From Cyanophora paradoxa CCMP329 (taxonomy: Eukaryota; Plantae; Glaucophyta): a DNA stretch of 64,000 bases. Positions 1 through 64,000 of the stretch are shown here, in pieces (the stretch's first letter is position 1; each line of letters starts with the position of its first letter). Where the stretch lies: assembly GCA_004431415.1 (NCBI GenBank), contig QPMI01000454.1:1-64000 (forward strand). The letters run 5' to 3'. Made by a program: the position numbers and the translations under genes. The notes under the pieces are model-generated. The model worked only from the letters and a program-made list of their open reading frames with translations, ran no database searches and was not told the DNA's origin.

Positions 1-640
1 TTGGTCTTCATCTCATCAACTGCCTGCTCATCGATTTGAGTTTCTTTCTTACCAATGAACTGCTTATCTGGGAGACCAGTAATTCCCATTCTATACACCT
101 CCTTTCGCAGCATCTCCTTTAATTTCGCTCTCTCTTTCTTCTCAGAGACATACTGTTCAAGTGCACTCGATTTCGCTTCCAGATCTTTTAGTTTCGCAGT
201 CATTTCGTCCCATTGGGCTTGGGAATTCGGTGAATATTCTGTGTAGGTGCGACCTTGTAGGTGACCTCACCAGCCATGGATTGAATTACCTTGTCTGATT
301 CCTTGGAGACACCTTCACCTTTGCGAGCAAGTGAGAGATCTTGCAGACCCAGTCCTTTATCATCAGCAGCACCAATAATTCGACGAGCACCTTCACCAAC
401 TGCTTTCATCTTTGTGGCTTCGGGTGAAATATTCAATTGATCACTGGTGGATGTTTGAGGCGCTTTATCATCGGGAGATTCTTCGTAAGCAGCATTGAGG
501 GGATCTTCCTGTTGCTGTGATGCTTTCACTTCATTGACACCATTGAATTTCATGGGATCTGTGTTAATAGAACCGGTTCCAGAGGATGCAGAATATGACA
601 TAGCACCGGCAGGAACACCAACTTTGCGTTTGGAAGGCAT
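1..640 (-). CDS. Viral hypothetical protein, apparently frameshifted near 240 and running off the window edge
   Basis: ORF 200-640; a second frame continues as a charged coiled-coil-like stretch (WDEMTAKLKDLEAKSSALEQYVSEKKERAKLKEMLRK). Confidence 0.5.
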
Positions 641-668
641 TGTATATTTATTAGAAGCAGAGATTATT

Positions 669-1447
669 TTACAAACCTCTCTTATATCGCATCAGTTTAT
701 TCGAATGAACACCACTCTTGACCTCTTTGGGTGCTTCCTCTTTCTGTGGAGATGGTAGTTCATCTTCTTTCTTTTTGGGCTTCCTGTGGAACCGAGGAAA
801 TGGGAAATCTTTGACCAGATCCGCTTTATCAACATAATAGTTCACCGAATAATTTGCAGAAGACCACACAATATATTGGTAAGAGTGCACATACTCCTCA
901 AACATCTTATAGAAATCGTCCTTGTTTCGCATGATATTATATTCCTCTTCAATGGCTTCGAGTTCTTTGCGATTTGCAGCACTCAGGAACACAGCATAAT
1001 CCGAATTTACTCGAATTGTTGAAGAAACCTTCCTCAGCTTCTGTGTGATGCAGATAATCGAGATTTTCGAATGGCGACCTCTGGAATAAAGAGATCCCAC
1101 GATTTTGTCTCGGGTCAAATCAATGATTTCGTTGTCTATTAGATCATCTAAGACCACACACAGGTGATTGACAGGTTCCCTTTTTCGATTTTCTCCTGCC
1201 TTTCATCCAGTAATTTGAAATGTAAGCAGCATCCCATTTCCCGAGTTGCAATGTTGCAACTGCATCCAGAAATGATTGAAGGACGTCCACTCACAACAAG
1301 AACAGTATCAATCTTTTTCGCATCATGCAGCTGTTTCAACCAATATTTCACACATTCTGACTTGCCTGTTGCAGACTTTCCTATGAAAAGAGCACGAAAT
1401 GGTGGGGTTATCATCTCAGATGCAACAAATTCTTCTAAATCGTTCAT
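669..1447 (-). CDS. A32-like (FtsK-HerA superfamily) virion DNA-packaging ATPase, frameshifted
   Basis: Walker A PFRALFIGKSATGKS in ORF 1148-1447; Walker B VLDDL and SRGRHSKISIICITQ...IRVNSDY in ORF 669-1157. Confidence 0.9.
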
Positions 1448-1516
1448 GGCTTTGTAGATCTTTCTTATTAAAGATAGATAAAAATAACGAACTGTTACTG
1501 ATAATGGTTTTACAGA

Positions 1517-2486
1517 TTAGAGAGATAAGAGGAATTGTTTAATGCACCGCTCAATATCAGTTTCTGTGTATGGGATGCGCAAGAGTTGGATATTGTTGGC
1601 TTCACAATAGCGGGTTTTAATCTGATCACGAATTTGCAGTTGCTCAAATGCTTTTTCTCCACCAAAAACCTCTACTGGTTCGAAGTGTTGGCGACCATCA
1701 TACTCAATTGCGATTTTCAGAGCGGGAATATAGAAATCGAAGGAAGTGCTTTTGTTTTACGACAGTCTTCAAAGGTAAATTGTCTGTTGTAATCAAGCCC
1801 AATTTCTTCCAAGACTGCTTCAATTGCAAGTTCACCTTTTGAGTTCTTGCAACGAGGGCAACCTCTATTCATCAGATGATTACAAGGAAGCTGATCGAAT
1901 TCATTTGAGCATTTCATACACTTGATGGATATTTTTGTTTTCTTGTTGACATACTTGACCTTGGAATAGTCATAGCGATCTCCATGGACTTCTTTCGCTT
2001 TCTCAATAAATAATTCTGTATTATTTCGCCTGTGATGACCATTTTGTTGGAGAAAACATGCTTTGCACCCTTGCTTTCTCAAATGTGCATATGGTGCCTG
2101 CTCAAAGGTCGATTTACACCCATTACACTTGATCAGAACTTTGCTTCTTGCATTCATATATTCAACGGCAGAATAATCATATCTGTCACCATGAACTTTC
2201 TTTGCCTCTTCAACAAAGGTGCTTTGTGGCTTCTTGCGATCATCATGAAGTTGTTTATCTCTGCAAGAAGGACATCCACCATTATTAACTCTTTTAGCCA
2301 TGCAAATATGATTTCCAGCAATTGTCTCAAAGTATTCCCTGCAAGTTTTGCAAAACAGAGTAACCTTTGCATGGTATGACTTGTAAACAACCCGATCATA
2401 TCCAAATTTATCTCCATGGGCTGCTTTGCTCTTCTCAATAAACTGTTCGATCGAGAGGGGTTTCTTTGTTTTATTATTGTAGACAC
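1517..2486 (-). CDS. DUF723-like zinc-ribbon repeat protein with C-terminal Vsr/DUF559-like PD-(D/E)xK endonuclease, frameshifted
   Basis: Three HGD(R/K)xxYxxVxY...CxxC...F.Q...H...GCxxC-type repeats, then SKGE...F..C. Restoring one base near 1741 gives LPFDFYIPALKIAIEYDGRQHF...RDQIKTRYCEANNIQLLRIPY. Confidence 0.8.
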
Positions 2487-2564
2487 CTTTTCTTTAAGTA
2501 GAAATCAAGGATGAAAAATGAATCAAATTTTGCAGACTTAGGTAACAAAAACATACATTTGTGA

Positions 2565-3934
2565 TTATAGATTGATTCGCCTCAGGCCGTCCTTATCGAC
2601 TATAATGAAACTGTGCATGAGAGCACGAACATTAACAGTGATTGTCTGGTCAGAAGGCATGTATAGAGTGAGGAAAGAGGAGGAGGAGTTCGTGAGATCA
2701 ACATAGCCAGACTGGGCAATGTTGCGAATCGCTTTCTCTCCATCAACACAGAATGGTAGACCACTGAGGACATATTTGTCTGCAACCTTGTCCATATTTG
2801 AGCACTTGAAGGCATCCGCAATTAATTCGGCACCTTTGAGGAGAGGGATGGGCTCAGTAGCATAGAGACGTTGACCATTAATTTCAACAGTGAAAGTAAT
2901 GTCTTTTGAGTTAGCATGCGTTTTTAGGACACTGTGGGAACCATTGAAACCATCTATACCTGCGGCATCACGAACTGAAACAAGAAGACCATAGACAAGA
3001 CCAGAGATCTGTGACAGGTTAATACGATTTGGCTGAGCATTGCCTTTTGCAGCAAAATTGACACTGTCTACGAAACCAATATCCAGAGCAGGAATAGCCA
3101 TACCAGTGGTCTTCACCTTCTCAATGACAGTAGCAAACAGTTCATCAGAAACATTAATAGCATGCATGTAAAGACGAGGAGAAGTGACTTTAATTTCGGG
3201 GTTGTTCCAGAGATGGTGAAAGTGGTGATTTGTTGACCAACATGGGCAAGAGTAGCATTAGCAGTAGCACCAAGTCCATCATCCTCTGTCTTATCAGCAG
3301 CTGTTCCACCAACAACTGGAAGAGCACGACCACCATAAGAAGTCTCAACATAACCCTTTCCAGCATCCTTGAACCAGACAGTTACCACCATTTCTCCTGA
3401 GAGAGCACCAAGAGGTAGGTAGTGGTTTAGCCATGGGACTGGGATTTCAACAAAGAATGAACCACCAAGTCGGTTGGTTCCATGAGCAGGGATACCATGA
3501 ACCATTCCCATTGAACGCTTCTTCTTGGCGAGTTGATCCTCACTGTAATAGATAAGAGGGAAATGAGCAAGGAAATCAGAAGGCACATGGAATGTGTAAG
3601 ATCCATAGGTGATTTCAAGTCGAGAGACAAGAGCACCAACTGGGCGAACGTATCCATTGCGAACAAGGTCGGTATCACCAGCAAAAGTGACAGCTGGAAG
3701 GTCAAACGCAAGTTCGAGTTTTCCACAGAAATTGTAGCGAGGGAGCTTGAACGAAATGCGATTTCCAGCATTATTCTCGAAAGTGTTGCTTGGGTTCACA
3801 ACAACAAGAACTGGCTTCGACTTGGATTCAAGACCAAGCATGAGAGAGTTGTCCAGGAAGAACGCCTTGGCTTCTTCCGGGGTTGTTAGAGCTTCTTTCA
3901 GAGAAAGACGTTGGAGGGTCGAAGTAATATCCAT
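2565..3934 (-). CDS. Major capsid protein, NCLDV (Vp54)-like double jelly-roll, one frameshift near 3170-3200
   Basis: N-half SFKLPRY..KLELAFDLP, LVSRLEITYG, FVEIPVPW..HYLPLGAL..EMVVTVWF; C-half VEINGQRL, LPF.....QSGYVDLTN, VNVRALMHSFIIVDKDG. About 455 aa when joined. Confidence 0.8.
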
Positions 3935-3988
3935 GATTATCTCTTTTATTATACTGCAACATAAAAAATTCACCAATGATCCTTGATT

Positions 3989-4999
3989 TTACGCAAAATT
4001 CGCAATAACCGGATAAGATGGATGGGTTTCCGCCATCCTCCTCTTGAAATATTCATACACAGGATCACCAGCAGGTTCATCACCATATCGAATTTCGAAG
4101 GTGAGATGCACAGGTTGACCCTCGAAATCAATTGGTTCATTAATTGCATTCACAATGTCAACCGAAAATGTGGAAAGTCCCAGATTCTTGTTATAGTATT
4201 TATAAATCGGATGGGCTTCTGTCGAATTATAAACGACATGCTCACCATAATCTTTATCTGGAACCACGATTTTGTGGAAATATCCAGTGAGGAGACCATC
4301 ACCACATTGAACCAGATCACCCAACTCCTTTACTCTCACAAACAGAACACTATCCCTGGTCTTTTCAGGTTCAAATGAAGATATGATACCATGCACCATC
4401 GACCCAGTAAAGATACCATCAGTCAGAGTATTATAAACTTGTGATTGGATTGGTGTGTTACCATATCTCCCAGGATCAAGACCAAGCAGTCGAGCAGAAC
4501 TCAAAAACCTCTGAATCTGTGCCTGGGTTGGGTTAATTGCGGTTGAGAAAGCCAGGTAAAACGGTATGGTTGAATGGAATATAACTCGTTTCAGTGTATC
4601 ATCCCATTTGCAACGAATAGCTACTGCTGGTTCTCTCAATGCAAGTTTGGAGTTAATTACATTCACCAGTTGTTGGTGGTTTTGAATGGGTGTGCTGCGA
4701 CTTATCACAATGTGTTTCCATGATTCATAATCAGCAGCAGGTCGATCAGTTGGAATACCAGTGCTTCCTGCACCAGAAAGATATTCAGACCAATAAAGGT
4801 AGAATGCATTATCTATTGTCACATCTCCTACTTTGGTTTCACCACTCACCATGGGGATGCTGTTATAGAATTCTGCTGAGACCAGTCTTACTGCTCTTAC
4901 AAATTCATATGTGCTGGGGAGGCGAGCAATAAAACTCGAAGTAGGTCCATCTCCCGAAATTGTATTGAAAGAGCTCACTTCAATGTAATCCACAGGCAT
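3989..4999 (-). CDS. Minor capsid (penton)-like single jelly-roll protein 1
   Basis: Intact 336-aa ORF with LPSTYEFVRAVRLVSAEFYNS and C-terminal FSVDIVNAINEPIDFEGQPVHLTFEI; adjacent to the MCP. Confidence 0.7.
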   Translation of the reverse strand: MPVDYIEVSSFNTISGDGPTSSFIARLPSTYEFVRAVRLVSAEFYNSIPMVSGETKVGDVTIDNAFYLYWSEYLSGAGSTGIPTDRPAADYESWKHIVISRSTPIQNHQQLVNVINSKLALREPAVAIRCKWDDTLKRVIFHSTIPFYLAFSTAINPTQAQIQRFLSSARLLGLDPGRYGNTPIQSQVYNTLTDGIFTGSMVHGIISSFEPEKTRDSVLFVRVKELGDLVQCGDGLLTGYFHKIVVPDKDYGEHVVYNSTEAHPIYKYYNKNLGLSTFSVDIVNAINEPIDFEGQPVHLTFEIRYGDEPAGDPVYEYFKRRMAETHPSYPVIANFA

Positions 5000-5027
5000 C
5001 TTCTTTTATCTATAAACATATATTAAA

Positions 5028-5958
5028 ATGATTCGGCTGGTCAATATAGATAGCAGAGACCGATCAGATGGACAAATAGAAAACTCCTACAAAGTTTCAC
5101 TCACAACCCCAGTGACCAAACCAAGAGAATGTCGAGTTTTGTATGCAGAGATCCCCAACAGCATCTATAACTCCATTGGAACAGACCACCTTCTTGTCAG
5201 ATTCTACTACCAAGGCATCTCTGAAACCAAGCAGGTCTTCCTTCTCCCAAGTGGTTACATAAATCAAGGTCATTTCGGGTCACCACTCCATATAATTATG
5301 GTCTGAATTTCACATTTACTGGGAGCAACAATCTCACATATGCATTCAAGGTCTACTACAACCCTACCTCCTACAAATTGGAGTTTTACAGTAATGTTCA
5401 ATTCGATATGGTTGCATCTACACAGAGATTGGGTAAACTTCTTGGTGTGAGTTCAGTGGAGTGGGTGGCTTCCACTGAACAGATTTACGATTTCCCAGAG
5501 TCTGCAAGGTCTTTATATGCCCCGAGAATTTCCTTTATTTCGCAGGAATACCAATCACCCCAAACCATCCCCAATGGGGAATCACATTCACAGGATATGA
5601 ATTCGAGGCATCTCGCTTAAACTACAAGTTAGAAGCTTCCAAGATGACAGATATGAATGCAGAACAGTATTTATACATGCACATTAAAGAACTCTCCCCA
5701 TTTGCTACAAACCACAATATTGTCCCACAATCTCAACCACAGAATCAAGGAGCGATTCTCAGATTGCAATTAAGTAAAGATATTGGACAGTATGTTTATC
5801 ACAGTGGAGAGCACAGTGAATACATAAAAATAACCGATCGAAACCTTGTGATTAGAGAGTTAACAGTTGAGTTTCGCGATTATTATGGTGATCTTGTAGA
5901 TATGAATGGAATTGACAACTCATTCCAGTTAGAGTTCTTGGCTATTGGTAATGATTAA
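5028..5958 (+). CDS. Minor capsid (penton)-like protein 2 (IDSRDR family), split by frameshifts
   Basis: N-terminal VNIDSRDR...VLYAEIPNS; C-terminal YLYMHIKEL...LTVEFRDYYGDLVDMNGIDNSFQLEF; three consecutive ORF fragments. Confidence 0.75.
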
Positions 5959-6163
5959 ACCGATCCTGATAGAAGAACTCCCCATCTGTCTCGAAAATAT
6001 TAAGAATGGGACTCTTTCGATCTTCTGTATACCATCGGCGAATTGTCTTATCCCATTTAGCACCATTCTTTTTCAAGAATCTACAAAGAGTTGATCTCCT
6101 TGTAATTCGCAATCCCATCTCTTGAAAGATCTCATAATGATCTTGTATTCTTTTCACAATCAA
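5942..6163 (-). CDS. Small DUF5710-like protein
   Basis: KKNGAKWDKTIRRWY matches the GAxWDxxxxxWY motif. Confidence 0.5.
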   Translation of the reverse strand: MIVKRIQDHYEIFQEMGLRITRRSTLCRFLKKNGAKWDKTIRRWYTEDRKSPILNIFETDGEFFYQDRFNHYQ

Positions 6164-6409
6164 GATGTAAGTCCATGGAAATTGTGATATTGCTGGTTAA
6201 TCGGCATGTTTCCTTTACAGCATGATGGGAAATCGTTTGTCATTTTTTGGCGAAACGAGAGTATCTCATGAGATAGATGAGAGAATAACAGGTGTGTTTT
6301 CAGGGTTGGAGAAATCGGAGAAACATAGAGTATTGCGATTTCCGAGTTAGTTGACACTGAGAAATTCAGAATTTCAGATGGTCTTACTGAAAATGGTCAG
6401 ATAATCGGG

Positions 6410-7435
6410 TGTGACACCTATTTAATTGACTGTGACGCCTCTTTAATTGACTGTGACGCCTGTGACGCCTGTGACGCCTACTTTCAAACTTTCTAAAATT
6501 TTCAAAAATGACAGACTTCTGAAAACAGCCGTCACAGCCGTCACAGGCGTCACACCCAATTAAAAATGGAATCTATCTCTCTTACTGGGATATTCAAAAA
6601 TATATTCTTGTCTTACTGAAATCCGTCTTGTGACACCTCTGACACCTACAAAACACTATCCATTAATCCACCTTCTCGAAAATGCGAAGTTGTCTTACTG
6701 GAAATGGTCTGCAATTTCGCTGTGACACCTAAATTAATTGAGTGTGACGCCTGTGACGCCTGTGACGCCTACTTTCAAACTTTTTAAAATTTTCAAAAAT
6801 GACAGACTTCTGAAAACAGGCGTCACAGCCGTCACAGGCGTCACAGACATTCTGCCCCCTTACTACTCTTCTCAAAAACAGAAATATATCTTACTGAATA
6901 TCATTTGAATACTATCTGTCACACTTGATTTCATTTATTCTGTTTTATAGAACATCTGCAATCTAATCGATTGATCAATTGGAGACCATGCAACTCTGTG
7001 ACACCTAAGTTAATTGAGTGTGACGCCTGTGACGCCTGTGACACCTACTTTCAAACTTTTTAAAATTTTCAAAAATGACAGACTTCTGAAAACAGGCGTC
7101 ACAGCCGTCACAGGCGTCACAGCCGTCACAGGCGTCACAGACATTCCACCCCTCTTACTGACTTTCTCAAAAACAAAACTATCTCTTACTGAATATCATT
7201 TGAATACTACCTGTCACACTTGATCTCAATTATTCTGTTTTATAGAACATATGCAATATAATCGATTGTTTAATTGGACGTGATGCAGTTCCGATATATT
7301 CCAATAGAAAATCCCGCAATCTGATCGATTGTTTAATTGGACATAATGCAACTCTGTGACACTCTTTCGGTGCAAAAATGTAAATCCGCAATTCCATCGA
7401 TTGTTTAATTGGACATAATGCAACTCTGTGACAGT
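6410..7435. repeat. Subterminal repeat array: three ~280-310 bp units, each with tandem TGTGACGCC 9-mers facing inverted (G/C)CGTCACAG 9-mers across a conserved AT-rich spacer, then ~4 copies of an ATCGATTGTTTAATTGGAC..TGCA motif
   Basis: Units start near 6410, 6721 and 6997 and share the spacer TACTTTCAAACTTTYTAAAATTTTCAAAAATGACAGACTTCTGAAAACAG. Confidence 0.9.
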
Positions 7436-7759
7436 TTTTGCGTTTTCCGATACAAAATGGGCGGTGGTCTACTTCAATACCGATGAGATATATCGAGTTT
7501 ATGCGAATTTATGCGAATTTATGCGAATTAATCGCGATTATATCGTTCTTTAAGTAGTTTAATGTTAATCAATCGAAGTTATATATGTAATCGACAAAGA
7601 ACATAATTTATCGATATAATATCGATTGAATCAATCGTGAATATGCATTAAATTAAACGCGTTTATCATTTTTAATACGAAGTTTGCATTAATTTATACA
7701 AAGTTTGCATAAAAAGTTAAAGAAATTAATCGATAAATATGTATTTTAGTATTAAATTA

Positions 7760-7854
7760 ACACATATTGAAAAACGAATTTAAATCCAGAGTGAATCGAG
7801 ATCGCGAAGCGATCGAGATGAACGAGGGATTTAAATTCGTTTTTCAATATGTGT
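7760..7854 (+). repeat. Terminal 95-nt hairpin/palindrome of the viral element
   Basis: 7760-7787 is the exact reverse complement of 7827-7854 (28 bp); the apex is GATCGC-GAA-GCGATC at 7800-7814. Confidence 0.95.
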
Positions 7855-9831
7855 GCTGTGGTGGATCAGGAAGGCCCCGTACGTGATCCGCACCACCGCC
7901 GAGTAGGGGAACATGTCGAGCCCGCGCCTGAAGATGTTCTCCGCGATCTCGACCGCCCGCGGGCTGCTGTGCTCCTCCAGGAAGCGCGTCGCGACCTCGA
8001 CGTGCCAGGCGCGGTCCAGCGCCAGGCCGTAGGCCCGCCCCGTGCAGAGGTACCGCCGGTAGTAGAAGCCGCAGTAGTAGTAGCCGAGGGCGCCGGCGGG
8101 GACGATGCCGAGGATCATGAGCGTGTAGAAGGCGGCGGGCGTGGTCGACTCGCGGAGCCGCTTGTCGGCGGCGCCCTCGAGGAACATGAAGATGGAGATC
8201 CACAGGAAGGCAGCGTACGACGCGCAGCGCAGCTGGTTCATCCACAGGCGGAAGAAGGGGTAGTATCTACGCACAAATGTTTAAGACTGAATACAAAAAG
8301 CGGGCCCATGACCATGACAAGGCACGCACGCGAGGACCGACCAGAGGGCGGCTGCGACGCAGGCGACGGAGAGGGCGCCCGTGAGCGTCTGGTTGAAGTC
8401 GGTGTAGCAGAGGACGACCTGGACCGCCAGCATCGCCGTCAGGTTCATGAGCTCGCTGCGCGACTGCCCGCGGTTGAACCAGACGCCCTTGCTGTACGGG
8501 TTGCTGCGCCCAGGACAAGTCAGGGTCGTCGCGTGGCGCTGGCCCGGCGGCCTTGGATGCATGCGCAGGCCATGCTCGCCTCTCATAGTAGAAGAGGCCT
8601 GCACTCGGCACAGGCATTCACGATATCGATTAGTCGACGAACGTCAGAGCGCGAAATATTCGCGGTTCGATATTTCGCGATCGCGGACCGTAGCTGTACG
8701 TGAGCAGCAGGAAGGCGAAAGCGGTGACGCCCGTGACGGCGCACATCATGACGTGGTAGGCCCCCCAGCACGTCACCTCGGGGAAGCTGCGCGCGCCCGT
8801 GGCGGTCAGATCTAGAGAGAGCGAAGCCCTCGAGCCGAGGGTGGGGGCCGGGACCTGTAGTGGGGGGTCCGCCCGAGGCCCGGGCTGCGGCAGTCGTAGA
8901 CCTCGAGGAGGACCACCAGAAATGGGATGTAGACCGCGTTCGGGAACACTGCGCGCGCCGATAGCGATATCGATATCGATCCAGGCCCAGGGGGGGACTC
9001 GAGCTCGCGATCGAGCGCACAGTGCCCGAAGACGCGGAGGTAGCGCAGGGGGAACTTGAACTTGAAGCTGCAGGCACAGGGCCAGGGCGTCGGCGCGGTG
9101 AAGTACGAGACGAGTGGTTCAAGGCCCCGCACCTGTGCATGCTAAAGGCGTACCCCACGTACGCGGCGTTCATCGCGGCGATCCAAATGACGGCGGAGAC
9201 GAAGCCGTACAGGATCGTGAACCTGCGCGCACGCGCGGAATTCAACTTCCCTTCGGGCGTGAGACGGAGCGGGTCTGGGCCAAGGATGGGCCCACCGCTC
9301 CCAGGTCCACCAGACGCCGTCGAACCGGAACCAGTCGTGGAGGAAGTGGCCCAGCTCCTGTGGGCGCCGGGGGCGCGGCCGGGGTGATCAGGAGACGGGC
9401 GCCGGTCAATTGCAAGCAGGGCAGGCGGACTCGGGGCGGACCGTGTAGGGCCCGCCCCAGGGGACGGGGTTCCCGTTGACGCCGGGGAGCCCCCAGAACA
9501 TCATGCACATCGCTGCGGGGGCGCGGCGTGAGGGCGACGGCGACCTCGGGCTCGGCGGGGCGGGGCGGGCCGGCGAGGGCGCACGCATGAGGAGGACGAA
9601 GGTGACCTGCACGACGAGGTCGAAGACCTGCCAGCGCCTGCTCCGGCTCGTGTCTTTAATGGCCACCAGGGCGATGCCGAATATAGTCGTGCGGACGGAC
9701 TCCAGGGCGACGCGGACTTCCCCGATCGCCCCGGGCGCCTCCGTCCGACTCGAGGCCCACGACCCCGCCTGCGAGCCGCCCCCGTGCGACGAGGCGCCAT
9801 CCCCGCCCGCCTTCCTCCGCCGAACCACCAT
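7855..9831 (-). pseudogene. 5' part of a multi-exon TmcB/TmcC-like multi-pass membrane protein gene, interrupted by the viral insertion
   Basis: Several TM exons followed by YYPFFRLWMNQLR...WHVEVATRFL...AENIFRRGLDMFPYSAVVRITYGAFLIHHS, which runs straight into viral DNA. Start position uncertain. Confidence 0.6.
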
Positions 9832-11010
9832 CCCCGAGCCTCACCCGACGCCGAGCCCCGCGGCCGGGGCTCGGCTGCAAGCTGATGAAGCTGGGCCGAA
9901 AGGAAGCGCAGCTCTCGAAAGGAGATCTTTGCAGACTCGGCTCTCGATTCCGCTGCCAGCTGTTGGGCCCACGCGTATACTTGTTCTCGTCGAAACTGTC
10001 ACGGCGGCGGCTTCGAATTCCGTAGATCCGCGGCCACTCCTTGCACAGCACGCCCGCGGCTGTTACTAACGGCTGGAACTCGGGCTTCGCGGACAAGGTT
10101 AAGCGATACACAACTAACACTAGTGCCGCCGTCGCCGGAAGCTTAAGCGGGAGCGCTAGCGCCCCACCGCGTGTAGGCGTGCACTGCAAGTCTGCAACGC
10201 TAACAGCTAGCTCCGCTGCAACTTAGGCCGCTACCTATACTGGATACGTACAACACGGTACAAGTAAAGGAGCAAGTTCGGTAGTATTGCCGCTACTATT
10301 GCGTGCGCATCTATGCGCGCGCGCGTACGGTGCCTGTTCGTCGATGTGAGAAGCTACACGCTTACTGCGCTCCTGAAAAACTTACGCACAGAAGCTGAAC
10401 AATGCGCGTCCACGACGTCCGGGAACAATCGCAGAGCTTGCGGATCGCGAATCGCGATCGCGTCAAGGAACCGTTGAACGGCCAAGGATCATCGGGCCGA
10501 CATCGGCCCCGGGATGCGCCGCATGATCCGCATCATGCGCGCCCCGTGGCGTCATTATTGGTCCACCGCCAGATTCGAGCCTCAATTTTTCGATCTACCT
10601 ACGCCGTACCCCCGCCAAGGAACTTGGGGTACAAGAGCAGCTCGTTCTGGCTAGCTGGCTAGCTGGCGAGTTGGGCGCCATCTCAACGTAGTCTTACGCA
10701 ACCCCGAGCTCCCCGTGAGCTGGCGGCAGCTTGCCGGCAGCGAGCGGCCGGGCGCGCCAGACTTCAACAGGCCGACAGGAGCGCCCCTGCGACGGAACCT
10801 GGAAGAGCGAGTAGCGCTGAGGTGGTCGCGGGGCATCCCGTAGCTCGCTCCGGCGAACTTCGGTGGGCGAAGCTTGCGAGCACCCGTCGTCACCTCGACC
10901 CAGCAAGATGGTGGTGCGCAGCGTTGCTCTCTGCTAGTGCCCAGAGTTGCTTGTATGCTTAGCTATGGCACATCTCCGCCCGAGCTAACCCCGAGGCGGC
11001 TGGGAACCCA

Positions 11011-14000
11011 ATGCGCATGCAGAAGGGGCAGGCGGCAGGCAAGAAGGGCAAGGGGAAGAAGGGGCGGAAGCCGAGCGCGGCGGGGATGGTGCCGCAGTCG
11101 GTGCTGGAGATCCTGGAGGCGAGGCTGAAGACCTCGAACCAGGAGCTCGAGGCCCTCCGGTCCCCGCCCCGCCCCGCCCCGCCGCTCGCCGCCCGCCGGC
11201 CGACGCCGCCGCTCGCAGCGTGCGCGCCGACTACGTGAAGAGCGACTACGACAAGGTCAAGGTACGGCCGCCGGCCCCCGCGCCGGTTCCGGCGCCGGGG
11301 CGCGGGGCCGACACGCCGCTGACAGGTCGAGCTGGCCGACGCGAGGCTCTCGTGCGCGGGCGGGGGGCGCGGGGGCGGGGCGCGGGCGCGGGGCCGGCTG
11401 CCCGGGCGCGGGGCGAGGGGCGGGGTCGTCCGCAGGCTGGAGCGGAAGGAGGAGCAGCTGCGGGCGCGGGAGAAGGACCTCGAGCACGCCGAGCAGCGCT
11501 TCGAGGAGCAGAGCAAGGCCCGCCCGCCCCGGGCCCCAGCCCAGCCCCCGCCCGCCGCGGCCGCCCCTCACCGGCCCCGCCCCGCCCCGCCGCAGATCTG
11601 GCGGCAGCAGCTCGAGGACGTCCGCGCCGAGCAGTGCGCCCGCCGGGGCCGCCGGGGCGGGGCGGGCGGGGCGGGGCGCTGAGGGGCCGCCAGCCAGCGG
11701 GCCTTCCTGGGCCTCAAACAGGGCGACGAGGGCTACGTCAAGCTCCTCCAGGAGCAGTTCCGGTGCGCTGCGCCGCGCCGGCGGGGCGGGGCGGGGCTGC
11801 GCGGGGCTGCGGGGGGCCGAGCGGGGGCGGGGCGGCCGGCAGGGAGCGGGAGCGGGAGCTGAAGGAGGATCGGGAGCACCTCGAGAAGCGCATCCGGGTG
11901 CGAGCGAGCGGGCACCCCGCAGGAGGCGCCGGGGCCGCGGCGGCGCTGAAGGGGGCGGGGGCGCAGGAGATCGAGCAGACGTACGAGCGGCGGATGGAGG
12001 CGATGAAGCAGGAGCAGGAGGCCTCGATGCGCCGCTGGCTCGAGGCCCGCCCCCGCTCCCGCGAGGCTCCCCCGCCGGCCGGCCTCGCCCCCCTGACCGG
12101 CCGGCCGGCGGGGGCACAGGAGTTCGAGACGCCGACACTGCTGGGCGTGTACAAGCAGTCGCACGGGCCGGCCCCCGGTGCGGCCCCGCCCCGCCCCGCC
12201 CGGCTCGGTGGCCGACCGGGGCGGCGAGTGACGCGGCGGGGGGCAGGCAAGTGGGAGATCTCGACGTCGTTCGTGCCGACGGTGCCGCAGGCGACGTCGC
12301 TCTTCCCGCGGCCGCCGAGCGCGGGGCGGGGCCGGCCCTCCTCGGCCGGCGGGCGCTACCGGAACATCTACGAGAAGCTGACGGACCCCGGGATCTACAC
12401 GGGGGCCCACAAGGCCCGCTTCGCCGCCGCCTTCGACGACCCCGCCCCGCCCCCGCCGCCCCCCGCACCCCGCGAGCCCTCGCCCCCGCCGGGGCCGCCC
12501 CCCGTCCGCATCCAGCACACCCTCGACGTCAAGCCCCCGCCCAGCCGCAGCCGCAGCCGCAGCCGCCGGCGCAGCCGCGGCCGGCCTCCGCGGGGCCCCG
12601 CACGCAGGCGTGGGAGGCGGGGCAGGGGGCGCGGAGCCCGCCGCCGCAGTCGGGGGCCCCGGCGCCCGGGCAGCAGCAGCAGCAGCAGCAGCAGGGGATC
12701 GGGCGGGTGGGAAAGGCGGAGAACGAGCGGCTGGAGGCGCGGTTCCTGGAGTTCTGCCGCTTCGGGGACAAGTCGAACCTCGGGCAGATGAACTCCGCCA
12801 AGTTCTCCAAGCTCTGCCGCGGTGCCCCGCCCCCTGTCCCCCGCCCCTGCCCTCCCCCGCGGGCTCACCCGCCCTCTACGGCAGAGTGCGGGCTGATGGA
12901 CGCGTCGTTCACGCCGACGGACGCCGACCTCGTCTTCTCGAGCGCCCTCGTCAAGGGCCAACGCCTCATCACCTTCCAGCAGTTCAAGGCCCGCCCCCGC
13001 CCCGGCCCCCGCCCGCCCCGCCCCGCCCGGCTGAGCCGCTGGGGCAGGCGGCGCTGCGGATGGCGGCGGCGCGGAAGCACGGGACGCTGGGCCCCGACGA
13101 GGGCTTTGCCGCCCTCGTTTCCGCCGTCCGCCCACCCCTCGGCCCTCAGCTTTCCCCCGCCCCCCGCCGTCCGCGCTCTGACCCCCTCGCAGATCCTCAT
13201 GGCCCGGGGCCCGACAACACCGGCACGGCGCGCCCCGCGCCCCAGCCCCCGCCCCGCCCCGGGGCCGCCCGCTGACGCGCCCGCCGCCGCGCAGCGCGCC
13301 GACGCGCGGGGCGTCTACTCGAAGCTCACCGACGTCGCCCTCTACACCGGTACCCCCGCCGCCCGCCCCCCCCCCCTCCCCCCCCCCCCTCCGCTGAGGG
13401 CCTCCCCCAGGGATGTACAAGGACCGGTTCGCGGAGAAGTTCTCGGCCGCGGCGGCCGCCGCCGGCGCCGACGACGCCTCCTTCTTCGTCACCCAGCGCG
13501 GTGCGCGGGGCCGAGGGGCCCCGCCCCCCCCCGCCCCCGCCGCTGAGGGCGCGGGCGCAGGCGAGGGCGGCGGAGGCGGCACGGCGCGCTCCGCGTCGCC
13601 CCAGCACGCGAAGCCGGCGGCGGCGGCGGCGGCGGCGGCGCACGCGCCCCCCGCGGCGCCGCACCCGCCGCCGAAGGTGTCGCGGCTCGGGGCGCGGGAG
13701 TGGGACGCGCTGCGGGACGTGTACATGCGCTTCTGCCAGTTCGGCGGCGACCGCGTCCGCCCCCGCCCCCGCCCCGCCCGCCCCCGCCCCGCCCGCCCCC
13801 GCCCCGCCCGCCCCCGCCCGCCCGGCCGCGGCCGGCCCCGCTCACGCCCCCCCCCCGCGGCGGCAGATGAACACGGGGCAGATGACCAACCAGAAGTTCA
13901 ACAAGATGCTCCGCGGTGCGCCCGGGGACTGGGGCGGGGCGCTCGGGCCGCGCTGCGCGGGCGGGGCCGACGCGGCCGGCGGGGCAGACACGGGGCTGCT

Positions 14001-16056
14001 GGAGGGCGGGTTCACGCCGACGGACGGGGACCTGCTCTGGTCCCAAGTCTGCCCCAAGGGCCTCCGCACCGTCGAGTTCGAGCAGTTCACGGTGCCCCGC
14101 CCCCTCCGCCCCCGCCTCCGCCCCGCTCACCCTCGCTCACCCCCTCGCCCGCCGGCTGCAGGCGCTGCTGCGGGGCATCGGGCGCAAGAAGGAGCCCCGC
14201 CTGAGTGCGCGCGGCCGCCCCGCCCCACCGGCCCCTGCGGAGCCCTCACGGGGCGGGGCGGCAGGCGACGAGGAGGCGCTTCACTACGTGGCCGGCATCG
14301 TCGCCGCCTCGGGGGGCCCCCAGGACCGCGGCTCCGTGCGCCCCGCCGAGTCGCGGGGCCCGGCCTTCTTCTCCGCCTCACCCGCCCGCCGGCGGCAGCG
14401 GGCGGACACGCGGGGGATCTACTCGAAGCTGACGGACGTGAGCAAGTACACCGGCATGTACCGCGAGCGGTCCGCCCCCGCCCCTGGCCCCCACCCCGCC
14501 CCGCCTCGCCTGATCCCCGCTCCCCGCCGCGCAGATTCGTCCCCGACGAGCCCGAGTAGCCGCCCCTCCCCTCCCCTCCCCTGGCCTGTTGCGCCTTGTT
14601 TGGGCGCTGATCCCGCGCCCCCGCCTGCGCCCCACAGGTACCTGCCCTTCACATTCCCGCCCCGCCCCACCAGCGCCCCGCGCCAGCGACCCGAGTCCCC
14701 CTCGGGCGGCGCCTCGCCCCGGCCCCAGTCGGCCCGCCGGCCCCAGTCCGCCCGCCGCGCCCCGCGCGCCCCCTCAGCGCCCGCGCCTCCCTCCCCTCGG
14801 GGCAGCCGGCGCCGGGGCCCGGCCCGGCGGCGCCGGCGCCGGGGGGCCCCGCCGGGGAGCACCTGCGGGCGCTCTTCGGGGCGTACTGCCAGTTCGGGGA
14901 CAAGGGCAACACGGGGGCCCTCACGGGCACCAAGTTCGCCAAGTTCTGCCGCGGTGCGCCCTGGGCCTTCCTAGTTCAGAAGCCGGCGGCTCGCTGAGGG
15001 CGGGGCCAGAGTGCGAGCTGGTGGGGCGGGACCTCTCCGCGACGGACGTCGACCTCGTCTGGTCCCAGGTCTGCCCCCGCGGCGCCCGCACCGTCGACTT
15101 CGACCAGTTCGCGGTGCCCCCGCCCCCGCCGGCCCCGGCCCCGGTCCGCTCCCGCCTTACGGGGGGCGGCAGGCGGCGCTGCGGGCGATCTCGACGGCGC
15201 TGTACCCCGCGCTGGGGCACGAGGAGGCCTTCCGGCGGACGCTGGAGCGCCTGCTCCGCTTCAGGGGCCCCGAGAGCAGCGGCACGCCCGCCGACGCCAC
15301 CGGCATCTACTCCAAGGTCGCCCGACCCCGCCCCGAGCAAGGCCGGCGAGGGGCTCTGACGGCTGACGGCTGACGGCGGGGCCGCGCAGCTGACGGACCC
15401 GGGGCAGTACACGGGCATGTACAAGGAGCGCGCCGCCGAGGCCGGCGAGCGCGGGCGCGGCGGGCCCTCGCCCCCGCCCGCCGCCGCCGCCTCCAGGCGC
15501 GACTCGGCCGGCTCCACGTCCGGGGCGGGGCGCCCGACGCTGGCGCCCACGGAGATGTCGTGGGTGTCGGCGCCGTCGCCGCGGCCGCCGGCGCTGCAGT
15601 CGCCGCCGCCCCTCTTGGGGGGCCTCGCCGGGGCGGAGCTGGAGGCGGGCGGGGAGCCGACGCTGGCCTCTGTCTTCCTCGACTGCTGCCGGGCGGGGGA
15701 CCCCCAGAACCGCGGCAAGATGAGCGGCGCCAAGGCCCGTCGCCCGCCCCCGCCCTGTGTGACGCATCGGGCCCCGTCGGCATCTGACGCCCGCGCAGTT
15801 CGCGCGCTTCTGCAAGGCGCTGGAGATCGTGGCGGACGGGTCGGGGGCGGAGGCGCCGCTGAGCGGGGTGGACGCGGAGCTGACGTTCGCGCTGGTGGCG
15901 CGCAAGGGCGAGCGCGTCATCGGCTTCCGCCAGTTCGAGGAGGCCTTCCGCTCCCTCGCCCGCCGCGTCTTCCCCGAGGGGACCCCCGACGAGGCCGTGG
16001 ACCGCCTCACCCGCCGCGCCCTCGCCACCGACTTCGAGGGAGTCCCCTTCCCCTAG
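11011..16056 (+). CDS. Multi-domain TPPP/p25-alpha family microtubule-binding protein with N-terminal coiled coil (multi-exon)
   Basis: Four p25-alpha cores (e.g. FLEFCRFGD...MNSAKFSKLCRECGLMD..FTPTDADLVF...ITFQQFKAAL) and four Y(E/S)KLTDxxxYTGxxxxR motifs. Confidence 0.85.
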
Positions 16057-16835
16057 CCGGCCCCTGCCCTCGGCCCGCCCCCTTCCGAAATTACTCCCCC
16101 GCGCGCCGGCCCGCCCCCTCCTCCCCCGCGCCCCCCCCCCCCCCCCCCCCCCCCCCTTTTTTTCAAACTCCCCCGCCAGGCTGTGTGATAGGCCTAGGGC
16201 GCAGTGTAAGTGACCTGTGGACCCCTCGCTTCCTTCGACCTTCCTTGACAGCCTGTCCGAATCCGCGCCATATCATGATTGAATGAAGGCTGTCTATATA
16301 TAGTTCTGCAAGCTTTTCAAAGGGAATCTATCACTGAATCACTGACTCTAGCTTAAGATCACTGAATTGAATATCTACACGTATACTCATTATATAACCT
16401 TCAAGCCTGCAATTACATGGAAACATGCATATGCATGCGCTGCGCGTGCACGTCTTTCCCCCCGGCCTTTATAAGGCTTCCCATGCATGCATATGCGCAT
16501 GCAAGCACGTGCACTGCGGCATGCGCAGCGCTAGCTGCTGTTCCCCTTTCCTCTAGATCCGGGCGAGGCCCCTTGAGCTTCGAATTCGATTCATCACTTC
16601 GGGTTCAGGATCATCACTAGTAGTAATGCAATTTCTATTTTCAAAATTGCATTATCACCAACTCGAGCTCATTGATTCGAATCTGTAACTTAGTAACCTC
16701 ATCTCATCATGATCATGATCATCCCCTCCACTACAACTAGAGCTACTAGGGATTGCATGCAATTTAGATTTGCACTGGTAGTGATTTTGCAGATCTAGAT
16801 CTAGATCGAGACTTCGAATTCTTCAGGCTGGCAAA

Positions 16836-17434
16836 TGTTGCGTGCAGTGTGAGGACCCGGGATGATTCGGGGAATCACTAGCCTCTCGCGAGATGGCCTA
16901 TTGGTAGAACTGCCGCCTTGACACCCCTTAGTCGTTGGTTCGACTCCGGCTGGGTCCGGGTCGCAACGCGTCCATAACATGGGGGCTGCTAACGGACCTG
17001 GTTCGACTCCCGACGAGGGATAGACCGGGCTTCGAATCCCACGCGGGGCGCTAGGAAGCGCTGGCTGAGGGCCGCTGCATCGCGGTACCCCGATAAGCCC
17101 GGCACCTGCATCGGTGGCCGCCGAAGAGCCTAGAAACTGCGCGCACGGAAAAAAGCGGCAGTTGCGGCTGTGTGAAGTGGGTGTCACGTGCGGCATGTGA
17201 CCGAGGTTGAGATCGCGAGTTGTGAGGTGAAATGCAGCAATGGAACCGCACGGAAGGATCTCGGGGTCGAGATCACCGTGGCGGGGGGGATGTTGCGTGC
17301 AGTGTGAGGACCCGGGATGATTCGGGGAATCACTAGCCTCTCGCGAGATGGCCTATTGGTAGAACTGCCGCCTTGACACCCCTTAGTCGTTGGTTCGACT
17401 CCGGCTGGGTCCGGGTCGCAACGCGTCCATAACA
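16836..17434 (+). mobile_element. Non-autonomous LTR retroelement in miniature (TRIM), 599 bp
   Basis: Two identical 144-bp TG...CA direct repeats (16836-16979, 17291-17434); 4-bp TSD CAAA (16832-16835, 17435-17438); PBS TGGGGGCT at 16980; polypurine tract GGCGGGGGGGA ending at 17290. Confidence 0.92.
16894..16957 (+). promoter_or_regulatory. tRNA-like Pol III internal promoter within the 5' LTR (second copy 455 bp downstream in the 3' LTR)
   Basis: A-box-like TGGCCTATTGG at 16894-16904 and B-box GGTTCGACTCC at 16937-16947 with tRNA-like spacing; T-arm GTTGG-TTCGACT-CCGGC. Confidence 0.7.
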
Positions 17435-17688
17435 CAAAAATCTAGATCTAGCTCAGCCTGGCAGCGGCTCATCATATCAAATGATCATGAGAATCCTGGG
17501 CATGAGTATTTTCTCTGTATATGATCATTCAACATGCAGCGCTAGCGTTAACGTTACTTCGATCAATTACGATGCCGGCGCCGCTGGGGATTGGCACGTC
17601 TGCCTGTGCGCTGGCCATCGGCCAACCTGGCACTCCGGGGAGCAGTAGTACTCGGCCCCCGCGCCGCAGCCCGCGCCACAGCCTGAGT

Positions 17689-20600
17689 TCACGGGCGCCT
17701 GTGGCTGCGGGTGCGGCTGCGGGCGGGGAGGGTGCCCTGGAGGGCGCGCTTGAAGGCCGAGTTGCAGAGGCCGGAGGCGGTGAAGACGGAGAGGACGCCG
17801 CCCTCCGCCTCCTGCGCGCCCGCGTCAACCGCGGCCGAGTCGTCGTCGCGCTTGAATAAGAGTCTGCGGAGATCGGGATCGGGATCTGTTGGGCGCACCA
17901 CCCCCCGCTGGTACCACCGGGCGGCCTCCGCAGTGCGCCCCTGCCCGCGCCCGCACGTACGCGTGAGCGCCGCGCGCGAAACGGACGCCGCGCGTGCGGG
18001 GGCGGGCTCGCCTCCTGGTTGCAGTGGTACGCGAGCTGGAAGTGCGCCTCCGCGAACTCCCTGCGAGCCCCGCGAACGCTGACATTGGCACTCCCGCAAG
18101 CGCAGGGCAGGGCAGAGCTTGCAGGGCCGCACCGCTCCTCGGGGGAGGCGGCGGCTACGTAGGACTTGAGGCGGGCGATGCCCTCCGCCCTCTTCGCGGG
18201 GATGCGGCTCTCCCTGCGCCGGCGGGGTCCTCGACGTCAGCTCGACGGGGCCGAGCGCGAGCGGCGAGGGGGGCCCGGGGCGCATGCGCATGCGCACGAG
18301 GAGCCGAGGAAGAAGAGGAGCGAGGGGCGGTGGGGCCTGTCGGCGGGGGAGCCGGAGGCGTCCAGGAGCTCCAGCGCCCGCCGCAGGAGTCGCGCCACCT
18401 CGCCGACGGCCCCCGTGTGTATTGTAATGCTCGCCGCCAGGCTGCCCACGCGCGTCGCATAAGCGAGGGGCTGGGCGCTGGGACGGGGCGGGGCGGGGCG
18501 GACGCGTGGAGGGCCCAGTCGTTGGGGGCGAACGCGAGGGCGCGCTGCAATAGCGGCACCATGTTGGCGGCCCCCACAGACCAGCCGTTTGAGTTCTGCC
18601 GTTTGTTGAGACCAGCAGCTTGCGGAAACCGCAGCCGCATGCGCAGGGCACGCCGGCCGCGGGGCGCACAACGCAGCAGAAGGCGGTGACGGCGTCCGGG
18701 TCGTTGGGACGCCCCGCCAGGTACGCCTGCAACTCATCCTGCGCGCGAGAGAAGGCCCGACTCGTGAGCTGGGACTTGCTAGCGATTGTGATTGCATCGC
18801 GAGGAGAACTTGGTGACGCGCCCTGAGCCGCTCCCTGAGGTGATCCGGCATGATGATGACTTCGCTGTTGCGCTTTATTGCGAAAGCCAGGTGCGGAACC
18901 TGCGTGCGCGCGGGGCGCCCTGAGGCGGCGGGAGCCTGAGGGGGGCGAGACCGGTGTACCGCCTCCGGGACGCGCCCCGCACGCCAGAGCCCGAAGCCCG
19001 TGTCCCACCGGCGACGGCAGACCAGCAGACGCGCCGCGACCTGCGCATGCGCGCGCACACACACACGTCAACGATTCAGATTTCGCAAGAGCTTTGGAGG
19101 AGACTGCGAGCACCGCGCTGCCGGCGTCCGCAAGGGGCTGCAGCGCGTCGCAGTGGAAGCGGTCTTGTAAAGTGAACGGGAACGGGACCTGCGCGCATGC
19201 AGAATTCAGATTCGATGTGACTCTTCGTCAGGGGCAGTCACGCTGCACCTCGGCCGATGTCGACGCCGCAGCCGATGTCGACGCCGCAGCTGATGTCGAC
19301 GCCGCAGCCGATGTCGACGCCGCAGCTGATGTCGACGCCGCAGCTGATGTCGACGCCGCAGCCGATGTCGACGCCGCAGCTGATGTCGACGCCGCAGCTG
19401 ATGTCGACGCCGCAGCCGATGTCGAAACCGCAGCTGATGTCGACGTTGCAGCCGATGTCGACGCCGCAGCCGATGTCGACGCCGCAGCCGATGTCGACGC
19501 CGCAGCCGATGTCGACGCCGCAGCCGACGTCGACGCCGCAGCCGACGTCGACGCCGCAGCCGATGTCGACGCCGCAGCTGATGTCGACGCCGCAGCCGAT
19601 GTCGACGCCGCAGCTGATGTCGACGCCGCAGCCGATGTCGACGCCGCAGCTGATGTCGACGCCGCAGCCGATGTCGACGCCGCAGCTGATGTCGACGCCG
19701 CAGCCGATGTCGACGCCGGCGTCTCGACTGGAACCTGCTGGAACCGGTGCGCTGTAAATATAAGATTTTCCTGGAAGCGACCCCGGCTCCGGCCCGGCCC
19801 GCTTACCCGCTGCGCGTTGGCTTCCCGGCGTTTGTCCTCCAAGCGCGCGAGCTCCGTCCGCAGTGATTCGTTCTGCGTGTCCAATCTTGTGGCCTCGCGA
19901 ACATTCGAGATCGCAGCGTCAAGCTTGCCCTGCCTTTCCAGTGCTTCGGCCAATAACGAGTGCATCTGTGCGTATGGAGTGAACGAATTGATTAGATGGA
20001 TAAGCGAGCGTCATGATCATATTGATACTCGAAAGATTGGGTCGACGCACTTCCACAATTTTAGATTGCGGACACAATTGCGATCCACGAGGGAGCCCCA
20101 TTGCAACAACGTACAGACATTGGAAAGCAGCTTTGATCCACCGCTCGCGTTTCCGCGGTTCCGCTATCTCTTGCGCCGCACGGAACCAGTAGTCCACAAT
20201 GCGATCGACGCAGGCCGCCTTCAATGGGATGCTAGCAGAGCCCAGCAGCTTGTAGAGCTCTGCGTCCAAGTGCTCGGCTGCGACCGAAAGAAGGGCCGCA
20301 TTCCCTTCGCTCGGCAGCTGCAGGCGAGCAATGCGCTGGGCGCCAAGAACAGCGTCCAGGCTCGCGCGGCGCCGCTCCAGGCCGGCGACGGCCATGGCCG
20401 GCGTAGATGCACGGCGAAGATGGAGCAGTATGCACGCCTCCACAGCCATGACGGCTTCACTCGGAAGGAGGGGCAGTTCTAGACCGCCCAGCAGCTCGAA
20501 GACCTCGTCGAGACGGCCCTGGGCCATAAGTACCCGCGCCAAGAGTACTTGGGCCTGCAGATAACGAGGGGCGGGATATATTAGAACAGGAATCATCATG

Positions 20601-23600
20601 AGATATTCTCGGTAACAGGAATATTAGGCGTCGCGCCTTCAGCGTATTCTCGGTGGCCAAGGTAGCGTATTCATGGAAAGGCGTCGAAGATACTCGCTCA
20701 CGCTCTTTGCTCCAGAGGAGAATGGCAGAACGGGCTGCTTTCTCTGCATCCTTGCCGCGGCCTCCTGCCAGACACTGTTCCGCTCGCTGCGTGGCCTCCG
20801 ACGCCTTGCGCGCGCGCTCCTTCCACTCGAGCTCGGCGAGCTTCTTCGTGAACTCCTCGTCCTCCGGACGCGGGCGCGAGGCGAGCGCCTCCCGCAGAGC
20901 GCCCGCGCCCGCCTCGTAGTCTTCCGACTCCTCCAGAGCCCGGGCAAGCACCCAGTACGCCTGCTAATGGAGGTCAAACGAACGGCAGCAGAATTGTAGG
21001 AAGCGTGCCTCGCGGGATTGCTGGAAGAATTTCGACCCGCCCGCGACGCGTCTGCGCAGCTCAATCGAGGACCGGGCCCAAGAGATGACAGTGTCGCGGG
21101 GAGTCCCCCTTCCGAATCCAACGGACGCCGCCTTCTGCAGGAGCTCGGCGCGGGCGACGTGGCATTTGCGCGACAGCTCGTCGAAGTCGGCGCTCTCGCG
21201 AGACGCGTACGCCCGATCCAGCTGGACGGCGAGCGCGGCGGCGGCGTGCTCGTAGGGCTCGGCGCCCGCGTGCTGCTCTCTCAGAACGCCGGAGGCCCAC
21301 TTCAAGCTCCAGGAGAGACCGCCGACGCCCTGCGCCACCTCGAGCTCGCCGGCCCTGCAGACGGCCGTCAAGAGCGGTGCGAAGTCGACGTCTCGGGCGA
21401 AGCCAGCGGCGCTCACAGGTGGTAGCAGTCGGCCGCAGACTCGGCGCCCCCGTCCTCCCTGTACAATTCGGCCGCGCTTTTGAACAGCTGCCGGCGGGCC
21501 TCGGGGTCGCTCTCCAGGTCCGCGCATGTCTTGTAGCAGTGCGCGGCGCGCTTGCGGGCGCGCGACCTGGTCATGGGCGAATCGTTAGAAGCAGAATATA
21601 TTTGCTTGCAATGGGTTTAATCGCATCGAATGAAATGGAATTCACATCAAGGCGAGCTCGCGATCGCCATCGCCGATGTCACTGGAACCCCGCGCTGCCG
21701 GAGACTGTGCATGTGCCCGCATCATGCTGATGCATCGGGCGAACGATTTTGCCGCGTCCATGTGCCGCTTGCGACGTAGGCTGGCATCACGCTCTGACTC
21801 TGTCGGTCGCGAGCACCATCGGTTAAAATTTTTATTTCAAATGCAGCATTGCAATCAACCCGCACCGGCATTGGAGATCTCCCACTCCGCCTCTGCAAAC
21901 TACGCCAAGCTCTCCTCGTTGGCGTTCCGGTAGGCTCGAGCCGCCATCTCGTACGTCTGGCGCTCGAAGAGCTGGTCTCCCAGGCGCTTCCAGTCACTCG
22001 GCGCCCTCCCAGTATCACGCTGCCATGCGACGCCTCGCTTCTCGCCGCTCTCGACGGTCTGCGCACCAATTCGCCACGACATCGAACATCAACGAGGAGA
22101 TGCTTTTTACCTGGACAACCTTTGCGTCGATGAAAAGCTGGAACATAGGCTTTCGGACGTTCGAATCGTCGTAAACCCTGCGGACAGAGTTGGCGTCATT
22201 AGGTTTTAGTAGACTAGGGCCGCGAAAAGCCGATTGCAAGCACCAGATCGATGTGATCGCGCGGGTGATGGAAGTGTACAGCTACGCGAACAGAAGATCA
22301 ACGGCCAGAAGATCAGCGGCACGATCTATAAATATCCTGCATTGGGAGGGAATTCGAATGCGCATGCGTAGCCGCACCAGCTTCAGCGCTGCCGCCACGA
22401 GCCGGTTGGCAAGCGGATCGAACGGTTTCCCGCGTTTCGCTTTGACGCGTCTCTCCTGAAAAGACACACGACAATACCGATTATTGCGAGCACGCGCATG
22501 CAAACGCACGAAACTGACTGACCTGCGAGGGCCGGCCGGCGGCCTCGTCTGCGCGCTTCAGCACCTCTTCCTCCGCCGCCGAGACCGCCTCCTTCCACAT
22601 CGGCTCGTCGGGCATCGCGGCATCCGCAAAGAAGTTGAAACTGAGACGGGAGCTCCATGTCAGCGATATCGATGATGGAAACAGAGATTTTTGCGCGGAG
22701 CCGTCGCACAGGAGAACGTCCTGAAACTCGAGGCCCTTGGCTTCTTCGACGGTCAGGACAACAGCCGCTCCCAGGAGCTCGTCGAGCTGCTTAATGCGCC
22801 CCCTCTTTTGCTCCTCGCGGATGATGACGACTTGATCCGCGCCGAAGGACCTTTTCCCTTCAACGTCAGCAAAGAGAAACGACATCAGACTTGGCTCGTC
22901 GGATCCCAACACGAGCAGTGGCGACGGGCCGTCGCGCATTCCTGACGAATGCAGATCAAAAGGCGATGAAAGCGAATTGATAGCAACGATCGCGATGCCT
23001 AAAAGACAGACCTGCGTCCCGCGGCAGATCTTCGTCGAGCTCCTTAGGGAACAGAGTCTGAAGCATGTCGACCGCAACAGCCGCGCAGCTGAGCGTTCTG
23101 TGATGCGACCGGTAGCTCTGGTCATGACGAACGTCAGCGAAAAGGTCAGCAGCCGACTGGCATCCTCAAATTTATTAGTATCAAACAAAATACGAACGAG
23201 TGAGAGGTTGAGGCGGCGGAACTGGCTGCGGCTACTCGGGAAAAGGTTGTGGACAATCGCCTGTAGGTCGCAGAACCGGATCCCGGAAGACAAGGCCGCT
23301 GGCGACGGTCTGGCACGTGTCGCCGCAGAAGAAGAGGCCGCTGAGGTCTGCGGCAGCGACGGACACGACACCCAGCTCCGCTGCCGTAAAGTCCTGCACC
23401 TGCGGAGCTCGAGTGCCATGCGATCGCGATGAGCTCGAGAACTCGGTTGCTGAAAGACATCGGACCTCGTCGATGATGATCTCATGCAAATGAGCCCCGT
23501 GAAAGCCGTCCTTCTTTATCCCGTGGTAAATGTGATGCACAACATCCTGCAAAAGATGTGTAAGCCCGGTTTCGATTCTGAAAAAATGGCGATTTCAGAG

Positions 23601-26400
23601 AAGATGAGCGTGGATCACCGTGATGTCGTATTTGTACTTCTTGTCTTGGGCCTTCAGGTCGCGATACCGCTTGTACATGTCGTGCACAGCCCGCCGTTGG
23701 TCATCGTTCGCCATGCGTGATCGCGTCTTCCCCATTTCTTGGTACTTCTTCAAGCTCACGTACCCCTGCGGATCGCAGAGGCTCTCCGCACTCCCGCTGC
23801 GCCGCATAAAAAAATTAATCGAAATGCAGGAAATGCAAGGCGCCCAGGGGCCGGGAAGCTTACGCGAGCAGCGAGAGGAACTCGGTCCAGCACAGCAGCG
23901 CGTGCAGCTGCAGGGCCTGCCCGCTGGCCGCGGCGCCCTTGGGGAGCAGGCGGGGCCAGAACCTCGTCTCGAAGATCTCGTAGTCGATTTCTTCGCATTC
24001 CGCGTTCTGCTGAGGGAGGAAAGGCCGCTGCAGCATGCCGTTGAGCAGCCGAAGCCACGTGCGGCGGGATACTGCGAACAAGATCAAGATTAAGACTGGG
24101 ACATTTCAAATACAAAATGCAGCAGCTGGAGCAAATGCAACCTGTCGTACACGAACGCACCGAAGAGTGGGTACATGTCGTCCGTGACCGCTGCGAGGGA
24201 GGCGACGTCGGCAAGCTCGCGGTCCCCCGACCCGATCAGCTGGTCCGCCTCCGCCTGCCACTCTCGATCCTGCTCCGGGGCGAGCAGCACGTGCTTCGGC
24301 TCCTGACCACGAGTCGTCGTGCACGTGCACGTGAGCGGTGCCGATATCGGTAGCTAGCGCTCTAGAGAACCGTAGATATCGATGGGAAATGTAATTGAAA
24401 TAGATCGATTATGAAGCCGCACCATGCTGCTCAAGTCCTTTCGGACCTTGTCGAGCAATGGGCCGCTCTTCGTGATGTACACGGCACGCAGGTGGCCGGA
24501 GGGAAAGAGAGATGTTCCACGGCCAAGATACCAGTATGCGTGCTCGAGCACCCACAACCTGCAGAGCATGAATAAACACACATTAGATTCTAAACACGAG
24601 CAGAATAAGCACACCGTGTGATCGCGCATGCCGTCTTGCCAGTGCCGCTTCGGCCGCTTACAGCCAGCGGACCGTTCGCGCAGATGATTTCGAGCTCATC
24701 TCTGCAAGCCGAATGAAAACGGCACGTACGCGTACGCTTCTATAATCCGTAAGCGTGCGCACCTGATAGCCTTTCGCTGGGCCGGCGAGAGGTCGGGATG
24801 CGCCTCGCGGCCAGCCAAAACCCATCTTGCAAGCTGCTCAGCAAGTGCTTTCACTTGCCTCAGTACAGGGAGATCTGCGCGTGCTTTCCGTAAATTGAAG
24901 CGATGATCAATGCGGACCCGCATGTGTTGGGACGGACCCGCTTGCGCCACGTCGCTAGCCTTGTCCTCGCGTCTGTTGTCTGGCACGACTGGTGCGAGTG
25001 CGTCGAGACGGAGCGTGTAGTTCGGGTCAACCACCCCTGGCTGCTGGTCGCGATCGGGACACGCCTGTCCGGGCGGCAGCTGCAGCTGTCGCGGCCGCCG
25101 CGTGGCGCCAGGAACTGGACGGCGCGGCGGGGGTCGCGGCCATGTGGCGGATCGGAGAGCCATGCGCCTGCGGAAGTCGTCCGAGATCTTGGAGACAAGC
25201 CGCCCGACCTTGTCGTGGTGCCGTACACCCCTGCATGCATGCGCGTTAGGCGCGATTCAGCTCCAAATCATTGAAGCTGAAAGCAGCACGGCACCAAATT
25301 ACGATTTTATCGCGCCAGCAGTTGTATAGATCCGACCAGCCCCATACCTGCGCATGCACGACGATCATCATAATCATCGAACGTCAAAATGAAGCGCTAG
25401 AGGAGACTCGGATTCGCAATTGAGCTTAATATCCGGCTAGGTATAGAACGACGAGGAATCCTACATGTACAATCGCGAACCTCTTCCCACAGCAATCGGT
25501 ACCCGCGGACTTCATTGCTGTCCCCCATGTAGCTCTCGAAGAGCCCCAGCCCGTCCACCGCCTACGATGTCGACCGCACGCGTCAGTCATATTAGAGGCC
25601 GGCGGCGCCCGCGACCGGGCGCATGCGCTCATGCGCACGTGTTCCAAAGGCTTCGCGTGATTGACGCGCGATCGCTCTTCTCGACCTTCGATGAAGAGGC
25701 GCATGAGACGCAGGCCAGCGCGTCTGATCGAATGCCCGAGATTGCGCCAGTTTCTGAAGCATGTTTGCGCGATCTCGATCTCCCTGACATGGCTTGAGCA
25801 TACGTGCATACAGACGGCTTAAGCGGCACACGGCGGAGCTCACCAGAGGTGTCGCTCGCTGGACGCGGCGTCCCTCAGCAGGCGCGCTTGAATCTCTGCA
25901 ACGACCGCTCGCAGATCCACGTCGCCCTCGGCAAGCAACGCGTTCAACGCATCGCCCGCAGCGTTTTCTGCTCGAGCTTCTTCGTCCGGATGGGCTGGAT
26001 CGACTGGATCGACCTCGATGCGCAGGCGAGAGAGTCCGGGCAGCTGCAGCTGTAGCTGCCCGTCCGCTGCGTCCGCTTGCGACTGCTGGGCCTGAAGGTA
26101 CTCTAGGGGGTCTTGCATCATCGCGGAGCACGCCAGACTGGGCTCGGGCGCATCTGGATCTGCGCATGTGACCTGCTCAGCGACCGCGAGCGTTGCGCTC
26201 TTGAACCAGAAGCGCGTACTTGCCCCGTCCGCTTCGCCCGTCGCCCACTTCGCCTTCGAGCCCGGCCGGCTCACGCGCACTCCCGGAGCTAGCACTGTGT
26301 TTCGCGGACGTACCCCCTCGCCCGGCCCCCGCCCCCCTTCTCCTGCCTCCCCATGGCCAAGCTTTCTCATGCGCTTCGAATTCATGTTTGAGGCCCGCAC
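17689..26400 (-). CDS. TRANK1-like TPR + UvrD/SF1 helicase protein (multi-exon, boundaries approximate)
   Basis: SGRSGTGKT (~24640-24660), IIIDEV|QDFT, GLFFCGDTCQTVASGLVFR, VLTVEEAKGLEFQDVLL..NFF, followed by several TPR-like helices. Confidence 0.75.
19253..19718. repeat. 18-bp minisatellite, about 26 units of GCYGAYGTCGACGCCGCA, encoding (ASTSAA)n on the minus strand
   Basis: Directly visible tandem array with few substitutions. Confidence 0.97.
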
Positions 26401-26417
26401 AAACGCACGCGCCCTCG

Positions 26418-28660
26418 CTACAAGAACATGGGGCTGTAACGCCCCGTGGGCCCCGAGAGGAAGGGGCTCGAGCTCCCCGCCGTCCGCAGCTCCCGCAGGA
26501 CGCCCACCGAGAGCGGGCGCGGCTCGGGCCAGGGCCCCGCCGGCGTCAGCAGCCGGTGCGCCGGCGGGAACGAGGCGTCCAGCCGCTCTGGGCGAACGGG
26601 GGGCGTCCGGATTCGGTAGACGCCCCGCGACTCGTCCAGCTCGCGGGCCCAGCCCCGCGCCAGCGCCGGCTCCTGCCGGCCGGGGCGATCGGCACGAGGT
26701 TCGAGGGCGGTAGGGCGGGCAGGGAGGGGCGGGGCGGGGCGGACCTCGTCGGCGGGCGTGTGCACCCAGGGCTTCGCGGTGGGCGAGGCGGAGCGGCCGC
26801 CCGGGGGCGAGGGCGAGCGCGCCCCGGGGCCCGAGCGCGGCGGCGGCTGGCCCTGCGCGCCGGCCCGCGGGAGGGCGCTGACGGGGAGGGCGCGGGCGGC
26901 CTCCAGGGCCACTGCGAGCCGTAGATGCGGTTGATGGCCTTGGGCAGCTGTCCGTGACTCCGCTTCGCCCGCAGCGCCGGCAGCGCCGTCCCCACCCCCG
27001 CCGCCCCGCCCGCGCCTGCGGGCTCCCGCCGCCGCCCTCGAGCGGGGGCCCCTCCTCGGCAATCGTGCGCGGGGGCGGCGGCTCGTCGCGCGAGTCGGCG
27101 GCGCCGCCGCCGCCTGCGGGGGCGGAGGCGAGGGAGCGGTCGCTGCCCCAGCGGGCGAGGCCGGCGGCGGGGCTCTCCGTCCCGAGCCCGAGCCCGGGTC
27201 CGAGCTGAAGCTCGAGCCCCGCGGCGGGCCGTTGCCGCGCCCGCCCCTGCGGAGGCCGGCGGCGCCGCCGGCGGGCCCCGCGGGCCGCGCCGCGCCAGGT
27301 CCGACTGCGCCGCCAGCAGCACCGCCCGCCCGCCCCTCTGGCCCCTCCGGGCTCCGGTCCGCCCCGCCCTGCTGCCCACCGTCAGGCCGAAGTGGATGAA
27401 AGGGGCGCAGCGGCGCGGCGCGCCTTGGGCGGGGGCCGTGGGAGCGGGCGCGGGCGGGCCCGGCTCCGGAGGCGGGGGCGGGGTCGCCGTGCCAGCCGCG
27501 AGAGGCGGCGCGCTGGACGGCGTCGACGACGGCGGCGAGGACGGGGGCGGGGCGTGCGCCAAGCGCGAGGGCCTCCCCGCCGAGCGCGCCCCCGCGAGGC
27601 GGCTCGCCTCCGACGCCCGCCGCTTCTGCCACTGCCCGTGCAGCTCCGCCGTCCGCGCCTGCCCGCCCGCACCGTCAGACCGTGCGTCGGAATCGCGCGG
27701 AGAATCGCGCACCTCGTCGGTCTCGAACTCGAACTCGCTGCGCGTGCTCGGCGGCCTCGGGCCGAGGCCCCGGCCCCCTCCTCCCCTCCGCCTCCCTCGC
27801 CGCCTCCGCCTCCGCCTCCGCCGCCGCCTCCGCCTCCGCCGCCTCGGCCTCGGCGGCGAGCTCGGCGGCGGCCGCCTCGGCGACGGCGGCGGCGACGCGG
27901 CTCAGGCGGCTCCACGCCGACGCCGAGAGGTCCCGCTCCAGCGCGCCCGCCGCATCTTCGCCCGCCCCGCCCGCCCCTCGCCGTCGCCGCCGCCGTCCAC
28001 CGGGCCTCCTGACCGGGCGGCGGGGCCACCGCCACCCGCTCCGCGTCCGCTCCGCCGTCGCCGGCGGCCGCGGCTTCCGGGACGCCCTCCGCCGCTTGCT
28101 CCCCCGGCGGTGGCTGCGGCGCGTCGGCCGCGCTCGGGGCGACCTCCGGCACGGCCGCGGCGGCGGGGGCGGACCGCGCGGGGGCGGGGCCCCGCGGGCC
28201 GGCTGCGAGGCCCGGCGGAAGTGGGCGGCGGCGCGGGCGGAGGCGGCGGCGGCGAGCAGCGCGGGGCGCTCGAGGGGCGCGTCGGAGTTGGCCCGCACGA
28301 GCGCCCCCGCGATCGCCGCCGGCGTCGCCGCGGCAACCACCGTCGGGCTCTGCCGGCGGCGCCTCAGGCGCGACGGGAGGCGAGCGACGGGGCCGCCCGG
28401 TTGAGGGAGCGCACGGAGACGAGGGGGAGGGAGACAAGGACGGCGTCGGCCTCGGGGTGGCCCTCGAGGCCGGCCAGCACCTCGAGCACCCACCGCACCT
28501 CCACGAACGACGACGCGAACGGCCGCAGGCGCGCCGGCACCCGCAGGCTCACCGCCAGCGACCGCTTCGTGTACGTCTCGTGGATCTGCAGGGGGCGCCC
28601 CAGCCTCAGCCGCCCTGGAAGCCGAGCGGAGTCGAATCGGGGCGGGGCGGGTGTGTGTGT

Positions 28661-28705
<45 letters not shown>

Positions 28706-31700
28706 GCGGGCCTTATGGTCGAGGGCGCCGTGGAGGGGCCGGTCGGCGAGGAGGCGCTCTCGGCGGAACTTGAAGCCGAGGCCGGCCACGTCCACCACCT
28801 CCCGCACCCGCGCCCGCACTCCCGCCAGCTGCGCCCCGCCCCCTCACGCAGGGCCGGGCGGGGCGGCGAGGTGGAGAGGGCGGAGCGCGCCTTTGCGCGG
28901 GACCAGCTGGCGAGGTCGACGAGGACGGAGACGTGGCCGCCCGGCTGCGCGGGCCCCTCCCCGAGCCGCACGCTGCGCCCGGAGAGTCGGAGGGCTGCGC
29001 AGGGCAGCGGGGGGTGGCGTGGGGAGGCGGGGGCACCTGAGGCTGACGGACGAGGCGCCGTACGAGCGAGTCGCCTGCGGGAGACGTAAGGGGCGGATGG
29101 CGAGAGCGGGGCGGGGAGTGGCGGACCGAGGCGGCGGGGGCCTGCTTCGGCAGGTCCCGCCGCGGTTGCAGCGCCCCCTCCTGCGCCACGCTCGGCCCCG
29201 GCGCGGCGCCACGCGGCGGGGCGCGGCGGAGGGGCGCGCACGGGGGCGGCGACGGGGAAGTAGAAGGGGAGGGAGAGGACGGGGCCCGGGCCCGGCGCGG
29301 CCGCCCCGTCGGGGCCAGCCTCCTCGGGAGCACCCTCGAGGTGGACCATGAGGGCGTATCTGCGGGGCGGTCAGCGGCGGGGGCGGGGCGGGGGCGGCGC
29401 GGGCGGGGCGCGCGTGGCGCGGAAGCCGCCGAAGCCGGTGAAGGTGGGGTGGAGGCGGGGCGGGAGGGGGAAGGAGAAGGGGAACTCGACGGGGGCCGCC
29501 TCCACGCCGACCTCCTCGAGCGGCGCGAGCGGCGCCCCCGCCATCCGCCGCACGTAGTGCTCGTGCGCGTAGTTCCACACCGGCTGCTCGTTCGCCAGCG
29601 CCACGCCTGCCCCCGCCCGGCGGCGCATCAAAACCAGAGACGAGAGAGGCGGGAGCGCTAGCGGAGGCGGCGCACAGTCGCCCTTGGCGGAGACGGCGAC
29701 GCCGCCCTGCGCCGCCGCGGGGTCCAGCCCTGCGGCCCCGCCCCGCCCGCGGTCAGACCAGGGGCGGCGGGCGGGGCCGCGGGGGAGCTCGCCGGAGCCG
29801 GCGCCGTAGGCCGCAGCGCGCTTCACGCCGCGCGGCGGGTCGAACGACTGCGCGGCATCCAAGGCGTCACTCGAGGACAGCGGCCGGAGAGGCCGGGTCG
29901 AAGAGAGGGCGCGGGCGCACGTAGAGGGCGATGGGGACGGCGCGGATCTCGGCGAGCTGGCGCTTGCCGCAGAGCCGCACGACGAGGCGCCCGGTGACGG
30001 CCGCCGTGAAGCTCGGCGCGTCCCACTCGACGCTCACGTCGCCCCGCGCCAGCGGGTGCCGCGCCTCCTCCTCCGCCGCGTCCACCTCCCGCTCCCGCGC
30101 CGCCCGCGCCGCCTCCACCACCCCCGCCAGCCCCGCCCCGGCCCGGCCTTCCTGCCCCGTCCCCACCGCCTGCACGGCCGCCTGCGCGCGCGCGCCGCAC
30201 GACGTCAGCGGCGCCGGGCGGCGGAGGCCGGGCGAGCCGAGCGCGCCCTGGCGATGGAGGGGCGGGCAGCGTCGGTGGCGCGGCGGCCGGCGACGGCGCG
30301 GGCGTGCAGCTCGTCCGTCGCCTCCGCGTTCGCCTCGAAGCGGAAGTCGCTCCGCGCCGTCTGCGCCGCCGACGCCGGCCGGCCGCCTCGCCCCCTCGCC
30401 CCCTCCGCCTCGCCGCCCTCGCCCGCGCCCGCCCCACCGCTCGATCAGCGTCTCCTCCGTCGCCCCGAACGTGATGCCCGCCGCCGCGGCGCCGCCGCCT
30501 CCGCCTCCGCCTCCCGGGGAGGCGCCGCCTCCTCCCGAGCGCCGCGGCGACGGCCGCGTGGAGCGCCTCGACGACGGCCGCCTCCTCCGACGCCGACGAC
30601 GCGCGCCGCGCGGGGCGCGCCTTCTCCGTCTCCGCCTCCTCCTCGGCCTCGGCCTCGGCCTCCCCGGGCTGGGGCGCGGGGGCGGGGCCGGCGGGGCGGG
30701 TGACGGTGCCGCCGGCGGGGGAGATGTCGAAGGCGAGGAGCGCGTCGGCCGCCTCGGGCGGCCCCGGCTCGATCTCCGGCGGGCCCTCCTCCTCCCCGGC
30801 CCCGCCCCCCACCGACCCCGTCGACGAGGAGCGCGGCGGGGCCGCGGGGCGCCTGCCATCGGGGCTCCCCACCGATCCCGTGGAGGAGGAGCGGGGCGGG
30901 GCGGCGGGGCGCTGGCCCCGCGCCGCCTGCTTGAAGACGTGCGCGGCGCGCGCCGTGGCGGCGGCGGCGGCGAGCGCCGGGCGCTCGACGGGCGTCTCGG
31001 CGTTCGAGCGCTTCAGCGCGGCGGCGAGCTGGGAGGGGGTGGCGGGGGCGAAGGCGGCGGGGCTGGTGACGAGGGGGAGGGAGACAAGGACGGCGTCGGC
31101 CTCGGGGTGGCCCTCGAGGCCGGCGAGCACCTCGAGCACCCACCGCACCTCCACGAACGACGACGCGAACGGCCGCGCCCGCGACGGGATCCTGCGGCCG
31201 GCCGGCCGGTCGCCCCGGGACCGTGCAGCAAGCGAGGCGAGGCGAGGCGGGGCGGACCGGAGGTTGAGGGCGAGGCTCTTCTTGGTGTACGCCTCGCTCA
31301 GCTTGCCGTCGCGCGCCCCCGGGACCGCCCCCTCCCGCAGCACCCGCTCCCGCCGGAACTTGAACCTGCCCGCCCCCCGGCCTCGGCCCCCGGCCCCTGC
31401 CCTGGCCCCGGGCGCGGGGCGGGGGCGCGGACCCGAGGGCGGAGACGTCTACGACCTCGCGGATGCGCAGCTTGAAATCCGCCACCTGCGCGCGGGCCGC
31501 CGGCTCGGGGGCGCGGCCCGCGGGCGGAGGCGCGCGGGGCGGGCCGGGGGCGGGCGGGCCCTGGCGCGGGACCAATTGGTGAGGTCGAGGAAGGCCACGA
31601 TGGTCTGCCCGGGCTGCGGGTGCGGCGTCGAGAGCCGCACGCTGCCAGCGGAGTCAGCTGTGGCGGGGCCGGCGGGCCGGCGGGGCGAGGCGCGCCCGAG

Positions 31701-32838
31701 GCTGATGGAGGCAGCGCCGTAGGAGCGCGTGGCGGAGGCGGCGGGGCCTGCTTCGGCAGGTCACGCCGCGGCTGCAGCGCCCCCTCCTGCGCCACGCTCG
31801 GCCCCGACGCCGCGCCGCGCGGCGGGGCGGGGCAGGGCTAAGCGCGCACGGGGGCGGCGACGGGGAAGTAGAAGGGGAGGGAGAGGACGGGGCCCGGGCC
31901 CGGCGCGGCCGCCCCGTCGGCGCCGGTCTCCTCGGGGGCGCCCTCGAGGTGGACCATGAGGGCGTAGCTGCGGGGCGGTCAGCGGCGGGGGCGGGGGCGG
32001 GCGGGGCGGGCGGGGCGCGCGTGGCGCGGAAGCCGCCGAAGCCGGTGAAGGTGGGGTGGAGGCGGGGCGGGAGGGGGAAGGAGAAGGGGAACTCGACGGG
32101 GGCCGCCTCCACGCCGACCTCCTCGAGGGGCGCGAGCGGCGCCCCCGCCATCCGCCGCACGTAGTGCTCGTGCGCGTAGTTCCTGGACCCGCGTCAGCGC
32201 CGGTCAGGGCGCATGGGCGGCCTCGCGCGGACCAGATCGCGGCCTCATTTGCGAGCGCGACGCCTGCGCTGCAACGTCAGCCAAGCCCGAAGGCGCGGCA
32301 CGGCGTCTGCAGCTGTCGGAGGCGGGCGGCGCTCACAGTCCCCGAGGCCAGAAGATGCGACGCCCGTGCCCTTGTCGCCCGCTGCGCAAGCATACAAATG
32401 TTCAGCCATCACCGCAACGCCTGCCGGAGCCGCGTTGGGCGCTCTAGCTAAAGAGGCTGAGCCCGCTTAAAAGCTTAAGCGTGGCCAGCTGGCAGCCGCA
32501 GCGCTGAGAGCTGAGAGCAGCGCGCCCGCACCCTCCTTGCTTGCGTATCCAGGAGCTCGCTTCACCCCGCGGGGCGGGTCGAAGGCCTGGGTGCGGCGGG
32601 AGTTGAACTCAGCGCCAGCGCGACCGGGTTCCGGGCGGCGTGCGGGCGAACGCACGTAGAGTCCTAGAGGGACAGCACGGATCTCGGCAAGCTGCCGCTT
32701 GCTGCGGAGGTGCACCACAATCTTGCCACTAACGCTGGACGTGAAGCTCGGACCGTCCCAAGCCACCTCGACATCCTCATCAGCGAGAGGCTCGAAGCCC
32801 AGCGCCGAGCTTGAGGGACCCGGGCTGCTGCTCGACAT
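26418..32838 (-). CDS. Arrestin-fold-like protein with two tandem N+C modules (one gene or two tandem paralogues); 3' end uncertain
   Basis: Occurs twice: WDxPSFT..VxG(K/R)xVVxL..KRQLAEIRAVP, VEFPFSFPLPPRLHPTFTG..YALMVHLEG, PG..xxxxxDLxxWS, SSFVEVRWVLEV. Confidence 0.55.
29128..32183. repeat. Near-identical dispersed duplication 29128-29576 / 31736-32183 (plus about 28420-28525 / 31070-31176)
   Basis: Base-for-base similarity, including intron sequence. Confidence 0.85.
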
Positions 32839-33122
32839 CGCCCTGCAGCTGCGGGCCTGCGGCTCCTCGTCGAGTGCAAGGCCAACCTCAGCGTGACACG
32901 CTACCCCCCAAGCTGCAGCCTAAGCCTCCGCCTCCCGCAGTGACGAGCGAACTCGAGAATTCGATCTGGAAAAAGCTGCTCTCAGCACTCGTATAAACGC
33001 TAACGAGCCTCAGGGAGAACTGCCGCGCTAAGAAACTGCCGCGCTACACACTTCGTCCCTGCGAACTCGACTGCGGAAAAAGCTCATACATGTACAGGCG
33101 TCAACTGAACCGGGGGCGGGGC

Positions 33123-36100
33123 CTAGCCGGTGCTGCGGTCGGTGCGGCTGGAGCCGTCGGAGTGGTACTCGAGGGGGACGAGCTCGCGCTGCGGGGGCGG
33201 CGACTCGGAGGCGGCGTCGCGGCGGGCCGGCCCCGCGCCGGCGGCCGGCCCCGCGAGCTGCCGCACGATGCCGGCGAGGTCCGACGCCACCGCGAGGAAC
33301 TCCTCCGCGCCGCCGCCCGCGCCTCGGCCTCCTCCGCGCCCCGCCCTCCGCCCCGCCGCCCCCGCCGCCGCCGCCCCGTCCTCCTCGCCGGAGCTGCCCC
33401 GGCCCCGCGAGGGCGGCCGCCCCGGCGCCGGCGGGGCGCGCGAGCCCGAGCCGGGGCGGCTCCCCGGCCGCCCCGCGTCCTGCGCCGTGTCCGTCCCACG
33501 TCCGTGCCCCGCCGCGCCTCCGCCCGCGCCTCCGCTGCCCGCACCTCAGCCGCCGCCCGGCGCCCGGGGCCGCGCGGGGGTGCGGGCGGGGGCACCGGCG
33601 GCGGCGGCGGAGAGGTCCTCGACGAGGCCCAGCAGGGAGGCCGCCTCCTCGCCCGTCAGCCCCGCCCCGGCCCCGTGCCCCATGCTGCCCAGTGCCCGCC
33701 CCTCAGAGCCCCGCGGGGCGGGCGGGGCGGGGCGGGGCGGGGCGGACCAGTAGTTGGCGAGGGCCTTGCAGACGGTGGCGGAGACGGCGTAGTCCTGCGC
33801 CCCGAAGCGCCCGAGGGCGTCGAGGAGGCGGTCGACGGCGGCGCAGTCGCGGAGCAGGGCGCGGTGGCGGGCGTCGGAGGCGAGGTTGAGAAGGACGCCG
33901 GCCGCCCAGTAGACGACGTCGCGCGCCCCGTGGTCCAGCAGCAGCGCCCCGATCTCCCCCACGCGCTCCTCCGCCAGGGCGGCGCGCGCGTCCTCGTGCC
34001 GCGAGAAGTTGCCGAACGCCCGCAGCGCCTCCACCACCGCCTCCTCGTTGAACGAGAGCAGCAGCGGCACCAGCACTGCCCCCCGCCCCTTGCGCTCGGC
34101 GGCGGGGCGGCGGAGCGGGACGGGCAGGGATGCAGAGGGGGCGCACGGCGGGCGAGGCGGCAGCGGGCGGCGGTGACGCGGTTGCCGGGGGCGTCGAGGT
34201 AGAAGGAGAGGTTGGTGACGGCGGAGACGGCGTTCAGGACGAGCTCCTCGCTCCCCGCGATCGTCTTCCGCTCGAGCAGGCGCGCCAGCTCCTCCACCTC
34301 CGGCCGCGCCGCCACCCGCGCCCCCGCCCCCGCCTCCATCGACAGGTTCGCCACCAGCCGGATGATCTGCGGCGGGCGCTCGGGCCCGCCCCGCGCCGGC
34401 CCCGCCCGCCCCCGCCCGGCCCGCGCACCTTGACGAGGGCCTCCTCGGTCTCCCGCACTTGCGGCGGCTGCAGCGGCCGCTCCCCGGGCGGCTGCGACGA
34501 CGAGGCCGCCGAGGCCGGCGCCGGCGCGGGGCCGGGGCGAGCGAGGCGTCCCGGGCGGCGTAGCGGGCGAGGAGCGGCAGGACGGCGTCCGGGGCGGCGA
34601 GGGGCCCGCCGAGCAGCAGCCGCTGCTCCTCGCTCGCCGTCGTCAGGTTCCCCAGCACGAAGCAGACGCGCGTGACGAGCGCCGCGTTGTCGGCGTGCCG
34701 CCCCAGCAGCGCCAGCAGCCGCCGCGTCCCGTCCGGGTACCGCGCCACCGCCGCCCGGCACTCCTCGTACAGCGTCAGCTTGCTGCGCGGCGGCGGGGGC
34801 GGGTCAGCCTCTCCGGCGGGCGGGCGGCGGGCGGGCGGGCCTGAGGACGCGGGAGACGTTGAGCATGGCGTCGGCGTGGCCCGGGAGGAGGCCGGCGAGG
34901 GCGAGCAGCGCGTCCACGACGCCCCCCGCGAGGAAGTGCCGCCGCTGCACGCCCCCGAGCGGCTGCGCCGCCAGGTTCCGCACCGTCGCCGTCACCTGCA
35001 CCAGCAGCTGCGCCACACGCTCCCCGCCGCTCGCGCTCCCCGGCCGCCCCGCGCCCGCCCCTCCGGCGGCGGGCCCGCCCGCTGCCGCCGCCCCGCGGTG
35101 AGCGGCGCGGCGGGCCGGGCGGGGGAGGGGGAGGGCGCGGGGCCGCACGCTGAGGGCGGCGCAGCGGGTCGTGAGGACGAAGCCGAGGGCCGAGACGCCG
35201 CCCTTCTGCGGCGAGGCTCGCACGCACGGCGCGCCGCGGGGGCCGGGGTCGGCGAGGGGAGGGGAGGGGCGGCGGCGCCTGCAGGATGTGCTTCGCGTTG
35301 GCGTCGTCGTTGGAGGCGTTCTTCATGGCGCCGGCCGCGTACAGCATGATCTGCGGGGCCGCCGCTCGGGAGCCGGCGTGCGGGGCGGAGCGGGCGGGCG
35401 GGCGGGCCTCGTCGGAGTTGGAGGAGGAGTCGGGGGCGCCGCTGTAGCGGGGGTCGCGGGCGAGGGAGAGGAGCTCCTCGAGGAGGCCCTCCTCGCGGAA
35501 GAGCGCGTCGTTCCGGTCCTCCTTGCTCAGCTTGTAGAGCACCCGGCACGTGTTCAGCACGCTGCTCGAGCTCCTCGTCACCTGCCGCCCCGCCCGCCGC
35601 CCTCAGCGCCCGCCCCGCCCCGTCCCGGCGCGGCCGGGCGGGCGGCGGGGGGCGCGCCCTGAGGATGATGCGGCAGAGCTTGGCGAGGAGGCGCGGCTCC
35701 TTCTGGTCCATGAGCCTGTACACCACCTTTAGGATCGCGCCCCCCGTGTCCTCCCCCCTCCCTCCGTCCGCCGCATCGCCCACCGACTCCCGCCGCTGCC
35801 CGGGGCCCCGCTCCCGGATTTGATCGCCCAGCGGCTCGATGAGCGACCAGAGAGCCTCACACGCCTGCGCCCGCCCCTTAGCCGCGCGCGCCCCATCGCG
35901 CGCGTGCGATCAAGCGGACCTGGATGAGGGCGGCTGGCGGCTGCGACGGATCGAGGCCCGCAAGTGCAGACTGGATCGGGCCGACTGGCACCGAATCCTC
36001 CGCCTGCCCGGACGCGGATCGCGACAGCGAGGGCGGAGGCCGCGAGACAGACGAAGTGGATGCAGAGGGCTTGACGGGAGGCTGACGCGCGTCCTGGCCG

Positions 36101-36655
36101 GGAGTTTTTGGCGTCGGCGGTTTGCGCGGCGGAAGAGGCGGCGGCATCGGCCCAGGTCCAGGCTCTGGCGTTGTTCCCTGCCGCGGTCTCCGGGGAGGAA
36201 CTTCGGGAGGCTGTACCGCCCGCTCCTGCTCTTGTGCAGCAGGTGTGGCGGGATGCGGACGAGATGCTTGACGCGGGGAATGAGCGCTGTGGTCCAACAG
36301 CCTAGGCGTTATTTGCGGCGTTGTCAAAGGTGAAGGAACTCCGCGGAACGATGAGCTGCGGTTGAGCGAGCCCTCCAAGAACATGGCGCTGGAGACGCTG
36401 CACTTGAAATGAGCGGCCGCGCGCTGGGGCCACAGATACGCTGCAGCGTACGCAGGCATACCTCTGCACCGATGGCGGACGGATGCCATAGTCGCCTGTG
36501 GGGAACAGCCGTCGCGTCGACTCCGCTGGAGTAAAGGGCCGGCTTGGCTTCGCAAGCGAGGCGCGGGCTTCTTGCAGCACATTAGCTACGATCCCCGTTG
36601 GGATGGGATCGGCCTTTTGCCTCATCGGTGGGCCAGCGCCAGGACGCGACATCAT
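33123..36655 (-). CDS. ARMC2: Armadillo repeat-containing protein 2 homologue (multi-exon)
   Basis: VLQEARASL..PSRPFTP; LNTCRVLYKLSKEDRNDALF; LLVQVTATVRNLA; NVSRVLSKLT; RVCFVLGNLT; EELVLNAVSAVTNLSFY; EALRAFGNFSR. Confidence 0.85.
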
Positions 36656-36729
36656 GCCGCTGTACCCCGCGAGGGAAAAAATTCGGCGCGCCAAGTACCG
36701 GGCCCGGACGAGCGCAGCGGCCGGGCGAA

Positions 36730-38235
36730 ATGGCGACCCCACAGCGCGGCCCGATGGCGCCGAGCTTCCCGACTACGCCCAGCTCGTTCGCGGCGGACGG
36801 CAGCCCGATGCTGAAGGGCGGCGCTATCAGGTACAAGCTGCGACTTCCCGGGCCGCGCCGGGCGCTTACGCTTTCGCAGGCGGATGCTATATCAGGTCTG
36901 GCCGTCGAAGGTGCGACCGCAGCGTCGGTATCGAGTGTTGGCGCCTTCATGCTCACCCTGCATGCCACCCCGCAGAATAAGTTCTTCTGCGGCGGCCGGA
37001 TTATGTCTGGGCCCGAGCTTCATGCACTCTGCTACACGTTCTTGTGGCTTACCATCCCGAGTGTCATCTACTTCGTCTTTCTGTGCGCCAAACCGACTCT
37101 GCGCTCGGCCATCGCGCGCCGACGCGTTGCTGCGCAGCTGCCCCCATCTTTACGCCCACGTTTCCTCCTTCTTCTTCTGGGGCCCCTTCCTGCTCTACAT
37201 CGCGACTATGATTCTCTTCTTCGGCACCGCCTGCTCCGACCCCGGCATCATCCCGCGCCAGTCGCTGCGCCAGTACTGCAGCCCGGTTATCGACCAGGAG
37301 ACCGCTGCAGTGAATGGGACCCTCGGAAAGTACTGCAGTGCGTGCTGGCTCGAGTCGCCCGGACTCGAGAACCTGACCGCCGGTGCAGAGACCTGCAACA
37401 TCTACCGCCCGCCGCGTTCCAAGCACTGCCGCGTTTGCGACAACTGCGTCCAGCGCTTCGACCATCACTATATCCTTTCCACCCGCCGGCATTCGCGCCC
37501 TCTTGATCGTTTGCTTCCCTCCTTGACCGAGCTGCTCACGCCGCTGGTGAGCCGCGCAGATTGGAGCCGACCGAAAAGGTTTAGAAACGCTTTGCGTTGC
37601 TGATGTTCCGAACAGGGTCGCGAACTGCGTCGGCCGGCGCAACTACCGCATCTTCCTGGTCTTCGTGGCGTCCGTGCTGGCGCTCTGCCTCACCGTGGCG
37701 ACCTCGACCAGCATTTACGTGCTGCGGCTCGCCCGCGGCGACGTGCCTGTCGACTTCGTCAACCACAAGCCGACCCAGTTTGTGATCGGGTCCGCACCCG
37801 GATCCCTCCCGTCGCGCCTTCCGCCGTTCTGACCCGCGTCGCTCGAATAGCACGGCTCTGGTTCTCTTCACCTTCCTCAACCTGTGGTTCCCGTTCGGCG
37901 TGCTCGGCTTCCACGCCTTCCTCGTCTGGACGAACCAGACCACCAACGAGATGGTCCGCCGGCCGTACCGCTCAGCCATTGTATTGCCCTCCTTTTTCTA
38001 TCCTCATTACTTCTTCTCTCGTTCAGCTCAAGGGCGAGTACCGCATCAAGCAGAACCCGTACTCCAAGGGGCACATCAACAACTGCATCTACCTCCTCTG
38101 CTCCACTGCACCCCCCAGGTCAGTGACCAGGATTTGCCTGTCTTCGCGCGCGAGAGAGGAGACCGAACCCGCCGCGCTCGCAGCGCAATATCCTGGAGGA
38201 AAGAGCTCCCCGCCTCGGAGCTGCCCATGGTTTGA
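36730..38235 (+). CDS. DHHC palmitoyl acyltransferase (ERF2/ZDHHC9-14-18-like, multi-exon)
   Basis: [55 protein letters not shown] (after splicing), HAFLVWTNQTTNE, NPYSKG. Confidence 0.92.
37470..37539 (+). other. U12-type (minor spliceosome) AT-AC intron, 70 nt
   Basis: 5' site ATATCCTTT, branch site TCCTTGAC at 37520-37527, 3' AC; removal restores the Cys codon of DHHC. Confidence 0.9.
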
Positions 38236-38705
38236 GAAGTCTTCGCCACCTATACCGTGCCCAGTATGAACCCAACCGTTCTTCTTTAGACGTATTTCGT
38301 GCCTTCTGTATGCACCTCTGTAGCTATGGTGTTTCAAGTTTTATCAACCGAAGAGTGTAGCGTCCGTGTCTCTTTATCGCGCGCGAGGAAGCCCGTGTGC
38401 GCTAAACCTAACATTCAATGATTTTCATCGGCCGGGCCGGGCTGGCAGCCTGGCGCGCGCGCGTGAAGGGACTTGAAGGGTTGAGGGGGGTACTCGTCAT
38501 TCAGAAACTTCAGCAGCCTTCTTAGGCTGCCAGCATCGTTGCGGCTACAAGTCGGGAGCTGAGCCGACAAGCATTAGCTGACACAGGAGCGCTCGGCGGT
38601 CGAGTCGCACGGCAGTCGACTGCCTTGAACAAGCGGCGAATCGGGAGGCGATCAACTTGGTGCAGCGCGGTGCGCCAGCGCCTGGCGTTCAGCGCTTTCA
38701 ATAAC

Positions 38706-39278
38706 ATGTCTGAAAGAAGCGCGCTTGCAGGGCTGTGCGCGCAGGAGATGGCGCGCGACGCAGGCTCATCGCTTTCGGAAGCCGTTGACCGCTTCGAGAG
38801 GCGCATGAACTTGGCCAATCCGTTCGCGGCAGCGGGCGACCGAGCCAAGGAGGCTATTTCGCGCATGGGCGACCGAGCGGATCGAGCGATCGAGCGCGCC
38901 AAGGGCGCGGCCGAGAGCGTGACTGACGCTGTCGTCGGGCGTACGAAAGACGCTGCGGGAGCGGTAGAGGGCTACATCACGAACGCGGTCTCAAGCGTCA
39001 CGTCGCGGGCCGAGAACGCTCTGGCATCGCTTGACGCCGCCATCCACGAGAGGACCACAGCCGTTGCGAACCAGGTTTCGGACTATCTCACGGACCTTCT
39101 GACCGAGTATGTAGGCGCCGAGAGGGCCGCCAACAAGGTCAGTCTGCCGCTGAACATTCGTGCGGGTTCCTGACGCCGCGCTCCGCCGCAGCTGTTCCAG
39201 GGGGCGGTGATCGGCGGCATAACGATCGGCGTGTCCATCATCATAGCAGCGGTCGTCGTGCGGAGGCGAAAGGGCTGA
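38706..39278 (+). CDS. Small helical-repeat protein with C-terminal transmembrane anchor (hypothetical)
   Basis: Ala/Asp/Lys-rich amphipathic ORF; after a GT-AG intron it reads LFQGAVIGGITIGVSIIIAAVVVRRRKG*. Confidence 0.5.
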
Positions 39279-39848
39279 AGGCGCGGGGGGAGGCCCCGAC
39301 AGCATTCCCCAAGTGGGACGTAGCGCGCTGTGATGCGCGCTAGGCCCGCGTCACGAGCTCCGGGAGGCGACCTGCGGCTCAGCGCCTCCGGTGTGGGCGT
39401 GATCGCGGGGGGCACTCCGCCCTGCCTCGCGACCGTCGAACCTGTTCCGTGATATCGATCAGCGCCTGCCCTCTGTGACGGGCGAGGACCCCAGTAGCTC
39501 CCTCATACTTGATACGTATTCATTCCTGCAAAATTGAAATTGAACGCATCTTTTTCTCAAGCTCAAGAATCCGCTGGATGCTTCATCTCTCTTGCTCGTT
39601 TGCCACGTTAAGGGGGGCCGCTAGCGCTGGCTCGGCTCGGGGCCTCGCGCTCTGGGCCCCTAGTGAGCTCTAGGCTCTAGCTGGACCCCGGCGCGCGCCG
39701 ACGTCATCAAAGCTTGAGCGCATACTAAAACTAGGGCTGCATTGAAACAGTGCCCGCATGAAAGAGAAAAAAGCGCTAGCTAGCAGTCGAGGGGGCGGGG
39801 CCGGCGGGGCGGGGCGGCCGCGCCGCGCGCGGGCCCGGGGGGCGGCCC

Positions 39849-42175
39849 CTATCGCGTGAACTGCTCGACGTCGTTCTTGATCGCCTCGGCGGCGTCCTTC
39901 TTCTTCTCCTCCTCGATCTGCGCGGCGCGGCGGGGCGTGAGCGAGCGAGCTGGAGGCTTGGAAGCCTGTGGGGGCGGGGCGGGCGGGGGGCGCCTTCTTG
40001 CGGAAGAACTCCTCGGCGCGGGTGAGGCGCTCGAGGTGGAAGGCGCAGATGAGCTTCTGAGACATGCGCGCCCGCACCACCGCCTCCATCCGCGGCGTCA
40101 GCAGCCGCGAGTTGATCTGCGCCCCGCCCGCCCCGCCCCGCCCCGTCAGCCGCGGCGCCGGGGGCATGGGAGCGGGGGCGGGGGCGGGCGGGCCATGGCG
40201 TTGTCCTGCTCGGCGATGGTGGGGAGCTTGGAGAGGTAGTCGGCGATGGCCCTGCCGCCCCGCGCGGTGAGCGAGGGCGAGGGCGGGGCGAGGGCGGGGC
40301 GGGGCCATGGGGCAGGGCGGACCGCTGGAGGAAGCGGACGACGTCGATCTCGCGCGCGTACTTGTCCGCCCCCGCCAGCGGCTGCCCGCCCCGGCCCCGG
40401 CCCCGCCTCGGCGAGGGGCGCGCGGGGCGGGCGGAGGGGGCGCGCGGCGCGCGGGGCGCACGGGGGCGACGGAGTCGGGGTCGTAGGGGAAGACCTCCGG
40501 CGGCTTGTTGAAGCGCAGCATGATGCTCATGTGCCTTCGCGCGGGGCCGGCGTGAGCGGCGCCGCTGCGGGCCGCGGGCCGCGGGGCGGGGCGGGGGCGG
40601 GGCGGGGCCGGGGGCGCACAGGACGCCGCGCTCGACCTCGGTGCCCCAGCCCTTGTGCTGGACGGCGAGGAAGGCGCGGGCGTCGAGCTCGGAGGCGGCG
40701 CGGGCGAGGAAGGACTCGAAGCCGACGAAGTCGTCCTCGAGGTCCGGCACGTAGCCGAAGCGGTCCAGCGTCTCGATCCCGCTCGTCGTCTCCCCGTACG
40801 ACACGAACACCTGCCGCCCCGCGCTGAGCAGGGCCGGGCGGGCCGGGCGGGCGGGGGGCCCGGGGCGGGGCGCGCCTCGTCGCCGGGCTCGATGTCGAGG
40901 CGGGCGCGGAGGCCGGCCCCCACGTGGAACGTGCACTCCTCGTTCCCGCACACCTGCGCGGCCCGAGCTGGAGCCGGCGGGCGGGCTGCGGCGGGGGGCG
41001 GGGAGACGGACGGCGTCGATCTTGGCGCCGCGGTTGGCGCTGTGGGAGAGGAGGTCCATGACGGGGATGAGGCCCTCGCGGCGGCCCCGCGTCAGCACCA
41101 CCGACGCCGCCCACTTGAACGCCTCCATCGTCGCGTTCGCCGCCGGGAAGAACTGCGGCTTGTCCTGCCCCCGCGCCCCCGCCCCTCAGCGCCCGCCCCG
41201 CGGCCCCTCCCGAGGCGCGCGCGCGCGCCTTGATGAGTCGGTCCGCCACGGTCACGAAGTACACGTCGTTCAGCTCCTCCAGGTTGCGCTTGATCCGCGC
41301 TGCCCCGGCCGGCGTCGGGCGGCGGCCCCGGCGGTGGGCAGGCGGGCGGGCGGCGCGGGGCTGCGCACCGAGGGTCGAGTTGTCCTGCAGCTGCACCAGC
41401 ACCTCCTCGGGGTAGTACCACAGCGAGTGCGTCATGTCCTCCGGCAGCAGCTGCGCGCCCCGCGCGCCTCAGCGCAACGCGCGCGGGGGGGCGGGCGGCC
41501 CGAATGGGGACGTCCGCACCTCGATCCAGGGCGCGAAGGGCGAGGCGGGCCCCTGGAGCTTCTCCAAGAGGAGGCGCGCCGCGTGGCACCAGTGCTGCTT
41601 GCCCGCGCCGGGGTCGTCCTGCGCGAAGTAGTTCGCCAGCCAGTGGTTCTCGCAGGTCATGATCAGCCTCGCCGGGATGCCCAGCAGCGGCTCGCCCGCC
41701 TGCCCCCGTGTCAGCCGGTCGCGCAAATTGCCGCGCAAATGGCTCCGGATGACGCGCGCCCGCACCTGCACGGTGGCATTCGAATTCAGGAAGAGGCCCC
41801 GCACCCGGGCTCCCGCGAAGTCCCGCAGTTCGAGCGCGTCGTGTATGAAGCCGCCGCTCGCGTTGACCCACGCGCGAAGCTTGCTGATATCGACGACCGC
41901 TGGGGTTCGCGGGCGGGGGCCGTTAGCGATCTGGAACGCGAGCGCGCGGCCGCGCGCCGCGCACTCGATGGCAGCGGGCGGTTCCCGTAGTACTGGTAAG
42001 CGACTCCCGCCGCGATAGCTATGACAGCGATGAAGATGGCGATGCGGAAGAACGACCGCGGCTTTGCCGGCGCGTCCTCCTTCGGCCCCGCGGCGTCAGC
42101 TGTCGACGGCTCCTTTGCCTCCTCCTTCGTCGCCTCGGCCTCCTTCTTCTTGGGCTGCTTCGCGTCCTTCGCCAT
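39849..42175 (-). CDS. SET-domain protein methyltransferase, Rubisco-LSMT/SETD3-like, with N-terminal TM segment (multi-exon)
   Basis: GLRGLF, GEPLLGIPARLIM, LLLEK..GPASPFAPWIELLP, FKWAASVVLTR, LIPVMDLLSHS, IEPGDEVFVSYG...LDRFGYV. Confidence 0.85.
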
Positions 42176-42299
42176 CGGCGAGTCCCGCCGGCGAACGCAG
42201 TCCGGCGAAATTTCGGTACTCCCGGTCTTCCTCTGGCTTTTGGTTTTGTGGTTGCCGCGCTCCACATTCGACGGCTTTGGCGCGGGAGAATCGCTCAAC

Positions 42300-44284
42300 A
42301 TGGTGACTTTCGACGCATCCTGGCCCCCGCGCCGTCCCGCGGCTCCGGGCGCATCTGACTTTGCATACGCGCTCTTCGTCGCGCCGCAGGTCGCAATCAT
42401 AGGGCGGTTGGAGGTAAAATGCTGTCGTGCAACACAGTTGAAGAAGAAGTCGACGCTAGGTGCGAAACCCACATCCGCACCTGCCCCTCGCGCGGCCCCC
42501 GACAGGCACGCCTGACTCCCGCGCCATTCCCGCTCTCCCCATCTATTCTGCAGTGAAAATGGTGCGCGAGGTCGCTCCGGCCGGTGGAGGGCCCGCCGTT
42601 CAGACGACTCTGATCGACCCCGCCCGCCGCGCAGGACCCATACGTGCAGCTGAAGTTCGGAACTGAGATACTTCGCGGGCCCACTCATCTAGCCGGTGGC
42701 CGCAAGCCGCAGTGGGAGGCGGACTTGGATGTTCCCATCCGAGAGGACACACACAGCTACATCCTCGACGTCGAGGTTTGGGACGAGAAGGCTGTCCTTG
42801 CGGATGCCTTGATCGGAAGGTACTCTCCCGTGCCGGCCGCCTGCGGTCCGGGGGGCTCTACGTGTCCGCTCACCGCGGAACGTCGCGGCGCAGCACGAAG
42901 GTGGACTTCTTCAAGCTGGTGCACGAGGGCGGCTCGTTAGAAGACTGGTTCGACTTGAAATCGCTGCACGGTAGCGCCGCCGGGCAGGTGTACCTGAAGA
43001 TCCGCTACGTGCCGAAGGTTTCTCCCGTGCCGCGCCTCTCTGGCTGCATGGGCGCGTGGACCCGCTGACTCTATCTCTTCCGGCTTCTTTCTTTCTGCAG
43101 GACAAGCGGAAGCGCTTGCCGCAGCCAGAGAAGACGCTGTCGACCAATGGCGTCGCGTCGGGCAGCGGGAGCCGGAGCCGCGCCACGCCGCCGGCGCGCA
43201 ACACGCGCGAAGCGGGCGACCACGAAGTGAGTGGCGTCGCGCATCCGACGTGCGCCGGGGCGCGCCGCTGACGCGCCGGCGTGCAGGACCTGGACGAGGA
43301 GCTCAAGCTCGCGCTGGAGGCCTCGAAGCTGACGTTCGAAGAGGAGCAGAAGAAGCGAGAGGACGGACCTGAGGAGGGTGCAGCGAAGGACGGCGCCAAG
43401 AAGGACGAGAAAGACAAGGGGAAGAAGGCGAGCCCGCCCCGGCGGCGCGGAGCTAGCCGGCGCGCCTGACCGCCCCGCGCGCAGAAGGCGACAAGCGCGA
43501 TCGACGACCTGCTCTCCCTGGGCGACGAGACGCCCGTCGCGCCGCCGCAGTCAAACATCTTCGCGGCTCCGGTGCGGCGCTCCCGCCCCCCCGCCGCACT
43601 CGCGGCCCTGAAGCCGCGCAGCCGTCAGCGATGGGGGCCCCCGGCATGGGCATGGCGCCGCCGCCGTCGGCTGCCGCCGCGAACCCGTTCGACGACTTTG
43701 CCGCGACGCCCGCAGCGCCGGTGCGCGTCCCGCGCCCCGCGCCCCCCGCCGCTCCCGCCGCGCCTCACGCGGACGCCGGCGCGCAGCCGCCGGTGGCGGC
43801 GGCGGGGAACCCGTTCGACAACCCGTTCTCGTCGGGGGGCCCGCCCCCCGGGGCCCCGAACCCGGGCCTCACGGTGCAGACGGCGCCGCAGACGATGTAC
43901 GGGGCGCAGCTGCCGCCGGTCTCGCAGCTTGGGGCGCAGCCGCTGTACAACCCGCCGGCCTCGGGCCTCGTCGTCGGCGCCCCCGGCAGCGCCGCCTCCT
44001 CGCCCTCCGGCTGGCAGCAGCAGCCGGCGTACCCCACTATGTACCAGCAGCAGCAGCCGCCGGCCTCGGCCACGGCTGCCATGTACCCCTCCCAGCAGCA
44101 GCCGCCGGCCTCCGCGGCGGCCGGCATGTACCAGCAACAGCCGCAGCAGGCGATGTACGCCTCCCAGCCGGGGGCGTACGCGGCCCAGTACGCCTCACAG
44201 CCGGGGGCGTATGCGGCCCAGCCCATGCAGCAGTGGGGCGCCCCCGCGCCCGCCCAGCAGCCGCAGCAGAACCTGCTGTTCTAG
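42300..44284 (+). CDS. C2-domain protein with UIM and NPF motifs, probable endocytic adaptor (multi-exon)
   Basis: GRLEVKCCRATQL...KMDPYVQL...GGRKPQW...LDVEVWDE...DALIG; UIM DEELKLALEASK; three NPF motifs; Pro/Gln-rich tail. Confidence 0.8.
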
Positions 44285-44411
44285 TCATGTTACATACCGG
44301 AACCCCTATTGGCAGCCCCGCCGTGTAAAAATTGTATTGGGATACGTATTGCGGATGGAGAAAAGCGTGGGCGGGGCGGGGGGAAGGAGGGGGCGCGCGG
44401 GGCCCTCATGA

Positions 44412-47400
44412 TCAGATGTTGTAGTGGTTGATCTGCGTGGCCTGCGTGCGGGGCGAGCGGTCGTGAGCACGAGAGCCGCGGCGCAAGCTTTGAAGCAAAA
44501 GCTTCAACCGCGGCGCCGGCGGGGGCCGACTCGTTGCAAGCGCCTCGCACCTCGATGAAGGCCCTGTTGAGCTCCTTCTGGAAGAGGGCGGGGGTGCTGG
44601 ACTTGGGGACGAGGGTCTCGAGGCGCTTGGAGCGGGCCTCCTGGCGGTAGGCGGGGCGGCCCTTCTCGGGGAGGAACTCGGCGCTGGGGGCCGCGAGGGG
44701 CGCCCCGAGCTCGGCGTCGCGGAGGGCGTCGGCGAGGCGGACGAAGAGGGAGGCGCCCTCGAGGTGGCGGATCTGGCGGGAGGCGAGGGCGCTGGCGAGG
44801 AGCTCGGTGCAGGAGCTGTACGCGAGGTCCTCGACGAGGTGCTCGGGGATGGCCCCCGCGAAGAGCGGCAGCTGGTAGGAGCCCGTCCGCACGTACGGCT
44901 CCCCCGGCACCGCCACGAAGACCGGCAGCACCGCGAAGCCCACGGGGGTCACCTGGGGGGGCAGGAGGAGACGAGTCAGAAGAGGGGCGGGGCGGGGGGG
45001 GGAGGGGGCGGGGGGCGCGCCGGGGTGCGGCCCTTGGACTTCTCGCCGATGGCGCGGACGTCGATGATGAGGCAGAGGTGCGGCCGGTACTCCACGTCCT
45101 TGTACGCCTGCCGCCCGGCGTCGGCGTCGGGGCCAGAAGGAATGCGCGTCGCAACTTGGAGGGAGGAGCGGGGGGCACGCACGTGCCAGCCGTCGAGCCA
45201 GCGCGGGTGCTTCATGTCCGCCTGGAAGTCGTCTGGGGTACGGGTAAGGGAGGGGGGGGGAAGCAGAGGACCGGCGTACCGGAGAGGGTGAACTCGACGT
45301 CGTCGGTGAGGGGCGGCTGGCGGTAGAAGCTGCCGGGCGGGGCCAGGCTGTAGATCGCCTTCGCCGGCACGCTCTTCGGCAGGTTCGTCGCCCCGTCCAC
45401 GCTCACCTGCCCGCCGCGCGCGTCAGTCCCGGCGGGGGGTGCGGGTGGCGCAAGCGGGGCGGGGCGGGCCTTGAAGCCGAGGCGGCTGTCGTAGCGGACG
45501 GCGTACGCGTAGTCGAGCATGGGGACCTCGGCCGGCCACGGCGCCGCCTTGAGCCGCTCGCCCAGCCACGCCACCAGCTCCTCCTCCGACTGCCCCCGCC
45601 TGAGCCGCGGCGCCGGCGGGAGGCGTGGGGGTGGATGCGGACCCGGAAGGAGGGCGTCTGGCCCCGCTCCGCCGCCCGGGCGACCGCCACTGCGCGGGGG
45701 CCGCGTCGGGCCGGGGCGGCGAGGGGGCGGGAAGGGGGGAATCGCACTCTTGACGGGGACGGTCTCGCGGGCGGCGCGCTGGGCGTAGATCTGGAGCTCG
45801 GCGGGGCCCGGCCTCCCGCAGCGGCCCGTGTCGTACTTGCCCTCCGCGTACGCCGGCGTCCGCCGCACCAGCCCTGCGCCCCCGAGTGAGGCGGGCGCGG
45901 CCGGCGAGGCCGCTGCGGGGGGCGGGGCGGACCGAGGGCCTCCCAGTCGGCGGGGCTGATCTCGCGGACGGAGAGGACGCGCAGGCCGTCCTTCGAGCGC
46001 GCCGCCCGGTGGATCCGCACCAACACCGTGCTCGCCGGCACCCTAAGGAGAAGTCAAGAGGGGGAGGGTACAGGGGGGCGGGGGGGAGGGCACGGGGGGA
46101 ACTGCTCGAGGAAGGCGGCGTCGAAGGCGCCGAGGCGCGCCGGGGGCCGCCCCCGTCGCAGCGGCAGCTGGAAGGCCCCCTCGTTCAGCAGCAGCTCCTG
46201 TCCCGCACGCCGTCAGCGGCGGGGAGGGCGGGGCGGCGCCGGCGCTCGGGTGGGGCGGGCGGGACGGGCCTGGACGTTGGGGCGCTGGGGCTGGGCCCCC
46301 GTGCGCGCGTCCACGAAGACGTTCAGCGCCGCCGTCCCCACGCACTCCACCTGCCGCCCCAGCGGCTCAGCGGGGTGCAGCGGAGGCGTGTTTATAGAGG
46401 GGAGAGGGGCGGGCCCGGCGGGAGTGGGCGTTGACGGCGAGGAGCTCGACGAGGAGGGTGCAGGTGGCGTCGAACTGGAGGGCGCGGTACTCCCCCCGCA
46501 GCCGATACTCGGGGCTCCCCGCCCCGCTCGCCAGCTCCGCGAGCCGCTCGTGCGGCTCCCCCACCGTCGAGTAGTCCCGCGTCACCAGCCGCGCCACAGC
46601 CTGCCGGTGCGCCCTCTCAGAAGGCGGCACGAAGGGCGGGGGCCTCAGGGCGGGCGGGCCTTGGAGACGGTGACGTTGTCGGGGAGGAAGCGGGCGGCGT
46701 CGACGTACACGTCGAAGCCGTCGCCCCGCTGGAAGGGCTCAGCCGGGGGCGCCCCGCCCCGCCCCTCCACGAATGGCGCCCCCGGCCCGCCCCGCGCCGC
46801 CCCCGGCGAGAGCGGCGAGAGGGCGGCGCCTCCCGCCGCCGCCGCGCTGGCGTTCATCGTGGAGCGGCGGCCGGCGAGGGCGACGGGGACGGGGCCGGAG
46901 GCGGGCCCGGGCGGGGCGGAGGGGGCGGCCTCGGCGGTGCGGGGCGGCTGGAGGGGGTCGAAGAGGCGCAGCACAAGGGCCGCACCGCCGTTGTACGGGA
47001 GGGCCCCCGGCGGCCCCGCCCCGCGATCGACTTGCTCGGGCCGACCAGCCGCCCCCCGCCCGCCCCCGAGCCCCGCGCGTTCCCCGGCGGCGACGCCCCG
47101 CCGGCGAGGGCGCCATGGGAGGCCGGGGCGGGCCCCCGGTACAGGGGCAGGGACTGCTGCCCGACGGCGACGGCTGCGGCGGGCGTCAGGCGCGGAACAG
47201 GGAGAAAGAAGAGAGGTGGGCGGGGCGGGCCGAGGCGGCCGGTGACGGGGTCCTCGTGGAAGGCCGGCGCGCTCGCCCACGCCACCGCCTCCTCTCGCGT
47301 CTCCTCCCCGCGCCCCGCCCCGGAGCCGGGCATCGGGGGCGCCCCCGAGCCCCCGGGCCGCAGGCCCCCGCCGCTCAGCACGCGGGGCAGTGGCTGCGGG

Positions 47401-50400
47401 GCGTCGGGGGCGGCTCGAGCGAAGGCGCCGGCGGGGCTCGGACCCGCGTCTCGTGGAGCTCGAAGAGGGCGAGGGCGCCCGGTTCGATGGGGACACCAGA
47501 CAGGACGCCCTTCTGGCCCCACGCCACCTTCCCGAGGGACCGCATCTGCGGCCGGCGGCGTCGGCCGCGCGCGGGCAACGTGTGGGGAGCCGGCGGGCGG
47601 GCCTCGCCGAAGCCGGTGCTCCAGGCGAGGGGCGCCCCCGTGGCGACGTGGAGGAGCGGGGCGCCGTCGGGGCCCACGAGGGAGAGGGCGAGGCGCAGCG
47701 GGCCCGTGTCCGACCCCAGCGACTCCACGTGCTGCGCCAGCACCCCACGCTGCCGCCCCGGCCTCAGCCGGGCGAGAGGCGGGCGGCGCGGGCGGCGCGG
47801 CGGCTCGCCTGAGCTCGGGGGCGGGGCGGCGCCGGGGCGGCCGGCGGGAGGCGAGGGGCTCGAAGGAGGCCCGCGGGGAGGGCCCGTCGGCGAAGGAGGA
47901 GCGGGCCGGCGCAGCCTCCCGCCGCTGCGCCGCACCCGCTCGGCGCCCGCGGCGGGGCGGGTCGGGGCGGGGCGGGGCGCGGATGGGATGTACCGGGGAG
48001 GCGGTGAGCTCGGTGGCCGGGGCGGCGGAGGGGCCCCCGAACTTGGCCGCGTACGAGGGGGGGTATTTGTACCTGAAAGGAGAGAGCCGCTCAACCGCCC
48101 GATCCGGACGGCTCGGGAAGGGTGCGGGGCGGGGGCGGGCGGGGGGCACCGGGGGCGGGCGGCGTCGTTGACGGGGAAGCGCTCGTAGAGGTCGGCGTCG
48201 GCGGCGGCGCAGAGGCGGAGGTAGAGCTCGGCGGAGGGGATCCGCGGCAGCTCCAGCAGGTCGGCGAGGGCGATGTCCGTCCGCACCGCCGGCCGGAAGA
48301 GCGGCAGCCGCAGCAGCCCCGCGTTCAGCGTCGTCCCTGCGCGAGCGCCGTTCGGCGCGGGGCGGGGCGGCGAGGGCGGAGGGGGAAGGCGGCGGGCCTC
48401 GGGCGGCGGAGGGGTCGCCGCCGGGCGGGTTGCCCCCGAAGAGGTCGAGCATGGCCCAGCCGACGGACTGCACGCGCGGCGGCTGCCCCGCCTCCCCCAG
48501 CTGCAGCGCCCCTCAGAGAGAGCGGCGGGGGCGCCGGCGACGGCGAGGCGCGAGCAGTCGGCAGGCGGGGTGGCGGGCGGGCGGGCCTGGGTGACGTGCT
48601 GGAGCTCGACGATGAGGGTGAGGGAGGAGCTCGGCTCGACGCCCTCGTAGGAGCGCGAGAGGGCGAAGATGCACTTGTTCGACCCCGCCGACTCCGCCTC
48701 GCACTCCGCCGTCGGCGCCGCGCGCAGCGAGCCCTGCGCACCCCCCGTGAGGCGCGAGGGGGAGCGGAGACAACGTCGCCCGAGCGGAGTGCGGGCGCGC
48801 GCACGCGGGAGAGCTGGCCGTTCTCGTAGAGGCCGAAGACGAGGCGGGCGCGGGCGACGCGCTTCGGGAGCCCCACCGCAAAGTCCCTGCCCCCGCGACT
48901 CAGAAGGGAAGAGGAGAGGGAAAGGGCGGGGCGGGCGGGCCAGAAGAGGGCGAAGCCGTCGTCGGGCTCGTAGGCGGAGTGGCGGACGAGGGCCGCCCCG
49001 GGGTCCGCCGGCAGCTCCCGCGCCAGCCGCTTCCGGTACCTGCCGGCCCCGTGACCCCTTTGCGGGAAAGAGGGGCGGGGCGGGGGGGCGGACCGGGCCT
49101 CGAGGATGGCGCGCTCCTGGCCCTCCTTCCAGCGCTCCTCCTCCAGCCGCTGCCGGCCCCGCTCCGCCTCCGCCCGCATCCGCTCCACCCGCGCCCCCAC
49201 CGCCACCCGCTCCGCCTGCCGCCCCCGCCCCCGCACGCCTCAGCCGCTCCGAGCGCGCGTTGCTCGGGCGGGGCGGGGTGCGCCCGCCTCGTAGCGGAGG
49301 CGCGTCATCTCGGCGATGTGCTCCTGCCGCATGCGCCGCAGCTCCGAGTCGGCCGGCAGCAGCGCTGCGCGGCGCGTCAGCGGCGCGGGAGGCGAGGGGC
49401 GGGGGCGTGGCGGGGGGCGCGCCGAGCTCCTCGTCAGTGATGAGGGGCGCCCCGAGGCCAGCCAGGTCCCCCGCCAGCGTCCCCTCCGCCCCAACGCCCC
49501 GCTGCCCGCCCCGACCCCGCCCGCCCCACCCCGCCCCCGCCGCCGGCCGCCCCGGCCCCGCCGGCGACGTCGAGGCCCTCGATCCGCGCGTGCAGCTTCG
49601 TCAGCATCGTCTCCAGCGCTGCGGGGCACCGCTCGACGCTTAGCGGCGCAGGGTCCACCGGGGGGGCGGAGCGGGGCCGGGCACCTTTTCGCTGCTCGTC
49701 GGCGCGGGCGCGCTCGCGGCGCTCCTTGGCGCGCTCGAGCTGGGGGCGGGGTGAGGCGGGGGAGGGTCCGGGGCGGCGGGCGGGACGGGGCGGGCGGGCC
49801 TCCTCCTGGAGGCGCTTGCTCTCCGCCTCGTGCTGCGCCAGCAGCGCCTGCGTCGCCGCCACCTGCTGCTGCACCTGCCCGGCCCCGCCCCGTCTGCGAC
49901 GGCCGCGAGCGCGGGGACGGCGGGGGCGGGCGGGCCTGCATCACGACGGGGCTCGCGCCCATGGCGCCCATCGCACCCATGTAGGGGTCGGGGTACATGC
50001 CCGGGACGGGCACGGGCTGCATCGCCGCGTACGGGTTCGCCCCCAGGAGCGCCCCCGGCGGCGCCCCGGGGATCGCCCCCGGGGGCAGCCCGGGGTACGG
50101 GAAGCCGGGGGCGAAGCCCGGGGGCACGCCCATCTGGAAGGGGTTGGCGAAGGGCATGGGCGGCATGCCGGCGGGGAAGGGGGGCGGAAAGGCCCCCGGG
50201 CCCGGGAAGCTCGGGGGCGGGGCCGGGGCCGGGGCCGGGGCTGGGGCTGGGGCGGGGGCCAGGGCGTGCGGGGAGGGCTCCGGGGGGCGTGCGGGAGGGC
50301 TCGGGGCGGGGCGGCTCGGGGGCGGGCTCCTGGGGCGGAGGGAGGAGGCGGAGGCCGAGGTGCCCGGGGGCCCGGGCCGGCGTCGGGGCGGCCACCGTCA

Positions 50401-51977
50401 GCTGCGGCCGCACGCTCCCGCTCGGCGCCGGCGCAGTCGGCGCGGCCGGCTGCGGCGGGGCGCTCGGCGGCCGCGCGGGGCGGGGCGGGCAGGGGCGGGA
50501 CGGGGCGCACGACGGTGAGGTAGGGGAGGGCTCGACGACGGGCGCCGGCGCCGGCCGCCGCGACGCGTGCAGCGACGGATTGGCCGGCGGCTGCGCCCCT
50601 CCAGGGAGCGCGCGCGGGGCAGGCCCAGGCCCGGCGCCGGCCCCGCCTCGCCTCGGGCGGAGTCGGGGGCGGGGCGGCCCGCCAGAGCTGCGGGGCGGCG
50701 CCGAAGCCGCCCTCGGCGGGGGCGAAGGCGGGCGGCGGCTCGGCGGAGCTGGGCCGCGAGCGGCGCCCGTAGAGGGGCGCCGGCGGGGGCGAGGCCTGCC
50801 GCGGGCCGGCGCCGGGCGGCGGCCCCAGGTCAACGTCGGCGCCCGAGCGGATCTGCGGGGCGGCGGGTAAGGGCGGGGCGGGAGCGAGGCGGAGAGGCGG
50901 GGCGGGGCGGGGCGGGCCTTCTCGACGAGGCCGAGGGTGCGGTCGCGCTCGGCGCGGAGGGCGGCGAGGCGCTCCTCGTCCCGCTCCTGCCGCTCGCGCA
51001 CCTGCTCCAGCACCCGCCGCGCGTCCCGCCCCGCCTCCCGCGCCCCCGGCCCCGCCACTGCCTCCAGCTGCCGCCCCAGCCGCTGCCGCTCCGCCTCCAG
51101 CCTGCGCGCGCCCCTCAGGCGACCCGGAGCGTGGCGGGGCGGGACGAACGGACCCCTCCTTCTCCTTGCGGATGGCGCCGATGCGCTCGCCGCGCTCGCG
51201 GGCGAGGGCCTGGTACTTGGCGAGGCGGTCCGGGTCCTGCCGCCCCACCATCGCCCGCCGCAGCTCCTCCGCCTGCTGCTCCTTCGCCCGCCTGCGCCCC
51301 CGCTCGCACCCGCGGGGCCTGCGGCGGGCGCTGGGGCCTCGGGGCGGGGCGGGGCGGCGGACGCGTTCTCCTCCTCGACGCGGCGGAGGTGGGCGTGGAG
51401 GCCCTCGATCTCGCGGAGGACCTCGGCCTCGCGCGCCGCCAGCTCCTCCCGCTCCCGGCTGAACGACTCGACCTCCCGCAGCCGGTCCTCCTCCAGCGCC
51501 GTCAGCCGGTCCCGCTCCAGGTTCTGCAGGTTCCGCCGCAGCGCCTCCTTCTCCATCCGCGCCCGGAGCTCGCTCGCACGCTTCAGGTCCTGCTCCATGA
51601 TCTGCGCCCCGCTCGCCCGCCGCCGCCGCCGCCGCCGCCGCCGGCCGGCCGGGCGAGGAGGAGGAGCGCACGAGCTTCTCTATCTCGTCCTCCTCCACAG
51701 AAGGTGCGAGCAGCTCCGCGCGCTGCATCGCCACCTCCCGCAGCTCCCGGTCCCGCTCCCGCTGCCGCGCGCCCAGGATCTCCTGCGCGAGCTGGTCCAG
51801 CTGGTCGGGCTCCACCGTCCAGCGGTCGGGGCCCAGCAAGCCACGCCCGCCGCCCGCATCGCCAGAGGGCCTTGCCGCCTGCGCAGGAACATTAACCGTG
51901 AACCCCCAGCGGCGCGTTAGCTAAGGACGGACCGGCAGCGCGGCGCGCATGAGCTCGGAGATCCGGCCGTCCGCCAT
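44412..51977 (-). CDS. CCDC17-like coiled-coil / C2-like protein (multi-exon)
   Basis: Long N-terminal coiled coil; YEPDDGFALFWDFAVGLP, VGWAMLDLF, GFDVYVDAARFLPDNVTVSK, GFKVSVDGATNLP, GSYQLPLF, GASLFVRL. Confidence 0.7.
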
Positions 51978-52329
51978 GTACTATTCGAGCCTATCGGAGC
52001 GCTGTCATGGCGAAGCTGCGCCCTGCCTGGCGGAGCGAGCCGCTTTCAAAGATGGCCGCCGTGCTGGCTGCGTTCGCTGGCGCTTGCTGAATCTCTCAAC
52101 TTGTAGCTAGGGGCTACTTCAAATTGCCGTTGCAATTGGAGCGGACCGCGAAGCTGTGGGTGCTGTTGGAAGCTTAAGCGACGCCCGCCGGAGCCGAACC
52201 GGCGAAGGGCGGAGGGGGGGAGGAGGGGGAGAGGGGCGACGGACGGGTAGAGCTGGAAGTTCCACTGACAGTCAGTTTGCAAGGGCCTGCGGACATCCGG
52301 CGCGGTCCAGCCGCGCCCAGCGACTTGCA

Positions 52330-53774
52330 ATGATGAAGAACAGCACGCTTCGCGATGACGACACGGCCCTGGCGTCCAGGGCGCTCATTCCCCGTTTGCG
52401 GGTGCGCCCCCACGGCCACGCTGCAGATCCTGGTGTTATGTTGGAATTCTGACGCGGTTTTTCTGCAGGGGAGCGCTGTCGCCTGCAAGAAGAAGCGCGG
52501 CTGCAAGCCTGTCATGAAAATCAGCCGGCGCATCGACCGGAAGACGGGGCGAAAGGTGGTCGTCGTAAAGGAGAATGGCATGGTGTCATACGTCGTGCCC
52601 AGGGCGCTCAAGGGTGTCCTGAAGACTCATGTGAACGCTCCGGCCGCGGATGCCGCGAAGCTCCAGATTCGCAGTCTGGAAAACGATAACATCGTTCGCT
52701 TCATCCAGCTCTCCGGAAGCGATCAAAGCGTCGTCCGGCTTCGCGCGCCTTCGGCTTCTCAGAACGTCATCTGCTTCTTCGCGGAGAAGGGCTTCCCCAC
52801 CAACACGCCCGTCACCGTCACCGTCAAGGATGACGATGGCCTTGTTGACGCAATCGAGCTTCTTGTTCTCACCAAGGCCCAAGGTTCGCGGGCATCCCTG
52901 CATCCCGCTGGCCGTGAACGCGGCGTCTATGCTGACGGCGCATGCAATCGCTCGCGCAGCCTCCGACTACATGGACCTCGATGAATTTCTCGAGATGAAG
53001 GAGAAGGACAAGCGGACAGCAGCAGCCGCCGCCGCCACCGCCGCCGCCGCGGTCTCCGTTGCGGCCCAGCCCGCGGCGCCTGCCCCCGCGTGTCCGGCCG
53101 CCCTGGTTGTGGCCCCGCCCAATCCTCCCTCGCCACTTGCTGCGGCTGTTCCGTTAGCGCCGGTTTCGGCGCCTGCCCCCGTGTCCCCGGCCGCCTCGGC
53201 CGTGGCGTCGCCCGCGGCGCCCTCGCCGCCGGCTGCGGCCCGTCCCGTGGCGCCAAGATCGGCGCCTGCCCCCGCGTCTCCGGCCGCCCTTGCCGCGACC
53301 ATGCCCGCAGCGCCCTCCCCGGCGGCTGCGGCCGCCCCTGCGGTGCTCCTCCCGATCGGGGAGTTCGGCGGCAAGCTGGACGCGCTCCTCGGGCTCGGCG
53401 AGGGCGCGCCGGCCGCCCCCATCCCGGCCATGATCGATCAGCGCGACGGGGGCTTCAACGGGCTCCCGATGATCCTCCCCGGCCTGCCGGCGTCGGACGA
53501 CGAGGCCGGCGCGGAGGAGCACGCGCCCTTCGCGCTCGAGGGCGACGGCTGGACGCTCCTCGAGCAGCTCTTCGCCGCCCTCGGGTATGACCCCAGCGGG
53601 CTCCCGCTGGCCCTCGCTGCCCTCCCGGCCATCGGGCTGGCCGGCTCGCCATCCCCGGCACCGCCCCCGGTGGTCGACCCGGTCCTCCAGCTTTTCATCG
53701 AGAGTCTTCTGCTTGAGGCTGACGAGCTCATTAAGGTTGGCTCTTCTGCCCATGTCTGTTTTTTCCTGCCTTAA
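52330..53774 (+). CDS. Hypothetical protein with basic N-terminal domain and Ala/Pro-rich linker
   Basis: Coding-like ORFs 52355-52984 and 52650-53774, joinable by plausible introns; no family recognised. Confidence 0.4.
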
Positions 53775-54614
53775 TCGCTCGGCGCAGGATGAAGCCAGTT
53801 TCTCGGGCGCCCCTTAGCTTTGGTTCTCGACACTACGCATCGCTTCTTGCAAGCGTAAAGATCGATTACCATGTTGGGAGCTCTTCCCTTTCCGTACGGT
53901 TTCTTCCTCAAGCCCTAGCTGCAGTAGACTCCAATCGTTTCCATTTTCCTCGCCAATTGCAAGCATGTCATCAATTTCGGAGGCGCAACGCTTCGTTGCG
54001 TTGACTTCGAGCTCGCCCCATTTGAATGTCCTTACAAGCTTTGCCCTAGTTCTTCAGCTGTACATTTTCACGGCCGTAGTTGGACCCCCTATCGACCCTC
54101 GTTAGCTCGTGTGGTCAAGGGGGCCCTTGTACATGTCATGTACGCATTCATGTCTCGTTCCGTCTCTCTCTTGCAATTGAACTTTGCCACGGCGTACGCG
54201 TGATCGGGGAGGGCGGCTTGACTTGCAATTGCAATTGCCAAGTTGGGGGCTCCGATCCGGATCCATATGCATGCCAGCTGCAGCTGCAGCTGCATGCGCA
54301 GGGCCGGCCGCGCGCGCGCGGGGGGCCGGCACCGGGCTGCAGCTGGGACGGCCGCGCGCGCGCACGGGGGGCCGGCACTGGGCTTTGCACTGCCGTCGCA
54401 CTGTACCCCTCTGGATTCTGCAGCGCCTTGCAATTGCGGCTAAGCGGGGGTTCAGCCTGCGTCGTCAGCCTTCAGAAGCACGCGCCGCATTCCTAGAAAG
54501 CTCACGATCATCGCAGCCTTCCCCGCGGTCGGTGCTGTCGGCCAGGCTGCGCTGCCTCGCCTGTATACGTACGGATCGCAAACAGCATACGTGCGTGATA
54601 GCGTAGCATCGGTC

Positions 54615-57600
54615 ATGTTCACGTTCTTCGCCCCTTGGCAGCTGCCGGCCTTCGCGCACGCGGCCACGCCGGCCCTCCCGACCGCGAACCGCATCCGCGC
54701 TAGCGCATGGAAGTCTGCCAACCTACAAGCATCGGTGACCGCCCGCGCGGGCGTGGGCCTCCGCGCCTTCTTCTTCAGCGGCAGTGCCCCGCCGCTCCGG
54801 GTGCAGCCAGCGACAAGCACTTTTGGCTCTCTTGATCGCATGACGCGAGCCGACGCTGCCAGTGGCGCGCGTGGCGGCCGTCGCGGCGGCGGGGGGCGCA
54901 GCGGCTCCCAGCTGCAGGTGGTCCCCACCGCTCGCGAACGTCCCTTCAGTCCCCGTCCGCTGACGGCGTGCGGACGTCCGCGCGCGCAGGCCGATTATGG
55001 CGCGCATCCGGCCGCCAGGAACCGCCAGATCCGTGCGAGCCGTGCCGCGAGCGGCGATCCTGAGCAGGCAGCGCCTCGGGGCGCTTTCCAGGCCGGGTAT
55101 CCCGCCGCCGACGGAGCTCGCGACGGCACGCGCGGAGGCCGCAGTCGTCGCGGTGGCGGGCGCGGTGGCAGTCGCGGCGGCGTGGGAGATCGGCCCCAGT
55201 CGGCCCAGCAGCGCCCCCGGTCTGCCCTGCAGCAGCCGCAGCAGCAGCCGCAGCGTGGGCAGCGTGCGCCGCCCGCCGAGGCCGGTGCCAACGGCTCCGC
55301 CCCCGCGGCGGACGTTGTGACGCGGCACCACACCCACGGCCACGGCGACGGCGGCCACCAGTGAGCCGGGGCCCCGTTCGCCCGTTCCCGTACTCGACCC
55401 TGAAACCCTCTTAGGTACGCTCACCCCGTGAACATCCACACCGTGCTATTTCTTTCTCTCCTCTCAAACTGGCCCCGCCTGAAACCGAGGCAGGACGACG
55501 CGGTGAACGTGCACACGGCGTCCAAGCAGCCGTTCAGCTCGATGCCCCTCAGCCCGGCCACCGTCCAGGCCATGGAGAGCCCGGAAGGTCCGCCGGCCTC
55601 GCTCTCCGCGCCCGCCGTACCCCCCTGATCGCCTCTTCGAGCAGGCTTCGGCTTCCACTACAGTGCGCTCTGTTGCCCGCGATCCGCTCACCGCTGCCCA
55701 ACCCCGTACCCCCAGTGACCGAGATCCAGGCGCTCGCGTACCAGCACCTCCTCGCCGGTGAGGACCTCCTCGCGCGCGCCAAGACCGGCTCCGGAAAGAC
55801 CCTCGGTTCGACTCCCCCCGCCGCCGGGTTTTTCCCTGAGAATCTAACGGAAGCGCAGCATTTATGGTACCCGTCGTGGAGGCCCTCCTCCGCCGCCGCT
55901 CCTCCGGTACCCCCCCCCCCCCCCCCCCCCCGCTGCCTCCAAATCTCCATGAATAACCCCGCGGCTGTGAAGGCATCGGGGCGCTGGTGCTGACGCCAAC
56001 GCGCGAGCTAGCCCTCCAGATCGAGCAGCAGGTCAAGGTCCTGGTGCGTACCCCCTCCCCCCCCCCCCCCGCCTGAAGAGGGTGCAGCTGAGCTTCCACG
56101 CCTCGCTGTCGGTCTTCACGGTGATGGGCGGCACGAACATGCGCACCGAGGCCGCCCGCCTCCTCGGCCGCCAGGTCCATCCCGCCCCCCGCTCCCCACG
56201 CCATCTTCTCCTGAAGGGCCGCCAGGGCCCGCCCTCGATCCTCATCGCCACCCCGGGCCGCCTGGTCGACCACATTCAAGTGCCCGCCCCGCCCCCCGCC
56301 CCCCGCCCGGCCCCGTCAGCCCTGCGACCGTGGGCAGAACACGCGGGGGTTCACGGAGGCGCTGACGCGGGAGCTGCGCGTGCTCGTCCTCGACGAGGCC
56401 GACCGCATGCTCGACCAGGGCTTCCAGCCCCAGGTGGAGGCGGCCCCGCCCCCGCCCCGGCCCCGGCGCCCACCCCGCCCCAGATGGAGAAGATCCTGGC
56501 CGTCCTCCCCCGCAACGGCCGCCAGACGGCCCTCTTCTCGGCGACCCTGCAGGGCTCCGTGCAGGGCATCAAGCGCGCCCCCCGCGCCCCCGAGCGCGCC
56601 GTCGGCGGGCTCTGACGGGGAGGGGCCGCTGGCAGGAACCTGTCGCTGCGGGCGGACCACGCCTTCGTGTCGACCGTGCGCGAGGACGAGGCCCTCACCA
56701 ACGCCCGCTGCAAGCAGGCCCGCCCCCGCCCCCTCTTCCCTCCCGTCCGCCCTTGGATGGACCCTGGGGCCTGAGCGCGGCCCGCCCGCAGGAGGTGGTC
56801 GTCGCGCCGGACTCGGCCTACTTCCACACCGTCGCCCAGGCGCCCTCTCCGCCCCCCTGCGCCCCGCCTCTTCTCAGGGCGGGGCAGATCCTGCAGGCGA
56901 ACCGCCACTGCAAGACAATCGTCTTCTTCCCGGTTCCGCGCCCCCTCCACCGCGGCGCCCGCCCCGCTGACCGCGGGCGGGCAGACGACGCGGCTGGTGG
57001 ACTTTGCGGAGGAGGCCTTCCGGCTCCTCGGCATCCCCGTCGTCAAGCTCACGGCCCGCCCCCGCGCCCCGGGCCCCCGTCCGCCGCCCTGAGGCGGGCG
57101 CCCCGCAGGGCCGCATGTCCCAGGCGAGCCGAACCAGGACCTTCTTCTCCTTCTGCGACGCCCCCGGCAGGTCCGCCTTCCTTCCCCGGCCCCCGCCCTC
57201 CCCGCCCCGCGTCTCACCGCCTCGCGCAGCGCCGGGGGCGGCTCGGGCGGCGTGATGGTCTGCACGGACGTGGCCGCCCGCGGCCTCGACATCCCCGACG
57301 TCGAGGTTCGACTCCGCGCGGTTCCTTTCGCAAGCTCGGGTTTGATTCTGGATCCTGAGAGCTCCCCCGCAGCTGATTGTACAGGCCGGCATCCCGTCCG
57401 CTGTGGTGCGCTGCCTTCAGATCCTGTACCCCGAATCGAAGGCTTGACGTCCGTACCCCCGCAGGAGGAGTACATCCACCGCATCGGCCGCACGGCCCGC
57501 GCCGGCAACACCGGCCGCGCGGTTTGCGCTTTTCGTACCCCTGCCTTCGTGTTCTAAAGTACCCCCTCCAGGTCCTGGTGATCCGCGAGTTCGAATCGCC

Positions 57601-58570
57601 GTTTCTCTCGAACCTGCAGGTGGGCGCCCCTGTACCCCCCGCGCTACAGCTAGATCCTCACCAGACCCCAGCGCAAGAACATCACGTTGGAGCACGTCGC
57701 GGCGCCCGTCGAACAGGCCTCCGCCGAGGCCGCCCGCGCCGCAGTGCGCTGTACCCCCTCCGAGCGGGTGTTTGAGATGACGCCGTGCCCCGCAGATCCA
57801 GCAGCTCGTGCGCTCGGACCGGGAGCTCGCGAAGAGCGCGCACAACGCCTACCGGACCTTCCTGGGGTACTACGTAGGCGCCTGCAAGCAGTGCGGCCTC
57901 TCCAAGCCGGAGATGGTGCCCCCGCCTCCCTTCGCCCCCCCGCTGTGCTCTCATACCCCTCAGATCGCCCGCGCCTTCGACTTCGCGTACTCCATTGGCA
58001 TCGGTGGCCCCCCCCCACCCCTCCCCCCCTCTGCCCCATCCCCCTCCTCCCCTCCCGATCCCCCTACCCCCCACTTCCCCCCCCCTACCCCCTCCCCTCC
58101 CCCTCTCTCCCCCTTCCCCTCTTCCCCTCCCGCTCGCCCCTGCCCCCTTCCCCCCCCCCCCCCCCCCCCTTCCTCACGCCTGGCAGACCGGGTGGGGCCG
58201 ATCGAGGCGCGCACGGTCGGGAAGATGGGCCTCACCAAGGAGATGTTCGCCGCCGCCGAGCGCCAGTACTACGGCGCCACCGTGCGGCCGCCTCCCAGCC
58301 ACCTTGGCGAGGGCCCGCTCTGACCGTGCCGCCGCCCACGCGCAGCTCGGCGGCGCCAGCGTGCAGCCCGCCGCCCCGCGCCCTCCCCGCGATCGCCCGG
58401 CCCCCGCAGGCCCCCGCCGCGCACCGCAGGGCGCCGAGCGCCCCGCGCTGCAAACTGAAGCTGAAGTGCGAGATCGGTTCAATCTCAAGCTCGAATCCAG
58501 TGCCTATCGAGATGCTGGCAGAAGCGGTGTCACGGATGGCGCCCACGGCGCAGCACGCTGCCAGAGATAA
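54615..58570 (+). CDS. DEAD-box RNA helicase, Mss116/Has1-like, possible organellar transit peptide (multi-exon)
   Basis: TEIQ..., ARAKTGSGKTL, LTPTRELALQI, ATPGRLVDH, LDEADRMLDQGF, LFSAT, TDVAARGLDIPDV, YIHRIGRTARAG, AYRTFLGYY. Confidence 0.92.
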
Positions 58571-58653
58571 GAGGGGGGGGGGGGGGGGGGGGGGGATGAC
58601 AGAGGGACGGAGGGTTATTCCACATCACGGGCTCGGCTGCGGCATGTGTGCGG

Positions 58654-61600
58654 TCAGAGGTCACGCTTTGACAGGAAGGCAGCCGGCCGCACCGAGGCCT
58701 CGTCGAGCGTGCCCTCCATCTCCTCGAACTTGCGCTTCATGGTGCGCTGGAACGCGTTCTCCATGTTGCGCTTGAACTCCTCCTCCATCTCCTCGAACTT
58801 GCGCTTCGTGGTGCGCTTGAGCTGCTCGAGCGCGCTCGCTGTGGCCGCTCTCGCCCGCCGCTCTGCCTCCAGCTCCCGCCGCGCCTCCTCGGCTGCACCC
58901 TGCGACGCGGTCAGGACTCTGGCGGCCCCGAGCTTGACGCCCAGCACGGCCTCGGGCCCACTCGCCTTCAGACGCACGTTCTCCTCCTCCAGCTTCCGCC
59001 ACGCCTCCTCGGCTGCACCCTGCGACGCAATCGCCACCTCCAGCTCCGCCTGCTTCGCGGCGGCATCGGCAAGCAGAGAGCTCTGTCCGGAGCCGCCAAG
59101 TAAGCGGTGTCGGGTTGACCCCCGCGGAAACGCAGATCCAGACCTGCTCGCGCCGGATGGCCGCCGCCTCCTCCTGTGCCGCCGCCAGCGCCCCCTCTGC
59201 TTTCTTCGCCCTCTGCAGCAGCTGCGCGGGTTCCAGCCCCTTGGGCCCGATCTCAACGAGGAAGGCGAGCGTGCCGCCGCACAGGAAGCCGGCCGCCGGG
59301 TCCGCCACGAGGGCGAGAGATTGGAAACAATGCCGTCCGAGGCTGACCATCGATTCTTTCATTTTGCAATTAGCCACCACGTCCTTGGTTGGGTCCTTGT
59401 TTAGGAGCTTGATGGTGAAGTCAGTCTTGAATGGAGCGCCATCTGCTTGTTCCAGATAAACCGCGAGGTGCTCCTTGCTCCTGCCGTCGCCGTTCTGCCC
59501 GTTCGGAGCTACCACCAATTTCCTGCTGACAAATGAGCTGGATCGCTTGCCACGAGATGCGGGTGGCACACCACTGCCTGTTGTTCTCCGGCATGACTAA
59601 GATGCATCTGCGCCCCTCGCCCGCCGCCTCCTTTCGCTTGAGGTAGTTCGGCACAATGACCACAAACGACTCGCGCTGCGGGGCCGGTGCGTCATGCGGC
59701 GAAAATATCCATCCGTCCAACCGAACTATGTATACGAAATGTAGCGCACCCCCTCAAGCGCCGTGTGGAGCACCTCCAGTCTCTGCCGTACGCGCTGCTC
59801 GCTCTCTAGCTGTTCCTGAGCGAGCCCCTGCCATGTCAGCCCGAGCCACGACCCCCGTACATGCGCAGGGCAATGACTCACCAGCAGCTGCGCGGCGTCC
59901 GGCCCCTTGGGCCCGATCTCGACGAGGAAGGTAAGCGTGCCGCCGCACAGGAAGCCGGCCGCCGGGTCCGCCACTTGGCAGAGATCCTCGAAACGTGACC
60001 GTCCGAAGCTGTCCTCTGATTCCTTCATTTTGCAATTATCCACCACGTCTTTGGTTGGGCCCTTGTTCAGGAGCTTGATGGTGAAGTCGGTCTTGAATGG
60101 AGCGCCATCTGCTCGTTCCAGATAAACTGCGAGGTGCTCCTTGCTCCTGCCGTCGCCGTCGCTGTCGCTGTTCTCCCCGTTCGGAGCTACCACCAATTTC
60201 CTGCTGACAAATGAGCTCCGGGGATCCAATGGACCGCCTGCGACGAGATGCGGGTGGCACACCACTGCCTGTTGTTCTCGGGTGTGAATGTGTTGTATCT
60301 GCGCCCCTCACCCGAATCCTCCTTCCGCTTAAGGTAGTTCGGCACAATGACCACGAACGACTCGCGCTGCGGGGCCGGTGCGTCATACGGCGAAATCCAT
60401 CCGTCCAACCGAACTATGTATACGAAATGTAGCGCACTCCCTCAAGCGTCGTGTGGAGCACCTCCAGTCTCTGCCGTACGCGCTGCTCGCTCTCTAGCTG
60501 TTCCTGAGCGAGCCCCTGCCATGTCAGCCCGAGCCACGACCCCCGTACATGCGCAGGGCAATGACTCACCAGCAGCTGCGCGGCGTCCGGCCCCTTGGGC
60601 CCGATCTCGACGAGGAAGGCGAGCGTGCCGCCGCACAGGAAGCCGGCCGCCGGGTCCGCCACGTGGCAGAGATCCTTGAAACGTGACCGTCCGAAGCTGT
60701 CCTCTGATTCCTTCATTTTGCAATTATCCACCACGTCTTTGGTTGGGTCCTTGTTTAGGAGCTTGATGGTGAAGTCGGTCTTGAATGGAGCGCCATCTGC
60801 TCGTTCCAGATAAACTGCGAGGTGCTCCTTGCTCCTGCCGTCGCCGTCGCTGTCGCTGTTCTCCCCGTTCGGAGCTACCACCAATTTCCTGCTGACAAAT
60901 GAGCTCCGGGGATCCAATGGACCGCCTGCGACGAGATGCGGGTGGCACACCACTGCCTGTTGTTCTCGGGTGTGAATGTGTTGTATCTGCGCCCCTCACC
61001 CGAATCCTCCTTCCGCTTGAGGTAGTTCGGCACAATGACCACGAACGACTCGCGCTGCGGGGCCGTGCGTCATGCGGCGAAATCCATCCGTCCAACCGAA
61101 CTATGTATACGAAATGTAGCGCACCCCCTCAAGCGCCGTGTGGAGCACCTCCAGTCTCTGCCGTACGCGCTGCTCGCTCTCTAGCTGTTCCTGAGCGAGC
61201 CCCTGCCATGTCAGCCCGATCGCGAGCCACAACCCCGTACATGCGCAGGGCAATGACTCACCAGCAGCTGCGCGGCATCCGGCCCCTTGGGCCCGATCTC
61301 GACGAGGAAAAGAAGCGCGCCGCCATGAAGGAAGCCAGCCGCAGGATCTGCCAGCGTTGAGAGAGTCTTGAAATACGCATCACCATGTTCGACTTTGGGA
61401 TCATCCATCTCCGCATCCCAAGAGACATTCTTGGTCCGGTCCTTGTTCACGAGCTTGATGGTGAAGTCGGTCTGGAATGGAGCGCCATCTGCTCGCTGCA
61501 GGAAGACTCCGAGGTAATCCTCGAGGTCTTCATCATCATCGTCCTTAGTCCCGTTCAAATTCATGCGCATTTGCCTGCGGGGCTTTTGAAAATTTGAAAT

Positions 61601-62649
61601 CTAGATCTAGAGGCCTATAGCTAGGGAATATATATTAATCTCGAATGCGAAAGCGACGGGATCTGGCGGGCGGGAAGCAAACAAACCACGGGCAATGCTC
61701 GCTGTCGCGATCGCCAGCATGCGCAGCTGGCGCGATGGTAATGGAGCCTCGCCCCTCGCCTGTTTCCTCCTTTCGCTCGAGGTAGTTCGGCACCGTGACG
61801 AGAAACGACGCGTGCTGCGGGGCCACACACACATGAGGTGAAGACCGTCATAGCTAGTTATGATACTGACCCCCTCATCACGTGGACGTGGACGTGCACG
61901 TGCACGTGGCTCTTGACGAAGGTGCCGGCACTTCGCCTCGTGCGCCTGCCAGGGCGTACGCTTGTCAGGATCAGCCCTCAAAGCTCGCGAGCCGCTGGGC
62001 CCAGATGCCGAGCGGACGGTGCACGAGAACGCACGGCGAGGTTGTCAGGGTGCATGCGCCTCTTGCAGCCGGCCGCGGTGCCTCTGCACGCCTGCTTTGC
62101 CTGGCATCCATGACCGTGCCTTTCACGCTTCCAGAGGGGGCCCTCCCAATCGCAGCCGTCGTCTTTGAAAGGGCAGCTGAGAATACAAATTAATGCTATC
62201 ATAGTATGATCTATAGATTTGGAAGTCTGGAGCAGCGCGCCAGCGCGTTTGCTTGTAATTATGGTCAGCGATCGCGACGCACAAGGTGGACCTCTGGCGG
62301 AGCTCGCCCTCGACGTCCTTGTTCTCCTCGGAGGCGTCCTTTCTGATCTCCTGTCGGCACCTGCCCAGTCGCAGACGTCCGCGCGCGGCCCCAATCAACA
62401 AATGCTCATGTAAAAGCCTATACAGTTAGAGCTAGATATAGCTATAGGGCGAGGGGACACGCACGTCGGGCACGTGACCACGGCGCCGTTCCTGAAGAGC
62501 TCATCGTGGCAAACCTTGCAGAACGTGTGCTTTCCCGGGCAGCTGACGCGCATGGGGCCCTCAAAGATGCAGAAGCAGATGGGGCAGTGGAGGTCGTCGT
62601 TCACGCTCGGAGGATTCACGAACATCCCAGTCTCACGAGCCCTGGCCAT
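58654..62649 (-). CDS. TRAF-like E3 ligase: RING + TRAF-type zinc finger(s) + four MATH domains + coiled coil (multi-exon)
   Basis: LHCPICFCIFEGPMRVSCPGKHTFCKVC...CPTC; CPFKDDGCDWEG; four copies of SFxVxVPNYL...(H/Y)L(A/G)V(Y/F)L....F.TDFTIKL.NK....ADPAAGFL.GG.L.FLVEI. Confidence 0.8.
59216..61830. repeat. Four tandem ~665-690 bp units, each one MATH module with its introns
   Basis: Unit landmark CAGCAGCTGCGCGG..CCCTTGGGCCCGATCTC at about 59217, 59882, 60570 and 61262; the two middle units are nearly identical (offset 688). Confidence 0.9.
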
Positions 62650-64000
62650 GTTTCTGGATCTAGATCTGCCACACCTGCGCATGCGGTTCGGTGCACGTGG
62701 GTCGTGATCTGTGCAGGCCTAGGGTCGTGATCATGATATCGATCGCTGTTATATAGATTCGCGGTTCACCTTCTGATTAAAACTACGCGATGACTCGAGC
62801 TCGCCGGCCTTGGTGTCAACGAAAGCAATCCTGTCCCCTGCTGCGCATGCACAATCATGATTAGAGCGCGAGCTGTAGCGGATCAAATCGATATCTCAGC
62901 GGCGATATCTAGATCCGCAGCACCCTGCAGGTTTAATTTTTAAAAAATCTTTTTTTGATAACAACGATCTTAAGTTTCAACGTTAACAACTCCGTGCCGC
63001 AGTGCGCGTGCGTGGCGGATACGCGCACCGATCGCGAGCTTCCGTGACGATGTCCTAACTTGCGATTGCGCACGAGAATGCGTCAGAGCGCGCGAGTCGT
63101 GGCAAGGGCACTAAAGCTCTAGCCCTATAGCTATAGCTAGCCTAAGTTGACGCGTACGTCGCGCGGTTACTGTTTGAATCGAAATAACCGCGGTTGCTGC
63201 AGGCCTTACGACGACGAGAGCTCTGGCGCACCCGTCAGGTTTAGACGTCAGGTTTAGCGATGATCCTCCCCGAGCGCCGGTTGCGCCACAGGAAGTTCTG
63301 CAGCTGCTCGCGCGCGGCGGATCGCGCTCCGAGCTTCCAGCGGAGGCCTTGCGATTGAAAGACCTCCTGATCTGCGCCGAGAATGAATCAGAGCGCGCGG
63401 GCCGTGGCGACGACGCTGACGCTGGCGCGCGCTGGCCGCGGCAGGTCAGCCGGCGAGCTACGACGACGCCGGAGCGAGCAACAGAGGCGCTAGCGGCCTC
63501 CGATCGCAGCGGTCGGCGATTTATAGACACGCGGCGCGCGCTCTCCGTGCTGCCGACGAACCTTGTTGCAGCCGCACCAAGCGACCGTACCCCTCTGCAG
63601 GGCTTCTCACCGATCCTGAGCCGCTCAGCCGCTGCTGAGTCGCCGACTCGCTGCTCAGAGGCTGCTCGTCTGCTGCTCTCGATCTCCTCAGGCTGCCGGC
63701 GCACTACCGGGCTTCTAGCCTCTCCCCAGCTGCTTTCAACTTCTCCGAGGTCATGCTGCCGGCTGCGCTCTGTACGCTGCCAGGCGTGTGCTGCACCAAA
63801 TGATGCAGTCAAAGATCTGGCGCCTTGTCATCCGTAGGTGGTGCGATCGAACCCTGCTGCGGAGATCGCCTTCTGATGATCCGTTCGCTTGCTCGGCAGG
63901 CGGGCCGAGCAGAATGGTTCTCCCGAGCCGCGCGGCCCGCGGGCGACCGCGAGACGCCCCTCGAAGCTCCCTCGAGGCTGCCTCCATCGCTGGCATTCGC

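What the first reader, a model, noticed from the sequence alone, without database searches (positions are those of the whole stretch)
1..7854. Small endogenous virus with an NCLDV-type capsid rather than a typical Polinton or virophage capsid
Seen: a compact morphogenesis module (ATPase, MCP, two pentons) lies within about 7 kb of a defined terminus. The MCP motifs follow the Vp54/NCLDV pattern in both jelly-rolls. Inference: a dwarf Nucleocytoviricota relative or divergent Polinton-like virus that integrates into this protist. With the hairpin end and iteron array it may be an undescribed lineage. Replication and integration genes are not in this window.
Basis: partly seen in the sequence, partly recalled or inferred. 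Interest (0 to 1): 0.85.

Follow-up and report, generated by a model that had tools for sequence, protein, structure and literature searches.

The report
Hairpin-ended polinton-like provirus in glaucophyte alga
This is one end of a small DNA virus inserted, likely in a few dozen copies, in the genome of what is likely the alga Cyanophora; the coat-protein fold predicted from a close relative resembles that of giant viruses, but that is common among polinton-like viruses, and this coat-protein family was already catalogued, though never named or placed on a tree.

Summary
The element is real: an AT-rich arm with an A32-type ATPase, a double-jelly-roll MCP, two likely minor capsid genes, palindromic repeat units and a 95-nt terminal hairpin abutting host DNA at 7854. 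Short-read contigs suggest about 20-40 near-identical copies. Frameshifts are likely long-read errors. A homing-endonuclease gene sits at single-copy depth. The model of a 59%-identical intact paralogue fits PBCV-1 Vp54 best (Z 29) and virophage capsids far less (Z 15). That is not diagnostic: Bellas et al. 2023 report that Polinton and PLV capsids generally resemble NCLDV capsids, and their tables already list this Cyanophora paradoxa MCP family in unnamed 'new' clusters. A second paper tallies 156 glaucophyte elements with rve integrase, pPolB or D5 primase-helicase and no protease. PLV-sized, integrating viruses with NCLDV-like capsid modules (Zoravirus group) and terminal palindromes are in 2026 preprints. 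The glaucophyte lineage is nevertheless an outlier (2 of 156 hit the PLV MCP profile) and is unplaced; no tree could be built here. The scan has noted likely sibling copies before (e1-10595593, e1-10595630). Verdict: new member of a known kind.

The parts
1..640 (-). ORF of unknown function, runs off the window; one frame break near 218
   Evidence: 213 codons open with one X; short-read contigs of sibling copies carry one extra base at 218; no family hit
669..1447 (-). A32-like genome-packaging ATPase, 260 aa, four frame breaks (about 1178, 1216, 1265, 1286)
   Evidence: Pox_A32 E 4e-8; 85% identical to intact P0010 when read with X; three of the four breaks seen as one-base indels in short-read contigs
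1511..2586 (-). Single-copy insertion carrying a homing-endonuclease-type gene (zinc-finger repeats plus nuclease domain; frame 2493-1517, one break between 1717 and 1758)
   Evidence: phrog_559 E 1e-42 and 1e-28 on adjoining profile positions; depth 36-50 against roughly 800-2000 for single contigs of neighbouring genes; contigs of three runs skip 1510 to 2587; the unique contig has 0 substitutions and 1 gap
2565..3934 (-). Double-jelly-roll major capsid protein, 456 aa, one frame break near 3195-3200
   Evidence: 59% identical to P0001; model of P0001 pLDDT 62.8, pTM 0.67; best match PBCV-1 capsid Z 29.4, rmsd 3.5, 349 aligned
3989..4999 (-). Likely minor capsid protein (penton) 1, 336 aa, intact
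   Evidence: Inferred from position, size and recalled single-jelly-roll motifs; weak similarity to the next gene; no database hit
5028..5958 (+). Likely minor capsid protein (penton) 2, 310 aa, breaks at about 5276 and 5519
   Evidence: Open with two X; both breaks seen as one-base indels in short-read contigs; identity inferred as for gene 1
5942..6196 (-). Small ORF with a weak DUF5710 match
   Evidence: E 4e-4 to 6e-4, below Pfam's cut-off
6395..7260 (.). Three ~290-nt units, each with a ~127-nt core of 9-mer repeats in inverted arrangement around an AT-rich spacer; likely protein-binding sites inside the terminal repeat
   Evidence: 29 TGTGAC/GTCACA boxes in 6301-7460; function inferred
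7251..7532 (.). Shorter repeats (54-nt family, 10-nt tandem) leading into an AT-rich tract
7760..7854 (+). 95-nt terminal imperfect palindrome: 28-bp stem, purine-rich internal loops, GAA triloop; 3' end of the + strand
   Evidence: -34.3 kcal/mol, z -13.8; the other strand folds at -32.9; identical contig at depth 2683 and 2852 against host 67 and 35; some siblings share the stem but have another tip
7855..8280 (-). Host flank: an open frame with hydrophobic stretches that runs into the element and stops inside the hairpin, likely an interrupted host exon
   Evidence: single-copy contig 7829 onward with 0 differences in three runs; other flanks behind 7854/7856 in other contigs

Best explanation
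The stretch is the capsid-and-terminus arm of a multi-copy endogenous polinton-like virus, likely intact, in the genome of what is likely the glaucophyte Cyanophora paradoxa; it likely spreads by integrase-mediated insertion, would be copied from its fold-back end, and would be packaged by its A32 ATPase into a double-jelly-roll capsid. Shown: the genes, the sharp end at 7854, different host flanks behind the same end, high depth, a Vp54-like fold for a 59%-identical paralogue. Inferred from published tallies of glaucophyte elements: an rve integrase and either pPolB or a D5-type primase-helicase in the unseen left part, no maturation protease, total length 15-30 kb with a mirror-image left end. 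Inferred from anatomy (about 45% likely): after excision the 3' palindrome folds back and primes synthesis, and the palindromic 9-mer boxes bind the replication or integration protein. Untested: virion formation and dependence on a giant virus. The NCLDV-like capsid fold is the default for this whole virus group; whether the lineage sits on the NCLDV-related branch of PLVs (about 40%), among Aquintoviricetes, or alone is unresolved.
For: Depth and flanks: element contigs 800-2100 against 36-50 for the AT-matched single-copy nuclease gene and 28-67 for host; different flanks behind 7854 and 7856. Fold: Vp54 Z 29.4, faustovirus 27.3, SGIV 25.1, ASFV 24.1, D13 22.3, PRD1 18.8, Sputnik 15.6, mavirus 15.2. 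P0001 is a C. paradoxa protein and is listed in Table S2 of PMC10120064 with four other close C. paradoxa MCPs; Table S4 counts 272 + 94 hits in unnamed 'new' clusters 21 and 29. PMC12220804 Table S6, 156 glaucophyte elements under 'PLV and Mixed': ATPase1-PLV 107, ATPaseCOR-NCLDV 1, rve 85, pPolB 49, D5_N 40, lipase 89, protease 0, tyrosine recombinase 0. PMC10120064 states Polinton and PLV MCPs are more similar to NCLDV capsids than to virophage ones; even Trichomonas and Proteromonas MCPs hit PBCV-1 first. No Capsid_NCLDV or Capsid_N hit for 0 of 9 family members at E 10. Terminal palindromes are reported for other PLVs and virophages.
Against: Integrase and replicase are not in the window and no genome was available, so length and gene content come from papers and an unchecked scan note. 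The 156-element tally pools both MCP clusters, so it need not describe this subfamily. The glaucophyte set is an outlier: MCP-POL profile 2 of 156 (76-100% in 17 of the 18 other host rows seen) and the only host row with NCLDV-type minor-capsid hits, 15 against 0. In the ESM Atlas 23 of 30 feature hits for P0001 were clusters where 12-18% of members carry NCLDV capsid Pfams, although recognition was below the reliable level. The structure library showed no PLV or Polinton capsid, so the fold ranking cannot separate the groups. The model is of a paralogue, at moderate confidence. Depth is a rough proxy for copies.
Confidence: 0.8

Rival explanations
1. A distinct branch of the NCLDV-related small viruses (near Zoravirus VC102/VC218 and Mriyaviricetes) that integrates in glaucophytes; a sub-case of the best explanation that vindicates the first reader's lean.
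For: Outlier profile scores and NCLDV-type minor-capsid hits; Atlas neighbours; Vp54 fit well above virophages; L001, a 10.5-kb IMG/VR contig with a weak HUH-Rep match, has an ATPase 26% identical (E 4e-15) and a 399-aa protein that aligns end to end with the MCP profile (hhalign E 0.0011, probability 20%; 8.7 bits against at most 3.6 in 300 shuffles); the 2026 preprint describes rve-encoding, TIR-flanked 20-30 kb members of this branch.
Against: No Capsid_NCLDV/Capsid_N match, whereas some members of that branch are detected by NCLDV profiles; published ATPase hits favour the PLV profile 107 to 1; L002, an rve-bearing PLV-like stretch, gives an equally good ATPase match (33%, E 5e-12); L001 was fetched with a motif taken from this ATPase and is one data point; no Mriya48, VLTF2/3, RuvC or HUH gene seen in this arm.
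Confidence: 0.4
2. A true Mriyaviricetes member or a fragment of a giant endogenous virus.
For: Vp54-like fold, A32 ATPase, homing endonuclease of a kind common in large viruses; giant-virus insertions are reported in C. paradoxa and a scan note reports mriyaviruses in this genome.
Against: Sharp palindromic end shared by tens of copies with different flanks; no NCLDV capsid Pfam; mriyaviruses lack integration genes while 85 of 156 glaucophyte elements carry rve.
Confidence: 0.08
3. A decayed relic or an assembly chimera of a free virus with host DNA.
For: At least nine frame breaks in 6 kb; only 26-30 element bases overlap the host contig at the junction, under the tool's 31-base rule.
Against: Seven breaks appear as one-base indels in short-read contigs, all touching a run of the same base; the single-copy nuclease contig has 0 substitutions and 1 gap in three runs; read with X every gene has full length and no stop; the same junction contig starts inside the hairpin in three runs.
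Confidence: 0.07

Closest known systems
Cyanophora paradoxa endogenous MCP clusters 21 and 29 (Bellas et al. 2023, PMC10120064, Tables S2, S4) and the 156 glaucophyte EVEs of Bulzu et al. 2025 (PMC12220804, Table S6)
   Same: Same MCP family: P0001 is gene_47449 of Table S2; gene_64235 matches the window MCP at 44 of the first 49 residues (counted by eye); multi-copy; A32 ATPase; NCLDV best hits by HHpred
   Different: Those papers list and count the elements but, in the parts read, give no group name, tree position, terminal structure or repeat array; which of the two clusters holds this MCP was not determined
NCLDV-related PLVs: Zoravirus VC102, VC134, VC218, Zephyrvirus, VC40, Alpenseevirus/GKS2 (bioRxiv 10.64898/2026.06.19.733378)
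   Same: PLV size, terminal repeats, rve in VC102/VC218, NCLDV-like capsid module, variable replicase
   Different: Main text does not mention Cyanophora, glaucophytes, hairpins or palindromes; Mriya48 and HUH not seen in this arm; no close relative in IMG/VR
Mriyaviricetes (Yaraviridae, 'Gamadviridae'; PMC11253617)
   Same: Small genome, Vp54-like MCP, A32 ATPase
   Different: 35-45 kb, core VLTF2, VLTF3, RuvC, HUH, Mriya48, no integrase; none of these seen here (left part unseen)
Halocafeteria seosinensis virophages and PLV subtype 4 with terminal palindromes (bioRxiv 10.64898/2026.07.28.741278)
   Same: Palindrome at the outer edge of the terminal repeat; hairpin-priming model already proposed
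   Different: 52 nt in the subtype shown, here 95 nt with purine-rich internal loops; other host; MCP here is not virophage-like
Virophaviricetes and Polintoviricetes
   Same: DJR MCP, penton, A32 ATPase, integration into protist genomes
   Different: Fold far from Sputnik/mavirus (Z 15 against 29); no cysteine protease in this arm or in 0 of 156 glaucophyte elements tallied

Membership tests
Polinton-like viruses (broad sense) | Double-jelly-roll major capsid protein | tested here: met
   Model of 59%-identical P0001 matches DJR capsids, Z up to 29.4
Polinton-like viruses (broad sense) | A32-like packaging ATPase | tested here: met
   Pox_A32 above cut-off
Polinton-like viruses (broad sense) | Single-jelly-roll minor capsid protein | tested here: inconclusive
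   Two candidates, no database hit, not folded
Polinton-like viruses (broad sense) | Integrated, multi-copy, defined termini, GC shift | tested here: met
   (one end only)
Polinton-like viruses (broad sense) | 14-40 kb length, paired TIRs, TSD, integrase and replicase | not testable with these tools
   Left part outside the window; no genome held; indirect support
Virophaviricetes | Virophage-type MCP | tested here: not met
   Sputnik Z 15.6 and mavirus 15.2 against Vp54 29.4; MCP-VIR 0 of 156 in the published tally
Virophaviricetes / Polintoviricetes | Cysteine maturation protease | tested here: inconclusive
   None among the 13 ORF pieces scanned; left part unseen; 0 of 156 in the published tally
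Nucleocytoviricota proper | MCP recognised by Capsid_NCLDV / Capsid_N | tested here: not met
   0 of 9 alignment members at E 10; structural likeness only
Nucleocytoviricota proper | Core PolB, D5, VLTF2/3, RNA polymerase; genome over 100 kb | not testable with these tools
   None in this arm; remainder unseen
Mriyaviricetes | VLTF2, VLTF3, RuvC, HUH endonuclease, Mriya48 | tested here: inconclusive
   No Pfam hit to such families in 1-6200; no Mriya48 profile on hand; remainder unseen
NCLDV-related PLVs (Zoravirus/Zephyrvirus branch) | MCP profile clustering and ATPase phylogeny with Mriyaviruses/NCLDV | tested here: inconclusive
   Only two reference loci could be fetched; weak MCP link to L001, equal ATPase link to L001 and L002; no tree built

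The most novel reading that the evidence does not exclude
The Cyanophora elements, with their distant relatives P0004/P0007/P0009 from unnamed metagenome assemblies, form an unnamed deep branch of the NCLDV-related small viruses that joins an rve-type integrated stage to hairpin-primed replication like that of poxviruses and asfarviruses, and sits intact in dozens of copies in a culturable alga, so that a candidate living relative of the giant-virus ancestor could be induced and studied.
Probability: 0.3. Interest if true: 0.65.

Novelty: new member of a known kind. Interest (0 to 1): 0.38.

Why it matters
The boundary between polinton-like viruses and the giant-virus phylum is being redrawn, and most NCLDV-related small viruses are known only from metagenomes without hosts. 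An apparently intact, multi-copy lineage in a culturable glaucophyte that escapes standard PLV capsid profiles is a good sample to place on that tree and a tractable system to test hairpin-primed replication and induction. The element itself and its NCLDV-like capsid are not new, so the gain is incremental unless the tree position proves deep.

Tried and rejected
Whole-genome access: none held, so no leftward extension. Sequence searches of PDB with MCP halves, the MCP profile, the ATPase and gene 3989-4999: no relevant hit. P0001 against phage records: no match. Single-sequence fold of P0001 failed, pLDDT 34; the 9-row alignment worked. The search for related loci found no relative in IMG/VR or JGI metagenomes. 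Among 1.84 billion representatives 6 proteins scored E 0.001 or better; P0003, a 3989-aa repeat protein, was dropped as spurious. Motif scans of IMG/VR gave only 2 loci, too few for a tree, so no phylogeny was built. The Atlas did not answer for the penton candidate or the ATPase, so the pentons stay unfolded. No RNA holder was listed; runs guessed to be RNA cover only scraps: no statement on expression. No strand-switch joint at the hairpin tip in contigs: uninformative about a free hairpin-closed form. No PLV or Polinton capsid appeared among the 50 structure rows shown. No Rfam match in 1-8000. A TCTA box upstream of 4 of 6 starts (shuffle p 0.02, chosen after seeing it, one start uncertain; 13 other 4-mers score as high) recalls a late-promoter motif of CroV/mavirus from memory; a paper search found nothing: not used. 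Strand-specific folding of the hairpin is not shown by the energy model (-34.3 against -32.9). The host frame at the junction has no convincing Pfam match.
Full report
Observation. Bases 1-7854 are 39-44% GC against 54-85% for the rest of the window, with the step at 7851-7900. The arm holds, from left to right, an unknown ORF running off the window, an A32-like ATPase (669-1447, Pox_A32 E 4e-8 on one piece), a homing-endonuclease gene (phrog_559, E 1e-42 and 1e-28), the MCP (2565-3934), two divergent ORFs of 336 and 310 aa, a small ORF, 1.1 kb of repeats and a 95-nt palindrome at the very end.

Frame breaks. At least nine breaks interrupt the genes. Short-read contigs show a one-base indel at seven places (218, 1216, 1265, 1286, 5276, 5519, 6172), each touching a run of the same base; these contigs come from sibling copies, so they show the family is intact, not this copy. 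For the single-copy nuclease gene the unique contig has 0 substitutions and 1 gap in three runs, so that break at least is likely an assembly error. Read with X, the ATPase is 260 aa and 85% identical to intact P0010, and the MCP is 456 aa and 59% identical to intact P0001, with no stops. PMC10120064 reports the same artefact for such elements.

Copy number and end. Single contigs over the capsid genes have depth about 800-2100; the AT-matched nuclease gene has 36-50 and the host flank 28-67. That suggests roughly 20-40 near-identical copies, though depth is only a rough proxy. Contigs of three runs skip 1510 to 2587, so the nuclease is an insertion in few copies. Depth falls from thousands to host level just after 7855, a host contig starts inside the hairpin with 0 differences in three runs, and other contigs carry other GC-rich flanks behind 7854 or 7856. 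The overlap is only 26-30 bases, under the tool's bridging rule. A host frame on the minus strand runs into the element and stops inside the hairpin, likely an interrupted exon.

Terminus. The palindrome folds with a 28-bp perfect stem, three purine-rich internal loops and a GAA triloop (-34.3 kcal/mol, z -13.8, 0 of 200 shuffles); the other strand folds almost as well. Some siblings keep the stem and change the tip. Inward lie three ~290-nt units whose cores are 9-mer repeats in inverted arrangement, with 29 TGTGAC/GTCACA boxes in 1160 bases against 2 in the coding arm and 6 in 56 kb of host. Their role as binding sites is inferred.

Capsid. The family is rare: 6 hits among 1.84 billion representatives, one of them spurious, and nothing in IMG/VR or JGI scans. 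With a 9-row alignment AlphaFold2 gave P0001 pLDDT 62.8 and pTM 0.67. The model fits PBCV-1 capsid proteins best (Z 29.4, rmsd 3.5, 349 aligned), then faustovirus 27.3, SGIV 25.1, ASFV 24.1, vaccinia D13 22.3, PRD1 18.8, Sputnik 15.6, mavirus 15.2 (Foldseek agrees). So it is a double jelly-roll and not virophage-like. Pfam's NCLDV capsid families hit 0 of 9 members. The two penton candidates share 28% over 46 aa (E 0.011) and have no database hit; calling them pentons rests on position, size and recalled motifs.

Why the NCLDV likeness is not diagnostic. PMC10120064 (read: parts 1-2, section 9, passages, supplementary file 2 parts 26-29 and search rows) says MCPs of Polintons and PLVs other than Gosseviruses are more similar to NCLDV capsids than to Sputnik, and its tables give NCLDV best hits for MCPs from many hosts. 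No PLV or Polinton capsid was among the 50 structure rows shown here.

What is already in print. P0001 is a Cyanophora paradoxa protein and appears as gene_47449 in Table S2 of PMC10120064 (HHpred iridovirus MCP, 98.5%); gene_64235 there is closer still to the window MCP (44 of the first 49 residues, by eye). Table S4 counts 366 MCP hits in C. paradoxa, 272 and 94 in clusters 21 and 29, both 'new' and without a group name. PMC12220804 (passages; Table S6 upper rows) tallies 156 glaucophyte elements: Pox_A32 139, ATPase1-PLV 107, ATPaseCOR-NCLDV 1, rve 85, pPolB 49, D5_N 40, Pif1 34, lipase 89, protease 0, tyrosine recombinase 0. This is PLV gene content, but it pools both clusters. The bioRxiv preprint 10.64898/2026.06.19.733378 (parts 1-4 of 5; supplements closed) defines PLV-sized, TIR-flanked, partly rve-encoding viruses with NCLDV-like capsid modules (Zoravirus VC102, VC218, VC134, Zephyrvirus, VC40, GKS2) and does not mention Cyanophora, glaucophytes, hairpins or palindromes. 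Terminal palindromes with a hairpin-priming model are in 10.64898/2026.07.28.741278 (passages). Replicase swapping is in 10.64898/2026.10.13.758929 (parts 1-3 of 5). Mriyavirus core genes are from PMC11253617 (passages). PMC12344493 (passages) reports methylation of viral genes and giant-virus insertions in C. paradoxa; PMC8502044 (passages) notes adintovirus-like contigs in it. Searches found no paper that names or places the glaucophyte lineage; subscription journals and preprint supplements were not searched.

Evidence that the lineage is unusual. In Table S6 only 2 of 156 glaucophyte elements hit the PLV/Polinton MCP profile, against 76-100% in 17 of the 18 other host rows seen (the other exception is Parabasalia), and they are the only row with NCLDV-type minor-capsid hits, 15 against 0. 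In the Atlas 23 of 30 feature hits for P0001 were clusters with 12-18% NCLDV capsid Pfams, at low recognition. L001, a 10.5-kb contig with a weak HUH-Rep match, has a weakly but detectably related MCP candidate (8.7 bits against at most 3.6 in 300 shuffles; hhalign E 0.0011) and a 26%-identical ATPase. Against this, the rve-bearing stretch L002 matches the ATPase as well, and both loci were fetched with a motif taken from this ATPase. Two loci cannot support a tree, so placement is open; I put the NCLDV-related branch at about 40%.

Mechanism. Shown: capsid module, sharp end, several flanks, high depth. Inferred: an rve integrase in the unseen part inserts the linear genome; after excision the 3' palindrome folds back and primes synthesis (about 45%), the palindromic boxes serving as binding sites; A32 packages the DNA into a DJR capsid with two vertex proteins; copies are likely kept silent by host CpG methylation (element CpG observed/expected 0.56 against 1.09 in host, which may equally reflect base composition). 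Helper dependence is untested.

Earlier scan notes. Notes on other pieces of this genome describe a 28-kb PLV with a 95-nt hairpin at both ends (e1-10595593) and siblings with different replicases (e1-10595630). I confirmed the hairpin's length and tip motif in this copy but not the 28 kb or the replicases; two look-ups by sequence returned nothing.

Verdict. Observation confirmed; interpretation partly supported. A catalogued but unnamed glaucophyte PLV lineage, a new member of a known kind. Interest 0.38.

Noticed in passing
window 1511-2586: A homing-endonuclease gene at single-copy depth sits between ATPase and MCP; other copies carry about 20-40 other bases there, so it looks like a recent invasion of one or a few proviruses. 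The frame has no ATG until 2301 although it is open from 2493.
   Followed up: partly
window 7789-7824: Sibling copies keep the 28-bp stem but carry a different tip that repeats the GCGAAGC motif, a hint of selection on a fold-back structure.
   Followed up: partly
window 7855-9300, minus strand: The interrupted host frame has hydrophobic stretches followed by a motif that recalls TmcB/TmcC-type PAS-domain membrane proteins (from memory; no Pfam support).
   Followed up: partly
window, 40 bases upstream of six element genes: TCTA within 35 bases of 4 of 6 starts; weak, post hoc.
   Followed up: yes
L001:3377-9733: 10.5-kb IMG/VR contig with A32 ATPase, weak HUH-Rep match, GIY-YIG nuclease, a fibre-like protein and a 399-aa MCP candidate with no Pfam hit; looks like a Zoravirus/VC218-type small virus.
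   Followed up: partly
L002:5700-11800: Error-rich PLV-like stretch (rve E 1e-6, A32 ATPase, penton-like frame) inside an 84-kb IMG/VR contig that also holds a psbA-like fragment; possibly chimeric.
   Followed up: no
proteins P0004, P0007, P0009: A second clade of this MCP family (22-27% identical to P0001, about 60-65% among themselves) from unnamed ENA assemblies, contigs up to 11.9 kb; host unknown.
   Followed up: partly
window 19228-20010: Long tandem array of a short unit in the host part (reads as STSAAA repeats in one frame).
   Followed up: no
window 12800-13100 and 15300-16300: Host frames with repeated p25-alpha/TPPP-like motifs (recalled, not tested).
   Followed up: no

Follow-up and report, generated by a model that had tools for sequence, protein, structure and literature searches.

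An endogenous Polinton-like virus in the genome of Cyanophora paradoxa ends in a hairpin whose mismatches are all G·A

A Polinton-like virus integrated in the genome of Cyanophora paradoxa CCMP329 (Glaucophyta) ends, where it meets host DNA, in a 95-nt hairpin in which every mismatch is a G·A pair. Two tandem G·A blocks and the GCGAAGC apex of this hairpin belong to the strand that abuts the host with its 3' end. The mismatch pattern is the best evidence found, as far as sequence goes, that the ends of such viruses may be selected as folded single-stranded DNA. We lean with modest confidence towards a terminus that acts in this folded form, in which the 3' end snaps back and primes or caps replication, and an integrase joins the end to the host. 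The window, i.e. the whole stretch of DNA that was analysed, has 64,000 nucleotides (GenBank assembly GCA_004431415.1, contig QPMI01000454.1, positions 1 to 64,000), and its features are collected in Table 1.

Table 1. Features of the viral element, its terminal hairpin and the adjoining host exon, in positions of the window
Feature	Position	Strand	Remarks
A32-type packaging ATPase gene	669..1447	-	two frames; PF04665, E 1.2e-6; 84% and 68% identical to full-length P0009
Zinc-ribbon/HNH-type endonuclease gene, fragmented	1717..2486	-	PF14311; 1717-2301 matches phrog_559 HNH endonuclease, E 2.7e-36
Major capsid protein gene	2565..3976	-	two frames; pieces 55% and 65% identical to P0001
336-aa ORF adjoining capsid gene	3989..4999	-	no Pfam or PHROG family; single-sequence model pLDDT 36
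Three short ORFs, probably one broken gene	5028..5958	+	no family at useful E-values (Pfam, PHROG)
Non-coding repeat-rich subterminal region	6360..7759	.	three ~127-nt palindromic units, 54-nt and 10-nt repeats; multi-copy, variable over 7200-7759
Terminal hairpin of the element	7760..7854	+	+ strand (3' end at host junction) is the G·A/GAA strand; from the fold and contigs of runs X1 and X4
Left arm, perfect 28-bp stem	7760..7787	+	pairs with 7827-7854
Hairpin tip	7788..7826	+	one 3x3 purine loop, two pyrimidine-GA-purine tandem blocks, 6-bp stem, GCGAAGC mini-hairpin apex
GCGAAGC mini-hairpin apex	7804-7810	+	within the tip
Right stem arm	7827..7854	+	final base adjoins host DNA
Host exon cut by the insertion, TmcB-like gene	7855..8274	-	frame continues 7 codons into the hairpin, then stop

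When the two arms are paired in register, all 28 positions of the stem (7760-7787 against 7854-7827) form base pairs, and pairing is lost immediately outside the hairpin, at 7759/7855. Five of the 12 positions above the stem are Watson-Crick and the mismatches are G·A or A·G without exception (7/7), one at 7788·7826 and the others in three tandems at 7789-90/7825-24, 7793-94/7821-20 and 7798-99/7816-15. Beyond this zone follow 6 bp and then a 3-base GAA loop closed by C-G. The folding energy of the hairpin is -35.5 kcal/mol (z = -11.3), and no shuffled sequence was equally good (0 of 200). An earlier note, made from the letters of this DNA, had described a symmetric 95-nt hairpin with a 28-bp stem, seven G·A mismatches and a GAA loop, and the in-register pairing and the folding z confirm it. 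The same note held that the complementary strand folds poorly, which does not stand for the hairpin as a whole: ViennaRNA gives -34.3 and -32.9 kcal/mol for the two strands, only 1.4 kcal/mol apart, because the 28-bp stem forms on each. What stands is an asymmetry restricted to the tip, where strand specificity may be expected on the basis of published NMR and melting work. An RNA role for the hairpin was rejected, as Rfam gave only sub-threshold matches to microRNA precursors, which are usual for long stems, and the chemistry of the palindromes is of DNA type.

The two 2x2 loops of the tip are symmetric pyrimidine-GA-purine blocks, TGAA/TGAA and CGAG/CGAG, which stand in mirrored order with a complementary T·A spacer; in this mirrored order they are therefore not the product expected from tandem duplication. 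According to NMR work, the pyrimidine-GA-purine context gives tandem sheared G·A pairs (PMC10085684), and GA-AG steps show very strong stacking in melting data (PMC8163305). Moreover, the GCGAAGC mini-hairpin has a Tm of 76.5 C and is nuclease-resistant, and related forms are reported at phage and plasmid priming sites (PMC13037366). Judged by its sequence context, the 3'-terminal strand of the element is thus predicted to carry sheared G·A pairs and a GNA loop.

From base composition, the chance that all seven mismatches fall into the G·A class (C·T when the other strand is read) is about 7e-6, a value on which a factor of several should be allowed, as the G·A class was picked after it had been seen. 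Under decay by single substitutions the chance is also about 7e-6, and this is a maximum which becomes smaller with transition bias, because each G·A mismatch needs a transversion. As a control, the 13 mismatches in the three other long palindromes of the element include no G·A at all (8 A·C and 5 C·C). These numbers bear on the possibility, for which it counts that fold-back events are common at linear DNA ends, that accidental fold-back copying made the palindrome, which later decayed and spread passively with the family. Annealing by accident was also offered as an alternative for the palindromes of Halocafeteria viruses (bioRxiv 10.64898/2026.07.28.741278). However, fold-back yields a perfect palindrome and its decay favours transitions scattered over the stem, whereas the 28-bp stem here is perfect and all seven changes are G·A and lie near the tip. 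A second tip found on the same stem, described below, keeps the same purine-purine grammar. An accidental origin is largely refuted by these observations, and we consider it very improbable.

Bases 1-7854 of the window form a low-GC island (0.39-0.44 per kb, compared with 0.54-0.85 beyond) and are the end part of an endogenous Polinton-like virus. This identity follows from the double-jelly-roll capsid, the A32 ATPase, the multi-copy low-GC island and the interrupted host gene. For the capsid, a model of P0001 (pLDDT 58) matches double-jelly-roll capsids in Foldseek, with the best E-value (1.8e-18) for the PBCV-1 capsid. The statement that the hairpin ends a small integrating virus is therefore borne out by the capsid and A32 ATPase genes and by the cut host exon. 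By its position, the ORF adjoining the capsid gene may be minor-capsid-like, and the three short ORFs on the opposite strand may be minor-capsid-like as well. The ATPase, the capsid, the nuclease and one capsid-neighbouring gene, between 669 and 5958, are each split over several frames, through either read errors or decay. Among the ORFs in the 7.85 kb of the element that lie inside the window, Pfam and PHROG searches gave no replicase, integrase, nickase or resolvase; neither an HUH Rep nickase nor a terminal protein with Tap-like primase was found among the ORFs of the window.

The subterminal region at 6360-7759 is likely a terminal inverted repeat, with its partner end beyond the window. 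Each of its three units of ~127 nt (6429-6564, 6720-6846 and 6996-7122) is palindromic, with 9-nt repeats on both sides of a 33-nt spacer. The only mismatches in these units are A·C and C·C when the + strand is read, and thus G·T and G·G in the complementary strand. Within the terminal repeat, the units are candidates for an array of protein-binding sites that would serve as origin or promoter. Outside the element, the sole other stretch below 47% GC is 16250-16850.

In order to follow the copies of this end, contigs of sequencing runs were used. Fourteen of the 24 listed runs contain at least half of the words of 1-8600, and four runs, which may be one strain, were compared over 7200-8300; rare variants are lost from the run contigs, and the listing leaves out differences close to the ends of a contig. 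No RNA data set containing the element was among the runs listed, which counts neither way for transcription. At the host side, GC changes from 0.21 at 7560-7759 to 0.64 at 7855-7954. A contig of the host flank at single-copy depth begins at 7829 with no differences in all four runs and joins the 26 last viral bases to the flank, which is fewer than the 31 required for a bridge. Two contigs of run X9 track the window to 7856 and then enter other GC-rich DNA. Taken with the flank contig, their divergence therefore places the stop of the shared multi-copy DNA at 7854-7856. With 20-80 sites, chance agreement of a few letters of the flank is to be expected. That the palindrome stops exactly at the host junction, as had been claimed, agrees with this within 2 bases (7854-7856), but is not provable to the base.

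The interrupted gene was recognised by comparison with C. paradoxa gene models. P0010 is 100% identical to the exon at 7855-8274 and ends in seven residues translated from the hairpin, whereas its paralogue P0012 extends ~200 aa further, into PF25474 (TmcB TPR domain); therefore, the virus cut a host exon. Another gene model, P0011, comes from a second contig and passes from the host exon into a heptapeptide encoded by viral repeats, which suggests that the same host-virus join was assembled twice. In runs X1 and X9, a contig near single-copy depth omits 180 bases of the host exon (8047-8228), and it probably represents a paralogue.

Among the contigs listed, the tip is carried with no differences by contigs that cover 7762-7853 in X1 and 7760-7853 in X4. 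Their depths are 2683 (X1) and 2852 (X4), compared with 67 and 35 for the host flank, and these ratios of 40 and 82 are a sign of tens of ends, not a copy number. In the contigs listed for the four runs, alternative letters occur at 37 places in 7290-7725, with 16 within the 230 bases preceding the hairpin, while none occurs at 7726-7865 in any of the four, compared with 6.6 expected per 95 bases. Random variation of the mismatches among copies, which would have spoken against the earlier note, is thus not seen: the tip is unchanged at high depth and the neighbouring repeat DNA is variable. This constancy is partly expected if the copies are young.

The same runs contain a second tip, consisting of repeated GCGAAGC units on the same stem. 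Among the loose ends listed, it departs behind 7789 (X1) and rejoins before 7824 (X1 and X9), and its non-Watson-Crick positions, read by eye in register from the stem, are all purine-purine. There is also a sister family (X1 and X4; depth ~800) with a loose end behind 7755. It has the subterminal DNA in common with the element, and its stem begins with the same 8 bases, after which 5 of 17 bases differ. It probably represents a second family of elements that makes use of the same integrase site. Since the tip is unchanged at depth and a sister tip occurs on the same stem, the hairpin is neither an artefact nor a product of decay. A fold-back chimera at the contig junction, arising in assembly or library preparation, could have been suspected from the frameshifted genes of the element, which resemble an error-prone long-read consensus. 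However, short-read contigs carry the tip with no differences at high depth in X1 and X4, the join between the last 26 viral bases and the flank recurs in 4 of 4 runs, and P0011, from its second contig, also passes from host exon into viral repeats. The short-read tip contigs refute such a chimera as far as contigs can, and we regard its probability as negligible.

The orientation of the tip can be judged from one run. If words of 31 letters are assumed, a tip in the flipped state, or a junction made by fold-back, should cause branching at 7787/7788. A contig of X4 (7695-7788) passes this point unbroken, and the joints listed include none that changes strand. With one run, and with rare forms dropped, this leans against flip-flop, i.e. 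there appears to be no common flipped form of the tip. Such a result is relevant for a covalently closed telomere of the poxvirus or asfarvirus type, in which a resolvase or protelomerase would resolve concatemers, the mismatches would serve protein binding or packaging, and an integrase would nick the stem base. The incompletely paired hairpin at the very end is compatible with this, the integrated form corresponds to a hairpin opened by a single nick, and the mismatches of vaccinia are described as needed for virion maturation (PMC8956199). Symmetric resolution, however, should yield both G·A and C·T tips, against which stand the unbroken X4 contig and the listed joints, and no resolvase is present among the window ORFs. 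A closed telomere therefore seems unlikely to us. The earlier note had left the choice between a hairpin telomere and a single-stranded end that folds and serves replication or integration; the latter is the best reading, while a closed telomere of poxvirus type has so far no support. According to the same note, the integrated copy looks like a hairpin nicked about 46 nt from the apex and unfolded, with which the sequence is compatible.

For a terminus acting as folded single-stranded DNA, we infer the following course of folding, priming and integration. Once the genome is free or excised, the 3' end of each strand would for a time be single-stranded and fold into the hairpin, zipped by the sheared G·A pairs and the GAA mini-loop. 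The last base of the folded 3' end would be paired to 7760, so that it could serve as a primer for inward synthesis and as a nuclease-resistant cap. The G·A pairs would bias folding to the 3' strand and keep the arms unlike in the duplex, which would lead to one orientation and no flip-flop. An integrase, probably of the rve type, would then join the same 3' end to host DNA, and repair would copy the opened hairpin and leave the whole palindrome flush with the junction. The rve type is proposed because of the statistics of glaucophyte Polinton-like viruses, of which 85 of 156 have PF00665 (rve) and none has a tyrosine recombinase (PMC12220804 Table S6; columns matched here).

In the same table, again with columns matched here, 49 of the 156 have a protein-primed polymerase domain and ~40 a D5-type primase-helicase (PMC12220804). 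If the present family carries a protein-primed polymerase, self-priming is unnecessary, and these counts favour another role of the fold, namely a signal bound by a primase, a terminal-protein complex or an integrase instead of a primer. The chemistry is indeed as at Streptomyces telomeres, where Tap binds G·A-closed hairpins (PMC4513846), primases bind mini-hairpins at phage and plasmid origins (PMC13037366), and the tips are exchangeable on one stem. On the other hand, the last base is paired, so that a protein primer would find no single-stranded 3' tail as template, and the window ORFs include no such protein. We rate this protein signal as possible, though rather improbable. More far-reaching than a self-priming end as such is the idea that the lineage replaced protein priming by parvovirus-like single-orientation rolling-hairpin replication, with the integrase opening or taking the hairpin 3' end at the stem base, which we offer tentatively and as a minority view. 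If true, Polinton-like viruses would have a distinct mode of replication and integration, with exchangeable tips selected as single-stranded DNA structure and G·A-zipped hairpins at both genome ends.

In searches for relatives, none of the element was found in viral contigs (with the window capsid, P0002 and alignment A3 as queries), in metagenome contigs or in phages. Exact tip patterns gave 0 matches in viral and metagenome contigs, and a pattern of stem end and apex gave 7 matches, none of which folds like the Cyanophora hairpin (0 of 7). A triple GCGAAGC motif occurs at 8 loci, none shown to be related to the element; L007 resembles a small tailed phage by its ORFs, L003 occurs with a phage terminase, two are giant-virus bins, and these were rejected. 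L001 (3351-3455) and L005 (10001-10126) contain ~15 and ~18 copies of GCGAAGC in tandem. Both arrays lie in viral contig stretches that are AT-rich and poor in genes, at 3-4 kb from the ends, and each folds into a long hairpin in which 3x3 purine loops recur. The 16-kb contig of L007 has, 35-120 bases from its end, a branched hairpin that is rich in GC and includes GCGAAGC units (L007 9985-10070).

Among openly accessible papers and the main texts of preprints, no description of G·A-paired, strand-biased ends of Polinton-like viruses or virophages was found. By word look-up, 'hairpin' occurs 0 times in the main texts of PMC12220804, PMC10120064, PMC8547959, 10.1101/2022.07.28.501842, 10.64898/2026.06.19.733378, 10.64898/2026.10.13.758929 and 10.1101/2025.10.09.676808. 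Matches to this word in PMC12747079 and PMC11296320 concern giant viruses in the passages matched, and were rejected as precedents. By this literature, terminal palindromes in such viruses are known (2026), and what is new here is that an end of this kind has G·A chemistry. It is an open question by what means Polinton-like viruses that lack a protein-primed polymerase replicate and protect their ends, and the text of the sole report of end palindromes could not decide between function and accident (bioRxiv 10.64898/2026.07.28.741278). A tip which is all G·A on the 3' strand and constant in many copies, together with a second tip following the same rule, is hard to obtain accidentally. The G·A tip also offers a simple signature, for which the termini of known endogenous elements, numbering in the thousands, could be scanned.

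Among ends of linear replicons, the left end of MVM has a single orientation and a G·A bubble. The 3' single-stranded ends of Streptomyces replicons carry the grammar of sheared G·A pairs and GNA loops and resemble parvovirus 3' ends (PMC4513846). The Cyanophora end shares with these Streptomyces 3' overhangs and with the 3' hairpins of autonomous parvoviruses the sheared G·A pairs and GNA loops, predicted here, on the 3'-terminal strand of a linear replicon. However, those ends, which are found in bacteria or in viruses with ssDNA, are branched and act together with Tap/Tpg or an HUH Rep, whereas the Cyanophora end is one straight hairpin of an integrating double-jelly-roll virus.

As in the poxvirus telomere, the terminal hairpin is incompletely paired and its mismatches may matter (PMC8956199). 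Poxvirus telomeres, as described in that paper, are covalently closed, occur as flip and flop isomers, have extrahelical loops and do not integrate, in contrast to the symmetric G·A pairs of the Cyanophora end, which shows no common second isomer and is known from the integrated form alone. The element as a whole is like the endogenous Polinton-like viruses of protists, including the 156 of glaucophytes, in its low-GC island, its capsid and A32 ATPase genes and its long repeat-rich end (PMC12220804). Unlike here, the ends of those elements are undescribed at this level in the main text of that study, where 'hairpin' and 'palindrom' both occur 0 times.

A close comparison is with Halocafeteria seosinensis, for which terminal palindromes beside target duplications and a hairpin-priming model are reported in virophages (subtypes 1, 2, 5 and 6) and in Polinton-like virus subtype 4 (bioRxiv 10.64898/2026.07.28.741278, July 2026). 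With this report of terminal palindromes in virophages and a Polinton-like subtype, the contrast that had been drawn with 'open-ended' Polintons and virophages is dated. Like the Cyanophora hairpin, these palindromes mark the outer limit of the terminal repeat in a small DNA virus that has integrated. For the Halocafeteria palindromes, priming by the hairpin was proposed, and the text links them to RVE integrases and non-pPolB replicases. Unlike the Cyanophora hairpin of 95 nt with seven G·A, those palindromes have 52 nt and were found with at most 4 mismatches, whose type and strand are unstated in the text and may be shown in figures or supplements. Together with its length and the seven G·A pairs, the GAA mini-loop and the apparently single orientation of the Cyanophora end argue against the alternative of accidental annealing.
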